Of a DNA stretch of 64,000 nucleotides, positions 1 to 64,000 are shown one piece after another. Below the pieces are notes generated by a model, which did no database searches, was not told where the DNA came from, and saw nothing but the letters and a program-made list of their open reading frames with translations. Numbering within the stretch: the first letter of the stretch is position 1; every line of letters starts with the position of its first letter. Source of the stretch: Nitrosopumilaceae archaeon (GTDB lineage: Archaea > Thermoproteota > Nitrososphaeria > Nitrososphaerales > Nitrosopumilaceae); contig OZ242274.1 of assembly GCA_965207375.1 (NCBI GenBank), positions 1,280,001 through 1,344,000 on the forward strand. The letters are read 5' to 3'. A program made the translations under genes and the position numbers.

Positions 1-1873
1 CTTGAGCAACGGCTGAAGTTTGATTAACCTGTGGTACGTGTATTTCCTGTGGTATATTTTGTGTTGCATTTTGCTGTTGCTGCTGTTGCTGCTGTTGTTT
101 GAGTTGTTCAATTGCAGCCTCACGCTCTTGTAAGATATTTGCAATCTTGACCCATAATGGACTAGAGTATTTCTTTGTATTTGCCTGAGCCTCTGCTGCA
201 GTCATTGGATTGTCATGCTGTATCACTCCAAGTGCTGCAAGTGCTCTATTCCATCTGTCAACATGTTGGTGGCCGTGATGTACTTGACTTGCAAGGTACT
301 TTATATCTTCAATTAGTTCTGGGTCAGCTGTAGGTATTGGTACATCTTCTGGTACAACTACCGGTATATCTTGTGCGATATTTGATGTGTGATTAATCTG
401 TGGTACGTGTATTTCCTGTGGCTGTTGTTGTGGTGTACCTTGTTGCTTTGCCTTTTCATAACAAGTACCTAAAATGCAGAATTGTTCGTTTTGTGGCGGT
501 ACTGGTTGTGTTTGGTTTTGTTGCGGTGTATTTTGTGTTGCATTTTGTGGCTGCTGCTGCTGCTGTGAGCCTGCTGCATCCCTTGCAGCCTCTAATTTCT
601 TTAATTCTTCATATACCAAATTCCAAAATGGCACGTTACTATATTTTTCTACATTGGCTAGAGCCTCTTCTGCAGTCATTGGATTAGAGTGTTCTATTTC
701 TCCAAATGCTGCCAAAACTCTATTCCATAAATCAACGTGTTCTGCACCAAGATGCGTTTGTGCTGCCATTATCTTTGCACCGTCTATTACTGTAGGATCA
801 ATTTCAGGTATTGGACTATCTGGTATTGGTACGCCGGTTCTGATCATGTCAACGCCACCATCATCGTCCTGTACTAAGATTGTAAGACTGTGCCTAGAAC
901 CTATGTTGTAATCGGAGCTGGGACGTAACGTGACTGTGATGCTACCATCAGCTTCATCTATGTTATCATTTATTGTAAAAATCGTAAATGTTGCGGGCTC
1001 GCTTGCCAATATTGTATGATCCCCTTCTGGCGAGTGTGAATCTAGATAATCGCCGATTTGGGTAATGGTGTAATGTACTGGTAGGTTGGTAAAACTAGAA
1101 GGTGTAATCCCAATTGCTATTGAAGAGCTTTGACCCTCTATTCTGTTTAATTGGGCTGAGAAAATTTGTACTGTTGGAACTTCTCTTCCAAGATGAGCCT
1201 CCCAATAGTGTTGACTACCATGTTTTGTGTGACTTGGTGTGCTTGGGTGTAGCCACTCATAGAGGTATGGGTTATCTATAGTGCGTTGTACTATCGGTGA
1301 AACCATGACTAGGAGTGATTCACCAGCTACAACATTTCCTAGTTTTGTATTATATGAGGCACTACCTGATGTGTCTCTTGCATTGATTGTTATCTTTTTG
1401 TAAGTAAAAGGAAGGAAGGTAGGGTTGGTTCCCGAGTCCCTGTCGGCCGTGTTACCGTAGGTTGCAAATGTTTCAGTGTCACTGCTAGTGCCCCCGAGGG
1501 TGGCAGTATTGGAATTATTACATCTGCTTGTTGCACTTGGCTTGGCACTGTTAGATAAATTACAGTCATCAATTTGGACATAAAATTCTATTGTTCCATT
1601 TGCAGGCTCATCTAGAGTTACAGTTACTGTGAGGGGTTGGCCGTGAGTTGGATTGTTTAGTGTGACTGTTGCTCTGTTTATCTCCTTATCATCTGTATAA
1701 AATTGATCAGACATTTTATTGACTGGCTCAGGTATGGGGTCACAATGAGCCACTTTGGGTGTTCTTTCTGAGTAATAGCAAAATCCATGATCGGAGAATG
1801 CCTCTGGTGTCTGGAAACCAAGTAATAATGATATAGAAAATGCCACAATTATTGTATAATGTAATGTTTTCAC
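1..1873 (-). CDS. Secreted/surface protein (signal peptide, variable domain, Calx-beta-like domain, helical HVDRWNR repeats, poly-Gln linkers); runs off the left edge; paralog of 61574..63625
   Basis: Not in the ORF track. Manual translation from GTG at 1873 is open for 624 codons: MKTLHYTIIVAFSISLLLGFQTPEAFSDH...NDNIDEADGSITVTL...VQDDD...HVDLWNRVLAAFGEIEHSNPMTAEEA...HVDRWNRALAALG; colinear with the 683-aa ORF. Confidence 0.9.
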   Translation of the reverse strand, partial: MKTLHYTIIVAFSISLLLGFQTPEAFSDHGFCYYSERTPKVAHCDPIPEPVNKMSDQFYTDDKEINRATVTLNNPTHGQPLTVTVTLDEPANGTIEFYVQIDDCNLSNSAKPSATSRCNNSNTATLGGTSSDTETFATYGNTADRDSGTNPTFLPFTYKKITINARDTSGSASYNTKLGNVVAGESLLVMVSPIVQRTIDNPYLYEWLHPSTPSHTKHGSQHYWEAHLGREVPTVQIFSAQLNRIEGQSSSIAIGITPSSFTNLPVHYTITQIGDYLDSHSPEGDHTILASEPATFTIFTINDNIDEADGSITVTLRPSSDYNIGSRHSLTILVQDDDGGVDMIRTGVPIPDSPIPEIDPTVIDGAKIMAAQTHLGAEHVDLWNRVLAAFGEIEHSNPMTAEEALANVEKYSNVPFWNLVYEELKKLEAARDAAGSQQQQQPQNATQNTPQQNQTQPVPPQNEQFCILGTCYEKAKQQGTPQQQPQEIHVPQINHTSNIAQDIPVVVPEDVPIPTADPELIEDIKYLASQVHHGHQHVDRWNRALAALGVIQHDNPMTAAEAQANTKKYSSPLWVKIANILQEREAAIEQLKQQQQQQQQQNATQNIPQEIHVPQVNQTSAVAQ

Positions 1874-1882
1874 AAAATTAAC

Positions 1883-1900
1883 GGGGGGGGGGTTCTAAAA
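1883..1900 (-). promoter_or_regulatory. C10 homopolymer preceded by TTTTAGAA, 9 nt upstream of the GTG start
   Basis: G10 at 1883-1892 on the + strand; same motif at 63634-63651 in front of the paralog. Confidence 0.6.
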
Positions 1901-2131
1901 ATGTTGCGATTTGAATGGCATGTGTAAGATATTTGGGTTTAGCGTGTGGTAAAATTGTACGAGTCGTGTCTAATTGGATACCCCTCATTTTTGACATTTA
2001 ATTAGGACACACATCAACATGACTGCAAATCCTGATTTGAATCTATTTTACATCTTGAATCCGTGCAGCAATTGACCATTAGAATTTACCATACAAAAAT
2101 CAAATAGATGTGTTCTTTTTGCAAAATCACT

Positions 2132-3340
2132 TTAAAATCCACAAGACAGCGGCATTGAAGGCTTTATTATTTCCCGCATCACAATGGTGGCAAATGAACC
2201 ACGTGACAATGTAAAAGATACGATATTATCACAAGCATCAAAGTCTGTCACGCTGATTGCCGAGTTTCTAAATCCTCCCTCTCCGCTTGCCTCCTGAATT
2301 TCTTTTATGTAAAAATCCTTTGGAGTAATTTCCTGCTCTTTTAAAATTTTTGAAATGTAAAAATTAAACCGTGTTTTTTTGTAATACGAATAGCCTACTA
2401 TTGGAATTGCAAGTCTTTGATCTAGGCCATCTATGTGTTTGCCTAAAATACCTGCACCGTCATAACATACATCGCCATCCTGTGACTCAAAAAGCTGCTC
2501 ACCATAGTCAAAGGCTTTGCTAATTGTTAGATTAAACAAATATGATTGATACGCCTGAACATAAAATCTGCGCATCTGTACAGGCAACGCCCTGATTGCA
2601 CGCAACTCGTCTCCGTGTTCTATTAGCTCAGCAATTACTGTGCGTTCTAGGTCCATCTGCGGTGGAATCGATTCATAGACTCTTTTGTAATTTGAAGGAT
2701 CAGACATTTCTGTGCGAATCTTTGTATTCTCATCAGAGTCATATTTTGATACATAGGACAACAGATAATGTATGGCATCAGAGTATCGTTTCTGTACTAG
2801 TGCCTTGCCTATCAGATGTGTTACGGGCCTAGATGATCCAAACCTTTGATATCCGTAAAAATTTAAAATTCTTTGATACTCAAAGTCTTCAAATCCTGCG
2901 TCATTATCTGATATTTTAATTGTAAATCTGTTTCCAATCATGTTTTTTTTGGACAGTGGTTTTTTTGTATATCCTAGACGCTTTAAGCTATATTTGCCAG
3001 ATTCGAATTTTTCAATTCCCTTTGATCTGCTAGTCGAATACACAAATTGTGTTGTTACTGCATTTGAATCCTTTAGTCCCAAAGAAAAAAGACGCAATCC
3101 TGTTTTTTTAAATATGCTAGACAGGGCATGGTTTGTATCAATGCGGGTTTTTCTTAGAGAATACACTGGATATCCTTTTGTTTCTTTTATTGCAGATTCT
3201 GACTTTGGTGAGAGTACCTCCTCAACTAGAAAATCCTTTGGTCTTTTACGAATTCTACCGCCACATCCTGCAAAGCCTGTACTGTAACAAAGGATTCCAA
3301 CATCAGAATCAATCTCAGATACGGTCATGTGACTAGCCAA
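2132..3340 (-). CDS. truD: tRNA pseudouridine(13) synthase
   Basis: DFLVEE, GLKDSNAVTTQ, NFYGYQRFG, GSFATIVMREI motifs. Confidence 0.95.
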   Translation of the reverse strand: MASHMTVSEIDSDVGILCYSTGFAGCGGRIRKRPKDFLVEEVLSPKSESAIKETKGYPVYSLRKTRIDTNHALSSIFKKTGLRLFSLGLKDSNAVTTQFVYSTSRSKGIEKFESGKYSLKRLGYTKKPLSKKNMIGNRFTIKISDNDAGFEDFEYQRILNFYGYQRFGSSRPVTHLIGKALVQKRYSDAIHYLLSYVSKYDSDENTKIRTEMSDPSNYKRVYESIPPQMDLERTVIAELIEHGDELRAIRALPVQMRRFYVQAYQSYLFNLTISKAFDYGEQLFESQDGDVCYDGAGILGKHIDGLDQRLAIPIVGYSYYKKTRFNFYISKILKEQEITPKDFYIKEIQEASGEGGFRNSAISVTDFDACDNIVSFTLSRGSFATIVMREIIKPSMPLSCGF

Positions 3341-4910
3341 TAACTAGGGTAAAGAATTCAGAGACTGCAATGTCTGCTGTCTGAGCCCCCAGTAATACCT
3401 TGTAGGTGCCAGGAGACAGTGATTCAGAGACTGAAACCCTGAATGGAATTGTCTTGGTTTGCCCCTCTGAAAGATGTATCGTTGAAACATCTGATTCTAT
3501 CAAAATTAAATCAGCTGCAACGCTGTTAGAAATAACATCAAAGGTGCCCTCTTTATTTGCAGTAACTTTTAGTGTGACAAAAGTGCTTTCTTCATAAAAC
3601 ACCTTCTCAGAATCTATAGCAACGTCCATTGTAGGTGTAATTGATGTATCTACGACACCTATATTGTTGGCAGCCCACTCTGTAAACCAAATCTTGTCAT
3701 CTACTATGGTAAAATCAAATGATTGGGCAATACCGCAATTGGTAGCCAAAACACAGTCTGCCCATGTGGGATTTTTTGTAGGTATTGTATATTCTACAAG
3801 TTTTTGAGTCTGCGGATCAAATGTAGCTATGCGATTTGCAGTCTGCTCGTTGAACACTATTTGCCCGTCAGGTGCCAATCCCATCCAGTATGGTCTTGAG
3901 AGTGGAGTGGTTTTTATCAGTCCTGTCTGATTTCCATATGCAAATTCTGGTACGGGAGAAGTTATGTATCGTGTAAATACCTCAGTTGTAGGATCAAAAC
4001 TGTAAAAGTGCGATGTGGCAGTATCTGCCATCCATACGGTATTAAAATTATCTAATATGATGCCATTTATTGCAACAGCATGTGGCGGTAATCTAAAGGC
4101 ATCAACATATTTTGCAAATTCTATATCCTCTGGACTTTGAGAGTATGCCAATATGTATTGGTCTTGTGCCAATTTGACAAGTGCGCCTTCTCCCTCTGGA
4201 GTCCAGTTGGTATACCAGATGTTTGATTCTGCATCTTGGGCAAACCCTGCAGTTGCAGAACCATCAAGCGGCGATGGAATGATAACAGGTGGCTGATCAG
4301 ATCCGCTTGCATCTAAAATTACAAGTTTGTTGCCGATAAAATCATTGACAATGATTTGAGCACCTACAACGCTTAGTCTTTGCGGTAATGCGTCACCTTG
4401 GGAGGGGAAATTAAATCGTTGATATTGTTCATCGGCAATTGAAAATTGCCATATAGAGTCATGTGCCTCATCTGAATACCAGACAGAATCATCAGAGGAA
4501 TAATCCATGCCCCAAACCATGGAACGTGCACCCTCAGGCCATGCCTGATTTTCAAACTCCCTAAATGCCCTTGTATTTGGATCAAACTTTGCCACATTGC
4601 CTGTGTTTGTTTGTATAAACCAAATATTGCCCTGAGAATCTGAGGTAATGGCAAGTGGCTGGGTACACTCTGTAGGAATTGAATATTCGGTCACATAATG
4701 ATTATACCCTGCAATGCCGTCTCCACAAAACTGTGCCCTCTGCTGATCTGGAAAATTCTCTGCAGGTGTTCCTGTTTTGGTGGACTCCATTGATCCGTTC
4801 TCAGGCGCAATGCCTGGAATTGCAATAACGACACCAGATGTTACCATTATACCTCCTAAAAATAAAAAAGCCAAAATTCCTTTGGTACGTTTTTTCACAA
4901 AATTGGTCAT
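3333..4910 (-). CDS. Membrane-anchored/secreted beta-propeller (Vgb lyase-like fold)
   Basis: N-terminal hydrophobic segment; repeated P..I..D..GNIWF / IA.FDP blades. Confidence 0.75.
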   Translation of the reverse strand: MTNFVKKRTKGILAFLFLGGIMVTSGVVIAIPGIAPENGSMESTKTGTPAENFPDQQRAQFCGDGIAGYNHYVTEYSIPTECTQPLAITSDSQGNIWFIQTNTGNVAKFDPNTRAFREFENQAWPEGARSMVWGMDYSSDDSVWYSDEAHDSIWQFSIADEQYQRFNFPSQGDALPQRLSVVGAQIIVNDFIGNKLVILDASGSDQPPVIIPSPLDGSATAGFAQDAESNIWYTNWTPEGEGALVKLAQDQYILAYSQSPEDIEFAKYVDAFRLPPHAVAINGIILDNFNTVWMADTATSHFYSFDPTTEVFTRYITSPVPEFAYGNQTGLIKTTPLSRPYWMGLAPDGQIVFNEQTANRIATFDPQTQKLVEYTIPTKNPTWADCVLATNCGIAQSFDFTIVDDKIWFTEWAANNIGVVDTSITPTMDVAIDSEKVFYEESTFVTLKVTANKEGTFDVISNSVAADLILIESDVSTIHLSEGQTKTIPFRVSVSESLSPGTYKVLLGAQTADIAVSEFFTLVIG

Positions 4911-4929
4911 TTTGTGTTGTTAATATCTC

Positions 4930-5286
4930 TTATAGAAGCTTTAGTTTGCCTGTTATCTTGTCAATTAAATTTTCAGGTGCAGGTCCTACTGAGATGCAAG
5001 TTATTGTACCTGGTGCAATTTGTGTGCGTCCTGCATCTGCAACCTCAGACCATGGAAGGCCCAGATCAATTGCCCCATGCTTGATGTCTTGCAGGTCTTT
5101 AATACCTGAAACTTTGAGAACCACCTTTTGCTGACCTGTGCGCTGCCATGCATCAAACCAATCAGGATGGGATTTTCTTACGTGCTCTGCACCCAAAACG
5201 CATGCATGACCTGTCTGGGCTGCAATCTTTCCTTTACCCATGCCCAAGTCGACTCTAACTATGACTACCTGCTTGATCTCATCCAT
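4930..5286 (-). CDS. pth2: Peptidyl-tRNA hydrolase Pth2
   Basis: KQVVIVRVDLGMGKGKIAAQTGHA, DAGRTQIAPG, ITGKLKLL; start moved to ATG 5286. Confidence 0.95.
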   Translation of the reverse strand: MDEIKQVVIVRVDLGMGKGKIAAQTGHACVLGAEHVRKSHPDWFDAWQRTGQQKVVLKVSGIKDLQDIKHGAIDLGLPWSEVADAGRTQIAPGTITCISVGPAPENLIDKITGKLKLL

Positions 5287-5376
5287 ACAATTTACCAAAA
5301 CATGCTTTAAGAAAAACCTTGACAATAAACTGCATTAATTGTAGACTAAAATAATGACACATGATTTGAAAATATA

Positions 5377-6510
5377 ATGTATGATGTAATTGTGGCAGGA
5401 GGCAGTATTGCGGGCCTTTTGTGTGCAAGACAAATTGCTGATGGTGGCTTTTCTGTGCTTGTCTTGGAAAAAGATTATGAAATAGGTACTCCAGAACACT
5501 GTAGCGGATTGGTAAGCAGTACGGGACTAGGCGACTTGGGAATAATTCCGTCACAGAAAACCCTTGAACACATTGTTGCATCTGCACAAATTTTCGCACC
5601 AAATGGCAAATCAATAACAATAGATACAAAAAGACAAAAAATAGTAGAGCTAAACAGGCGAGAACTAGACAAGCAGGCAGCATACCAGGCACAAAAAAAT
5701 GGTGCACAAATAAGAGTAAAAACCCCTGTTTTAGATTTTCAGTCAGGCGAGGTAAGAACAAAGAATGAAACAATACAATGCAAGATATCAGTCGATGCAA
5801 GAGGAGTAGCATCGCTGATGCAAAAATACAAAGAGGCAGTGATGTCATCAGCACAGTACGAAGTCTATGCAGACTGGCTAGTCAAAGACCGGATTCAGAT
5901 ATACTTTGATCAGCAAAAGTATCCTGGTTTTTTTGCCTGGATAATACCGTCTGCACATGGTAAGGGCAAAGTAGGCGTAGCAGGAAGAGCAATAAATCCT
6001 GCAGATACCCTGGATGCATTTTTAAAAAACAGGGGTGCATATTCTGTAATTAGAAAAATATTTGCACCCATCTGGACTGGGGGGCCGATTAAAAATTTTG
6101 TTCAAAACAATGCAGTAATAGTAGGAGATGCTGCCGGACAGACAAAGCCTACTACTGCGGGGGGAATATACACTGCAGGAATGGGGGGAATAATGGCAGG
6201 AAATGCAATAGTACAGTATCTGAAAACCTGTGATGCTACAAAACTGACTACATACCAGACACAGTGGACTACAAAGTTTGGAGCAGAATTTGAAAAACAA
6301 TCCCTTGCAAGAAAAATTTTAGAAAAAATAAACAATGACACACTTGACAAAATTTTTAGCGCAATTACTCCAGAAACTGTTTTAGAGATTTCTAAAAAAG
6401 ATGACTTTGACTTTCATGCAAGTTCAATTGTAAAATTGCTAGGAATCAAGGGTTCTCTGAAAACTGCACAAGCATTGCTTGGTGGCGAAATAAAAAAACT
6501 GTTAAAATGA
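5377..6510 (+). CDS. Geranylgeranyl reductase family FAD oxidoreductase
   Basis: DVIVAGGSIAG FAD motif, PEHCSG, FFAWIIP, VGDAAGQTKPTTAGGI. Confidence 0.85.
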   Translation: MYDVIVAGGSIAGLLCARQIADGGFSVLVLEKDYEIGTPEHCSGLVSSTGLGDLGIIPSQKTLEHIVASAQIFAPNGKSITIDTKRQKIVELNRRELDKQAAYQAQKNGAQIRVKTPVLDFQSGEVRTKNETIQCKISVDARGVASLMQKYKEAVMSSAQYEVYADWLVKDRIQIYFDQQKYPGFFAWIIPSAHGKGKVGVAGRAINPADTLDAFLKNRGAYSVIRKIFAPIWTGGPIKNFVQNNAVIVGDAAGQTKPTTAGGIYTAGMGGIMAGNAIVQYLKTCDATKLTTYQTQWTTKFGAEFEKQSLARKILEKINNDTLDKIFSAITPETVLEISKKDDFDFHASSIVKLLGIKGSLKTAQALLGGEIKKLLK

Positions 6511-6550
6511 AATAAGCAAGGCATAAATACGGTAATCCGAAGATCGGTTC

Positions 6551-6727
6551 ATGTCTACAATATCACTGCCCATTTGTAGCTGTTGTCACCGACACATTAT
6601 GCCAAATGACAAGTGTGTAAAGTTTGACTGTCCTGAATGTGGCTCGGTTCTAATTTGGAGATGTGAAAGCTGTAGAGAATCATCAAGGGAATTTGTCTGT
6701 CCATCGTGCAAATTCCAGGGGCCCTGA
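6551..6727 (+). CDS. Small Zn-ribbon protein (DUF1610 / HVO_2753-like)
   Basis: Missed by the track: [58 protein letters not shown]; four CxxC motifs, usual position upstream of EF-1beta. Confidence 0.9.
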
Positions 6728-6731
6728 GAAA

Positions 6732-7013
6732 ATGGCGCAATTACTACTTGTATGCAAGGTATTGCCTGAAGGAACAGAGGTAAACGTTGATGAGCTGCCA
6801 GACAAGATTGCAGCCAAATTACCACAAGGCATCAAAAAAAGAAATCATCAAAAGGAGCCATTGGCATTTGGATTATTTTTCTTAAAAATAGAGTTTATCA
6901 TGGAGGATGCAGGCGGATTTTTGGAAAAATTAGAAAAAGCCGTTCGCTCAACTCCGGGAGTCAGCGAGTTTGAGGTTTTACAGCAAAGCCGTATGTCAGT
7001 TGACATGAAATAG
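6732..7013 (+). CDS. ef1b: Archaeal elongation factor 1-beta
   Basis: KVLPEG, EPLAFGL motifs; ATG at 6732 avoids overlap with the upstream gene. Confidence 0.92.
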
Positions 7014-7021
7014 GTGATTTT

Positions 7022-9187
7022 TTGGCCCACAATGAGCTGCCCTTGCAAGTGCGTGTAGGTGAGGCAAAGCAGCGTGACATTGGAAAAAAGCGCGCCCGCA
7101 TAGGACCTGATGCAATGGACTATCTCGGTGTCACGCCTGGTGATATCATTGAGATTAAGGGTGAGAAGACAAGCAGTGCGGTGGTGTGGCCTGCTGATGA
7201 GGATGAAAAGCATCAGGACCTGATGAGAATTGATGGTCAAACCAGAAAAAACATTGGTGCTACACTAGATGACCTTGTCAAAATTCACAAGACTATATCC
7301 AAAGTGGCAAAATCAATCACGTTGATGCCTGTAAATGATTCTGTAACTGTGGATAAAGAATTTACTGATTTTGTCAAAAACCGATTAAAGGGAATGCCAC
7401 TGTCTCAGGGAGATGAGATTTCAGTCATGATTTTGGGAAATTCAATGGATTTTAAGATTAACAAGTCAAATCCAAAATCAATTGTAAAAATTGATCGTAC
7501 CACAACACTTGTAATTTCAACTGAATCAATAGATCGAAAGCCAAGGGTAACTTATGAGGAGGTAGGTGGTCTACAGACAGAAATCAAGGCAATGCGGGAG
7601 ATTGTCGAGCTGCCACTGCGTCACCCTGAACTGTTTAACCGATTAGGAGTTGAGGCACACAGTGGAATACTGCTGTATGGGCCACCGGGATGCGGCAAGA
7701 CGTTGATTGCCAAGGTGCTAGCAAGTGAATCTGAGGCCAACATGTATTTGATTAATGGTCCTGAAATTATGAACAAGTATTACGGGGAAACAGAAGCAAA
7801 ACTACGCGACATATTCAAGGATGCAAAAGACAACTCTCCTAGTATTGTATTCATTGATGAAATTGATGCAATAGCGCCAAAACGAGAGGAGGTATATGGG
7901 GACGTTGAAAAAAGAGTTGTTGCACAAATGCTTGCACTAATGGATGGATTAACAGATAGGGGAAACGTGATTGTTTTGGGTGCCACAAACAGACCAGACA
8001 GTGTGGATCCTGCCCTTAGACGACCGGGTCGTTTTGATAGGGAGTTTGAAATTTCTGTTCCAAACGAGGATGGCAGATACGAAGTTCTTTTGATTCATAC
8101 ACGGGGTATGCCCATTGCAAAAGGAATAGACATAAAGGATTTGGCATCAGAACTGCACGGATATACGGGTGCAGACATAAAGTCACTTTGTAGAGAGGCT
8201 GCAATGAAGGCAATTAGGAGGTACCTGCCTGCAATTGATTTGGAAACTGAACAAATTCCATCTGAGGTCTTACAATCAATGGAGATCAAACTGATTGACT
8301 TTTACGAGGCAATGCATGAGGTCGTGCCAACTGCCATGCGAGAATTTTACGTTGAAAGACCAAAGGTTTGGTGGAATGATGTAGGCGGATTAGATGACAT
8401 CAAAAAGGCACTTCGAGATAATTTACTGCTTGCAATGCGTGAGCCTGAAAAATTTGGCAAGATGGGAATCCGTCCTCCTAGGGGGGCCTTGATTTATGGT
8501 CCGCCCGGATGTGGCAAGACCATACTAGCAAGGGCTCTTGCCACAGAAAGCGGGGCAAACATGATTCTGGTACGTGGCTCTGAAATACTCTCAAAATGGG
8601 TAGGAGAATCCGAAAAGGCAGTAAGGGAGATCTTTAGAAAAGCAAAGGCCTCATCGCCTTGCGTGATTATCTTTGATGAAATGGATTCGCTTGCACGATA
8701 CAAGTCTGATGAGGGTGGCGTTGGAGACAATATTTTGAGTCAGCTGTTAACTGAGATGGAGGATACCATGACATCTCGAGTGGTGATTCTTGGAATCACA
8801 AACAGGCCTGATTTGTTAAACAACTCGTTGCTTAGAACCGGAAGGCTGGATCTAGCACTGTATGTGATGCCGCCTGATGAAAAGGGCAGACTGGAAATCA
8901 TCAAAATTCTTACAAAAAAGATGCCACTTGAGGATGATGTCAATCTTCAAGAGATAGCCCTTGTAACTAAAAATTATACTGGTGCGGATCTAGCAGCACT
9001 GTGTAGGGAGGCTGCAGTTTTTGCCATGCAAAACAAATCAGAAAAGATAACTAGTGCAAGCTTTGATGCAGGATTAAAGAACGTGCGCCCCTCAATTACT
9101 CAGGATGTAGACAAATGGTACGACACCATAAAAGAAGGTATATCTAATGTCATACCAAAAACAATAGACAAGGCGTTTTATGGTTAA
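7022..9187 (+). CDS. cdc48: CDC48/VCP family AAA ATPase
   Basis: N-domain plus two AAA modules (GPPGCGKT twice, [20 protein letters not shown]). Confidence 0.95.
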
Positions 9188-9485
9188 AATGGCAATTCCA
9201 ATAAGAAACCAGGTATATGACAAAATCCAGACGGCAGGGTCGCTAACAGATACTGAGCTATCAAAGGCACTAGTCAAAGATGACATTGACATACAAGAAG
9301 ACAGATTCAACAAGATTCTTTTGGATTTGGAAATTTTGGGTCTAGTTTATGTCACTTGGATTACAAAGGATACAAGGCGTATCGAGGTTGCAAAACAGAC
9401 CAAAGAAAAAGATGATGTTGAAGAGCAAAACAAACAGATGTTGGAAAAAGAATACGAGGCAAGCTTTCCTGGTGCAGACGACTAG
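9180..9485 (+). CDS. Conserved hypothetical wHTH-like protein
   Basis: Overlaps cdc48 stop; FNKILLDLEILGLVYVTW helix-wing pattern. Confidence 0.75.
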   Translation: MVKMAIPIRNQVYDKIQTAGSLTDTELSKALVKDDIDIQEDRFNKILLDLEILGLVYVTWITKDTRRIEVAKQTKEKDDVEEQNKQMLEKEYEASFPGADD

Positions 9486-10375
9486 GGTCTTATGTGAAAT
9501 GCAGCATCAAGTGCTATTGCAAGAAAAATTATGGTAAGATAGGGGGCAGTGACCTTGTATGCCTTCCATGCAAAGTCTGAGGTCGGAGTCTTGGTTAACC
9601 TGTAATGATATACAAGCATCAGGCCACCTGAGACTGTAGCAATTACAACATAGACTAGTCCCATTCCAAATGCGTAAAGCATCAATGAGAACGGAAGCAA
9701 AATTATAGTGTTTGCCAAAATATATTTTGATGTTTTTTGCATTCCTATAACTACTGGCAGCATGGGAACATTTGCTTGGGCGTATTCGTCTTTGATTTTC
9801 ATGGCAAGACACCAAAAATGCGACGGCGTCCATACAAACACCAAAAATCCGACTAGAAAACCAAGCAGGTCAAGCGTGCCAGTAGCTGCTGCCCATCCTG
9901 CCCAGGATGCTGCACTTCCTGCAATTCCGCCAATGACAATATTTGATGTGTTGAGTCGCTTTAGCCATGCAGTATAAATTATTACATAGGAAAAAATTCC
10001 TAGTGCTATAAAAAATGCAGATGCTGCATTAATTGTAAAATATCCATATGCCACTGAAATCATACTTACTGCTAGGCCGTATGTCAATACACTCTTGGCT
10101 GACATTCTGCCAGAAGGTATCGGCCTGTTGCTAGTTCTTTTCATTTTAGGATCAATGTCTTTGTCATAATAGTGATTCAGAGCACTAGAGCCTGCCGAAG
10201 CTAGTGCGCCTGCTATTATAATATGTAAATATGCCCAATAATCTAGATGGATGGCCCCTTCACCAAGTTTGCTTGCTGCATACATTGAGGTAACTGCAGT
10301 AATAACTAGCAGAACAACGATTCTAGGTTTTGATATTTCAAGTATTTCCTTTAGTCCCAATCCTCTTCTTGACAT
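9482..10375 (-). CDS. cyoE: Protoheme IX farnesyltransferase (UbiA family)
   Basis: NHYYDKDIDPKMKRTSNRPIPSG, YTAWLKR, WTPSHFW, DEYAQANVPMLPV. Confidence 0.93.
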   Translation of the reverse strand: MSRRGLGLKEILEISKPRIVVLLVITAVTSMYAASKLGEGAIHLDYWAYLHIIIAGALASAGSSALNHYYDKDIDPKMKRTSNRPIPSGRMSAKSVLTYGLAVSMISVAYGYFTINAASAFFIALGIFSYVIIYTAWLKRLNTSNIVIGGIAGSAASWAGWAAATGTLDLLGFLVGFLVFVWTPSHFWCLAMKIKDEYAQANVPMLPVVIGMQKTSKYILANTIILLPFSLMLYAFGMGLVYVVIATVSGGLMLVYHYRLTKTPTSDFAWKAYKVTAPYLTIIFLAIALDAAFHIRP

Positions 10376-10462
10376 GTGCTAGGGCATTTAATTTATTCGA
10401 CACTGCCGATCCCATGTACTTTCAAAAGGATTAAGTATATCACATCAAGAATCAAGGCGTAA

Positions 10463-11569
10463 ATGAGCAATTGGGACCTAATGATGCCCGGCATGGGCCT
10501 TACGTCAATTGGTTTGGCAGGCGTTGTTTTAGCATATGCCGAAATTGCTCATACATTTATTGACGGATTGCACGCCTTGGCAGGTCTTACTATGTTTATC
10601 GGCCTGATAATTTTGGCAGTTGGAATCTTAGATGGGGGAGTCTCCACTAGCAATAGGGCAAAGGCCACAGTTTTGGTCATACTGTCAATTTCGCTGGGAT
10701 TTGGCGCATATGCATTCATATTTAATACTGTAAGCACTACGGGAATATTTGCAGGAATTTTAATGGCAATTGCAGCACCTGCAACAATTATTGCATACAT
10801 TTCAATGAAGCACCCGGAGGTTTTAAAGCCCATATCTGCAATTTTTATCATGGGCTCAATTGCAGGCATTGCAGCATTTGTTGTATTTGGGGTTGTAGGG
10901 CCATCACCATATCTGATTTCAGAGGAGGTAATAGTAGAAGAGATTCTAGAAGAGCCGAGTCAAGCTCAGCTTAATCTGCCCGAATTTAGGATTGCAATGT
11001 TAGAAGGCTCTGCACAACAAGGTGCCCCCGACTATGATCCTGATGAGGCAAGGGTGCCGCAGGGCCACGTCGTAGTTTGGGTAAATGAAGATTCTGTTGC
11101 CCATACTGCAACTAGCCAGGACGACTTTGGCGATACATTTGACACGAGTCTGATTGATAACGGTGAGGAGTATAGGTTAGACACAACGGATTTAGCAGTA
11201 GGACAATATCCTTACTTTTGCATCGTGCATCCGTGGATGTCTTCTGTTTTAATTATAGAAGACCCAAATGAATCTGCAACTGTTGAGGTTTTGATTCCGG
11301 GTGGTGCAGGAGTATTGCAGCAGGGCCAAATATACTATGACCCTGAGACAATTGAGATAGCTGCAGGCACTACAGTTGTCTGGACTAATGATGATATTGC
11401 AGCACATACTGTAACCTCAGGCAGCACGGCTGATGGAATCTCTGATTTGTTTGACTCTGGATTGATGCCAAAAGATGCCGTATTTGAGCAGACATTTGAT
11501 GACGCAGGAGAGTTTGATTACTTTTGCATACTGCACCCTTGGATGGAAGGAACAGTAATAGTGAATTAA
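10463..11569 (+). CDS. Membrane protein with two plastocyanin/azurin-type cupredoxin domains
   Basis: ~5 TM helices, then twice W.N.D..AHT.TS ... YFC.(V/L)HPWM type-1 copper ligand set. Confidence 0.9.
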   Translation: MSNWDLMMPGMGLTSIGLAGVVLAYAEIAHTFIDGLHALAGLTMFIGLIILAVGILDGGVSTSNRAKATVLVILSISLGFGAYAFIFNTVSTTGIFAGILMAIAAPATIIAYISMKHPEVLKPISAIFIMGSIAGIAAFVVFGVVGPSPYLISEEVIVEEILEEPSQAQLNLPEFRIAMLEGSAQQGAPDYDPDEARVPQGHVVVWVNEDSVAHTATSQDDFGDTFDTSLIDNGEEYRLDTTDLAVGQYPYFCIVHPWMSSVLIIEDPNESATVEVLIPGGAGVLQQGQIYYDPETIEIAAGTTVVWTNDDIAAHTVTSGSTADGISDLFDSGLMPKDAVFEQTFDDAGEFDYFCILHPWMEGTVIVN

Positions 11570-11571
11570 GC

Positions 11572-11976
11572 TTGATAAATGCAATACACATAACAGATGC
11601 CCAAAAACAAATTCTTGTAGGCCACGCACAAAAGTCTCATCCAAACGAGTCATGCGCCATACTTTATGGTACTATGAAATCATTACATGCCAAAATTGAA
11701 GATATCTTTTTTGCAGACAATGCAGACGAGTCTCCAACTAGCTTTACAATCTCAAATGAACAGCTAATTGAAGCATACAAAAAGGCAAAAGACTGCAATA
11801 CTTCTGTAATTGGCATATTTCACTCACATCCTGGCTCAGAGGCAAGACCCTCAGATACGGATAAAAAATTCATGGAGATAAATCCAATAGTGTGGCTAAT
11901 TTATTCTGGAATTGATGATGATTTTAGGGCCTATGTTTTAGAAAAAGACATACGAGAAATTGAGGTTACGTGTTAG
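11572..11976 (+). CDS. JAMM/Mov34 (M67) metalloprotease
   Basis: PNESCAIL and IFHSHP...PSDTD JAMM motif; TTG start at 11572 assumed. Confidence 0.88.
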   Translation: MINAIHITDAQKQILVGHAQKSHPNESCAILYGTMKSLHAKIEDIFFADNADESPTSFTISNEQLIEAYKKAKDCNTSVIGIFHSHPGSEARPSDTDKKFMEINPIVWLIYSGIDDDFRAYVLEKDIREIEVTC

Positions 11977-12104
11977 GTTTTGTCAAGGATACCCTGCTGT
12001 AACGGTTCTTGATATCATTGCCGTAACCTGCACTCAGGCCTTGCATGCAGTTTCATGAATCTAAAAATCAGAGTAACTTTAGAAAGTCTATCTGATGCCA
12101 TTGA

Positions 12105-12236
12105 CTAGAGCAGCCTAAATAACAAAAGAGTCAGACCTACTAGAATTAATATTTCGGCGAGACCTACACGTGGCAGTATTCTTGTATTGCCTACCTTTCT
12201 CAGAGTAGTGGTTACTTTGGTTGAATTTATCGCCAT
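12105..12236 (-). CDS. Putative 43-aa small membrane protein
   Basis: MAINSTKVTTTLRKVGNTRILPRVGLAEILILVGLTLLLFRLL; ATAAATA box ~22-28 nt upstream of the ATG. Confidence 0.45.
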   Translation of the reverse strand: MAINSTKVTTTLRKVGNTRILPRVGLAEILILVGLTLLLFRLL

Positions 12237-12279
12237 AACAAATATAATCTACAATAATATTTATGCGTAGTGATTTTAA

Positions 12280-12380
12280 CAGCTAAGCGAAATGTGATCT
12301 AAATTCTTACCCCGCCCATATTGTTCTATTTGCATTTAGGAATAGATTTTAGCCTATTTTATCCACATTTCGTTTAGCTG
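12280..12380. mobile_element. 101-bp MITE-like element
   Basis: 17-bp TIR CAGCTAA(G/A)CGAAATGTG at both ends; TTTAA direct repeat at 12275-12279 and 12381-12385. Confidence 0.6.
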
Positions 12381-12835
12381 TTTAAAAAAGAATGCAATGC
12401 AAACTCGTGTAATCAGGCACGTAATGTCATAATAATTGGATTTATAGTTCCAATCTTTTTTGTGATTACTACGTGTCGCTGAACTTAACCTCTTACCGGA
12501 TTCAAATCAACAATTATATCATATTTGGAAAAAAGATGAAAAATAATTAAAAAACGAGATAATAATTGAGATTAAAAATTCACTGGAGCATATAGCACAT
12601 ATCGGACACGTTGACATGAGCATACTGCAAAGTTTGGATAAATTAAGACAAATACTGGAAACATCAAAGACAAAATGGTTAGAAATGTCAAACTCTGACG
12701 GGTTTTATTTTTATCAGGCACTGAGGAACATTGAGTTGGTACTAGGAAAAATGGAGTATCACTTTAAAAATTCTAAACATGCAAACGATAATCCAAAGAT
12801 TGCAGAGGATGCCTTGATGCTACTGCCATCCGTAG

Positions 12836-14311
12836 TAGTTAGTGTTATAACCCCTCTCTATTTCCACATGAGGGACATAGTACACCAATGTTCAAGTCGT
12901 ATGTTTATGCTATTGCCCTCCTTTGTACCTGTAACATCTTGTTGTAGATGTGTACCTTGAGATTAATCTCTTGTATGATGTTTTCCCACGTTACAGCAGA
13001 TACCGAATCACCAAACAGTCGCTTAATTGATGATATTACTATCTCAACTATCCATCTTTTGCCATATTGCACCCTTTTTTTCCAGACCTTCCTGTTTGCC
13101 TCGCGTTCTTCTTTTGTCAGCTGTGCAAATTTTTTAGGATCTGATACATCACCACCTAGTTGATCAATGGCTGCAAGAGTACGATCCCTACTGACACCAT
13201 CTGAACGCGTATTTGCATTGTGTTTTATTCTGATGCATGGTTTGATTTTTAGCTTTTTACATAATGCAAATATTTTACGCGAGTCAAACCCACCGTCTGC
13301 CCGCACGACTATTTTTAATTCATCCAATAATTCATTATTCAGAGATTGATATTCTTGCATGTCGTCTTCATCTTTCTGTGAATCTGCAATTGGATGTTCT
13401 GGGTCATCTGCTTTTTGACATGCTGATTGATCCTCATTTGATTTCTCTGCTTGGTTAATTCTGTCTGCAACATCTATACCGCAGTTTTCTAGTGCAGTAC
13501 ACGTAAGTTCCTCAAACTGTGGGGCCTCACCTATCCTTTCATCTGTTACGCTAAAGGAGAGTATCTCACGCGTGTCAGTATCTACAACAATGACAAACCT
13601 GATGAATCCGTGCTGTACTTTGTGCCTGTACCTGATGTATTCGCTTCTCTTACTAGGACTGAGACCAGTACCATCAGGTGCAAGATGAAGTGCACTCTTT
13701 TTGCCTTGTGCCGTAATGAGGTCATCTTTGATTGACACCTTGACGGTTTTCATTCTTTTTTGGATCTGACTAAAGCTTGGAACATACTCTTGGCCTAGTG
13801 CCTCTGTTGCAAAGCCTTCTAGTATGCGATAGGATAATCCACAAAATGCCCTCATTGTTGCAAGAGCTAGTATTGTAGATTCTGCGTATCTGTAAGGGTG
13901 ACCGTTTTTCTTTTTGTTGGCTCTTTTGAGTTCATCGTCATGATCTGGATTTTTTTTGGGATATATCATGCGTCCAACTGCTAGATATCTTGCATCGTTT
14001 TGTGCATTGGTCATCTTTAGACGTGATTTTTGCTTTGGTTTACTCGAAACTTTTTGCTCTGTCAATATTGTGACCTCCTGTAAATCATGTACCAGGCGTT
14101 GCCGAAGATTTTATACCTCCTTGGTTTGTATTGTATCAGGATTGTTTGCTCATCTCTTATGTGCAATCTGAGATGAGTAGGCAATCCTACTATTTGGATC
14201 TGAAAGGTCAAACTTTGTCTATTATATCATCAAATTGATTTCTCCCAGACCGAATCTGGCCTGAAAATTGCAAATTTTGAAAAATTCTAGGCAGGGTTAT
14301 AACACAAACTA
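12836..14311 (-). mobile_element. Complete IS5-family element (IS903/ISH1-like), 1476 bp
   Basis: 18-bp TIR TAGTT(A/T)GTGTTATAACCC; 8-bp TSD ATCCGTAG at 12828-12835 and 14312-14319. Confidence 0.93.
12905..14065 (-). CDS. IS5-family DDE transposase
   Basis: LAPDGTG, VRADGGFDS, YGKRWIVEIVISSIKRLFG; AGGAGGT upstream of the TTG start. Confidence 0.92.
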   Translation of the reverse strand: MTEQKVSSKPKQKSRLKMTNAQNDARYLAVGRMIYPKKNPDHDDELKRANKKKNGHPYRYAESTILALATMRAFCGLSYRILEGFATEALGQEYVPSFSQIQKRMKTVKVSIKDDLITAQGKKSALHLAPDGTGLSPSKRSEYIRYRHKVQHGFIRFVIVVDTDTREILSFSVTDERIGEAPQFEELTCTALENCGIDVADRINQAEKSNEDQSACQKADDPEHPIADSQKDEDDMQEYQSLNNELLDELKIVVRADGGFDSRKIFALCKKLKIKPCIRIKHNANTRSDGVSRDRTLAAIDQLGGDVSDPKKFAQLTKEEREANRKVWKKRVQYGKRWIVEIVISSIKRLFGDSVSAVTWENIIQEINLKVHIYNKMLQVQRRAIA

Positions 14312-14593
14312 ATCCGTAGATAACCTACTAAACACCGCCCAAAAATTCTACACTAGTGAAGAGACAATCAATCATGTGTTAAAACAAACACAGCATTTAC
14401 GCAAGCCGTTTTATCGCCTCTACTTCCTCTTCATAGTCTAGTTCATATTGTCTTTCACTGTCATGATCAATGTTATGCATACAACCACTATTTTATCATC
14501 TGAAATATTACTCATATGATAACCAATTTTGTAATTGTTAACGTCCTACCGTCTTCTAGATCATGTATGGCAAAATCACCTTTCCAATAAATC

Positions 14594-14694
14594 GTATCTG
14601 TTAACGTTGTTTTGCATTTATGGTATTTTTAGACACAAAATTACTTTATTATCAAAAAATAGAACAAAAATCTAGACCTGATGTTAACATTTAC
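14594..14694 (+). repeat. ~100-bp dispersed structured repeat, copy 1
   Basis: GTATCTGTTAAC...TTTATGGTATTTTTAGACACAAAATTAC...GATGTTAACATTTAC; aligns with copies at 20360, 25335, 37552. Confidence 0.85.
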
Positions 14695-14801
14695 AATCTT
14701 TCCTATGACAACTCAAATTCATGTCTTGACCTATAGCTGGCAGTTAACGCAAAAAACTCGTTTGATCCTTGAATTAAATATCCCTTTTATCTAGAGCATG
14801 C

Positions 14802-15059
14802 ATGGAAATTCACGTATACGATACATACGTAAAAGCAAAAGACGGCCATACCATGCACTTTGACGTTATCACAAAGGAAAAGGATCACGACAAGGCATTA
14901 GAGTATGCAAAAACATGGCTGTCATCAGTTGACGAAGGCGAATCTGTTGTAACTACCGAAGAGTGCCAATTCTGTCACTCACAAGCAGCACCTGCACCAG
15001 TCGTTGAAGCAATTGAAAAAGACGGATACTTTATCCAAAAAATGGAAGGCTGTCCTTAG
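14802..15059 (+). CDS. DUF2024 family protein
   Basis: MEIHVYDTYVKAKDGHTMHFDV...ECQFCHS signature. Confidence 0.85.
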   Translation: MEIHVYDTYVKAKDGHTMHFDVITKEKDHDKALEYAKTWLSSVDEGESVVTTEECQFCHSQAAPAPVVEAIEKDGYFIQKMEGCP

Positions 15060-15112
15060 ACACCTCTTTTCCTTTTTTCAAAGTTTTTATTATAATTAAG
15101 AGTATTTCATAT

Positions 15113-15292
15113 GTGAAAATACAATATTCCAAACTAACAGTTGAAGGAGACAAAAAAACAAGATGGATTTGCGGCTGCTTTGAAACTATAGATGGATATT
15201 TCAAATTCTGTGCAAAGCATGACAGTACCATGACTAGGGCAATCAAATCACAAATTGATGATCTTGATATGACTATAGTAGTAAATGATTAA
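15113..15292 (+). CDS. Small hypothetical protein with CxC/CxxH motifs
   Basis: Below the track cut-off: MKIQYSKLTVEGDKKTRWICGCFETIDGYFKFCAKHDSTMTRAIKSQIDDLDMTIVVND; stop overlaps hppA stop (TTAA). Confidence 0.65.
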   Translation: MKIQYSKLTVEGDKKTRWICGCFETIDGYFKFCAKHDSTMTRAIKSQIDDLDMTIVVND

Positions 15293-17334
15293 AGCGCAAT
15301 GATTGCAACAAATGTTGATACAAACACAATTGCAATTGTGTTTAACAGCTTGATTACTGTGTTCAGTGCAGGACCTGCCGTATCCTTGTAAGGGTCACCT
15401 ATGATGTCCCCTACAACTGCAACCTTGTGTATCTCACTTCCTTTTTCTCCTCGCATTTCTACAAGTTTTTTGGCATTATCCCATGCACCGCCGGTATTTG
15501 CTAGGTGATATGCAAGAAAGATTCCAGTAACTACAGATCCCATCAAGAGTCCTGCAACTGCTGTGGGTCCAAGTAAAACTCCCAAAATAATGGGCGATAT
15601 AATTGCAATAATTGCAGGCTTCCATAGTTCCTTGATTGAGGCCACAGTTGCAATATCGACACATTTGGCATAATTTGGAGTTGATTCTCCGGTAAGAATT
15701 TTTGGGTCTGCCTTGAACTGTCTTCTTACCTCGTCTACCATTTTGCCTGCTGCCCTAGATACTCCATTGATCAGCTGTCCTGTAATGATAAATGGAATCA
15801 ATCCGCCTACTAATAGTCCGACAACTACTGCCGGATTAGTTAGGCTATAATCTAGATCCAAAATACCTGCAAATACGTGGGCTGCCTCAAATTGAAATGC
15901 CTGAATCATTGCAAGAGCTGCGAGAGCCGCACTTGCTATTGCAAATCCCTTAGTCACTGCTTTTGTGGTGTTGCCTACTGCATCAATTTCATCAGTAACC
16001 TTGCGATTTTCTTCACCCATTCCAGTCATCTCTACTATGCCGCCTGCATTATCTGCAATGGGCCCAAACGCATCAATGCTTAGTACGATTCCTGCCAGAC
16101 TCAGCATTGCCATGGCAGTCAATGATGTTCCAAATATTCCATAAAGAACAGGGTCTGCACCCTCTGGGGCAGCTGCTGCTGATATACTAAATGATACTAT
16201 AATTGCCACAACTAGTGCAATCATAAATGGCCCAGTTGACTGTAGTCCTTTGATAATGCCCATCAATGTCAATGATGCATATCCCCATTTTGCAGCGTCT
16301 GCAATCTCATTTACAGGGCCATATTTGTAATTTGTATATCTGTCGGTAATTTTCTGAATTACAGGTACTAAAATGACGCCAATTACTGTTGCTCCAAAGA
16401 GGGCGTATGCTGCTGCGTTATCTGAGATGAACTGCTGTGTAAAAAAGTAGTTTAGACCTATAGCAATTCCTGCTGAGACATAAAATGAGCGATTAAGTGG
16501 TTTCATAACGTCTGTGACTCCTTTGGAGCCTACAATTACAACGCCTATGATTGAGGCAATCATTCCAGAGGCTCCAATCAAAATCGGATACAGGAATAAT
16601 TCGGGTGCTCCAATTAGTGCAGTGATTAACAACGCTGCCAAAATTGTAACGATATACGACTCGTAAACATCAGAACCCATGCCTGCAGCATCGCCTACGT
16701 TATCGCCCACATTGTCTGCAATTGTTGCTGGATTTCTTGGGTCGTCTTCAGGTATGTTGGCCTCTACCTTTCCTACTAGGTCTGCTCCCATGTCTGCAGC
16801 CTTTGTAAATATGCCTCCGCCGATTCTGATAAACAATGCAATCAGGCTTGCGCCGATTCCAACGCCTGCTATGGTAATTGGATCCTGATAAATAAGATAT
16901 AGTCCGGTAATTGCCAAAAGTGCCATGGCAGGAACTGCTAGGCCTACTGTGGCTCCGCCTCTAAACGCCATGACAAACGTTTTGCCTAGTCCGCTACTGC
17001 TAAGATTTGCAGCCCTTACTGCTGCCTTTACTGTAATTTTCAATGATATTATGCCTGCTACTGCAGACAGTGTTGCACCTACTGCAAATGCGATACCATT
17101 AGAATATTGCAAAAATGCGCCAATTATGACAGATAACGCAATTGCTACCGGAATTATAATCTTCATCTCTCTTTTTAAAAATGCTGCTGCTCCCACTCTG
17201 ACTGCATCTGATATGGCCTGCATCTCCTTGGTACCGGGATCCTGCTTTACAATCCATGCAACTAATCCTCCTGCCACGCCAAATGATGCAATACCTGCGA
17301 TAATTGGCAACAATTCGGCAATACCAAATTCCAT
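15289..17334 (-). CDS. hppA: Membrane-bound H+-translocating pyrophosphatase, K+-independent type
   Basis: DMGADLVGKVE, EDDPRN, DNVGDNVGD; GNTTKA (Lys marks the K+-independent type). Confidence 0.95.
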   Translation of the reverse strand: MEFGIAELLPIIAGIASFGVAGGLVAWIVKQDPGTKEMQAISDAVRVGAAAFLKREMKIIIPVAIALSVIIGAFLQYSNGIAFAVGATLSAVAGIISLKITVKAAVRAANLSSSGLGKTFVMAFRGGATVGLAVPAMALLAITGLYLIYQDPITIAGVGIGASLIALFIRIGGGIFTKAADMGADLVGKVEANIPEDDPRNPATIADNVGDNVGDAAGMGSDVYESYIVTILAALLITALIGAPELFLYPILIGASGMIASIIGVVIVGSKGVTDVMKPLNRSFYVSAGIAIGLNYFFTQQFISDNAAAYALFGATVIGVILVPVIQKITDRYTNYKYGPVNEIADAAKWGYASLTLMGIIKGLQSTGPFMIALVVAIIVSFSISAAAAPEGADPVLYGIFGTSLTAMAMLSLAGIVLSIDAFGPIADNAGGIVEMTGMGEENRKVTDEIDAVGNTTKAVTKGFAIASAALAALAMIQAFQFEAAHVFAGILDLDYSLTNPAVVVGLLVGGLIPFIITGQLINGVSRAAGKMVDEVRRQFKADPKILTGESTPNYAKCVDIATVASIKELWKPAIIAIISPIILGVLLGPTAVAGLLMGSVVTGIFLAYHLANTGGAWDNAKKLVEMRGEKGSEIHKVAVVGDIIGDPYKDTAGPALNTVIKLLNTIAIVFVSTFVAIIAL

Positions 17335-17370
17335 ATTCTATCAGCTTTGCCTTTTACTGTGAAATATAAA

Positions 17371-17745
17371 TCATAAAGAGCTATGGGTTCGCTTTTTGTA
17401 TGGTGCAAATCTCTTACCCCTCAAGCCTCCTCTGACCAGCTTGTTAAAGCGCTTGCCGTGAGCCAGATATGGAAATCTCATATGGATCAGTTCATGAACT
17501 ATGGTGTTTTCAAGTGTCTTTTCGTCAGGTATTTTTCTAACGTTTATGAAAACCATATTGTGTTGTAAATAAGACACGCCGTAATACTTGTATGCCGATG
17601 TACGTCTACCTTGGGTCATCTCTTTTGGTGCATCTAGAACCTCCTTTGTGGTCAACAGTACATGTGGCTCTATAATTGAAAAACGACTAGAGTAAATTCC
17701 AATTTTTTCTAAAATCAAAAGACGCAGTTCGGGATCCAGCTTCAT
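17371..17745 (-). CDS. Small zincin-like protein (HExxH)
   Basis: TIVHELIHMRFPYLAHGKRF. Confidence 0.7.
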   Translation of the reverse strand: MKLDPELRLLILEKIGIYSSRFSIIEPHVLLTTKEVLDAPKEMTQGRRTSAYKYYGVSYLQHNMVFINVRKIPDEKTLENTIVHELIHMRFPYLAHGKRFNKLVRGGLRGKRFAPYKKRTHSSL

Positions 17746-17986
17746 ACAGTACCTTGATGTATTGTGCCTATATTTTCAAATGTCAAAAGTTACTCTAGAT
17801 TTGGTTGAATTGAATTATCTGTCACTATTTGTTCTTTGATGCTTGTTTACGTAATAGTTCTAATTTGTGCTCAAGTGGTGATATAATGATTGAAAAATTA
17901 TGTATAATGTGAACATGTAAATTAAATTTTGATTAAAGGGTCAGAAATTAGTATGTGTAATCATCAATCATACAGCCACCGGCTCA

Positions 17987-18493
17987 TCATTCCCCTGGTT
18001 TCATTGAATCAACTAGTCTTTGTGTTTTTTGTCTTATTTTGTCATCTATGCAAACTATTACCATTCCCTCATTTGGCTGGCCATAAAGTACAACAGAATT
18101 ATCAGGTGCATAAATGCAGACAGGAAGCACTAACAGGTCTTCCTCACCTGTAACCTCTAGTCTGACAGGAACACTAGACAAAAACGCTTTTTTGATTTTT
18201 GAAACGCTTTGATCAGTTATTTGTCCTGCAGGATTTTGACACGTCATCTTAATTGTCCCTGTTGCAAGTTTGGGCTGATTCCTGTAAAGCCTCCTTTCTT
18301 GACCGTCTGTAATCTGCAAATCAGCAACAATGCCAAACTCTATTAATTTTTCCGTAGTTTTATCGCCTACTGTAATGATGTGTGCCGCATTTGCAGTGTG
18401 TGCAGAAATTGACGCATAATTTACTTGGTTGTCTGGCACAAGCGTGCCAAGCGGCACCTTTAGCTCATCGCGAAGTGTTTGGGGTAGTTTCAC
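17987..18493 (-). CDS. GTP-dependent dephospho-CoA kinase (DUF359)
   Basis: LRDELKVPLG, ITVGDKTT, NPAGQI, GEEDLLVLP, YGQPNEG; GTG start at 18493. Confidence 0.88.
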   Translation of the reverse strand: MKLPQTLRDELKVPLGTLVPDNQVNYASISAHTANAAHIITVGDKTTEKLIEFGIVADLQITDGQERRLYRNQPKLATGTIKMTCQNPAGQITDQSVSKIKKAFLSSVPVRLEVTGEEDLLVLPVCIYAPDNSVVLYGQPNEGMVIVCIDDKIRQKTQRLVDSMKPGE

Positions 18494-18500
18494 AGACAAT

Positions 18501-19616
18501 CTAGCTTTGCGGGGTATTTTCGTTTTCTGTTTGGCTTTTGGCCTCATCTTGTGCCATTTCCTCTTGTAGTTTTGCAGCCAATATGCTGCACTGTGCTGCA
18601 ATGTTTTTGGCAGCGGTTCTAAATGCTGCAGCACTTGGAGAATCTATATTGGTGATCATTATTGGCTTGCCCAAATCAGAACCTGACATGATTCCTGAAT
18701 TTAATGGAACATCGCCTAAAAATGGAATGTTAAACTGTTCGCTGATTTTTTTTGCGCCTCCGTCACCAAAAACATAATGTTTGTCATTGCAGTTTGGACA
18801 AATAAAGTGGCTCATGTTTTCAACAACTCCTATAATTGGCACGTTTAGCTTTTCAAACATTCCTATTGCCTTTGTTGCTACATTACTTGCCACATCTTGA
18901 GGGGTTGTAACAACTAGGATTCCGGTAATGGGAATGGTCTGTGCTAGTGTGAGTGGAATGTCTCCTGTACCAGGAGGCAAATCGACAATTAGATAATCTA
19001 GGTCAGACCAATTAGTGTCAACTAGAAACTGTTTTAAAATTCCAGAAATGATGGGACCTCTATATATTGCTGCCTGGTGTTCCTGTTCTGCAAAAAAACC
19101 AAATGAGACTACTTTTAGTCCATTAGAATCTGCAGGTTGTAGCTTGTTGTTATCTACCTCCATAAAGGCATCCTTCATTCCAAGCATTAACGGAATGCTT
19201 GGACCATAAATGTCTGCATCAAGTAAACCCACCTTTGCACCAGTTTGAGACAATGCTAGTGCAAGATTCAAAGATACTGTTGATTTACCAACTCCTCCCT
19301 TTCCGCTTGCAACGCCGATGATATTTTTAACAGTGGCCATTCCGGTGTCGTCATCTAAGGAGCGGCCCTCCATAACTTTGGCAGTCACGTTTAGCTCAAA
19401 GTTGGAAACGCCGTCTAGCTCTGAAATAACTTTGCGCACATCCTCTTCAATGTCTACATTAAACGGACATGCAGGTGTTGTTAATTCTAATGTAAATTTG
19501 AGGTCACCTTGATTTAGTTCCAAGTCTTTGATCATGCCCATTGAGACAATATCTTTTTTCAAATCTGGATCAATTACGGTACCTAGTTTTTCTAGAACTT
19601 GGTCAATGCCTACCAT
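18501..19616 (-). CDS. Mrp/NBP35 (ApbC) Fe-S cluster carrier ATPase with N-terminal DUF59
   Basis: LTTPACP, SGKGGVGKST, DADIYGPS, DLPPGTGD, ENMS..CPNC. Confidence 0.95.
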   Translation of the reverse strand: MVGIDQVLEKLGTVIDPDLKKDIVSMGMIKDLELNQGDLKFTLELTTPACPFNVDIEEDVRKVISELDGVSNFELNVTAKVMEGRSLDDDTGMATVKNIIGVASGKGGVGKSTVSLNLALALSQTGAKVGLLDADIYGPSIPLMLGMKDAFMEVDNNKLQPADSNGLKVVSFGFFAEQEHQAAIYRGPIISGILKQFLVDTNWSDLDYLIVDLPPGTGDIPLTLAQTIPITGILVVTTPQDVASNVATKAIGMFEKLNVPIIGVVENMSHFICPNCNDKHYVFGDGGAKKISEQFNIPFLGDVPLNSGIMSGSDLGKPIMITNIDSPSAAAFRTAAKNIAAQCSILAAKLQEEMAQDEAKSQTENENTPQS

Positions 19617-19848
19617 GAATCAAAAAATTATCCTGACATTATTTATTTTGTACACAAATTAGTTGACCCTAATTAATGTTAAAAGTTTAATCTATGCGTA
19701 TCACTATCTGATTCTAGGCATGACAGTGTCGTACATCTGCATCTATTTCAAATTTTATCTGGTATAGGCGTGATATTTTACAAACTCTAGAGATATTTTT
19801 TAAAAAACGGTGAACTATTAAGATCTTACATTAAACACACAAGACTGT

Positions 19849-20304
19849 ATGAAGCAACACACAAAGTGTAAAATTTATCCAATGATGTTGTCTGTAATAA
19901 TTGGACTGTCTCTACTTGCTCCAAGTGTGGTCATGCATGAGATTGGACACGCTGTTGCATGTGTTTGGCAAGGATTTGAGGTAATTGAGATCAATTTACT
20001 TTTGAGTTACATGATATGTTCCGAGTCAGACAATCAAATAGTCCATATTATGGGAGGTGCACTAGGTGGAGCCTCCATGTTGCCGTTTTTGTTGATAAAA
20101 AGAATCCGGAGTTACTTGCCTGTCTCACTTGGGCTAGTAACTGCTGCTATAACTCAGCTACTAAACATGATTCTGGAGGGATTTTCAAACTTGACATATA
20201 GGGCATTTGATCTTGAAAATTTGGTCTTTGCATTGGGGATTATCATGATAATATCACTTGTATTTTTACTTCGTTCTAGATTGTGTAAATATCATATTAT
20301 ATAA
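19849..20304 (+). CDS. Small integral membrane protein with HExGH motif (M50-like)
   Basis: VMHEIGHAVAC; ~4 hydrophobic segments. Confidence 0.6.
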   Translation: MKQHTKCKIYPMMLSVIIGLSLLAPSVVMHEIGHAVACVWQGFEVIEINLLLSYMICSESDNQIVHIMGGALGGASMLPFLLIKRIRSYLPVSLGLVTAAITQLLNMILEGFSNLTYRAFDLENLVFALGIIMIISLVFLLRSRLCKYHII

Positions 20305-20359
20305 TTGGTAAAATCTTTGGAGTCTTTGCCTTTTTTTGTCTAGTGCACTATATTATTTT

Positions 20360-20460
20360 GTATCTGTTAGTATCGTTTTGAATTTATGGTAATTTTAGAC
20401 ACCAAATTATTTTGCCGTCAAAAGATAGAATAAAAATTCAGGCGCGATGTTAACCCATAT
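20360..20460 (+). repeat. ~100-bp dispersed structured repeat, copy 2
   Basis: GTATCTGTTAGTATCGTTTTGAATTT...AAATTCAGGCGCGATGTTAAC. Confidence 0.85.
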
Positions 20461-20522
20461 TTTTTTGACGAATATAGTTACTTGTAATCTAACAATAAAT
20501 ATCGATTCAGCATTGTAAAAAC

Positions 20523-21266
20523 ATGACAGTCATGTATGTGGATGATTCTGGATCGCCCAGCTACAAGGATAATACAAACTATTTCGTACTGGCAGGAATA
20601 GTAGTAGCAGATAACAAGATCAAGGCCCTGCAAAGAACAACACTCTAATACAAACATTCAATCTTTGAGGATGAAACTAGTGATTCAGAGATACATGTGC
20701 ACCACATGCACCAGTCTAGGGGAGATTTCAGATTTCTTGATCATCAGACAAAGAACAACCTGCTAGATGAATTATACAAAATGATTAAGGCACTTGATTG
20801 TGTTGGAATCGTGATCGTAATAAACAAGTATGAACTAAAACAAAGTAAACCCAACTGGGACGTGTTTAATACTGCCTGGTTGTTTCTCTTAGAGGCATAC
20901 GAGGAATTTCTACTAGAAAACTCACTGCGGGGAGGTAGGATCAAGGTAGACAAGAGCTCCGGTGCGATGCACAAAAAGACGGGTACAGTATTGGATACGG
21001 TCATAAAGAATAGGACGAAATCCCAAAAAATATCACGAATCACGCGTATTGAGTTTACAGATTCATCGGGAGTGTTTGGGATATAGATAGCAGATGCGTT
21101 TGCGTACTGTGCACTAAAACACAAAATGAAAGATGAACGGTTTGCTCGATACTGGGATACAGTTTACGACAAACTTGTAAGAGATCATCGTGGCACGGTA
21201 TTAAGACATGGTTACTTGGAATATCCTTTAGATGTCAAGAATGTACAGCAAGGAACCCCCCACTAG
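20523..21266 (+). pseudogene. DUF3800 family protein with two in-frame stops
   Basis: MTVMYVDDSG...YFVLAG...EIH...DS...GI*IADAFAY; TAA at 20646-20648 and TAG at 21084-21086 (at the Q of QxAD), all in one frame. Confidence 0.85.
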
Positions 21267-21342
21267 CACATCCCATAGGCGATGCGCCGCATCGCCCTTT
21301 GACAGTATTATATTATTCATAATACTATAAATAAATTTCAAA

Positions 21343-21640
21343 TTGCCTATTTCGAATAAGATCAGACATGCTTTTGAGAGTCTATCTAAGGAACCTGGTT
21401 TGTTGGGTGTAATCTTTAGAAAATCCCAAAACAAAATACAAGATCCTGCCAAACTAGAGCGACTAATCCGGCTAATAGATGGAGATTCCAAAGACAAGGA
21501 CAGAATTCTTTGGATGGGTATGTATATCGATGTCAAGGGTGAAATCTACGAGGGCTTGTTGGAAAAAAATGCAGAAGATGTCAAAAGTGGTGCAGGTCAG
21601 TACTTTACACCAAGAGCATTAATCTCTGCAATTAACATCG
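21343..21640 (+). pseudogene. hsdM: Fragment of type I restriction-modification methyltransferase
   Basis: QNKIQDPAKLERLI...DVKGEIYEGLLEKNAEDVKSGAGQYFTPRALI; catalytic motifs missing. Confidence 0.85.
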
Positions 21641-21838
21641 ATTTCAAACTCTCAGTAATTGTATCTTTTCCCCCTACAAACTCTTTTGCATCTGCAATAT
21701 TTACAACAGCATCCTCAACATCATTTGTTTTAGTATATCGTCCAAGAGATAATCCTGATTGACACATCAACTACTGTCCTATCAAGTCCCATGATAGTTA
21801 ATCTCTGTGAGGGCCTCACTAGATCGTAGCGTAACCCA

Positions 21839-22037
21839 AATTTTAGGCACACAAAATTTATCGCACTTTTCATTAATTTAGGCAGGATTGTGCTACTATC
21901 CACATCCATCCCTATTGTGAACATCATGTGTGGATTTGTAATTATCTTCAAAATAACAACAAGCAATCCCTTTTTCAGCAAATTGTAGGGGGTCAGATTA
22001 AACTCTTGGTTAATTTGCGTGTTTTGTGCCTAAAATT
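21839..22037. repeat. ~200-bp segment bounded by a 13-bp inverted repeat (MITE-like)
   Basis: AATTTTAGGCACA at 21839-21851 / TGTGCCTAAAATT at 22025-22037. Confidence 0.5.
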
Positions 22038-22129
22038 GGACATGCAGGCGTGATATGCATAGTCTTTTCCAACCAAATACCAAATTTACCCAAAGATTCA
22101 TAAATTCAGATTAGCGAGTTTGAGCACAG

Positions 22130-22747
22130 TTGTTTTCTATATCTACCCTAGTTGATGTTGTAAGGATCCCTCCAAGCCTGTTTGGAACCACACTCAAAAA
22201 GGCGGCAATGAACATACTCAAGGAAAAATATGAGAGCATGATCAACGCAGACTTGGGCTATATCATTATGATTATGGATGCAAAGGTTGACGAGATGGGA
22301 AAGATGATTGCAGGAGATGGCGGAACATTTCATAGAGTCGAATTTGATGCATTAACATTTTATCCAAAATTACAAGAAATTGTCCAAGGTGAAATTGTAG
22401 ACATTACAGACTTTGGCGCCTTTGTTAGGATAGGACCAACTGATGCGTTACTACACCTCTCACAGGTCATGGATGATTATCTAAAAAGTGATGTAAAGTC
22501 TGGCATGATAATTGCCAACCAGAGTGGCAAGACCTTAAGGGTAGGTTCTACACTGCGTGCAAGAATTACTGCAGTTTCATTAGGAAAGGCAGCCACCATG
22601 GGAAAAATTGGAATTACCTGCAGACAGCCTTTCTTGGGTGCAGACGAATGGATTGCAGAAGAAACCAAAAAGGCAGATGAACTCCCCGAAGCTAAACCAA
22701 AGGCTGAAAAAGATAAACCAAAGGCTGAAAAAGCAAAGGTGAAGTAG
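22130..22747 (+). CDS. rpoE1: RNA polymerase subunit E' (Rpo7)
   Basis: DVVRIPP, GDGGTFH, FGAFVRIGPTDALLHLSQV, RQPFLG. Confidence 0.95.
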   Translation: MFSISTLVDVVRIPPSLFGTTLKKAAMNILKEKYESMINADLGYIIMIMDAKVDEMGKMIAGDGGTFHRVEFDALTFYPKLQEIVQGEIVDITDFGAFVRIGPTDALLHLSQVMDDYLKSDVKSGMIIANQSGKTLRVGSTLRARITAVSLGKAATMGKIGITCRQPFLGADEWIAEETKKADELPEAKPKAEKDKPKAEKAKVK

Positions 22748-22936
22748 ATGGTTAGGGAAATGGCGTGCAGAAAATGCAAGTATGTCACAACCGGAAAAGT
22801 TTGTCCTGCGTGCAAATCATCAGACCTTACACCCGACTGGAATGGAGTGGTACTTGTGGTTGAACCAACACACTCTACAATTGCAAAAACTTTAGGAATT
22901 ACTGGAAAAGGAAAGTATGCACTAAAGGTAACATAA
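22748..22936 (+). CDS. spt4: Transcription elongation factor Spt4 (RpoE'')
   Basis: ACRKC...CPAC..DW.G...GKYALKV. Confidence 0.95.
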   Translation: MVREMACRKCKYVTTGKVCPACKSSDLTPDWNGVVLVVEPTHSTIAKTLGITGKGKYALKVT

Positions 22937-22937
22937 A

Positions 22938-23753
22938 TTGCAACTAGACATAAAAAAAGAACTCTTGCGGTTTTTAGCAGAAGATATCAGAACCGGCGAC
23001 ATTACGAGCTCTCTGTTGCCAAAAAAACAAATTTGCGCCAGAATAATTTCAAGACAAGGCGGAATAGTAGCCGGAGTAAAATTTACAAAACAGCTTTTCA
23101 ATTTAAAAAACTGTACAGTAACTGTAAAAACAAGAGACGGCCAAAAGATTATACCAAACCAGACGATAATTCAAATTGCAGGAAACCTACAAGACATACT
23201 GTCCTGTGAGCGAACCGCATTGAATCTGCTGTCTCGCATGAGCGGCATTGCCACACAAACAAACATACTGGCAAAAAATCTTCCAAAGAAAACAAAACTG
23301 TTTGCAACACGCAAAACCGCCCCAGGACTGCGCATATTTGACAAAGAGGCAGTAAAAATAGGCGGTGGCCAAAAACACAGAATGGCACTAGACGAGATGA
23401 TACTAATCAAAGACAATCATCTCTCAGTTGGACTCTCAATAGAGCAGCTGCTAAAACGCGCAAAAAAAAGATACCGCCGTATCGAAATCGAGGTTGAAAC
23501 AAAGCAGGATGCAATTATTGCCGCACAAAACGGCGCCACAATTATAATGCTAGATAATTTCACACCTGCGCAGATAACTGCCACAATTACGGAGCTCAAA
23601 AAACAAAGATTACACAAAAAGGTAAAAATTGAGGCCTCTGGCGGCATTACTGCACAAAACATTACAAAATATGCAAAAACTGGAATAGACATGATATCTG
23701 TTGGCACAATTACAAACTCTGCAGCTGCAATAGACTTTAGTTTGGAAATATGA
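22938..23753 (+). CDS. nadC: Quinolinate phosphoribosyltransferase
   Basis: TRKTAPG, HRMAL, IKDNH, EIEVE, MLDNF, EASGGI. Confidence 0.96.
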   Translation: MQLDIKKELLRFLAEDIRTGDITSSLLPKKQICARIISRQGGIVAGVKFTKQLFNLKNCTVTVKTRDGQKIIPNQTIIQIAGNLQDILSCERTALNLLSRMSGIATQTNILAKNLPKKTKLFATRKTAPGLRIFDKEAVKIGGGQKHRMALDEMILIKDNHLSVGLSIEQLLKRAKKRYRRIEIEVETKQDAIIAAQNGATIIMLDNFTPAQITATITELKKQRLHKKVKIEASGGITAQNITKYAKTGIDMISVGTITNSAAAIDFSLEI

Positions 23754-23871
23754 TTCTCAAAAAAAGGCTTGGTATACAAAAGACCCCATTTTATCGCACA
23801 AAATGTAACACTTGACTCTCCCAAATTAATTTACAAGTATTGATAAACTGCACTAGTGAAATCACAGATTT

Positions 23872-24264
23872 TTATGCCTCTAGCTTTCCTGCTAGTTCTC
23901 TGACGCCTTTGTTTTTTTCGTCAACCTCTAAAATCATATTGCAGCATTTTCTTGCCTGCTCTTTTTGGTCAAGAAAATAATGAGAGTTTGCCTTTAACAA
24001 TAGCGCATCAACATCATAGGTGGCAATATCTAATGTACGCTCAAAATAAGATAATGCTGTACTGTATTTTTTTTGCATATAGTAGATGCTTCCCACAATA
24101 AACAAAATATCGTGATCATGTGGTATTTTTTTCAGATATATTTTACCAACATCTAATACCTCTGCATATTGCTTTTTTTTGACAAGCTTTTTGATGTTTT
24201 TCTTTTTTTCTAGATTTTGCCGTCTTGCAACCTCTTCTGGAGTCTTGTTAAACAATCCTGTCAA
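23872..24264 (-). CDS. TPR-repeat protein
   Basis: Helical TPR pattern (GSIYY..KKY..AL.YF). Confidence 0.75.
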   Translation of the reverse strand: MTGLFNKTPEEVARRQNLEKKKNIKKLVKKKQYAEVLDVGKIYLKKIPHDHDILFIVGSIYYMQKKYSTALSYFERTLDIATYDVDALLLKANSHYFLDQKEQARKCCNMILEVDEKNKGVRELAGKLEA

Positions 24265-24285
24265 ACCAAAAACCTACAAGATAAG

Positions 24286-25239
24286 CTAACCTATGGCAAT
24301 CATGCGTTCAATGGCAAGTCGTGCCTTGTCTGCAATTTCCTTTGGAACCTGAACCTCATATTTATTTTCATATAACGCATCTCTTACATTTTGTAGATTT
24401 ATCATCTTCATGTATTGGCATTCTGCCTTTTCAGATGCAGGAACAAACGTTTTTCTGGGATTTTGCTGCCTCATCCTGTGTAAAATCCCAGTCTCTGTTG
24501 CAACTACAAATTTTTCAGAACTAGACTTTGCAGCATATTTCATCATGCCCTCTGTAGATAGAATTGAAACCTTGCATCCGTCATAGCTTCCTGCTGCTGT
24601 ATCGTACAGCATAGGAGTGGTGCAGCTGCATTCTGGATGAATCAGAAACTCTGCATCATGCATTGAATTCAGCTTGTTTCGTACATCTTTGGGAGTAATT
24701 CCTGCATGTACGTGACATTCCCCTGCCCAAATGCGCATGTTTTTTCTCCCTGTAACCTTTGCAACATAGGAGCCCAAGAACATGTCAGGCAGAAACAAAA
24801 TTTCCCGGTCCTTTGCAATTGACTCTACCACCTTTACTGCATTTGAGGAGGTACAGCAATAATCTAGTTCTGATTTTATTTCTGCTGTAGTATTTACATA
24901 ACCTACAGTAATTGCATCAGGGTGCTGTTTTTTCCATTTTTGCAAATCCTGCAATGTTATTGAATCAGAAAGTGAACACCCTGCCTCCAAATTTGGAATA
25001 AACACCTGCTTTTGGGGACTAATAATTGCAGCAGTTTCTGCCATAAAGTGAACTCCACAAAACAAAATTCTCTTGTGTTCGGTGCTGCCTGCCTGCCTAG
25101 ATAGTCCCAAAGAGTCTCCGATAAAATCTGCAACATCTTGAACCTCTGGTACCTGATAATTGTGAGCTAAAATCAGAACATCTTTTTGTTTTTTCAAGCA
25201 AAGAACCTCCTCCTTTAGACTCGCTATCTGAGTAAGCAT
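24286..25239 (-). CDS. nadA: Quinolinate synthase
   Basis: LAHNYQ, GDSLGL, FCGVHFMAE, GCSL, YVNT, CHVH, HPEC, CQYMK; ATG at 25239. Confidence 0.96.
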   Translation of the reverse strand: MLTQIASLKEEVLCLKKQKDVLILAHNYQVPEVQDVADFIGDSLGLSRQAGSTEHKRILFCGVHFMAETAAIISPQKQVFIPNLEAGCSLSDSITLQDLQKWKKQHPDAITVGYVNTTAEIKSELDYCCTSSNAVKVVESIAKDREILFLPDMFLGSYVAKVTGRKNMRIWAGECHVHAGITPKDVRNKLNSMHDAEFLIHPECSCTTPMLYDTAAGSYDGCKVSILSTEGMMKYAAKSSSEKFVVATETGILHRMRQQNPRKTFVPASEKAECQYMKMINLQNVRDALYENKYEVQVPKEIADKARLAIERMIAIG

Positions 25240-25334
25240 AATCAAAAATTGTGTAAACCTAAAGCATTTAAAGAATAAGATAATACACAAAAATCTTCTG
25301 TCATCTGTATAATGTCGGCAATTATTGCCAAATT

Positions 25335-25436
25335 GTATCTGTTAGCATTGTTTTGAATTTATGGTAATTTTAGACATGAAATTATTTTGCTGTCAAAAGA
25401 TAGAATGAAAAATTCAGGCATAACGTTAACACTTAC
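25335..25436 (+). repeat. ~100-bp dispersed structured repeat, copy 3, with probable 8-bp TSD
   Basis: Flanked by GCCAAATT (25327-25334) and GCCAAACT (25437-25444). Confidence 0.85.
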
Positions 25437-25442
25437 GCCAAA

Positions 25443-26258
25443 CTAGGTGCCGATTTGAATTTCCTTGGAACAAATTTGGCGCAGTTTTTCAATGGCTGAA
25501 AGTATTGCTAGTCTGCTGGTTTTGGGATTTGCAGGGTCTGGCACATTTTGTATTTCAAAGCTCATCTTGCCAAATGTACCTTTTGCTACAATAAGATGTG
25601 TATTTTTGTCAGTACTTGGGTCTGCAACTATTTTGACCTCTGTGTTGGCACCTCCGATAGTTATCAGACTCAAAATTGCTGCCACATTGATGTTTGCAGG
25701 AAACAGAGAAACTGCCTGCTTGGCTGTTCCCTCAAAAATAACAATAGCCTTTTTTATTGAATCCAAATCAATATTCTCTGTTTCAAAAAATCTTGCTCCC
25801 TTTAATGAACGCGGGTGTTTTGTAGTAGTAAGAGATACACTAGATATTTCATTTCTTACTGATTTTAATCCATCAAGACCCGCTATTGCTCCAGAAGGCA
25901 GATAGACCGTCCTGTTAAAGTCTTTGCACGCATCTGAAATTATTTCAAATATTGACTCATCTAAAAGCGCACCCGTACTCATTATCATTAGATCCTTTCT
26001 ATTTTGCAGCACGCTCAGAGCTGCATCTCTTACTGCATCCTGTGATGCTGCCTCAACTACAAGATCTATTGGTTGGGATGATAACAGGTGAAAGTTCTCA
26101 ACTATTTTGGGTGCAGTTTTTAGTTGAGATACTAGTTTTTCAGAACGGGATTTGTCAGTATCATATACATGGGTAAGTGAGGCATCAATTTTACCCTCAT
26201 CAATTGCCAAAGCAATCTGGGTTCCGATTGCGCCACACCCAAGCAATGCTATCTTCAT
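25443..26258 (-). CDS. nadX: L-aspartate dehydrogenase
   Basis: GCGAIG, VVEAAS, SGAIAGLD, FPANINVAA, NPKTS; next to nadA. Confidence 0.93.
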   Translation of the reverse strand: MKIALLGCGAIGTQIALAIDEGKIDASLTHVYDTDKSRSEKLVSQLKTAPKIVENFHLLSSQPIDLVVEAASQDAVRDAALSVLQNRKDLMIMSTGALLDESIFEIISDACKDFNRTVYLPSGAIAGLDGLKSVRNEISSVSLTTTKHPRSLKGARFFETENIDLDSIKKAIVIFEGTAKQAVSLFPANINVAAILSLITIGGANTEVKIVADPSTDKNTHLIVAKGTFGKMSFEIQNVPDPANPKTSRLAILSAIEKLRQICSKEIQIGT

Positions 26259-26457
26259 CGTATTGTATTTTGACTTTCAAGTTATTAATTGTAGATCACG
26301 ATGCTCTGATTGCCTCAAAATCAAAGTCATTTGGCAAAAACTAGGATTATCAAGTTTTTCAAGTATGTGGCAACTTTAACAAATTATGGTAACAGCTTGG
26401 TCTCTAGAAGTTACCTGACAGAAACGGTTAAAGATCATAAAATCCTGTATTGTGTAG

Positions 26458-26730
26458 TTGATTGCCAAATCTGAGCTGCCAAACATAGATTGGAACAATC
26501 CAGATGTGGTAAAATTATTCGAATACGTTACAGGACGGTTTGAACGCATAGAACGTGACAACGAACACCTAAACAAAGTAAATCACCAGCTTGAGATGAA
26601 ATACCGCATAGCTCAGAGTGAAAATGAGCAGCTCAGAGCACAGATAGCCAAATTGATGAGCAATCAAGACCCAAAGACTGTTGCAGATGCCACTCTCAAA
26701 GATGCACTAAACACAGACTCGACACTGTAG
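26458..26730 (+). CDS. Hypothetical coiled-coil protein (possible mobile-element fragment)
   Basis: Heptad-rich 90-aa ORF abutting the truncated IS. Confidence 0.45.
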   Translation: MIAKSELPNIDWNNPDVVKLFEYVTGRFERIERDNEHLNKVNHQLEMKYRIAQSENEQLRAQIAKLMSNQDPKTVADATLKDALNTDSTL

Positions 26731-26744
26731 AGGACAAAACACTA

Positions 26745-27455
26745 GATGAATCCGTGCTGTACTTTGTGCCTGTACCTGATGTATTCGCTTCTCTTACTAG
26801 GACTGAGACCAGTACCATCAGGTGCAAGATGAAGTGCACTCTTTTTGCCTTGTGCCGTAATGAGGTCATCTTTGATTGACACCTTGACGGTTTTCATTCT
26901 TTTTTGGATCTGACTAAAGCTTGGAACATACTCTTGGCCTAGTGCCTCTGTTGCAAAGCCTTCTAGTATGCGATAGGATAATCCACAAAATGCCCTCATT
27001 GTTGCAAGAGCTAGTATTGTAGATTCTGCGTATCTGTAAGGGTGACCGTTTTTCTTTTTGTTGGCTCTTTTGAGTTCATCGTCATGATCTGGATTTTTTT
27101 TGGGATATATCATGCGTCCAACTGCTAGATATCTTGCATCGTTTTGTGCATTGGTCATCTTTAGACGTGATTTTTGCTTTGGTTTACTCGAAACTTTTTG
27201 CTCTGTCAATATTGTGACCTCCTGTAAATCATGTACCAGGCGTTGCCGAAGATTTTATACCTCCTTGGTTTGTATTGTATCAGGATTGTTTGCTCATCTC
27301 TTATGTGCAATCTGAGATGAGTAGGCAATCCTACTATTTGGATCTGAAAGGTCAAACTTTGTCTATTATATCATCAAATTGATTTCTCCCAGACCGAATC
27401 TGGCCTGAAAATTGCAAATTTTGAAAAATTCTAGGCAGGGTTATAACACAAACTA
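26745..27455 (-). mobile_element. Truncated copy of the IS5 element (5' part, 711 bp)
   Basis: Matches 13601-14311 including the TIR; transposase stops after ...HGFI. Confidence 0.92.
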
Positions 27456-27504
27456 TCAACCTTAGATTACTTATATTCTAGTAAAGGATGATTATTACAA
27501 GAAT

Positions 27505-29298
27505 TTGATTAAAATACAATTAGCAATACCCATGTTTGCACTAATTCTCTTGGTGCCAGCACGTGTACTTGCACAACAAACAAATGAATTAAACACCGAA
27601 CAAATAGATAATCCTCACATTTTATCACCTGATGATATTGTAGGTCCGGTAGGACGAGCTGATGACTTGAATGAAGCTCACAGTAAATTAACTAATATAA
27701 TGCAACAACAGTCTTTTGGAAATTTTGATACACCTGATTACCCATTTATTCTAGCAGCAGTTGATGAGCAAAAAGGTGACCTTGTTGTAGTGATGCATGC
27801 AATGGCCGCTGCAGCCAACATCGAATACGAAGAAGAAGAGATTGCAATTGCACTAAACACAGATGTTCCTATTGATATTCAGTATGGCGTCTTTGTCTTA
27901 GAAGTATCTCAATCAAGAATTGAGAGCTGGAAGCAGTACTATAAGGACAACTGTATTCCAGTAAAAGCAGGTTATCAGACAGTCTGTAAAATTTTTGGAG
28001 ATAACTTAAGAAAGGAAGGAATTAACCCTGATTCTTTAGGTTCTACGTCTCCTGTTACTCCAAAACCTGCAAAGTCAACCTCTCCATGTGATGAAGATGA
28101 CGATTCACTGGCTTGTTATTATTACAAACGATACCAGGATAAATGCATTCCAACTAAAACCACGTCCCGATGCGATACTTATGCAACCCAAATTAAAAAT
28201 GCAGGGTATGAAGTACCAACAAAGCCTGCAACAATAGTTAAAGTTACGCCACCAAAAGTTACTGGCATACAGGCTGCAATGTATCGTGATGATATCAAGA
28301 TAACATGGAATACACCGCAATATGCAGTTGACAAGTATAGAGTGTACATATATGAGGATAACAGACGTGTTGATAGAGAGTATATCTATACAAACTCTTA
28401 CACATACGATGAGGTAAAAAAAGGCAAAGATTACAAGTTTAGAGTGTATGTCTACTATGAGAGTAATACTAAACTGACATCGACTTATGGTGGATATGTT
28501 TGGTCTAACGTGGTAAGTGTACCTGCGGGTACAACTACGATAACACCTGTGCCCAATCCCAACCCAACTCCTACCCCAGCAGTTGAAACAAACTCGACTT
28601 CAATATATGGTGGAAATCTATACCATTTGAAGTCACAAAACAATACGGGGATTTATCACACCCCATCAACGGTTACAATAGGTGCAACAAACAGTACCGG
28701 CTCTGTAGGTGTTGTAGTAAGTGGTCACGGTATCATCTTACCTACAGGTCACACATTTGCAGGTCATGCATTTGGAGCTAACAGTACTATATTCTCAAAT
28801 AGCATGGTACTAGTCCATTATGGACCACAAATAGATGCAGCATTCATACCAATTACAGAGCCAGACATCGTAGCAGACAACAAAGTTCAATCCTTAACTG
28901 GAGATGTAATATCTGTGGTTAATGGAACTTTGAGTAGTGTACCGCCTTATGAAACTTTGACCATTTATGGAAGTCAAACAAATGGTAATGGTACTTTACT
29001 ATACAAAAATGCTACATCCTTTTCAAGTGAGGGCAACCAGTTCTTAACCAATGCCGGAATAGCTTTGTATCCTAGCATTGGTGGTGATAGTGGAGCTCCA
29101 ATAATATACAACGATAATGGAACTGCATTCCTAGTTGGTGTGCATCAAGGCGGTGTATGTATTTTTGAAACCAATTCTAATAACTATAGAATTGATATTG
29201 AGAGTCATCTAAATCTTTGCAATTATGCCACTGATTATTATTATTACAAGATATTTAGTGCATGGGAACTTGTAAGAGAGACACTTTCGCTACAATGA
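27505..29298 (+). CDS. Secreted multidomain S1 (trypsin-like) serine protease with FN3 domain
   Basis: Signal peptide; two Cys repeats; FN3 (ITWNTP...YRVY...YKFRV); PT linker; triad VVSGH / IDAAF / GGDSGAP. Confidence 0.8.
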   Translation: MIKIQLAIPMFALILLVPARVLAQQTNELNTEQIDNPHILSPDDIVGPVGRADDLNEAHSKLTNIMQQQSFGNFDTPDYPFILAAVDEQKGDLVVVMHAMAAAANIEYEEEEIAIALNTDVPIDIQYGVFVLEVSQSRIESWKQYYKDNCIPVKAGYQTVCKIFGDNLRKEGINPDSLGSTSPVTPKPAKSTSPCDEDDDSLACYYYKRYQDKCIPTKTTSRCDTYATQIKNAGYEVPTKPATIVKVTPPKVTGIQAAMYRDDIKITWNTPQYAVDKYRVYIYEDNRRVDREYIYTNSYTYDEVKKGKDYKFRVYVYYESNTKLTSTYGGYVWSNVVSVPAGTTTITPVPNPNPTPTPAVETNSTSIYGGNLYHLKSQNNTGIYHTPSTVTIGATNSTGSVGVVVSGHGIILPTGHTFAGHAFGANSTIFSNSMVLVHYGPQIDAAFIPITEPDIVADNKVQSLTGDVISVVNGTLSSVPPYETLTIYGSQTNGNGTLLYKNATSFSSEGNQFLTNAGIALYPSIGGDSGAPIIYNDNGTAFLVGVHQGGVCIFETNSNNYRIDIESHLNLCNYATDYYYYKIFSAWELVRETLSLQ

Positions 29299-29489
29299 AT
29301 CGACGACTTTTAATTTATTCTATTTTTTTTATTTTTATAATTTTTACAATATGTTTTCTAGTTTTTTATGAAAATTGCGAGGCCAATGCACAATATCCAA
29401 TCATAGGTAGAGAACCAGGCGAAGAACAGGTTATGCATGATATTCTGCCACCTGAGAAAGTAAAAGAACCCATTGATGCACCATGTTAA
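29295..29489 (+). CDS. Small membrane-anchored protein coupled to the protease gene (possibly truncated)
   Basis: ATGA overlap with protease stop; MNRRLLIYSIFFIFIIFTICFLVFY TM segment. Confidence 0.55.
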   Translation: MNRRLLIYSIFFIFIIFTICFLVFYENCEANAQYPIIGREPGEEQVMHDILPPEKVKEPIDAPC

Positions 29490-29562
29490 ACTAGGCAAGA
29501 CCTTTTTCAACTATGCCAACAAAATAAACACGAAATGCTTTGAGCACATTATGCAGTGTACC

Positions 29563-29642
29563 AGATGGTGGCCAAGATGGTGGCCAAGATGGTGGCCAAG
29601 ATGGTGGCCAAGATGGTGGCCAAGATGGTGGCCAAGATGGTG
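29563..29642. repeat. 12-bp tandem repeat (AGATGGTGGCCA) x6.7
   Basis: Six perfect units plus 8 nt, no spacers. Confidence 0.97.
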
Positions 29643-29933
29643 CTGTTTTTAGATGAGACATACATCTTACGAGATACAAGAGTTTTTCAAGACCCAAGAT
29701 ATCGTATTGATATGGTGCACTGTAGGGCAGTAACGCTTTGACTTTCTAAAGTTGCGTGCATAAAAAATACCAAATCTATGATTTTTACATTTAATTCAGG
29801 CATGTCACTTTATAAAATCGATCAGTCACAAATTATGGTGTTTTTTGACATGGTATCGTTTATGATTTAAAACTTGATTTTTCCAGAATAATATATTTAT
29901 GTTCAAAAAAAACCATATCTGTAGAGAAAAATT

Positions 29934-30968
29934 TTGAAGACAGTACATTTGACAACACTTGGTATTTTGATTATTGCTGCAATGTTTTCATCAACTTTTG
30001 CAGAAATTCCATCCCCGAAACAACAGCTAGACCAAGGAGTGGCACCTGAAGAGATTGTGTGCAAACCTGAAAAGAGTCTGATATTAAGAGAGTCAGGCAT
30101 TCCTGCATGTGTAACGCCTGCAACGGCTGAAAAAATGCAGCTGCGAGGATGGACAATAATATATCTAAAAGCACCATCTTTGGAAAATGCTACTCAAATA
30201 GATGATGAACACGCCGACACACCAAAAGCGGTTCTGCCTCAATATCCTGCAACAACCAGTCAAATTGATACGATTCCTGCATCATCAAATAGTATCGTGA
30301 ATTTTTACATTACAGATCAGGATCTAAACCGTGCACCAAATGCAGCCGAGACTGTCTCCACACAAGGGTTATTTGAATTCACAATTAACGGAGTGCAGAT
30401 TCGGGGGCCAGACAAAATGATAGAGACAGGATTTGATACTGGGAAATTTTTTCTAAGACTGCAACTTCCAGATGATATCGACGGACGTGCACTACAACAT
30501 GACGATGTGGTTTTAATAAAGTATTTGGATAAAAATGACCATGCAGGAGACAAGAGTATTTTAACAAAATCAGTCGTTTTGTCATCTGTGTATGCCAAAA
30601 TAGAAACAAGTGGGGGAGGCACAAGAATAGGTCATGAATTTACGATTCGAATCTATGAACCCGATGCAAACACAGATTCACAAGATGAGAACAAAATTCC
30701 ATTAAGCACTCTTGAATATAGGGGTGAAGGCCGAATACGAACTACGCTTGCCAATCCTGCATTTGATGCAAATTCTGGATATCTGATAGAGACTGGACCA
30801 AACACTGGCGTCTTTGAGGCAAAGATCAAGATTCCAAGGGAATTAGACGGCGAAATCATCCACATAGGTGACTGGTATGAAATCACATATATTGACAAAA
30901 GTACACCATCTGGAGACGAAGAGATTATTTTTAAAGGCAGGATAGGAAGTCAAATTCCTGATAACTAA
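29934..30968 (+). CDS. Secreted/surface protein with SPxxQ...C...CV...RGW module and S-layer-like ETG..TG.F repeats
   Basis: Signal peptide; SPKQQLDQGV...PACVTPATAEKMQLRGW; ETGFDTGKF and ETGPNTGVF. Confidence 0.75.
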   Translation: MKTVHLTTLGILIIAAMFSSTFAEIPSPKQQLDQGVAPEEIVCKPEKSLILRESGIPACVTPATAEKMQLRGWTIIYLKAPSLENATQIDDEHADTPKAVLPQYPATTSQIDTIPASSNSIVNFYITDQDLNRAPNAAETVSTQGLFEFTINGVQIRGPDKMIETGFDTGKFFLRLQLPDDIDGRALQHDDVVLIKYLDKNDHAGDKSILTKSVVLSSVYAKIETSGGGTRIGHEFTIRIYEPDANTDSQDENKIPLSTLEYRGEGRIRTTLANPAFDANSGYLIETGPNTGVFEAKIKIPRELDGEIIHIGDWYEITYIDKSTPSGDEEIIFKGRIGSQIPDN

Positions 30969-31025
30969 CAGCTAAACTGCCGCACTAGGAAAATATTATA
31001 TCTGCAAGTGGGAGCGAAATGGTAG

Positions 31026-32123
31026 ATGTCTCCTGATCCGGTAAAAAATCTAATTGAGGAGCTAGGATCACACCTGACACAAAAAGAGCACTCTGATGTG
31101 GTTTTAAACAACGGTGAAGGAAAACAATTTGAGATAAAACCCTCAGAATTTATGGCAATAAAGCCCACAGATATACTTCGAAAAATTGCATTTGTTGACG
31201 GTGGAGATGGCACCTTGGAAGAATCACCCAATTTTCTAATTACCATTAATCGCGTTTATTTTTCTATATTTGAAGGCAAGAGACGAATCAAGCCAAAATC
31301 AAATCCCCGAATACAATTTTTTGCATGTGTTACATCAAAGATTCAAACAAAGGATGGCAAAAAAAAGATAATCTATGACACCAGGCTGTTTGTGCACAAA
31401 GACGAGGATCAGCAGTATCTTCCCTCAGAGCCTGATTTGACATCTCAAGTTGAGCGTACCTCGATTTTGCAGGGTGCCCGCCTAAATTCACTTGGCAGAA
31501 GATTTGCAGAATGGAAGATGACATTACATGTGATTGAAAATGAGTTAAACGCAGGAGACGTGATTGTAATGGACGGTTCCCTCCAAACCCAGTTTAAAAA
31601 TGAAACAAAATATGCAAATATGGTATATGATGCAGCATTACAAAAAGGGATTATAGTGTGTGGATTGGCAAAAACTAGCAGACTTATCACAGAATCCGGC
31701 GATCCGCTCTTGGCACGAATTGCAGAAATTGCAGAAGATGTATCATTTGGAACATGGTACGTCAAGGTAGCAGAAAAGGTATCTTCAGATGACCGAGGTT
31801 TTATGCTTGCTGCAAAGTTTCATGAAAAATCTCCATTTGTGTTTAGATTTGAGATACTGCAAGAGCAATTCAAACATATGACTCTTGATGAGATAAATTC
31901 TGTTCTGTATAGTTTGGCTGCAAACTCACAAGATGTGGCCATGATTGGATACCCATATGGTGCAATTGATGCAGACAGGTTTGCCCAGGTAAGAATGGAC
32001 GAGCTAGAAATGTATCGAGGATTGGTCTTATCTGAAAAGCTCAAAAAACCAGAATGGAAGAAATTTCAAAAGTATAGTGCCAGTCTTAGTGCACACGATG
32101 TTTTAAATGGAATTACCAGCTAA
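31026..32123 (+). CDS. nurA: NurA nuclease
   Basis: [31 protein letters not shown]; operon context. Confidence 0.88.
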
Positions 32124-33706
32124 TGGATGAAATTTCAGTCGTAGGACAGGTAGTTGGGGGAAAGTTTGGAGATATTGTAATTCGTCAAAAGTCTGGAACG
32201 GATCTAGAGATTGGCGACCTGATGATATCTGAAGAAAACGGCTCGTTTTTAATCCTACAGATATTTGCACTCGAATATGGCTCTCAAATTCAAGACAGAG
32301 TACAGCAGATGATGTCTGGTGTGAATTTAGAACAGGGCGTAGCAGATGCCCAGTTTTACGAACCAGGATTTGTAAATTATGTTCTGGCAAGAATAAAACC
32401 TCTTGCCCGAGTATACAAAGAACAAGGAGATGTTAAAATTCCAAAATCACTTCCCTCGTTTTTTAATAAATTAAGATTGATTGCACACGATGATCTAAAA
32501 TTCCTACAAAAACAAGACGATCAAATATTTGTTGGTCACATCAGAAGCGGAAGCAAGGTAATACAAGAAGCCGAGGTGCGGTTGTCTGCCCAAGATGTCT
32601 TTTCCCACCATGTTTTAATTCCTGCAACTACGGGTCGCGGAAAATCAAACCTGGTCAAGACTATTTTGTGGTATGTGCTGTATACAAACAAGGTGGGGGC
32701 CCTGATTTTAGATGCACATGATGAATATTTTGGAAGAAACACCCTAGGACTCAAGGATCATCCCAATGCACAAGACAATTTGGTATACTATACGCCTGCA
32801 AATCCACCTGTGGGAACAAACAGACTTACAATCAACCTGCAATCGATTCGTCCGGATCACTTTGAGGGTATAGTCGATTTCTCAGATGCCCAGTTTCAGG
32901 CAATTAGAACATACTATTGGCGATTCGGCAAGACATGGATTTCAAATGTAATGCTAGAAGAGCCAACAGCTGTTGCCATGGATGGAGACAATAAAAAAAA
33001 TGGAGAGTTTCATGCCTCTACACTGATGGTAGTTCAAAGAAAACTACGATTGATTTTGGGACTAGAAAAAGATGAAGACAGTCACATTGTGTCAAGACAT
33101 GAGGTCTTTGATTCTACGTCAAAGGGACTAAACACGGTAAATGATATCGTGCAGCATATCGAGCAGGGAAAGGCAATAGTCCTTGACACCTCTAGATTGG
33201 GTGATGAGGCAGAATTAATTGTTGGAAATATAATTGCCTCAAAACTGCTACAAAAATACAAGGATGCAAAATCAATAGGCCAGCTTGACAGAAAACCTGT
33301 TGCTACAATAGTCATAGAGGAGGCACCTCGTGTGATAGGAGAGGATATTCTGACTAGACGAAATGACAACATTTATGCTACAATTGCAAAGGAGGGCAGA
33401 AAATTCAAGGTGGGCCTGACTGCAATCACACAATTAAGCAGTGTAATTCCAAAGACGATTTTGGCAAATATGAATACGAAAATAATACTTGGAAACGAGA
33501 TGAAGCAGGAAAGAGACGCAATTATTGCATCTGCATCTCAGGATCTTTCAGAAGACGACAAAAACATTGCAAGCCTAGACAAGGGCGAGGCAATAATTAC
33601 AAGCATCTTTGTTCCATTTGCAATGCCAATAAAGATTCCTCTGTTTGAAGACATTGTAAAATCTGAATCAAAGACTGTACAATTTGAAAAAACAAAGGTG
33701 TTTTAG
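32123..33706 (+). CDS. herA: HerA ATPase/helicase
   Basis: [36 protein letters not shown]. Confidence 0.92.
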
Positions 33707-33707
33707 C

Positions 33708-34958
33708 TTGAGGTTTGTCCACATATCTGATGCACATCTGGGCTTTCAAAAACACGAATCATTACAAAAAATTGAACAGCAAGTTTTTGAAGATATTGTA
33801 GACAGATGTATTTCTCTCAAGGTGGATTTTGTTCTAGTTCCAGGAGATATTTTTCACGTAAATATTCCAGAAATGAGGGTGCAAAAGTTTGCCTTTGCAG
33901 CATTTCGAAAACTGTACGAGGCAGGCATACCAGCCTATGTTGTGTATGGCAGTCATGATTTTTCTCCAGTATCTAACTCTGTAATTGATCTGCTAGCAGA
34001 AACAGGATACATCATCAAGGTGACCAAAGCAACTAACAGAGATGATGGAACAATACATCTTGATTTTCTAACAGTTCCCAAAACACCGGTCAAGATTGTA
34101 GGACTTTCCGGACTTAAAGTGGGAAAGGACAGGGAATGGTACGAGAAACTAGACCGAAAATCACTAGAATCAGAACCCGGATTTAAGATCTTTTTGTTTC
34201 ATGGCGGAATTACTGACATGAAGGTAAATGCAGATATTGATGGCGACCATATGCCGCTGTCCCTGCTTCCAAAAGGATTTGCATACTATGCAGGAGGACA
34301 CATGCACAAATTCAATCATCAGAGTTTTCCAGATTATGCACATGTGGTGTATCCGGGCACACCCTTTGCAGGATATCATGCAGATTTGGAGGAAAATGCC
34401 AAGGGTCAAAAACGTGGCTTTGTTCTAGTAGAGTTTGAAGATACTGTAAAATCAGTAGAATTTATTCCTGTTCCAAATACTGATTATGAGATAATTGAGG
34501 TTGATGCAGACAATCGAAAATCTGAATCAGTAAATCAGGAACTACAAGATAAAACACGAAACATTAATCCCTCACAAAAGGCAGTAATTGTTAAAATTCA
34601 AGGGGAGCTTACCTCTGGCAAAACATCTGAGGTGGACGTCTCTGCTGTAAGAGAGAGTCTTACAAATGCAGGAGCATTGATGGTGAACATATCAAAGAAT
34701 CAACTTACCTCAAAGGAGTATAAAATTACAGCAGCAAAAGGTTCCAACAAAGATGAGGTTGAGACAAATGTTTTAAAAGAAAATATTGGACAGCTTCGTT
34801 TTACTCAGGAAAAACTAGTTGGTCAACAGGGAGTAGATCTTGCAAAAAAACTACTTTGTGAGCTAGGTCAGCCACAGCTAACCAATGAAAAGAAAAACGA
34901 ATACGTTCCAAGGGTCTGCAACGAGGCATTGGCAATTTTGGAGGTAGACGAGAAATGA
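33708..34958 (+). CDS. mre11: Mre11 nuclease
   Basis: HISDAHLG, GDIFH, GSHD, FHG, GHMH, YPGT. Confidence 0.93.
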   Translation: MRFVHISDAHLGFQKHESLQKIEQQVFEDIVDRCISLKVDFVLVPGDIFHVNIPEMRVQKFAFAAFRKLYEAGIPAYVVYGSHDFSPVSNSVIDLLAETGYIIKVTKATNRDDGTIHLDFLTVPKTPVKIVGLSGLKVGKDREWYEKLDRKSLESEPGFKIFLFHGGITDMKVNADIDGDHMPLSLLPKGFAYYAGGHMHKFNHQSFPDYAHVVYPGTPFAGYHADLEENAKGQKRGFVLVEFEDTVKSVEFIPVPNTDYEIIEVDADNRKSESVNQELQDKTRNINPSQKAVIVKIQGELTSGKTSEVDVSAVRESLTNAGALMVNISKNQLTSKEYKITAAKGSNKDEVETNVLKENIGQLRFTQEKLVGQQGVDLAKKLLCELGQPQLTNEKKNEYVPRVCNEALAILEVDEK

Positions 34959-37552
34959 TTCTCAAATCTATAATTATTGACAACATTAGAAGCTACAAAC
35001 ACGAAGAGATTGAATTTCCCACAGGTATATCTTTGTTTGAGGGAGATATTGGCTCTGGTAAATCAACTATACTAATGTCAATAGAGTTTGCATTGTTTGG
35101 ACTAGGCTCTCAAAAACCTGAATCACTTTTGGCAAAAAAATCAGACTCTTGCTCAGTCCTACTAGAGTTTTCAGTAGATGATAAAATATACGAAGTAAAA
35201 AGAACTCTAGTTAAAAAAACGAAAACTGTAGGTCATGATCCAAAAGGCTCTTGGATAAAAATCTCAGGTGTAAAGGAACTGCTTTCTCCCTCTGAGCTAA
35301 AACAAAAAATACTTCAAATTCTTAAATTTAATGAACCCTCAGATCCAAAGGCAGAAAGCAGAATATTTCGATATGCTGTATTTACTCCCCAAGAATCTAT
35401 GAAGGATGTACTTTGGGACTCTAAAAGACGCCTAGAAACCATTAGAAAGGCATTTGGAATAGAAGATTATAGCATTGCTGCCTCAAATGCACATGAATTA
35501 CTGCGCAAGCTCAATCTGAAAACAAACACACTGCAAGAGCGGTTTAGCAACATTTCAGAGCTAGAGTCTCAAAATACCGAATCAGAAAATAAAATTTCCG
35601 AGCTTGATTCTGCGCTTGCAGACCTGATGCAAAAAAAGGAACTAGATGAAAAATCAGAATTACAGGCAACTGCTACACTAAAGGAATTGCACGAAAAAAA
35701 CAAGGAAAAAGTCAAAATAGATACAACAAAGCAGGCAATAAAAGAAAAAATTAACGATTTGCAAACACAGGTGTCTCGTATTAAAAAAGAGATTGAAGAG
35801 CTTCAGACAAATCTAGAATCTGACAATTTAGAAATTAAAAAACTAGCTGAAATTGTAAAACCTGAAACTGTACAAAATCTTTCCCAATTAGAACAAGAGA
35901 TATCAAAACATCAAAAAATCAATGACAATTTGATCAAACTTGATGCTACAAAAGACGCAATTATTACAGCAATTTCAAAATTAAAAGAATCACTAGGAGA
36001 TAACATCAATACTGATGCTTTGCAACAGGAACAGAAAATAAATACCATACAAAACCAAAAAGACACACTATTACAGCAAAAAAAAGAAATAGAGGCCAAC
36101 AAAGACACACTATTACAACAAAAAAATACAATACAAAACCAAAAAGACACACTATTACAGCAAAAAAAAGAAACAGACCAAAACCGGGATGAAATAAACG
36201 GGCAACTTGCACAAAAAGCAGAGCAAATACGCGCCTTAGAATCTGAAATTGCAGAATTTACCAAACTAGGAAATGTGTGTCCTACATGCAAGCAAGAAAT
36301 CACATCGCAACACAATCATGATTTAGTTGGCAAAAAACAAAATGAAATAGATGAATTAAAACAGCAAAAAGATGCAATATTTGCCTCTTTTTCCAAGATA
36401 GAGGCAGAACAAAACAGCATAAACTCTGAAATTAATTCTTGTGATTCAGACATGGACAAAATCCGAGACGTTGCAGTTGCCGAGTTACACGAGAAACAAA
36501 ACAGCATAAACTCTGAAATTAATTCTTGTGATTCAGGTATAGATAAAGTCAAGCAAATCGCTTCTCAATTACATGACTATGCTTTCAAATCATCAGAGTT
36601 GGAGCAAATCGGGGCTGATATTTTGGAATTACACAGACAGCGGGGAGTTTATGGGGATGACTCTGTCAGACACTTTACAGAACTCAAGGAACGGCTGATT
36701 CAATATGAAAATGCACAGGAGCGAATTCAACAGATTGTTTCATCCAAACAAAAGACAGAGCGCAAAATTTTAGAAAACCAAGATCTTGAAAAAAGCAAAT
36801 CAAAAGAGATTTCCCTCAATACTGCCCAACTAGACAAATTGCAAACAATGTACACATTTGATGATTTGGATGCAAAAATTGATGCTGCAGAAAAAACACT
36901 TCAAACATTACAAAATAGTCTTTCTCAAATGAATAGTACGGCAGCAACTGTGCGTGAAAAAATATCAAATGAAAAAATATTAATTCAAAAAAATTGTCAA
37001 AAAATTACTGAATCTAAAAAATGGCAAAAAGAATTTCATAAAATTTCCGAATATTCACAATGGTTAGAATCCTTTTTTATTCCCACTATATCTCAGATTG
37101 AAAAACAGGTATTGCTGTCTATATTACAAAACTTTAATCAAACGTATAGCAACTGGTATTTGATTCTAGTTGAGGACCCTGCAAAGGAATCCCGAATTGA
37201 TGAGGATTTTACCCCGATTGTTACTCAGGACGGATATGACCAAGAAGTAAGTTATCTCTCTGGAGGAGAAAAAACCAGCATTGCCTTGGCATACAGGCTT
37301 ACACTAAACTCGTTGATACGAAAAGAAACACAATCAATGAAGTCCAATTTATTAATACTAGACGAGCCTACAGACGGGTTTTCAAAGAATCAATTGGGAA
37401 AGATTCGTGAAGTACTAAATCAGTTACAATCTGAGCAAATTATATTGGTGTCTCATGAAAAAGAGCTTGAAACATATGTGGAACACGTCTTTGAAATTTC
37501 AAAACAGGACGGCATCTCAAAGGTATCGCACAAGAATTTACCTGCACACTAG
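34955..37552 (+). CDS. rad50: Rad50 ATPase
   Basis: GDIGSGKST, coiled coil with CPTC hook (36278-36289), LSGGE, LILDEPT, SH. Confidence 0.95.
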   Translation: MILKSIIIDNIRSYKHEEIEFPTGISLFEGDIGSGKSTILMSIEFALFGLGSQKPESLLAKKSDSCSVLLEFSVDDKIYEVKRTLVKKTKTVGHDPKGSWIKISGVKELLSPSELKQKILQILKFNEPSDPKAESRIFRYAVFTPQESMKDVLWDSKRRLETIRKAFGIEDYSIAASNAHELLRKLNLKTNTLQERFSNISELESQNTESENKISELDSALADLMQKKELDEKSELQATATLKELHEKNKEKVKIDTTKQAIKEKINDLQTQVSRIKKEIEELQTNLESDNLEIKKLAEIVKPETVQNLSQLEQEISKHQKINDNLIKLDATKDAIITAISKLKESLGDNINTDALQQEQKINTIQNQKDTLLQQKKEIEANKDTLLQQKNTIQNQKDTLLQQKKETDQNRDEINGQLAQKAEQIRALESEIAEFTKLGNVCPTCKQEITSQHNHDLVGKKQNEIDELKQQKDAIFASFSKIEAEQNSINSEINSCDSDMDKIRDVAVAELHEKQNSINSEINSCDSGIDKVKQIASQLHDYAFKSSELEQIGADILELHRQRGVYGDDSVRHFTELKERLIQYENAQERIQQIVSSKQKTERKILENQDLEKSKSKEISLNTAQLDKLQTMYTFDDLDAKIDAAEKTLQTLQNSLSQMNSTAATVREKISNEKILIQKNCQKITESKKWQKEFHKISEYSQWLESFFIPTISQIEKQVLLSILQNFNQTYSNWYLILVEDPAKESRIDEDFTPIVTQDGYDQEVSYLSGGEKTSIALAYRLTLNSLIRKETQSMKSNLLILDEPTDGFSKNQLGKIREVLNQLQSEQIILVSHEKELETYVEHVFEISKQDGISKVSHKNLPAH

Positions 37553-37648
37553 TATTTGTTAACTTTGAATTTATAGTAATTTTAAGCATGAAATTACTTT
37601 GCTGTCAAAATATAGAATAAAAAATTCAGGTGTGACGTTAACACTTGC
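37552..37648 (+). repeat. ~100-bp dispersed structured repeat, copy 4
   Basis: GTATTTGTTAACTTTGAATTT...AAATTCAGGTGTGACGTTAACACTTGC. Confidence 0.85.
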
Positions 37649-37658
37649 CATTTTTAAA

Positions 37659-38021
37659 TCAGGCATCTTCAATTACATCACCAAACATCGTAAAAACACG
37701 CTCTGCCTGCGCTGCATTAATCTCACCCTTAGCATGACCATCTTTGACAATTTCATAAACCTCATCTTTGGTAAGCGCTTCAAGTTTATGATTATGTGAT
37801 TCAGGTTTAATAAAACGAACAGAACCCTCCAATGCACCTTCATCATGGATTTTCCTTTCATAGTCGTCCATGTAATGCGCCTCAACTTTGAAAAGTGCAC
37901 CTTTTTTGGTCAGGTAAATCTGGGTATGTACAGTATTGCTCTTACTATTTGGATCAGGAAAATCAACGATAAGCTCTGAATTTTCAGTATTGTATCTTTT
38001 ATTGTTAATTATTTTCTCCAT
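37659..38021 (-). CDS. Hypothetical protein, mobile-element-like family (KIINxKRYxTE...YxTKKG)
   Basis: MEKIINNKRYNTENSELI...IYLTKKGALF; the family link is recollection only. Confidence 0.65.
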   Translation of the reverse strand: MEKIINNKRYNTENSELIVDFPDPNSKSNTVHTQIYLTKKGALFKVEAHYMDDYERKIHDEGALEGSVRFIKPESHNHKLEALTKDEVYEIVKDGHAKGEINAAQAERVFTMFGDVIEDA

Positions 38022-38069
38022 ACTAGAAACTTGTACAGTATGCAAATAAACGTATTAAAAAATAAAAAA

Positions 38070-38297
38070 GAAATTCCTAGGAATTCAACGCACTTGCAGA
38101 CATGCTCAGATGGCATTAAAAGGATAAGGAAGGATTTGAAAAAATATGTCATCAGCGTAGTATGGCGGAGACTACATTTTCTGTCATCAAAGAAAGGTTT
38201 GGTGCAACAGTACGTGCAAAACTAGAATCCTACAAGGTCTTGCTGCTGACACTCAAGTGTATTTGTTATAATCTGGTTGCCTAGTTGCATTGTTGCC
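38070..38297 (+). pseudogene. 3' remnant of a different IS5-family transposase
   Basis: 38150-38284 reads HQRSMAETTFSVIKERFGATVRAK...LKCICYNLVA*, the catalytic-E region; upstream part frameshifted. Confidence 0.8.
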
Positions 38298-38550
38298 AAA
38301 TGGAGACACTTTTTCTAGCGGCAGCTATGAAGATTAGCTGTATTTTAGAATCATTTTTTGTGATTTTGATGTTAAAGCAATCTTTGGAGTACATGATGTG
38401 TAGCAAATGATGTAATGTACATCAAAGAAATATCTACGATTTTGTCAAAATTCTATAAAAGTGGACAGCGTCGTATAATTTCAAGTAGACCTGAATGTGC
38501 ATGTCACAATTGGAGACCTGATCTTCTCAAAATAACACTTGGTTTCTAAT

Positions 38551-39039
38551 CTAGCCGCCAGTTAATTTTGCAAATTTCTCATTTTTGCTTAGTTTTTCCA
38601 TAAACTCTATGTTGGATAGTGCAACTATGGCAGATTCTACTACCGGCTGTTCTTTGTCTGTTAGTGCGTTTTCAAGTATCTTACGCGAATCCTTTGAGCC
38701 CATCACGCCTAGTGCAATGGCTGCCTCGTGTCTTACAAACATGCTAGGGTCATTAATTGTGGCATCAGATAATGGTTTTATCCCGCTGCTGTAACACATC
38801 TGTCCTAGCGAAAATGCCGCTTCGTGTCGTACCAGCTCATTTGGGTCATTTTTTAGCACTCTGGCAATATGTTGTACTTTGTCCTCACCTCCCAAATCTA
38901 CTAGGACACATGTTGCACGAGTTCTGACTACATAATCCTCATGTTCTAACAAATTTACAAAGTAATCTGCGTCTTGTTTTTCATATCTTTCCTCCATTTC
39001 TGTAAAAAGATCCAAACGTTGTTGTGGCACGGTTTTCAT
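38551..39039 (-). CDS. HEAT-repeat (PBS lyase / DOHH-like) protein
   Basis: VRHEAAFSLGQM and VRHEAAIALG repeats. Confidence 0.85.
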   Translation of the reverse strand: MKTVPQQRLDLFTEMEERYEKQDADYFVNLLEHEDYVVRTRATCVLVDLGGEDKVQHIARVLKNDPNELVRHEAAFSLGQMCYSSGIKPLSDATINDPSMFVRHEAAIALGVMGSKDSRKILENALTDKEQPVVESAIVALSNIEFMEKLSKNEKFAKLTGG

Positions 39040-39297
39040 GACCTCACTTTTGACATCTCATATATTATCATTTAATTTTGGCGCAGATCATGCTAAAGCA
39101 GGCTTACATTGACACATCAAGTAGATGGGAGAAAATTTTTCATATGGTATATTACCTGCATGCAAAAACATTTTTTAGACTCTGATATAACTGCACAAAC
39201 TGTTAACAAATCGACTTTGATAAATACTGAAATTATATCTAGAATTAATGTTGTAAACACTGTTAGATTAAATTCTAGGCAGATTGTAATAACTGTA

Positions 39298-39723
39298 TTA
39301 AGAGTTGATTCTTCTTTTGTGCTTTGCACGGGAAAATAATTTTACTTCTCTACGCTTTTGCTGTTTTTCAATTCTTTTACGAGTTCGCTCTATTGATTTT
39401 TGTGTACTGCTTAGGCCTTTTACCTTGCTATGCTTTTGTTCAATGATTTCACTTTTTCCTTTATAGTTTAGTTCTGCCTGATGACATGCTTTGTAGTATT
39501 TTGTTAATACAAAAAAGACTCGTTTGTTTTGCCCCTGAATCTCTTTTATCTCCTTATTTTTTTTCAAATAATTCAATATATTTCGCAACAGTCCCCTGTC
39601 AATTCCAGTTAATCTGTCGATTTCTCGAAACCAGATGAATCTGGATTTTTCTCCCCATTCCTTTAAAAGATCGTATATTATCTGAAACTCTCTTTCATAT
39701 TCCTCTATCTTTTCAGAATTCAT
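39298..39723 (-). CDS. Hypothetical basic wHTH-like protein
   Basis: WFREIDRLTGIDRGLLRNILNYL helix-turn-helix pattern. Confidence 0.55.
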   Translation of the reverse strand: MNSEKIEEYEREFQIIYDLLKEWGEKSRFIWFREIDRLTGIDRGLLRNILNYLKKNKEIKEIQGQNKRVFFVLTKYYKACHQAELNYKGKSEIIEQKHSKVKGLSSTQKSIERTRKRIEKQQKRREVKLFSRAKHKRRINS

Positions 39724-39880
39724 AATACTGTTAGAATTACTACTCTATTTTAGCAAACTGTCTCACTTTGCAAGAATCATAAATGCAAATTTTGTACCCA
39801 AAACTCTGATAATCTGGTCTCTTTTTTTGAAAAAGAATCTGTGGGGAATCTAAATAAATGCCTGTGATATCTGGAAAATA

Positions 39881-40183
39881 TTGACTTGGACTAAGGTAGC
39901 TGAAAAAGGATCCATTGAATCTGGCAAAGGTACTCAGGTAGAGGTAAACGGAGAAAAAATAGCCGTCTTTAACAAGGATGGATTATATGCTCTTGAGGCA
40001 ACGTGTGTACACCAAAACCAGTCAATTGCATGCGGAAACATAGAGGGAGATATAGTAGAATGTCCGCACCACTTTTGGCATTATAATCTAAAAACCGGAG
40101 ATCTTTTGGACTATCTAAAAGACATCAAACTTCAAACATATCCCGTCGAAGAAAAAAATGATGGGATTTACATCGACGTTTGA
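39881..40183 (+). CDS. Rieske [2Fe-2S] ferredoxin
   Basis: CVH...CPHH ligands. Confidence 0.92.
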   Translation: MTWTKVAEKGSIESGKGTQVEVNGEKIAVFNKDGLYALEATCVHQNQSIACGNIEGDIVECPHHFWHYNLKTGDLLDYLKDIKLQTYPVEEKNDGIYIDV

Positions 40184-40280
40184 TTTTTATAAAATCTTAG
40201 CTTTGTTTCTGATATGATCAGGACTGTTGTTTCTTGCATTGCATCTTCGAAGAAAAGATGTTGATATTCTACTATTAACT

Positions 40281-40664
40281 TTACAATTTTTTCTTGACTT
40301 TGTCAAAAATTCTTTCTGCCCATTTTACAGAGTTTTGGGCATCTTTTGGTTCCATCAGGTCTGGTTGATATTCAGAAGCATTCTTTTTGTCTATTAAAGA
40401 GGTAAACTGTCTTTTAATTTCCTGATACTCTTGTGGAGCAAATATTCCCTTAACAAGTGAAAGCACCTCAGTATGATCATCTGAGGCACGTTTTCCTTTG
40501 TATGACGTGGTTAATGCATCCAGTGCACTGATAGCGCTGTGTATGGCACTTGTTACTGCACTGTTATACTTTGTATTTTGTACAGCAAGTTTTGCCATTT
40601 CCAAAAACTCTTCTGACTTTGTAATGTAATTGGATGCCTTTTTAGGATCAATGTCTCTGCTCAT
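40281..40664 (-). CDS. HEPN-domain protein (putative toxin)
   Basis: Y..KSEEFLE.A, Y.SAV..A.HS, DH, KNASEY; 4-nt overlap with the MNT gene. Confidence 0.85.
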   Translation of the reverse strand: MSRDIDPKKASNYITKSEEFLEMAKLAVQNTKYNSAVTSAIHSAISALDALTTSYKGKRASDDHTEVLSLVKGIFAPQEYQEIKRQFTSLIDKKNASEYQPDLMEPKDAQNSVKWAERIFDKVKKKL

Positions 40665-41266
40665 TTCAAAATAAACTCCAAATTCTTTCCGTATATCATG
40701 ATATGGTTATCTAAAATAGAGCGTACAATCTCCCTTTTCTTTTTTGATTTAAATTCAGATTCGGAGAAGACAAGTGGCGAGATCTTGCTGTGAAATTTCG
40801 TAAATATTTCTTCTCCTGCATTTGCTACAACCATGATGGCATCATCAAAATCATCAGATATGATAAAAACATCAATATCACTATCTTCTTTTTCTTGACT
40901 TTTTGAAACGCTTCCAAAAACAACAGCTGAAATAATTTTTTTTGTGCTGAGATGTTTTTTGAGGATCAAAATCACCTGATCAAAAGTTTGCTTTTCTGCA
41001 ATAAACATCGGCTCTATGATTTTTTTTAGGACATAGCTTTTTTCATTTAATGATACTTGATGTGATCTTCCTACCGGTTGAATTTGTACAACTCCAAGTT
41101 TTTCAAGCTCGTCTACCGTTTCTGACACTCCAGTATGTGAAACCCCTGCATCGTGTGCCAATCTTCTAATTGTAAAGATCTTGCCTTTATATCGTATCAA
41201 AGTGCGAAGGACACTAATAGAGACCTTGTTTCCAAGTGCTTTTTCTAAATACTCGTAAAGTTTCAT
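40661..41266 (-). CDS. HTH-fused minimal nucleotidyltransferase (putative antitoxin)
   Basis: N-terminal wHTH; FGSVSKSQEKEDSDIDV (GSx10DxD). Confidence 0.88.
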   Translation of the reverse strand: MKLYEYLEKALGNKVSISVLRTLIRYKGKIFTIRRLAHDAGVSHTGVSETVDELEKLGVVQIQPVGRSHQVSLNEKSYVLKKIIEPMFIAEKQTFDQVILILKKHLSTKKIISAVVFGSVSKSQEKEDSDIDVFIISDDFDDAIMVVANAGEEIFTKFHSKISPLVFSESEFKSKKKREIVRSILDNHIMIYGKNLEFILK

Positions 41267-41270
41267 GATG

Positions 41271-41330
41271 TGGTAAATATTACTTCCATATGGTATTAAT
41301 AGTTTTCATATGGTAGAATTTCATTAAATA
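41271..41330. promoter_or_regulatory. Putative operator array of the HEPN-MNT operon
   Basis: Three 20-bp units starting TGGTA and ending ATA at 41271, 41291, 41311, overlapping the TATA-like region. Confidence 0.5.
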
Positions 41331-41430
41331 TTGCTTCAATCTGTACCTGCTAATGACCAATTGACACGTAGGATAGAATTGTATATGTACAAGAATACAT
41401 CATATAAAACGAGTAAATTCTTGATTAAAA

Positions 41431-41553
41431 TGGTACGGACCCCGCTAGAATGAGAACACTCGCATTCATCACCTTAAAGTCAATACGGGGAGAGGAATCA
41501 TGGTAAAAAGCAAGTTTACACCAGATTAAAAAATACAGATCGTACTAGAATCA
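41431..41553 (+). mobile_element. IS3-family left-end remnant
   Basis: TGGTACGGACCCC end, then MVKSKFTPD*KIQIVLES (OrfA start) from 41500. Confidence 0.65.
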
Positions 41554-41686
41554 TCTATGTAAATTTCCAGACCACCGAATGAATTATCCACACCACCAAA
41601 TTTAATTCCAGAGAACTTTCACTATGTCATCTTTATTAGCATGTTTTCACCGGAATATGCAATGACTTTAAAAAAAAAGACTAAAG

Positions 41687-42575
41687 ATGAAACCCGTGAC
41701 TGCAATCTTATTTTCAGTACTGTTATTAATTCCGGCAATACCGTTGGGTAGTGCAGTTGATTCCATTACAGGTACGACAAACTCAGAAATACAAAACCCG
41801 TTAAAACAGATTCAAAACGGCACATCACTAGATGAGATTATGTGTAGAGATGACAGAATACTGATGCAGCGACCAAATGCTGAATATGTGTGTGTATAAT
41901 ATTTCTGTAGAGAAACTGCAAATTCGAGGATGGCATGTCACCTCTGGAATATTTGCCACTTCAAACAGTGAAATATCGACAAATAAAATATCCAATGTAT
42001 CCGCACCTCGTTTGTTTGCTGGCCACAGTGAACTATCCCTAGATAAATACCCAAAGGTTGGCGAAACTGCGACACTGACTGTAAATGCAACAAACAATGA
42101 CACAGTCAAACCTAGTGAAGTCGATTTAGATAGTTTAACAATTTCTATAACCGAAGGTTTGGAATTTGTAGGTATAAATTCATCAAAAATTGAATATGTA
42201 GAACGTTACAATCTTGATGATGAATATGAGTACAGTATTCCACTTGACTTGGAATCAGGCGAATCAAAAACATTTACTGTTACAATCAAAGCAGTAAAAG
42301 AAGGATTACATTTCATTGGAAGTTACTATTTTGAAGGTGAAGATGGACTTGCGTATTATGTAACCTCTGATGAAATCTGGTCATATGACGAGTATAGGAA
42401 AAAATTTGCCAATATAAAACCACAACAAGCAGAAATTACAGAATGTCCAGAAGGTTACCTACTACACGCAAATCAATGTTTTGATGTTTCCATACCAACA
42501 CCAACGCCCACATTGGAACAAAGACAAGATACCATATTTGGTTTGTGTGCAGAGTATATGAGAGGTGATTCGTAA
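41687..42575 (+). pseudogene. Secreted protein, 5' part (frameshift near 41895, then IS insertion)
   Basis: Signal peptide plus NPLKQ...C...YVCV, continuing in another frame as YNISVEKLQIRGW (same module as 29934 gene). Confidence 0.75.
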
Positions 42576-43342
42576 TTAGCAAATTTCCCTAAATTTCACG
42601 CCTAGCAATACCAAAAAGATCCAAATATCACCCGAATCTACCACAACTCATGATGTCCTATGAAAAACTGGTAAAAAATACCAGAAGATTTCGTGCCATA
42701 ACAGGCATGTCTGCCAAAGAATTTGATTTGTTAGTATCTAAGGTGGAAAAAAAGTATCCAAGAGCAGAAAAAAAGAGACTCTCTAGAGAAAACAGAGTGC
42801 GCGCAATAGGTGCAGGCCGCAGATTCGCATTAAATGTACGAGACCAGGTGATGCTACTTTTGTTTTACTATCGTACATACTGCACACAAGATGTAGCAGC
42901 AGTCATGTTTGAAATAGGACAAGCATCAGTATCGCGCTCTATTACCCATATAGAGCCCATCCTCAAACTATGCATTCCTATACCTTCCAAAATACATGAC
43001 AAGATGCAAAGAATTTCCTCCATAGAGGAATTAGAAGAGATTCTTCCAGGTCTTAGATGTCTTGTTGATGCCTCAGAACAGAAAATACAAAGACCCGAAC
43101 GCAAGGACATGGAAAAGTCCCACTATTCTGGCAAGGCAGGAGAACACACCTCTAAGGTACAATACACGACTAACACACATGGAATAATAGTGCACAAGAC
43201 ACGTCATTCGCCAGGAAAAATACATGACGTTACAGTATACAAGAAAAAACCTCCAACATTTCCAGAGAAAATACCTGATGAGGCACAGGTCACCATATAT
43301 GCAGACAGAGGATACCAAGGGGCACCTGAGGTTCCAGGATAG
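42561..43342 (+). mobile_element. Truncated IS5-family ISL2-group element
   Basis: ORF 42650-43342: RRFRAITGM..EF, GAGR, LVDASEQKIQRP, YSGK, IHD, YADRGYQG then stop; catalytic-E region and right end missing; left boundary approximate. Confidence 0.85.
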
Positions 43343-44283
43343 TGGATGCAAGACAATCTGAAGACAAAATACCTGACGACGAATTGATTCAGAGAGACCC
43401 TGCAAAATGGATTTCACAATATGAGAATCAACAAAAATTTAATGCAAGTGAAAAGGACATCAAGACATACATTGAATCCGCACAAAATGACAACATGTGG
43501 AATCAAGTAATGGCCAAAGACCACACCCTATTACATAATCTAGATACTAAAGTTGGTAAGGTCGGCGCGGGATTACAAGCAATGTTAATACACGTTGAGC
43601 ATCAAAGGGATCTCGGAGTGTATGAACCTACAGAGGCTGAGAGAAGATATCATCACTGGGCTTCTGAACTATACCCAAACCCAATAATGCACGCTGAGAT
43701 CAAAGGCGTCTGGCTAGAACAGGTAATAAAATCACACAACAACATCGCAAATCATGGAAATGTACCATCTAAACTTTCATCACAAGATCCAGAGTTTTGG
43801 ATAGAGACGGCGAATGAATCGATGTGTCAGTACGTTGATTGCACACAAGGTGCTCCAGATTCAGATCCAATCACAAACTTTGTACAAAGATACATCATTC
43901 CAAATGCGTATGTGTATGAAGTTGATACGTGGCATATTATGAATGGCTACATCTACACGTACAGTTGCGAGGGGCAAACCGGAGGCTGTATGTTCGCTTT
44001 GGATCCAAAAAGTGGAGTAGGTACGTTGAGTTCTAGCAAGACAACTGCAAGATCTTACGACTCGGATGCAATAGTGTATGCCTCAAATTGTTCACCATAC
44101 TACACGACAGAACACAACACACTTGATGGTGACTTGACAAGTGATGTGCAGGAATGGTCATGGAGTCACAGTAACGATACGGGTTGCGCGGTACTATATA
44201 AGATACAAGAGATAGCGCCAAATCCACACGCTTCGTTTTTTGCGACTTGGTCCATTGAATCAGAGACTACCATAGAATCTTAA
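43342..44283 (+). pseudogene. 3' part of a secreted Cys-containing protein, probably the gene interrupted by the IS
   Basis: 313-aa ORF with no signal peptide, starting at the transposase break. Confidence 0.55.
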
Positions 44284-44308
44284 ATCCTCCCTCTTTCTTT
44301 TTATTATC

Positions 44309-44845
44309 ATGAAATACTGGATGTTGCCACTTGGTATGTTCGCCTTTGCGATCTTATTTCTAATAAGCTACGACACACTTGACACGTACTTTACAGTCAC
44401 CGTTCCACTGCAACATACGATTCAGCTGGTTCACATAGGGGAATACCATTATGATCCTGCAGACGACCCGCAGTCGGACATTGGCACTGTCACCCGCGTA
44501 AAGGCTATAGGCGAAGATTACATAGAGATCCAGTTTACCGATAATGGTTTTTTTGTAGGCCCGCATAGAATACCGGAATTTGAGCATATTGAAACCATAA
44601 GAAGGGGAGATGTATTCGTAGAGACGTGCTTAAACCGTGATTCCGGTGTGAGCCTAGGACTTTTGACGTACATCGGTGTTGAAAAGTATGATGGAAAAGA
44701 TCACCACAAGTTCTTTCGCGCAAGCACAGATGCGGATGAGGGGCTACAGTGTAAGTATCCACAAATCATCATAGAAAGCCTAAAGATTGACTTGGATATT
44801 GTAATACCACCGGGTAAAATTCCCAACATTATACTTGAAAAGTAG
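44309..44845 (+). CDS. Membrane-anchored hypothetical protein
   Basis: N-terminal TM helix, soluble domain with two Cys. Confidence 0.7.
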   Translation: MKYWMLPLGMFAFAILFLISYDTLDTYFTVTVPLQHTIQLVHIGEYHYDPADDPQSDIGTVTRVKAIGEDYIEIQFTDNGFFVGPHRIPEFEHIETIRRGDVFVETCLNRDSGVSLGLLTYIGVEKYDGKDHHKFFRASTDADEGLQCKYPQIIIESLKIDLDIVIPPGKIPNIILEK

Positions 44846-44874
44846 TGAAGATTTCAGTAATTGGAATACACTTG

Positions 44875-44905
44875 TGGAGTGGACCCCACAAAATGTTACA
44901 CTTTT
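44875..44905 (+). mobile_element. Second IS3-like terminal remnant
   Basis: TGGAGTGGACCCCACAAAATGTTACACT resembles the end at 41431. Confidence 0.4.
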
Positions 44906-45119
44906 TGGCATGATTTTACATACAGTTTTTGTAACAACTCGGCCTCTGGAAGTTATCTGTAGTTAACCCATCAGCAGATAACAAGTAACGATATTCGTTA
45001 AAAAAAGTAAACCGAAACAGATCAATAAGGCCCGCCTCTGAAGATTTGATATGAAACAAAACCAAAAGAGGCTGACAATATAATGGATAATCCACTCACA
45101 TATCAAAATATCGCCGCAC

Positions 45120-46868
45120 CGATTCTCCAGCGTTATCTGTTGGTCAAAGTCAACATGCAAATTTTTTCCGGATTGCCCGTGCCTAAAATTTCTTCAATTG
45201 TCACATAGTTTGTTCTTGTGCAGGTAAAAGAGATCAAAAATTTAACCATTTTTTCAAAATTTGTTAACCTACATGATCCAAATGTATCACGACATGTAGT
45301 CCCATCGTATTTCGCAATGATGGGACTAACATATCAAAAATCATATACAAGATCAAAATTTAAACTACACGAAAAATTTGAGGCTATACGAAACAAGACA
45401 TCGGTACTGCTTACGCGCAGTACTGACAAAATGACAAGAGTTACTAGATGGATGAGTACACGTGTATCTTGGAGCAAGGGTGCACAAGGACGCGGAAATC
45501 GTGCCTTGAAAATACTAGAAACACAAAATGCAATAAAAAAAGTCAGGCATAACCATTACACAGTACAGTCCCAATCTAAGGACAACATCAGATATACCGT
45601 GATACAGAAAAAAAATTCCTGGTCATGTGACTGTCCAGATCACAAATACAGACAGGCTCAATGCAAGCATATCCTAGCAGTAATTGCAGATACTGTAGAC
45701 AGGGATGCAGAGACAATAATTGATGAACAATCCAAAGATGCAGCTAAGCTGCCTTGCCAGGACAAACAGCCCAAAGATGCAGATGACAATACTGAGAAAA
45801 AAACCACAGAAATAGTTCTAATAGAGATTCCATCACACTGTATGCATTGCGGTGACGAACACATCATAAAATATGGTCATATACAGCGTAGACATGGCAC
45901 TACGCAACGATACCAATGCAAAAATTGCAATCGTGTCTTTGGGTACAGGGGCGGCATGGAACACACACGAATAGAATCATGGGCGATTCTAGATGCACTT
46001 GATGCCTACTATAAGGGACATACACCTAGTGCAATACAAGACACGCTAGCACAAAAGGGAGTGTATGTGTGTGTATCTACGATATACAGATGGATAATCA
46101 AATTTGTAACAATGGTGTATGTATACCTGATGTCACTTTCAATTAATACAGGCAATCGATTCTGTGCAGACGAGGAATACATTTCAATAAGAGGTAAACA
46201 AAATTATCTTTTTGCAGAGACTGATTATGATACCAGATTTTTACTAGCATGGGAGGTTGCAAACTGCAAGGACGGACACAATGCAGAAAACCTACTCAAA
46301 GCTGCAGCAGCCCGTGCCGGAAAGAAACCTACAGAATTTGTAAGCGATGCCCTGCCCTCATATGCACAAGCATTTGAATCAGTGTATGCTGCACCAAATG
46401 CACTACATCAACATTGCACACACATATCAAATGCAGGAATTTCCAAAAAGAACAACAACAATGTCTGAGAAAGATTCAACGGAACATTACGTGCTATACA
46501 ACGACCCAGACGCGGCATTAAAAGTAAAAACTCGCCAATATTTGCAGGATGTGATATTTATTACAATTTCATGCGACCTCACTCAAGCCTTGGAGGCAAG
46601 ACGCCTGCAGAGGCTGCAGGTATAACTATACACGGACAAAAATGGAGGACAGTAATATCAAACGCTGCACTGTACGTGCAATAAACTCTAATGTCAAAGT
46701 TACATGTGTGATGAAACAGTGACAACTCGGAGAAGATTATGTTTTGCTGGTATGTGATTGCTCTGCTAATTTGTGATGGTTCTGCGGACACAGGCAGAAA
46801 TCTAGGCACGGGCAATTCGGAGAAAATTTGTATATTGACTTTTACCAACAGATAACGCTGGAGAATCG
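45120..46868 (+). mobile_element. IS6-like element with ~72-bp terminal inverted repeats
   Basis: 45120-45193 is the reverse complement of 46796-46868 (outer 25 bp perfect: CGATTCTCCAGCGTTATCTGTTGGT). Confidence 0.85.
45218..46684 (+). pseudogene. SWIM Zn-finger + Zn-ribbon + IS6-type DDE transposase with in-frame TGA
   Basis: CDCPDH...CKH, CMHC...CKNC, STIYRWI, ADE, VSDAL, NNNV*ERFNGTLR...YNFMRPHSSLGGKTPAEAAGI to TAA at 46684; true start probably downstream (~45452). Confidence 0.85.
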
Positions 46869-46944
46869 AATTTTAGCTCAAGCTATTGAGGCTATTTCTC
46901 TAGCACAAAAGATAAATTCGAATTTACGGTAGATTTTTTATTCT

Positions 46945-48132
46945 ATGGCTAAAAAGGCAGTTCTTGCATTCTCTGGCGGATTAGACACATCAGTTGTTGT
47001 CAAATATTTGCAACAAATACATGAGATGGATGTGATAACAATTACCGTTGATGTGGGCCAGCAGGACAATTACAAAATGATCTCATCAAAGGCAAAAAAA
47101 CTCGGAGTCAAAAAACACTACACCATTGATGCACAAAAAGAGTTTGTTACCAATTACATTTATCCATCAATTAAGGCAAATGCGCTGTATCAAAAAAAAT
47201 ACTGTTTGGCCACAGCCCTTGCAAGACCATTGATTGCAAAGACCGTACTAGACATTGCCAAAAAAGAAAATGCAACATCGCTTGCACATGGCTGTTCTGG
47301 CAAGGGAAATGATCAGGTACGCTTTGACTTGACAATGATGTCCGGTTCCAGCCTGCCAATTATTGCACCCATACGTGACTTGAATCTGGATAGAACAACA
47401 GAGTTAGAGTTTGCAAAGGATCATGGAATTAAAATTGATACAGTTGCAAAGAAATTCAGCATTGATCAAAACTTGTGGGGACGCGCAATTGAGGGCGGCG
47501 TGCTAGAGGATCCGTTTAGCGAACCTCCAGAAGATATATTTATTTGGACAAAAACCAAAAATCTTCCCGACAAACCAACATATGTCGAAATTGATTTTCA
47601 AAATGGCATTCCTGTTGCAGTAGATGAAAAACAATTAGAACCTGTAAAGCTAATAGAATATCTTAACAAAAAGGCAGGTTCTGCCGGAGTCGGAATTGCA
47701 GACCATATCGAAGACAGAGTGGTTGGAATTAAATCCAGAGAGGTGTATGAGACCCCCGCTGCTATCTGTCTAATTGAGGCACATGCAGATTTGGAGAAAA
47801 TGGTTCACACCAAACATCAAAACAAGTTCAAATCAATAATTGATGATGAATGGTCGTGGCTGGTATATTCTGGACTTTGGGAGGATCCATTAAGGACAGA
47901 TCTAGACGGCTTTATTGACCAATCCCAGGGCACAGTCACAGGCAGGGTCCGACTTAAACTATTGAAGGGAAACCTACGTATCGTGGGCAGAAAATCTATC
48001 AATTCGCTATACAGTCATAAAATAGCCACATATGGCAAGGAATCCACATTTGATCAGAGGCTTGCAAAGGGATTTGTAGAGCTGTGGGGCATGCAAACAA
48101 CAGAAGCTAATAAATTACAAAAGAAAAGGTGA
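46945..48132 (+). CDS. argG: Argininosuccinate synthase
   Basis: AFSGGLDTS, TALARP, GCSGKGNDQVRF, SIDQNLWG, KSREVYE. Confidence 0.97.
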   Translation: MAKKAVLAFSGGLDTSVVVKYLQQIHEMDVITITVDVGQQDNYKMISSKAKKLGVKKHYTIDAQKEFVTNYIYPSIKANALYQKKYCLATALARPLIAKTVLDIAKKENATSLAHGCSGKGNDQVRFDLTMMSGSSLPIIAPIRDLNLDRTTELEFAKDHGIKIDTVAKKFSIDQNLWGRAIEGGVLEDPFSEPPEDIFIWTKTKNLPDKPTYVEIDFQNGIPVAVDEKQLEPVKLIEYLNKKAGSAGVGIADHIEDRVVGIKSREVYETPAAICLIEAHADLEKMVHTKHQNKFKSIIDDEWSWLVYSGLWEDPLRTDLDGFIDQSQGTVTGRVRLKLLKGNLRIVGRKSINSLYSHKIATYGKESTFDQRLAKGFVELWGMQTTEANKLQKKR

Positions 48133-48140
48133 ACAAAAAC

Positions 48141-48308
48141 ATGAACTGTCCAGAATGTGACGCAAATATTGTAATCCCAGACGATGGAGCCGTTGGTGAA
48201 ATTGTTTCCTGCGCTGATTGCGGTGCAGATTATGAAATCGCAAAAAAAGAAGGAACAAACATTGAACTAAAAGAGGCTGAAACCATAGGCGAAGACTGGG
48301 GAGAGTAA
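48141..48308 (+). CDS. lysW: Amino-group carrier protein LysW/ArgW (copy 1)
   Basis: Missed by the track: MNCPECD...CADCG...GEDWGE. Confidence 0.95.
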   Translation: MNCPECDANIVIPDDGAVGEIVSCADCGADYEIAKKEGTNIELKEAETIGEDWGE

Positions 48309-49165
48309 TGACTCACGTCCGTATTGTATTTGATAGATTGCGATCTGAAGAAAAGGTGCTTCAAAAAGAGGCAATACAGCTAGGTCATGATGCCAAAGTC
48401 ATTGATGCAAAACTCACACAGATTAGCACCGATAGCAAGAAACATGATTTTGATTTTGGCGATGTTGTTTTAGAGCGATGTATAAGCTACTTTAGAGGAT
48501 TGCATTTTACATCGGCATTAGAATTTTTAAATGTTCCAGTCATTAACAGCTTTGCAGTTGCAAACAACTGTGGCAACAAAATGTTCATGTCCTTGTTGCT
48601 AAAAAAAGCAAATGTTCCTACTCCTAAAACATACTTTTCATTTACTGCAGATGCTGCAAAACAAAATTTAGAAAAAATTGGATATCCTTTGGTGATCAAA
48701 CCTGTAATTGGAAGCTGGGGAAGGGGAATTGTTCCTTTAAGGGATGCAGATACTGCCGAGGCAATTTTTGAAATGCGTGAAATCAATGACGGTCCACACG
48801 ACCGAATTTTTTATTTGCAAGAAATCATTAAAAGGCCTCCTCGAGACATTCGGGTCATAACTGTGGGTGAGAAGGTAGTTGCTGCAATGTATAGAAAATC
48901 AGATGACACATTTACCACAAATATTGCACTAGGTGCAGAGCCTGAACTGTGTAAAATTACAAACGAATTGGAAGATCTTGCAATAAAGGCATCGCAGGCA
49001 GTAGGTGGGGGAATTTTAGGTGTAGATATGATGGAAGATGTAGATCGGGGATTACTAGTACACGAGGTTAACAATACCGTAGAATTCAAAGGACTAGCAA
49101 AGGTTTCAAAAAACAACATACCAAAAGAAATGATCCAGTATGCCCTGACGACACTTAGAAAATAA
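48308..49165 (+). CDS. lysX: LysX/ArgX ATP-grasp ligase (copy 1, probably arginine branch)
   Basis: KPVIGSWGRG, RDIRV, TNIALG, HEVN. Confidence 0.9.
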   Translation: MTHVRIVFDRLRSEEKVLQKEAIQLGHDAKVIDAKLTQISTDSKKHDFDFGDVVLERCISYFRGLHFTSALEFLNVPVINSFAVANNCGNKMFMSLLLKKANVPTPKTYFSFTADAAKQNLEKIGYPLVIKPVIGSWGRGIVPLRDADTAEAIFEMREINDGPHDRIFYLQEIIKRPPRDIRVITVGEKVVAAMYRKSDDTFTTNIALGAEPELCKITNELEDLAIKASQAVGGGILGVDMMEDVDRGLLVHEVNNTVEFKGLAKVSKNNIPKEMIQYALTTLRK

Positions 49166-49193
49166 ATTATACCCCCTATCGGTGGAATATATC

Positions 49194-50240
49194 ATGAAGG
49201 TAGGAGTAGTTGGAGCATCAGGATATGTGGGCGGCGAAACCCTGCGACTATTGATAAATCATCCAAAAGCCGAAATCACGATGGTAACATCAAGACAACA
49301 CGTAGGCGAATATCTGCACAGGGTACAACCTAGCCTGAAGGGATTCACCGATCTTAGATTTTCAGAATTAGATTATGACAAATTAACAGACAATTGTGAT
49401 TTGGTCTTTACTGCAGTGCCGCATGGAACAGCAACTGAGATCGTAAAGGCCTTGTACGACAGGGGAATCAAAATTATAGATCTTAGTGCAGATTACAGAC
49501 TGCACAATTCACAGGCATATGACAAGTGGTACGGCTGGCAACATCCTCATCCTGACTATCTACCAAAATCAATCTTTGGCGTACCGGAGCTGCACAGAGA
49601 GGACATCAAAAAGGCACAGCTTGTTTCCTGTCCTGGATGCATGGCAGTTACATCAATGCTTGCCCTAGCGCCACTAGTTCGAGAAAAACTAATTGACACT
49701 GATCATATTGTGGTTGATTCAAAGATTGGCTCTTCTGGGGCAGGGTCAGGTTCTGGCACCGCACATGCAATGAGGGCAGGAGTCATCAGGCCATACAAAC
49801 CTGCAAAACACCGACATACAGGAGAAATTGAACAGGAATTAAGTGAAATTGCAGGCAAACCAATCCGTGTATCTATGAGTCCTCATGCAGTAGATATTGT
49901 AAGAGGGATTCTTTGTACCAATCACACATTTATGACAAAAGATATCGATGAAAAGGAATTGTGGAAATTATATCGTAGAACTTATGGTGAGGAAAAATTT
50001 GTACGTCTGATCAGAGACAAAAAAGGACTGTATAAATTCCCAGATCCAAAATTCTTGGTGGGCTCTAACTTTTGCGACATTGGCTTTGACATTGATGAGG
50101 ACAATAAAAGACTCGTTGCACTGTCTGCCTCAGATAACCTGATGAAGGGTGCAGCAGGTTCTGCAATTCAAAATATGAATGTCATGGCAGGCTTTGATGA
50201 ATCAGACGGGCTCAGATACACGCCACTAACGCCGGTATAA
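49194..50240 (+). CDS. lysY: LysW-gamma-aminoadipyl/glutamyl-phosphate reductase
   Basis: GASGYVGGE, DLSADYR, PGC, DNLMKGAAG (ArgC family). Confidence 0.92.
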   Translation: MKVGVVGASGYVGGETLRLLINHPKAEITMVTSRQHVGEYLHRVQPSLKGFTDLRFSELDYDKLTDNCDLVFTAVPHGTATEIVKALYDRGIKIIDLSADYRLHNSQAYDKWYGWQHPHPDYLPKSIFGVPELHREDIKKAQLVSCPGCMAVTSMLALAPLVREKLIDTDHIVVDSKIGSSGAGSGSGTAHAMRAGVIRPYKPAKHRHTGEIEQELSEIAGKPIRVSMSPHAVDIVRGILCTNHTFMTKDIDEKELWKLYRRTYGEEKFVRLIRDKKGLYKFPDPKFLVGSNFCDIGFDIDEDNKRLVALSASDNLMKGAAGSAIQNMNVMAGFDESDGLRYTPLTPV

Positions 50241-50243
50241 GAG

Positions 50244-51044
50244 ATGATCACAATCAAAATTGGCGGCAGTGTCGTAGATGATCTACACGAATCAACAATA
50301 CGTGACATTAAAAAGATTTCAGAGCAAGAAGGCATAGTTTTAGTACATGGTGGAGGCAAAGAGGTTACCAAGGTCTCTGCTCAGCTTGGAAAGAAACCAA
50401 AGTTTGTTACATCCCCTAGTGGAATAAAAAGCAGATACACCGACAAGGAAACATCTGAAATATTCACAATGGTAATGTCTGGAAGAATCAACAAAAACAT
50501 CGTACGAATGCTTCAAAAAAACGGCATTAATGCAATTGGACTTTGTGGGGTAGACGCACAGGTAATACAGGCAGACAGAAAAAAGAAGCTGCTGATTGTA
50601 AATGACAGGGGCAGAAAACAGGCAATTGATGGGGGATATACGGGAAAAATCACTAGGGTCAACTCTGAGTTTATCCTTTTGCTGCTTGCTCAGGGACTAG
50701 TTCCTGTAATTTCTCCGGTAGCCATGAGTGAGGAGGCAGATTTTCTCAATGTTGACGGGGACAGGGCAGCAGCATATGTTGCAGGTAGCATTAACTCTGA
50801 CAAGGTTTTGTTCATTACAAATGTAGACGGTCTGTTAATGGAGGACAAACTAGTAAATCACCTTACTATACAGGAGGCAAAGCAGATTCGACCAAAAATT
50901 GGCCCCGGAATGGAGAAAAAAATCCTAGCAGCCACTGAGGCCTTGGATATGGGTGTCAATATTGCCTTAATATCTAATGGACAGAGAGAAAATCCTATAT
51001 CTACAGCAATTGCACAAGATAATTGCACGGTAATTCAAAAATGA
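50244..51044 (+). CDS. lysZ: LysW-gamma-aminoadipate/glutamate kinase
   Basis: IKIGGS, VHGGG, SRYTD, NVDGDRAA (ArgB family). Confidence 0.92.
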   Translation: MITIKIGGSVVDDLHESTIRDIKKISEQEGIVLVHGGGKEVTKVSAQLGKKPKFVTSPSGIKSRYTDKETSEIFTMVMSGRINKNIVRMLQKNGINAIGLCGVDAQVIQADRKKKLLIVNDRGRKQAIDGGYTGKITRVNSEFILLLLAQGLVPVISPVAMSEEADFLNVDGDRAAAYVAGSINSDKVLFITNVDGLLMEDKLVNHLTIQEAKQIRPKIGPGMEKKILAATEALDMGVNIALISNGQRENPISTAIAQDNCTVIQK

Positions 51045-52222
51045 CTGAAGACAAATACATGGGAAATTTGTACCAGCGTTTCCCAGTTACAATTGAAAAG
51101 GGACTAGGTGCCCACGTCTGGGATGTTGAGGGAAAGCAGTACATTGATTGTATGGGTGGATATGGGGTCGCACTAGTAGGACACCGAAACAGTCGGGTTA
51201 CAAATGCAATCAAAAATCAGCTAGACAAAATTATCACAGTACACAGCTCTTTGTATAATAAAACTCGAGAAGAATTTTTAAATACGCTGATGCAGGTTGC
51301 CCCAAAGGGCCTAAATCAGGTTCATCTAAACAACAGCGGTGCAGAAGCAATTGAGGCTGCACTAAAGTTTGCAAGAAAATTTACCGGCAAAAAGGGAATG
51401 ATTGCAATGCGCGGCTCTTATCATGGAAAGTCAATGGGTGCGTTGTCTTTGACATTTAACCCAAAATACAAAAAGGCTTTTGCACCGCTAGTCGAATCTA
51501 CGCAATTTACGCCCTTTGGTGATGCAAAAGCTCTCAAAGATGCAATTACAAAAGAGACTGGATTTGTTATAATGGAACCCATTCAGGGGGAAAGTGGAAT
51601 TCATGTTGCCCCCGACGGATTTTTACAAGAGGCAAGAAAGATCTGTGATGAAAAAGGCATACTGTTAATTTTTGATGAAATTCAGGCAGGATTGGGAAGA
51701 ACCGGAAAAATGTGGGCATCGCAGCACTGGAATACGATACCTGACATACTGTGTATTGCAAAGGGCATGGCAGGCGGGATTCCGATGGGTGCTACGCTTG
51801 CAAGGTCTGAGATCTTGGAGGTCATCAAAAAGGGAGAGCACTCTTCTACATTTGGTGGCAATCCTCTATCGTGTGCTGCAGCAACTGCTGCACTTGTTGC
51901 CATCACACAAGATGGCCTGATTGAAAACTCTCAAAAAATGGGTAAATTGTTCACAGACGGTCTAAAAAAATTACAGGAAAAACACGACATAATACGAGAG
52001 GTTCGAGGCAAGGGACTAATGATTGGAGTAGAATTAAAGTTTGAGGTAAGAGACATTCTTATGGATGGAATAAAGCACGGACTATTATTGCTGTACTCTG
52101 GACGCAATATCTTGCGGCTTCTTCCTCCGCTTGTAATTACAGAACAAGACGTAACGAAAGCTTTAGAAACTCTAGATATATTACTTGCCAACGAGGTGCG
52201 ACGAAGAAATGTACAAAGATAA
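51041..52222 (+). CDS. lysJ: LysW-semialdehyde transaminase
   Basis: NSGAEA, SYHG, EPIQGE, DEIQAGLGRTG, AKG, TFGGNP (ArgD family). Confidence 0.92.
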   Translation: MTEDKYMGNLYQRFPVTIEKGLGAHVWDVEGKQYIDCMGGYGVALVGHRNSRVTNAIKNQLDKIITVHSSLYNKTREEFLNTLMQVAPKGLNQVHLNNSGAEAIEAALKFARKFTGKKGMIAMRGSYHGKSMGALSLTFNPKYKKAFAPLVESTQFTPFGDAKALKDAITKETGFVIMEPIQGESGIHVAPDGFLQEARKICDEKGILLIFDEIQAGLGRTGKMWASQHWNTIPDILCIAKGMAGGIPMGATLARSEILEVIKKGEHSSTFGGNPLSCAAATAALVAITQDGLIENSQKMGKLFTDGLKKLQEKHDIIREVRGKGLMIGVELKFEVRDILMDGIKHGLLLLYSGRNILRLLPPLVITEQDVTKALETLDILLANEVRRRNVQR

Positions 52223-52628
52223 AATAGATGAAAAAATCATAGGCTATCTAGAAAACTATTCACGAGAATCATTTGTAGATATTGGAAAAAAATTAAAACT
52301 TTCAGAATCTGCTGTAAGGCGCAGGGTAAAAAACCTTACAGACAACGGTACAATTAGTAAATTTACAATTGAGCTGGGCCAGGAAAATGTCACCAGTGCA
52401 ATAGTGCTAGTATCTGTGGATTCATCAACAGATACTGCACGAGTCTCTGCAAAACTTACCTCACTAGAGGGTGTAAAAACCGTCTATGAAATTACGGGCC
52501 AATATGACATTGCAGTAATTATAAGTGCATCAAATATTGCAGAAATTAATTCATCAATTGATGCATTGAGGAAAATCCTAGGGGTCATAGATACTAATAC
52601 TGTAATTATTCTTAGACAGGTAAAGTAA
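52209..52628 (+). CDS. lysM: Lrp/AsnC family regulator (LysM-like)
   Basis: HTH LSESAVRRRV, YEITGQYD; inside the lys cluster. Confidence 0.85.
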   Translation: MYKDKIDEKIIGYLENYSRESFVDIGKKLKLSESAVRRRVKNLTDNGTISKFTIELGQENVTSAIVLVSVDSSTDTARVSAKLTSLEGVKTVYEITGQYDIAVIISASNIAEINSSIDALRKILGVIDTNTVIILRQVK

Positions 52629-52743
52629 ACGAGTATCGTTTTAGATTTTCAAAACAAGCCTAAATTCAAATGCTTTTTGAAACAAAGAGACGATTTCAGC
52701 ACAAATATGTTTATATTTCAAATATTTGTCAACGAAATCTAAC

Positions 52744-53940
52744 ATGGAACCAAATTACTATGCCGATTTGTACAACAACTATGATACAATACCAAAAAAA
52801 ATTAAAATTCTAGACAGTACACTGCGCGAAGGCGAACAGCACCCTGGAGTTTCTTTTACCAACAAACAGAGAATTCAGATTGCATGGATGCTAGATTACT
52901 TTGGAGTAGATCAAATTGAGATATCTCCAGTTGTTTCAAAGGATCATGAACAAGCAACAAAGACAATAATCAAGCAGGGACTACGGGCAGACATTGTTTC
53001 CCATGGAAGGGCACTCAAAGAAGACATTGATGTATCACGGCGTTGTGATGCAAAATGGACAGCAGCATATCTTGGAATATCAGATATTCATCTAAAAGAC
53101 AAGCTAAGGATATCAAGAGACCAGGCACTAGAGCGAGCAGTAGAAACTGTCCAGTATGCAAAGTCTCACGGATTAAAAATACGATTTACAGTAGAGGATG
53201 GAAGCAGGGCAGAGCCTGAATTTTTACTCAAAGTATGCAAGGCAATCGAGGAGGCAGGCGTAGATCGAATCAGCCTTCCAGATACTGTTGGGATTATGAG
53301 ACCTATTGGAATGTATAATTTTGTCAAAAAGGTAAGGGAGAAAATAAATGTGCCCCTAGATGCACACGTACACAATGATATCGGCTTTGCATTGGCAAAC
53401 GCATTTGCAGCATGTGATGCCGGAGTTGATCAAATTCATACTACTATAGACGGCATTGGAGAAAGGACCGGAATTCCAGCATTGGCAGAGGTGGCAGTTG
53501 CACTTTCATACCTATACAAGTCACCAAATGATTTCAGACTAGATATGCTACAGGATCTTTCCAGACTAGTTGAGGATTATACTACAATTACACCATATGA
53601 CTCTAAACCTATTGTGGGCTCATCTGCATACAAACACAAGGCAGGCACACATTTGGCAGCAATACTGAGAAATCCAGCAGCTTATGAGCCGATTCCGCCG
53701 AGGGATGTTGGAAATAAAAGACGAATAGTGTTTGGAGAGCTTGCAGGAAAAACTGGTGCATCATATTTGATGACGATTTTGGGACTAGAAAAAGACGACA
53801 AACAGGCAAAATCTATTGCTGCAGGATTAAAAAATCTAAGAATGGGCGATCTTTTGGAAATTCCTCTAGAGGATGGACTAGAAAAGAAAATAAGTAATGA
53901 CAAATCAATCAAAGAGGAGGCAAATCATGGTAAATTGTGA
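52744..53940 (+). CDS. Homocitrate synthase (LeuA family)
   Basis: DSTLREGEQ, PDTVG, HVHND, GIGERTG, HKAG; lysine cluster context. Confidence 0.85.
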   Translation: MEPNYYADLYNNYDTIPKKIKILDSTLREGEQHPGVSFTNKQRIQIAWMLDYFGVDQIEISPVVSKDHEQATKTIIKQGLRADIVSHGRALKEDIDVSRRCDAKWTAAYLGISDIHLKDKLRISRDQALERAVETVQYAKSHGLKIRFTVEDGSRAEPEFLLKVCKAIEEAGVDRISLPDTVGIMRPIGMYNFVKKVREKINVPLDAHVHNDIGFALANAFAACDAGVDQIHTTIDGIGERTGIPALAEVAVALSYLYKSPNDFRLDMLQDLSRLVEDYTTITPYDSKPIVGSSAYKHKAGTHLAAILRNPAAYEPIPPRDVGNKRRIVFGELAGKTGASYLMTILGLEKDDKQAKSIAAGLKNLRMGDLLEIPLEDGLEKKISNDKSIKEEANHGKL

Positions 53941-54094
53941 TGAATGTGATGCGGTAATTTCTATACCTGATGACGCCTTGGAGGGCGAAATTGTTACCTG
54001 TCCGGAATGTGGTGCAAGTTTTGAGCTTGTAAAATCATCAGACGGTTTTGAGTTAAAGCCAGCTCAAACAGTTGGCGAGGACTGGGGGCAGTGA
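53927..54094 (+). CDS. lysW: LysW carrier protein (copy 2), ending EDWGQ
   Basis: CDEC...CPECG...GEDWGQ*. Confidence 0.9.
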   Translation: MVNCDECDAVISIPDDALEGEIVTCPECGASFELVKSSDGFELKPAQTVGEDWGQ

Positions 54095-54942
54095 CTGCTG
54101 GAGTCTCGGTTCTTTATGATACAATCCGATGGGAAGAAAAAGCCCTTTTAGAGGCAGGTAAAAAAAAGAACATAGACATACAGATGATAAACTGCAAAAA
54201 GTTATCGCTAGAATTGGACAAAAATTCTCCTAACAATTATGGTACCGTACTGCAAAGATGTGTGAGCTATTATAGGAATCTCCACTCTACTGCAGCACTT
54301 GAAGGATTAGGTGTAAATATTATCAACTGTTTAAACACTGCAATTTTTGCAGGAAACAAGCTTTTTACTCATATGCTTTTGAAAAAATCAAACGTGCCAA
54401 CACCGTACGCCTCAGTAGCATTTTCCAAGGATGCAGCACTAGAGTCATTAGACCAGCAAGGGTATCCAAAAATCATAAAGCCAACTGTTGGAAGCTGGGG
54501 AAGGCTAATCTCTAAACTAAATGACAAGGAAGCAGCTGAAGGAATAATTGAGAGCAGAGAAAAAATGTATCCAATTTATCAGATTCATTATCTGGAGGAA
54601 TTTGTTCAAAGGCCTCCGCGAGACATTCGGGCAATCGTTGTAGGAGATCAAATTGTGGCTGCCATTTATAGATATTCTGGAGATGGATGCTGGAAAACCA
54701 ACATGGCACTAGGAGGAAGGGCAGAGCCATGCCCCGTTACCTCAGAGATGGAAGATATATGTATAAAGGCCAAAAATGCAGTTCAAGGAAAAATAGTGGG
54801 AGTGGATTTGATGGAAAGCGATAAGAGAGGATTGGTGGTACATGAAATTAACAATACAACAGAATATAAAAACACCGTCAGAGTGTGCGATACTGACATA
54901 CCGTCTTTGATGATTGATTATGCGTTAAATTCAGAAAAATAA
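54091..54942 (+). CDS. lysX: LysX ATP-grasp ligase (copy 2)
   Basis: RWEEK, KPTVGSWGR, WKTNMALG, HEIN. Confidence 0.9.
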   Translation: MTAGVSVLYDTIRWEEKALLEAGKKKNIDIQMINCKKLSLELDKNSPNNYGTVLQRCVSYYRNLHSTAALEGLGVNIINCLNTAIFAGNKLFTHMLLKKSNVPTPYASVAFSKDAALESLDQQGYPKIIKPTVGSWGRLISKLNDKEAAEGIIESREKMYPIYQIHYLEEFVQRPPRDIRAIVVGDQIVAAIYRYSGDGCWKTNMALGGRAEPCPVTSEMEDICIKAKNAVQGKIVGVDLMESDKRGLVVHEINNTTEYKNTVRVCDTDIPSLMIDYALNSEK

Positions 54943-54943
54943 A

Positions 54944-56074
54944 TTGGACTCTTTTACCGTTACCTCCAGATTTGCAATAAAGATGCTAGAAAAGGCACTA
55001 AGGCTGTACACGCCCTCGCTAAGTGAAAAACCAATGGCAGAATTTTTGGCAGACAAGTGTGATGATCTGGGATTTGAGGATATCCGAATAGACGAGGTGG
55101 GAAACATTTTGGCAAAAAAGGGAACAGGCAGCCCAAAAATCATGTTATGCGGACACATGGATACAGTTCCCGGAAAAATCAAGGTAAGGCGGGAGGGAGA
55201 TTTTCTTTATGGGCGTGGCTCTTCTGATGCAAAGGCACCGCTGATGGCCATGCTTTTTGCAGCAGCAGCAATACCTGATAACTCTGGAACGGTACTTTTT
55301 GTAGGAGCAGTAGACGAGGAAGGAAATGCCACAGGAATTAAAAATTTAGTAAATCAAGAGCTTGACGTGGATTATGCAATTTTTGGAGAGCCAAGTGGAT
55401 TAAAGCATGTGACAATTGCGTACAAGGGACGACTAGCAATTAATCTGAGAATTAACGCCGGAAACAGCGCACATGCAAGTGCCCCCTGGCTTGCAAAAAA
55501 TGCAATTGAGGAATCTGCAATATTTACAACAAAACTCAAACAAATTTTGGAGACAGACCAGCAAGACCGCAAACGCGGAATGATGCTTACGGCAACAATT
55601 ACTGAGATAAAGGGGGGAACCAGCCACAATGTGACTCCTAAAGAGTGTGAAACAATCATGGACATTAGGATTCCGGTGGACATGAACTGCAAGTCAGTCG
55701 AAGAAAAGATTGCAAATGCAGTAAATGATATATCTCGGCAGCGAGGTGTTGAGGCGTTTTATTCTATACTAGATGAGACAGAACCTTTTGAGGCCCCACA
55801 TAACTCACCGTTGGTGCGTGCCTTTACGTTGGGTGTAATGGCTACAGAAAATGAACGTCCACATTTAATCAGAAAGACAGGTACCGGAGACATGAATGTG
55901 ATTGGGAATCAGCTCAAAATTCCAGTTGTAACGTATGGTCCAGGTGATCCCCATCAGGCACATACCGTTGATGAGAGGGTATCAGTTGATGAGTATTTAC
56001 GCGGAATTGAGGTTTTAAAAAAAACACTTCAACAACTTAAACGACTACATGACAAAAAGATGTTAAAACAATAA
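54944..56074 (+). CDS. lysK: LysW-lysine/ornithine hydrolase (M20)
   Basis: GHMDTV, GRGSSDAK, DEE, GTGDMN, YGPG. Confidence 0.9.
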   Translation: MDSFTVTSRFAIKMLEKALRLYTPSLSEKPMAEFLADKCDDLGFEDIRIDEVGNILAKKGTGSPKIMLCGHMDTVPGKIKVRREGDFLYGRGSSDAKAPLMAMLFAAAAIPDNSGTVLFVGAVDEEGNATGIKNLVNQELDVDYAIFGEPSGLKHVTIAYKGRLAINLRINAGNSAHASAPWLAKNAIEESAIFTTKLKQILETDQQDRKRGMMLTATITEIKGGTSHNVTPKECETIMDIRIPVDMNCKSVEEKIANAVNDISRQRGVEAFYSILDETEPFEAPHNSPLVRAFTLGVMATENERPHLIRKTGTGDMNVIGNQLKIPVVTYGPGDPHQAHTVDERVSVDEYLRGIEVLKKTLQQLKRLHDKKMLKQ

Positions 56075-57111
56075 TGCTCTGGTTTATAGGAACAGGCATT
56101 TTAGGATACGGCTCAATTTCAGTAGATGGTCTAAAAGTAATTGAAAAAGCAGACGTGATATACCTAGAACAGTTTACTAGCCCCATTGGGAAAAACGAGA
56201 TTGCAAAGATAAAAAGACACATCACAGGTGAATTTAAAATTGCCAAAAGATGGCTAGTAGAGGATGGAAATGAGATTCTAAACCGTGCCAAAAGCAGCAA
56301 GGTAGTATTGCTCTCATATGGGGATCCATACATTGCAACCACACATATCGAGCTTCGAGTCAGGGCAATTGAGCAAAAGATAAAAACTGCATCATTTCAT
56401 GGTTCATCTTCGGTTACTTCTATGATTGGAGAATGCGGATTGCACTATTACAAAATAGGCAAGACTGTTACAATTATGGATGATATCAAAGCAATGACTA
56501 CACCATATTATACAGTATACAAAAATCTAATTGAGGCAAATCATACTATTTTATTGTTAGAGTACAATCAGGATAAGGACTTTTTTTTGGATCCTGTCAC
56601 GGCACTAGATTATATGCTAAATACAGAAAAGGAGCAAAAACGTAACGTGATAAATTTAGACACCTTTGCAATAGTTGCATCACAAATAGGTCTCAAGGAC
56701 CAGAAAATAATCTCGGGAAAAATATCTAGCCTTAAAAAAATCAATTTTGGCAAGCCGCCTCATACGGTTATAATTCCAGGCAAACTGCACTTTACAGAAA
56801 CTGATGCGCTACGCGTATTGACAGATTGTGTGGATTTGCCAACAGATAATTCAGAAATTACCGAAAAAATCTCCTCTCAGATGATTAGACGCTATGTGCC
56901 GATGGTAAGAGAGGCATTAGAGCAGATCAGGCCGTATTATGAAGACTCTGAGGAATTTGCACCCGTACTAGAAAATGCAAAGCTGTATGTGCAAGATGCC
57001 GAGCAGTTTTTGCTAGAGGGAAAAGACGAGGTGGCCATACTAAATATTGGCTATGCAGACGGACTAGTAGATGCCTTACGTATGGCGCGTGGTCTTGACC
57101 CTAAAATATAG
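56074..57111 (+). CDS. dph5: Diphthine synthase with C-terminal DUF357-like domain
   Basis: YLEQFTS, GDPYIATTH, GLHYYKIG, HT..LL, PPH.VIIPG. Confidence 0.92.
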   Translation: MLWFIGTGILGYGSISVDGLKVIEKADVIYLEQFTSPIGKNEIAKIKRHITGEFKIAKRWLVEDGNEILNRAKSSKVVLLSYGDPYIATTHIELRVRAIEQKIKTASFHGSSSVTSMIGECGLHYYKIGKTVTIMDDIKAMTTPYYTVYKNLIEANHTILLLEYNQDKDFFLDPVTALDYMLNTEKEQKRNVINLDTFAIVASQIGLKDQKIISGKISSLKKINFGKPPHTVIIPGKLHFTETDALRVLTDCVDLPTDNSEITEKISSQMIRRYVPMVREALEQIRPYYEDSEEFAPVLENAKLYVQDAEQFLLEGKDEVAILNIGYADGLVDALRMARGLDPKI

Positions 57112-57140
57112 ATGAATTAAAAAATGAGGGATAATTTAAA

Positions 57141-57752
57141 ATGACATTGGATGACACCGACAGAAAGATTCTTGCATCATTATACATTGCACAATTAACA
57201 AAAAACCAAACAGAGCTAGTCTTTGAAAAAATGCATGTTGATGATGTTTCAAATGTTGATAACCTGAAAAAAAATGGACTGGTGCAAGATGACGGCAAGA
57301 CAATAACTCGACTAGGTGCTGAATCTATAAAGGTCGTGTTGGCAGGAGGCGTCTTTGATATAATACATCCGGGGCACATACATACGCTATATGAGGCAAA
57401 GAAATTAGGGGACGTGTTGGTGGTAGTCATTGCTACAGATAAGACTGCTATAAAGATGAAAAAACGCAGGCCACTGCACAGCCAAGATCAAAGAAAATTA
57501 CTTGTAGATGCACTTGAGGTTGTAGATGCAGCAGTTGTCGGAAATGAAGATGATATTTTTAAAACAGTTGACCTGATAAGGCCGCAAATTATTGCGTTAG
57601 GGTACGACCAGATACATCAGGAAAAGGCAATAATTGACGGATGCAAAAAAATCAACTTGGGAGTAACGGTGGCAAGATTACAGTCTCCCATACCTCATGT
57701 GTCTAGCTCTGCCATTGCAAAAGAGTATGGTGATCAAATTCACGGCACATGA
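57141..57752 (+). CDS. Cytidylyltransferase-family FAD synthetase (RibL-like)
   Basis: GGVFDIIHPGH, LGYDQ, SSSAI. Confidence 0.8.
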   Translation: MTLDDTDRKILASLYIAQLTKNQTELVFEKMHVDDVSNVDNLKKNGLVQDDGKTITRLGAESIKVVLAGGVFDIIHPGHIHTLYEAKKLGDVLVVVIATDKTAIKMKKRRPLHSQDQRKLLVDALEVVDAAVVGNEDDIFKTVDLIRPQIIALGYDQIHQEKAIIDGCKKINLGVTVARLQSPIPHVSSSAIAKEYGDQIHGT

Positions 57753-58097
57753 CTAGATTGCATCAGAACCTTTTTTCCCTGTACGGATTCGTATTACGTC
57801 ATCTATTGTACTGACAAAAATCTTTCCGTCACCTACGCCTCCTGTCTGTGCATTGCAAGTTATTGTCTCAACAATTTTGTCAACCTCGTTATCCTCGCAG
57901 ACTATCTCGATTTTGGTTTTTGGAAGAAGCTCAGTGTTTTTTAATGATCCTGGACGTCCGCCTGCTGTGGTTTGACCCTTTTGGTTGCCAACACCTTTGA
58001 TTTCATATACTGTCATTCCCTTGATTCCGATTTCATCAAGGGCCTCTTTTACCGAATAAAATCGTGCGTTGCGAATAATGGCATCAATTTTTTTCAT
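57753..58097 (-). CDS. glnB: P-II nitrogen regulatory protein
   Basis: KKIDAIIR, PKTKIEIV, TGGVGDGKIFV, IRIRTG. Confidence 0.95.
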   Translation of the reverse strand: MKKIDAIIRNARFYSVKEALDEIGIKGMTVYEIKGVGNQKGQTTAGGRPGSLKNTELLPKTKIEIVCEDNEVDKIVETITCNAQTGGVGDGKIFVSTIDDVIRIRTGKKGSDAI

Positions 58098-58210
58098 AAG
58101 GTTGTTTTTCTATTCTAGTATTTATCATGTATGATGAATTTTGAATTAAAAATGCTCAATTTTTAGCCTCAAATTTAAAAATTTTATTTAGAATTGTTCA
58201 ATTGTGCAAA

Positions 58211-58301
58211 GTACAAACTCAAGTCGCCATCAATTTTATGCCTAATTTTTGAATCTACTTGAAAATTTCATGCTTGAAAAATTTACGACCAGAGTTTGTA
58301 C
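58211..58301. repeat. 91-bp palindromic-ended (MITE-like) element
   Basis: GTACAAACTCAAGTCG ... CGACCAGAGTTTGTAC, 14/16 inverted match. Confidence 0.5.
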
Positions 58302-58374
58302 CACAAAATCAACTGTATCTTCAATTTTATTATACAATAAAGTATTTTATAATATATTCCAAATAGTTATCATT

Positions 58375-59208
58375 ATGAAATTAGAGACAGCAGCAGAAAA
58401 GGCCTACAAACTGTACAAGCTTGGAAAAAAGGAAGAGTCTCTAAAATATTGGGATATTGCAATATCCGAAGATCCTGGCTTTACCTTTGTACACGTATGC
58501 AAGTCAGAAACTCTAAGGGAGCTTGGACGAAACCAAGATGCACTAGCATGCCTTGATATCTTGGATGACTTGGAGCCTGATGAAGACACTGCATGGGGAT
58601 TTTACAAGCGTGCATATCTGTTGCATAAATTGGGAAAGGGTACAGAAGCAATAGCTAATTGGAACAAGGTGTTAGACATAGAACCAAATTATATTGATGC
58701 ACTTGTTTCCAAGGGGACTGTATTTTCCGAACTTTACATCATGACCAAATCCACACAGGCATTTAACGATGCACTACAATGCTTTGATGAGGCCTTACAA
58801 ATAGACCCTAACAGCACATATGCCCTATCAAACAAGGGGCATTTACTTGCAGATAATTCCAAAGAGTCTGAAGCACTACAATGCTATGATAAAATAATAC
58901 AACTAGAACCTGACAACAAGCATATACTTTCTGCCAAGGGTCAGTTGCTTTTAGATACTGGAAAATATAAAACAGCTATAGACTGTTTTGATAAAGTAAT
59001 TCAGTTACATCCAGAAAACGCCTCTGCAATGTACAACAAGGCAAAGGCGTTATACCTTCAAGACAAGCCTGAGGATTCGCATCTCTGGCTACAAAAAGCG
59101 TTACAGATAGAGCCTGAACTTCGTGATGGCCAATGGCTATTAGACATGTTATCAGACCGAATCAAGTTTAATCGCAGCATTGGCAAGAATCATGATTTGT
59201 CTATATGA
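58375..59208 (+). CDS. TPR-repeat protein
   Basis: About seven TPR units (A..NKG..L...EAL.CYDK.I.L.P); ATG at 58375. Confidence 0.9.
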   Translation: MKLETAAEKAYKLYKLGKKEESLKYWDIAISEDPGFTFVHVCKSETLRELGRNQDALACLDILDDLEPDEDTAWGFYKRAYLLHKLGKGTEAIANWNKVLDIEPNYIDALVSKGTVFSELYIMTKSTQAFNDALQCFDEALQIDPNSTYALSNKGHLLADNSKESEALQCYDKIIQLEPDNKHILSAKGQLLLDTGKYKTAIDCFDKVIQLHPENASAMYNKAKALYLQDKPEDSHLWLQKALQIEPELRDGQWLLDMLSDRIKFNRSIGKNHDLSI

Positions 59209-59215
59209 AAAAGCA

Positions 59216-59686
59216 TCAAAATATACTGTATGTATCTACATATTCTAGTCCTGGACATAGTTGTTCCAGACACATATCATGAGCATCTTTTGTAATACAC
59301 ATCATGTCTGTGGCATCATACACCGGTACTATCTCGATGGCAATATGACCGTACATGAGCATCACAAACTCTTCATCTGATTCCCAACCTTCTTTTAACG
59401 CCCTCTTTATGTGACGTTTTGCAGTCTTTGTATCAAGAGGCATAGGTTCTGGTCTTTGATTTATTTCATCTGAAATTCCGTCAATCATGTACGAGATTTC
59501 CCATTCTGCCTTCAAGAGTGCATCCTTGCATTCTGGTACGGTACCAAATATGCCATATACTCTTGGTTGACCTAGTCCTATGAGATAGTATTTTTTGCTT
59601 AATTTCTTTTGATGTACCAAAGACTTGTGACATACCTCTGGATCTCTTTTAGTAAATCTGCCTTTCACAAATATTGCAAAATCCAT
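59216..59686 (-). CDS. Hypothetical protein
   Basis: 156-aa ORF co-oriented with the VirB6-like gene; no motif recognised. Confidence 0.55.
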   Translation of the reverse strand: MDFAIFVKGRFTKRDPEVCHKSLVHQKKLSKKYYLIGLGQPRVYGIFGTVPECKDALLKAEWEISYMIDGISDEINQRPEPMPLDTKTAKRHIKRALKEGWESDEEFVMLMYGHIAIEIVPVYDATDMMCITKDAHDMCLEQLCPGLEYVDTYSIF

Positions 59687-59713
59687 ACAACATTTAACTT
59701 GTATTTTAAGACA

Positions 59714-61003
59714 CTATCTTTCCTCGTCATCTTCTGTATCCTCTGAATCATCCTCTGAATCCTTAGAGCCGCCACCCATGCCTGATATAATGCCGCTGCC
59801 TGCACCTGCAAGGCCCCCCTTTATTCTGCCACCGCCTGCAATTCCCTTAGCAGCGCCCATACCTGCCTGTGCTGTAATAACGGTGGCTGCCTGCACAGCA
59901 GAAGTAACCATTCTAGTTGCCTGACCTACCACATCTGACAATAGAGGCACCATGATTACAGGAAGATACACGGCAAATATAGTAACACCCAAAGCTGCAA
60001 CCCAAACGTAAATCTTTGCCATGTCTAGTCCACCTAAATTCTCACCTGCTATCGGTGTAGTACCTGCAGAGGCTACAACCCCTGCACCTACAGTAATTAT
60101 TACAGCCGACATTATAGGGATTAAATATAACGCAGGCAGCGCCGTAAGAAACTTGTCTACTGTACCCTTGCAAAACGGTATGACACGTAACACAAGCAAA
60201 ATAGGAAACGCTGCAATTATCATGGCAGTCAACAAATCAGTCATTATAGCCACAATGACAGACAACAGTCCTATCTGAATTATAACGATAGACTGTATCA
60301 TGGAAAAAAACACCTGCGATATCACATCTGATTGGAACTGTCCTATCTGCCACAAAAACCACTCGTAAGGATTATCAGTAGTTGCCGTATAATATTGACC
60401 TTCAGACATTTGTGATATTACATAATTAATTTTGTATTGGGGTGTACATACAATTTGTGCCTTTTCTGTATCCCAGGGTCCAAGACCCCATACCGTATCA
60501 CCCCGACTAAACGGAGAATCATTGTACAAATCCCATATTTGCTGTTCAGTATAGCTATCAGGACAAGGTGCGGTACTATCAAAGGAATAGAGAGGATTTA
60601 GCATGTACATCGTGACATTCTCCATGGATTCTGCTGCCACATCCCAGATAATAGGAAATGATACTATAACAATTATAGAAAATACTGATGTCTTTATCAA
60701 ATCTATATACTGTCTGTCTTTTGTTACAACGTGTAATGTAACTCCAACAATAATAAATATCGTAAATGCAATATATGCCACCCATCGAAACTGGGCAAAT
60801 AATTCAAACGTTTCATTACCTGTTTCTGCACCATGTATGGAATATGCAAAGTCTGGTATTGCAATCATGATACCTGCAAGTGTGTCTTTTATCATGGTGC
60901 CCATAATATCTGCAATTGCTCCAACTGCTAGATGAACTATTAGAATCGACACTAGGATAAATATAGCATCAATTATCTCAATAATGAAACCTACCTGCCT
61001 CAT
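59714..61003 (-). CDS. Polytopic membrane protein, TrbL/VirB6-like
   Basis: Multiple TM helices, central external loop, Gly/Ala-rich C-terminal tail; ATG at 61003 preferred. Confidence 0.6.
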   Translation of the reverse strand: MRQVGFIIEIIDAIFILVSILIVHLAVGAIADIMGTMIKDTLAGIMIAIPDFAYSIHGAETGNETFELFAQFRWVAYIAFTIFIIVGVTLHVVTKDRQYIDLIKTSVFSIIVIVSFPIIWDVAAESMENVTMYMLNPLYSFDSTAPCPDSYTEQQIWDLYNDSPFSRGDTVWGLGPWDTEKAQIVCTPQYKINYVISQMSEGQYYTATTDNPYEWFLWQIGQFQSDVISQVFFSMIQSIVIIQIGLLSVIVAIMTDLLTAMIIAAFPILLVLRVIPFCKGTVDKFLTALPALYLIPIMSAVIITVGAGVVASAGTTPIAGENLGGLDMAKIYVWVAALGVTIFAVYLPVIMVPLLSDVVGQATRMVTSAVQAATVITAQAGMGAAKGIAGGGRIKGGLAGAGSGIISGMGGGSKDSEDDSEDTEDDEER

Positions 61004-61225
61004 GGTATCATCATATACGTTTCCTATTAAGCCCAAATACTGTTGATATGAGGTAACATTGGAGATAAAATTGCGTTGGCTTTGAAAAACAGTCACGATC
61101 AACAACTTTTAGATCGTTAACCTGCATGTTTTGTTGGTTCAAAATTAATGCTAGATGTTAAATTTACTCGATTTTTGGTTATTTTGAAAAATCCTTGATC
61201 AAGGAATTTGTGCGATATTAGAAAG

Positions 61226-61299
61226 TGGACCTGACGGGATTTGAACCCGTGACCCGTTATGTTTCAAGTAACGATTCAGCAAGCCTAAACTACAGGCCC
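61226..61299 (-). tRNA. Degenerate tRNA-like gene, anticodon GAA (Phe)
   Basis: Acceptor GGGCCTG/CAGGTCC-A; perfect T-arm ACGGG-TTCAAAT-CCCGT; C31-A39 mismatch; D-loop lacks GG at 18-19; TTATAT about 30 nt upstream. Confidence 0.65.
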
Positions 61300-61573
61300 A
61301 CAAGTATTTTATAGTAATGATACAATATAAAATCATGTTTCAAGTAACAAAGGCTACATACTGAACTAGCCTGTTTTTTTTATTTCCGCCTATAATTCTA
61401 AGATCATTTCATTTTAAATCAATAACTGCTTGCATGTGCGGTTTGTATTAGGATTTTATTGCAAGTGTGCCTTGCATGTGTATCTCCTAATGCAGGCTGT
61501 GCTTGCAGTTCCTAGAGATATTGCCTTACGATACATTGACTTTGATTAGACTTTGTATATTAAAAAAAATTTG

Positions 61574-63625
61574 TTAATTTCTTAGTAACTGTGTCAAGGC
61601 ATCTGCTATTTGTTGCCATAGTGGATTAGAATATTTTTGGGTATTGTTTTGGGCCTCGGCTGCAGTCATAGGATTGTCATGTTCTATAATACCAAATGCT
61701 GCAAGTGTTCTATTCCATAAATCAGCTTGTTCTTTTACAGCTTCAATTAAAGTTGCATTTATCGTGTATGGTGGTTCTACTGTAGGTACCGGTTCTATTG
61801 GTTCTACCTGTGGTGTATCTTGAGCAATATTTGATGTGTGATTAACCTGTGGTATGTGTATTTCCTGTGGCTCTTGCTGTGGTGTGTTTTGTGTTGCATT
61901 TTGCTGTTGTTGTTGCTGTTGTTGTTGCTGTTGTTGTTGCTGTTGTTGTTGCTGTTGTTGTTGCTGTTGTTGTTCAATTGCAGCCTCACGCTCTTGTAAG
62001 ATATTTGCAATCTTGACCCATAATGGACTAGAATATTTCTTTGTATTTGCCTGAGCTTCAGCTGCAGTAAGTGGATTATCATGTTGTATCACTCCAAATG
62101 CTGCAAGTGCTCTATTCCATCTGTCAACGTGTTGGTGACCGTGATGTGTCATAGATGCAAGGTACTTTATATCCTCAATTAGTTCTGGATCAGCTGTAGG
62201 TATTGGTATAGATTCTGGTACAATGTATGGTGTATCTTGTGCAATATTTGATGTATGATTAATTTGTGGTACGTGTATTTCCTGTGGTGTGTTTTGTGTT
62301 GCGTTTTGTGGCTGCTGTTGCTGCTGCTGCTGTTGCTGCTGCTGCTGTGCGGCTGCATCCCTTGCAGCCTCTAATTTAGCCAGTTCTTGAGCAACTAAAC
62401 CCCAAAATGCATTATTGTATTTTTTTACATTGGCCAGAGCCTCTGCTGCAGTCATAGGATTGTCATGTTGTATTTCTCCAAATGCTGCCAAGACCCTATT
62501 CCATCTGTCAACGTGATCTGCACCAAGCTGCGTTTGTTCTGCCATTAACTTTGCACCGTCTATTACTGATGGATCAATTTCAGCTAATGGATTTTCTGGT
62601 ATTGGAACGCCAGTTTTGAGGCAACCACCGGTACATGAATCATTATCTTCTATGTTTACTGTAAAGCTAGATGGCTCAACTATTCGATAATTAGAACTGG
62701 GGAGTAGTGTAAATGTAACACTGCCGAGTGCTTCTACTGCGTTATCATTTGTGGTGATTACCTGCAAAAGACCATTATGGTTACGTGTAACCACATATTC
62801 ACCGGACGGTGTGGTACTAAAGTCTCCTACTATGTTAATGGAATAACGTATATCTAATGTTGTAGGTGGTGATATAGAGACTAAAACAGAGGCTATCTCG
62901 CCTTCTGTGACTACTGTGGCACGTTGTATTAATGATACGGCGGGGAGGTTAGTAGGAGTGGTAGTAGCACCAAACGAAGCCTCCCAATAGGAATTAGAAG
63001 CATACGTTGTGTCACGTGGTGTGGCCGGATTTATCCAGTCATAGAGGTATGGAGTATCTATAGTGCGTTTTATTATTGGTGAAACCATGAATAGGAGTGA
63101 TTCACCAGATACAACATTTGTTGATCTTGTGTCCCATGAGGCACTACCTGATGTATCGTCTTGATTGATGGTTATCTTTTTGAAGGTATAGACACGATAA
63201 CTACCATCCTTAAGAGCATAACTTAGAATGTCACTGCTGGTACTGTGAGCTACTGTGGCATGATTGGTATTACTGCACAGGCTTGTTGCACTTGCCCTAG
63301 CAGAAGCGTGAGAGGCATGGCAGTCATCAACTTGGACCCAAAATTCTATTGGTGCATTTGCTGCCTCATCTAGAGTTACAGTTACTGTGAAGAGTTGACC
63401 GTGAGCTGTATTACTGGTTGTGACTTGAGCCTTGTTTATCTCGCCATTGTCTTTATAAAATTGAGGGAGTATTGACGGGGCTGCATCATCATCTGGATGA
63501 CAGTCCTTTGTCACTGCGCCGTCTATAAAGCAAAAATCATGGTCAGAAAATGCCTCTGGTGTTTGAACACCAAGCAATAATGATATAGAAACTGCCATAA
63601 TAACTGCAAAGTATAAGGTTTTCAC
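61574..63625 (-). CDS. Secreted/surface protein with Calx-beta-like domain, three helical WNR.LAAFG repeats and poly-Gln linkers
   Basis: Signal peptide; TTNDNAVEALGSVTFTL...IEDND; Q12 (62312-62347) and Q24 (61901-61972). Confidence 0.9.
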   Translation of the reverse strand: MKTLYFAVIMAVSISLLLGVQTPEAFSDHDFCFIDGAVTKDCHPDDDAAPSILPQFYKDNGEINKAQVTTSNTAHGQLFTVTVTLDEAANAPIEFWVQVDDCHASHASARASATSLCSNTNHATVAHSTSSDILSYALKDGSYRVYTFKKITINQDDTSGSASWDTRSTNVVSGESLLFMVSPIIKRTIDTPYLYDWINPATPRDTTYASNSYWEASFGATTTPTNLPAVSLIQRATVVTEGEIASVLVSISPPTTLDIRYSINIVGDFSTTPSGEYVVTRNHNGLLQVITTNDNAVEALGSVTFTLLPSSNYRIVEPSSFTVNIEDNDSCTGGCLKTGVPIPENPLAEIDPSVIDGAKLMAEQTQLGADHVDRWNRVLAAFGEIQHDNPMTAAEALANVKKYNNAFWGLVAQELAKLEAARDAAAQQQQQQQQQQQQPQNATQNTPQEIHVPQINHTSNIAQDTPYIVPESIPIPTADPELIEDIKYLASMTHHGHQHVDRWNRALAAFGVIQHDNPLTAAEAQANTKKYSSPLWVKIANILQEREAAIEQQQQQQQQQQQQQQQQQQQQQQQQNATQNTPQQEPQEIHIPQVNHTSNIAQDTPQVEPIEPVPTVEPPYTINATLIEAVKEQADLWNRTLAAFGIIEHDNPMTAAEAQNNTQKYSNPLWQQIADALTQLLRN

Positions 63626-63633
63626 GAAATTAC

Positions 63634-63651
63634 GGGGGGGGGGTTCTAAAA
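63634..63651 (-). promoter_or_regulatory. C10 homopolymer preceded by TTTTAGAA, 8 nt upstream of the GTG start
   Basis: G10 at 63634-63643 on the + strand; same motif as 1883-1900. Confidence 0.6.
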
Positions 63652-63744
63652 AACGTTACTATTTGAGCACAGATTTTTGTTCTTGTTAGGCATGACTTTT
63701 TTAATTACAAAACATCTCTCTGGTATATCGTAGATAGATGCTAT

Positions 63745-64000
63745 ATGAAAAATTTTTCACCCACGGCTAATAATGACAATTCTAATTTTTTGAATAAACG
63801 TAGAATCAAACATGAGGTAATCTATGTTGATGAATCTGGTAATCCTGGCATGACAAAAATTGAACATAATAACAAGCATCCATTTTTTATTATGGGATTT
63901 TGTTATTGCAAAAAATCTAAAAAACTAGACAAAAATCTTCATCGTCTGTTGTTGAAATTACATAAAGACAGTATTTATCCTAAAAAATTAAAAGAGCTCA
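63745..64000 (+). CDS. DUF3800 family protein, 5' part (runs off the window)
   Basis: Open frame ...EVIYVDESGNPG...PFFIMGF...KLKEL. Confidence 0.8.
   Translation, partial: MKNFSPTANNDNSNFLNKRRIKHEVIYVDESGNPGMTKIEHNNKHPFFIMGFCYCKKSKKLDKNLHRLLLKLHKDSIYPKKLKEL

Follow-up and report, generated by a model that had tools for sequence, protein, structure and literature searches.

The window studied here, a stretch of 64,000 nucleotides from the genome of an ammonia-oxidising archaeon of the family Nitrosopumilaceae, raises the question of why two paralogous genes near its two ends are each preceded, a few bases before the start codon, by the same run of ten cytosines. Both elements lie on the minus strand, as the preliminary description had it. 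At locus 1 the order is TTTTTAGAA-C10-GTTAATTTT-GTG, with the run at 1883..1892, a TATA-like box on one side of it and, on the other, a 9-nt linker (GTTAATTTT, 1874..1882) that leads to the start codon at 1873. Locus 2 reads TTTTTTAGAA-C10-GTAATTTC-GTG, with the run at 63634..63643, an 8-nt linker (GTAATTTC, 63626..63633) and the GTG at 63625. The distances of 9 and 8 nt between run and start codon agree with those given earlier, and the two C10 runs are indeed the only G/C runs of at least 7 nt in the window. The TTTTAGAA-C10 element had also been described as standing behind unrelated DNA. While the element was recovered, the unrelatedness begins only about 22 nt upstream of the run, as the block common to both loci is longer and reaches 1914 and 63666, respectively. 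These conserved blocks (1893..1914 at locus 1; 63644..63666, as a T6 variant, at locus 2) probably act as core promoters, and the shared part continues downstream through the run and the linker of 8-9 nt into signal-peptide code. Averaged over 11 copies, with one recently duplicated pair omitted, identity on the upstream side of the run amounts to 0.95 within 1-10 nt and 0.83 within 11-22 nt, and farther out it drops to 0.27-0.29.

Contig C1 of the assembly measures 2.16 Mb at 38% GC, carries an archaeal amoA gene and devotes 71% of its sequence to ORFs of at least 200 codons. For contigs C2 to C4 this share is 7-14%, and they look like co-binned eukaryotic DNA; a search for eukaryotic SSU rRNA had the archaeal rRNA gene as its sole match and is uninformative as to a host. 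On C1, G/C runs of 4, 5, 6, 7 and 8 nt were counted 3033, 591, 82, 16 and 2 times, while runs of 9, 10, 11 and 12 nt occur 4, 10, 4 and 1 times. These 19 runs of at least 9 nt compare with about 0.3-0.6 expected by extrapolation. Such a genome-wide listing had been proposed as a check, and it places 18 of the 19 long runs at the 5' ends of predicted secreted-protein genes: 16 belong to one paralogous family of secreted proteins, which includes both window genes, and two more to giant secreted-protein genes. The run at C1 1480665 is the one that we could assign to neither group.

The family comprises 19 members that share a C-terminal helical repeat. Besides the 16 with a run of at least 9 nt, a 17th member has a C7 run and contains an insertion sequence that disrupts the gene; the last two, whose N-termini are unrelated, have no run. 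Ten members, both window genes among them, are of a spacer type, in which the run lies upstream of the start codon (C10 in seven copies, C9, C11 and C12 in one each); all ten ORFs are intact, at 669-728 aa. The other six are of a coding type, in which the run lies within the signal-peptide code and leaves one copy in frame and five out of frame. Two of these have the run 25 nt into the coding sequence: the copy at 1663227 is in frame with C11 (745 aa), and the copy at 1705307 is out of frame with C10, with 679 open codons behind the run. In the remaining four the run lies 59 nt into the coding sequence, and the segment that contains it is bounded by a direct repeat of about 22 nt. Each of the four is frameshifted at its present C9 or C10, and C8 or C11 would restore the frame; in three of them 678-783 codons stay open, and the run is followed by an in-frame ATG. 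One subfamily even uses both placements, with the run in the spacer at 315821 and in the signal-peptide code at 1663227 and 1705307. To judge from these frames, the six sister genes probably have a genuine translational switch, inside the signal-peptide code. Run length varies from C7 to C12 among the spacer copies, and one near-identical pair differs as C10 and C11. As for the giant genes, a G11 run frameshifts the 5' end of an ORF of 5,805 codons, whose frame would be restored at 10 or 13 and which has an ATG directly after the run, and a G10 run lies 9 nt before the start of a giant gene interrupted by an IS, where nothing TATA-like stands at the usual distance. The 5' ends of seven other giant genes showed no run longer than 5 nt.

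Paralogue 1 is represented in the window by the 5' part (1..1873, minus strand) of an ORF of 710 aa whose end falls 260 nt ahead of position 1, and paralogue 2 (P0001; 61574..63625, minus strand) has 683 aa. P0001 consists of a signal-peptide-like segment (residues 1-27), two predicted beta-sandwich domains, three helical repeats and poly-Q, and its structure model has a mean pLDDT of 63 and a pTM of 0.32. Paralogue 1 has a signal-peptide-like N-terminus, two variable beta-sandwich domains, helical repeats and Q/P-rich linkers, its fold being taken from the model of paralogue 2. The two genes had been introduced as paralogues for surface proteins. Their paralogy holds, and a surface location we infer from the signal-peptide-like N-terminus and the lack of any later segment at the membrane-span threshold. 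The N-termini are hydrophobic and signal-peptide-like throughout, 16 of 17 passing a 19-residue threshold with paralogue 1 just short of it, and in none of the 17 proteins does a hydrophobic segment after residue 40 reach 1.6. The best Foldseek matches of P0001 were NCX1 and its tandem Calx-beta calcium-binding domains (E 3.5e-11 to 2e-8), followed by many Ig-like folds; Atlas leads stayed below 0.9. The Pfam Calx-beta model matched neither P0001 nor any of nine aligned paralogues, and Pfam and PDB sequence searches with the family gave nothing above the cut-off. Many of 78 homologues carry Calx-beta (PF03160), LapA-type or FN3 domains. Among the nine aligned copies, the beta domains have a mean identity of 29-66%, depending on the segment of the alignment, and a pN/pS of 0.75-0.78, while the ends are conserved (0.30-0.32). 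Furthermore, the nearest neighbour among the nine copies changes along the gene, and this suggests a mosaic family with recombination among its copies. Adhesion or surface display is the role that we infer for these proteins, and the helical repeats might bind them to the envelope.

To place the runs within their promoters, a BRE-TATA model of 16 positions with free offset was trained by EM on 654 first-in-operon ATG genes of this genome, selected from 1,758 long ORFs for unambiguous starts. The promoter component falls to 16, 36 and 20% on offsets -30, -29 and -28, with 4% at -27, 2% at -26 and 0-4% at flanking offsets; these values rest on predicted start codons, and the register of the model leans on the BRE-like AA. 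Sites of at least 4 bits number 40, 87, 34, 19 and 9 at offsets -30 to -26, against a flank mean of 8.9, and 93 GTG-first ORFs have the same peak (10, 11, 5, 2 and 2 hits). From these counts, leaderless genes appear to be common here and their spacing tight, the peak being only about three bases wide. This geometry agrees with the archaeal promoter anatomy outlined in the available part of PMC5316973, with TATA at -30 to -20, BRE 5 bp upstream, A/T at -10 and a pyrimidine-purine start, and with the GUG-started leaderless mRNAs of Haloferax, which according to the part of PMC4983044 at hand make up 6% of leaderless transcripts and are weakly expressed. Both window loci fit this pattern of an A-rich BRE about 5 nt ahead of a TATA box. 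The block at locus 1 contains a BRE-like AA at 1905-1904 and the TATA-like 8-mer TTTTAGAA at 1900-1893, with an offset of -27 from the GTG and 5.4 bits; moved to -28, the site would score no higher than zero. The best site of locus 2 likewise has an offset of -27, with 3.9 bits. Among all spacer-type copies the best site lies at -28 in three (C1 478305, 1427032 and 1358096), at -27 in six, including both window loci, and at -26 in one, and the C7 copy has it at -24. In the coding-type copies it lies at -29 in six of six. The run occupies positions -19 to -10. Counting back from the GTG, the base at -10 of the window loci is a C; with the TATA box as reference and the usual spacing, it is a T. 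For comparison, 153 strong promoters have A/T at -10 in 84% of cases and none has more than 7 G/C across -19 to -10. That conservation ends 22 nt upstream of the run fits the footprint of a BRE plus TATA box and was counted in favour of the switch proposed below. A sigma-70 promoter scan of 1850-2200 gave 3 sites against a shuffle mean of 1.2, none at the cassette, and was rejected as addressing the wrong promoter type for an archaeon.

Relatives allow this arrangement to be seen outside the genome itself. With P0001 alone as query no match was found in 30 relatives, a blank that we attribute to the query because a 9-row alignment matched 6 of 400 genomes of the taxonomic family. Twelve helical-repeat genes with a readable 5' end were compared, from genomes G095, G111, G384 and G395 (one truncated gene, L143, was dropped), and 11 of them have a C or G run of at least 9 nt at the 5' end. 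In nine, the run (C9-C13, G12 or G15) separates a TATA-like site from the start, at offsets of -28 (four), -29 (three), -32 and -36, where the start is taken as the first start codon yielding a long ORF and two of the nine are copies within one duplication. In another homologue a G10 run frameshifts the signal peptide, which would be in frame at 9, and the remaining run lies beside an assembly gap. No run was found at the 5' end of L141, nor at those of L137 and L139, which match in the beta domains only. The flanks of the homologous runs, which come from two other genera, are unrelated to those in our genome, and the coding strand carries either C or G; thus position is conserved, not sequence. 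Within G095, the duplicated copies L133 and L140 align over 5,275 columns without a mismatch and with a single 4-nt gap, which falls into the spacer run (C13 at -32 against C9 at -28), while a second C10 run there is unchanged. However, this difference could also reflect two haplotypes or long-read error. Together with the genome-trained promoter model, these homologues favour the first of two mechanisms put forward in the preliminary description, in which the run would be the spacer between TATA box and start of a leaderless mRNA, the start sites being predicted ones.

What would such a spacer do? The sequence data support the general reading that the homopolymers are candidate switches for phase variation of secreted or surface paralogues, and the runs are real and non-random, with a contingency-like organisation that would work like repeat phase variation in bacteria. 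That they are functional expression switches, be it by start-codon capture or as promoter dimmers, we consider quite probable. More specifically, we propose, with a confidence slightly better than even, a contingency switch in which slippage by one or two bases would shift the predicted start of the leaderless transcript with respect to the GTG. At an offset of -27, as found at both window loci, the model predicts transcription with C10 to begin at 1871 and 63623, on the third base of the GTG and at a T-G step, so that most messages would be without a start codon and the gene off or low. One more C would give -28 and two more -29, with the transcript starting on the first G and the gene on. 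Because a site at -27 would, at modal spacing, start on the third base of the GTG, we take C10 for the off or low state and C11-C12 for the on state. However, -27 is a thin tail and not an empty one, as 19 of 654 genes have a site of at least 4 bits there against 87 at -29. In addition, a longer run places a C at the A/T-rich -10 position, which could weaken the promoter and blur or even reverse the predicted direction. With one run per family gene, in the spacer or in the signal-peptide code, a cell population would present varying selections from a mosaic repertoire of Calx-beta-like proteins, with a virus, a host or a neighbour as the conceivable selective agent. The ten spacer copies are not independent of each other, owing to duplication and probable gene conversion.

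One might object that the start stays on or before the GTG and that the length of this GC-rich spacer over the -10 element tunes how well the promoter opens or how strong it is, like a dimmer, the promoter itself being phase-variable. The run does cover -19 to -10, while strong promoters are A/T-rich at -10; offset -27 is slightly above background, and an effect on opening is among the ideas raised for T. pallidum tprL in the available part of PMC7864442. Against this, seven of the nine homologous spacer runs cluster at -28 or -29, so a spacer filled with C or G seems compatible with standard geometry, and the offset peak of the genome is only about three bases wide. We therefore regard the dimmer as unlikely, while giving it more weight than the readings that follow.

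A neutral origin is another reading: a C run that arose by chance in one ancestral promoter could have been spread as a passenger by duplication and gene conversion, with its length drifting. The ten spacer copies do have a single cassette in common, two family members of this genome and one G095 homologue do without a run, and contigs of the sequencing runs X1 and X2 gave no switching at the level of a locus. However, the family has at least three run placements, namely the spacer and two positions in the signal-peptide code, and two giant genes have runs as well; other genera use C or G with unrelated flanks; four of the five out-of-frame copies retain 678-783 open codons; and runs of 8 nt are nearly absent elsewhere on C1. 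Taken together, we hold a passenger to be a poor, if still conceivable, explanation.

The sequencing evidence behind this point comes from contig assemblies of 4 of 11 sequencing runs (X1 to X4), a kind of data that drops rare variants. A 142-nt contig over 63624-63765 carries a gap-free C10 at chromosome depth in both X1 and X2, which are one sample and possibly the source of the assembly, and C10 is the only length at locus 2 among the contigs listed for them. In X3, the promoter variant of locus 2 is followed by C9 at a depth of 34 and by C10 at one of 15.8; as a second locus shares this promoter variant and the C9 contig has one substitution, the two lengths cannot be assigned to locus 2. 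The cassette with its run is also present in X4, from a second study. A one-base deletion at the 1358096 run, seen among the best-supported rows of a comparison over 15.7 kb, was rejected as indistinguishable from the paralogues. A sequencing or assembly artefact is accordingly next to negligible as an explanation for the existence of the run: homopolymer lengths in an assembly of four long contigs may be wrong if unchecked, yet C10 at locus 2 is gap-free in X1 and X2, X3 and X4 contain the cassette with its run, and fragmented congener genomes carry such runs too.

A further reading holds that the run is a fixed cis element, for example a protein or small-RNA site, a DNA structure or a recombination handle, with its length of little weight. 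The mosaic look of the family and the position of the run at the edge of a shared block would suit a recombination handle, and a G-repeat is reported as an sRNA target in H. pylori (PMC8295292). Between genera, however, only the position is kept, neither the base (C or G) nor the flanks, and lengths range from 7 to 15, which makes a fixed element very improbable.

The second mechanism of the preliminary description was a translational switch by fusion to an upstream ATG, and the reading frames behind it were recovered. An upstream ORF of 36 codons (1878..1988, minus strand) runs from the ATG at 1988 across the locus-1 run, ends in FLEPPPR and a stop codon, and would be fused in frame at C9; the frame from the ATG at 63693 of locus 2 runs into the TAG of the T6-AGAA box. 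As a general mechanism, however, it is not supported. At C9, an ATG at 1988 or 1997 would join the ORF at locus 1, and the same is possible at C1 1093932, but these are two of 11 spacer loci, in unconserved DNA. The other nine, locus 2 included, have no upstream ATG that would come into frame through a change of one base, the upstream DNA is unrelated between copies, and fusion would put about 38 mostly polar residues ahead of the signal peptide. We judge the upstream ORF at locus 1 to be incidental and such fusion a barely credible role for the spacer runs; the shift of a leaderless start relative to the GTG is the preferred reading.

Neisseria opa genes make up a dispersed and recombining surface family in which each copy is frameshifted in the signal-peptide code by a pentamer repeat, and the six coding-type copies found here resemble such frameshift switches. 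To our knowledge, neither the opa nor the porA family mixes promoter and frameshift switches across its copies. Phase variation in the haloarchaeal virus phiCh1 is archaea-linked and varies adhesion proteins; its switch is driven by recombinase inversion and, in contrast to the present case, is viral and not slippage of a chromosomal repeat. It is the only archaea-linked system that we met in searches of the open-access literature, which gave no paper on repeat-driven phase variation in archaea. In its available part, a 2025 review of phase variation mentions archaea once, as a group still to survey (PMC11868660), and the accessible parts of two studies that include archaeal genomes report no such G/C switches (PMC2831843, PMC3711429).

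Among known systems, the tpr promoter runs of Treponema pallidum and the Campylobacter phasome come closest. In T. pallidum, the genes tprE, tprG, tprJ, tprL and tp0126 carry a homopolymer of 7-11 G or C close before the transcription start, which for tprL is the fourth base after the run; in vivo the run occurs at different lengths, and these change the activity of the promoter, 8 G being active and 10 G near background (PMC7864442, in the part available, as also below). Like the tpr genes, ours are a paralogous family with signal peptides and a G/C homopolymer near the start (PMC7864442). They differ in having a BRE/TATA-like promoter, a predicted leaderless mRNA and the proposed loss or capture of a start codon, whereas T. 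pallidum uses sigma-70 promoters, its mRNA has a leader and a ribosome-binding site, and a spacing effect was ruled out for tprL (PMC7864442). Promoter runs also occur at Neisseria porA and opc; porA shares with our proposal a switch by spacer length, there between -35 and -10 and here between TATA box and start codon (PMC7864442). Furthermore, the genome is like the Campylobacter phasome in its many G/C runs beyond chance, with a peak at 9-10 nt and a location in frames and promoters, as far as the accessible part of PMC6321876 describes it.

Taking a wider view, we tentatively suggest, at somewhat less than an even chance, a host-associated archaeon with antigenic variation. Its at least 16 dispersed, recombining secreted-protein genes would each have a slippage switch, ten of these switches would be specific to leaderless genes in that one base decides on inclusion of the start codon, and related lineages would have rebuilt the switch independently with C or G runs. 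If true, a hallmark of host-adapted bacteria extends to archaeal symbionts, together with a switch that depends on leaderless mRNA, and candidate host- or virus-facing proteins can be named. Annotators would be warned that a frameshifted 5' end in such a genome may reflect a gene switched off and not an error or a pseudogene.

The distribution of long runs among relatives is uneven. Across 150 genomes of the taxonomic family, in which kin are not independent and GC content is uncontrolled, at least seven runs of at least 9 nt occur in 28 of 28 genomes from genera g1, g2, g7, g13, g28 and g30 and in 1 of the other 122, with 76 genomes having none. In genus g30, the helical repeat was looked for in five further run-rich genomes and not found. 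Loss of mismatch repair was rejected as the cause. A MutS domain was found in none of five genomes searched, and a NucS domain was not found in our genome but in two of the four others. The absence of both domains from our genome was counted in favour of the proposed switch; repair loss nevertheless fails to explain the distribution because G007 lacks MutS without having long runs, and NucS is present in two run-rich congeners. A metagenome scan with the N-terminal 200 residues gave 286 pattern matches, of which none was confirmed, and one protein homologue is from Thaumarchaeota according to its source. In two congeners, we inspected 30 of 73 runs (G004) and 22 of 22 (G001). Several of these lie, as judged by eye, in methyltransferase-, restriction- or glycosylation-like frames or in signal peptides, and the former three classes recall the Campylobacter phasome as presented in the accessible part of PMC6321876. 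The sampled loci of the two congeners have about 50% GC, and one paralogue pair in this set is frameshifted at G10 but reads through in frame at G11.

Two sequencing runs, X3 and X4, the latter from a second study, were examined as contigs and compared with C1, the archaeal chromosome of the source genome. In these runs, flanks like those upstream of C1 1110788 and C1 69704 join other promoter variants than in the assembly. These joins hint at promoter-cassette exchange between loci.

Four coding-type copies of the family are located at C1 1760909, 1969725, 2021115 and 1437363. In all four, copies of a direct repeat of about 22 nt flank the segment that holds the run, and the sequence past the run is similar to the start of the spacer-type genes, in which the run lies between a TATA-like box and the start. 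Judged from sequence, these copies look as though they had gained another promoter and start further upstream, which would have changed a promoter-based switch into one that acts by frameshift.

Long runs are also found at giant genes of C1. A G11 run (L055, G000:C1:1795394-1795404) is situated near the 5' end of the coding sequence of a giant ORF of 5,805 codons. Further upstream is an ATG that has a weak site at -28 and that shares the frame of this ORF when the run is G10 or G13. A G10 run (G000:C1:1916464-1916473) lies 9 bases upstream of where a giant secreted-protein gene starts; no TATA-like site was found at the usual distance, and the gene is broken by an IS at 1914668-1916410 with a target duplication of 8 bp. 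The only long C1 run without a link to a secreted-protein gene is C11 at G000:C1:1480665-1480675, which is surrounded by short ORFs and followed by TTTTGTGAGGGG, a possible hairpin.

Among other genomes of the Nitrosopumilaceae, G001 harbors two paralogues that are 94% alike (L088 and L103, on C7 and C66), for which G10 is out of frame and G11 in frame. In G384, a homologous gene (L134, on C95) is preceded by an assembly gap and by a cluster of G and C runs of 9–15 nt, which number at least seven. Three genomes of genus g2 (G066, G084 and G101; 3.2–3.9 Mb) comprise 250–290 G/C runs of at least 9 nt, counts that may stem from the GC content, from co-binned DNA or from a phasome of very large size.

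The window also contains several repeats and mobile elements. An 83-nt intergenic repeat, possibly a miniature mobile element, occurs four times (14611-14693, 20377-20459, 25352-25434 and 37564-37646), with 36 BLAST matches genome-wide. An IS6-like element with DDE_Tnp_IS240 and SWIM domains and inverted ends of 71 nt (45120-46868) has about nine near-full copies on C1. A DDE_Tnp_1-type transposase (12905-14065) shares at least 300 identical bases with a partial copy (26742-27209). Upstream of the second window paralogue, a 39-nt repeat (63731-63769) with five more matches on C1 adjoins an ORF of about 280 codons that is oriented divergently. Finally, an FN3-domain ORF (27505-29298) is followed by a 12-nt tandem repeat of about seven units (29544-29654).
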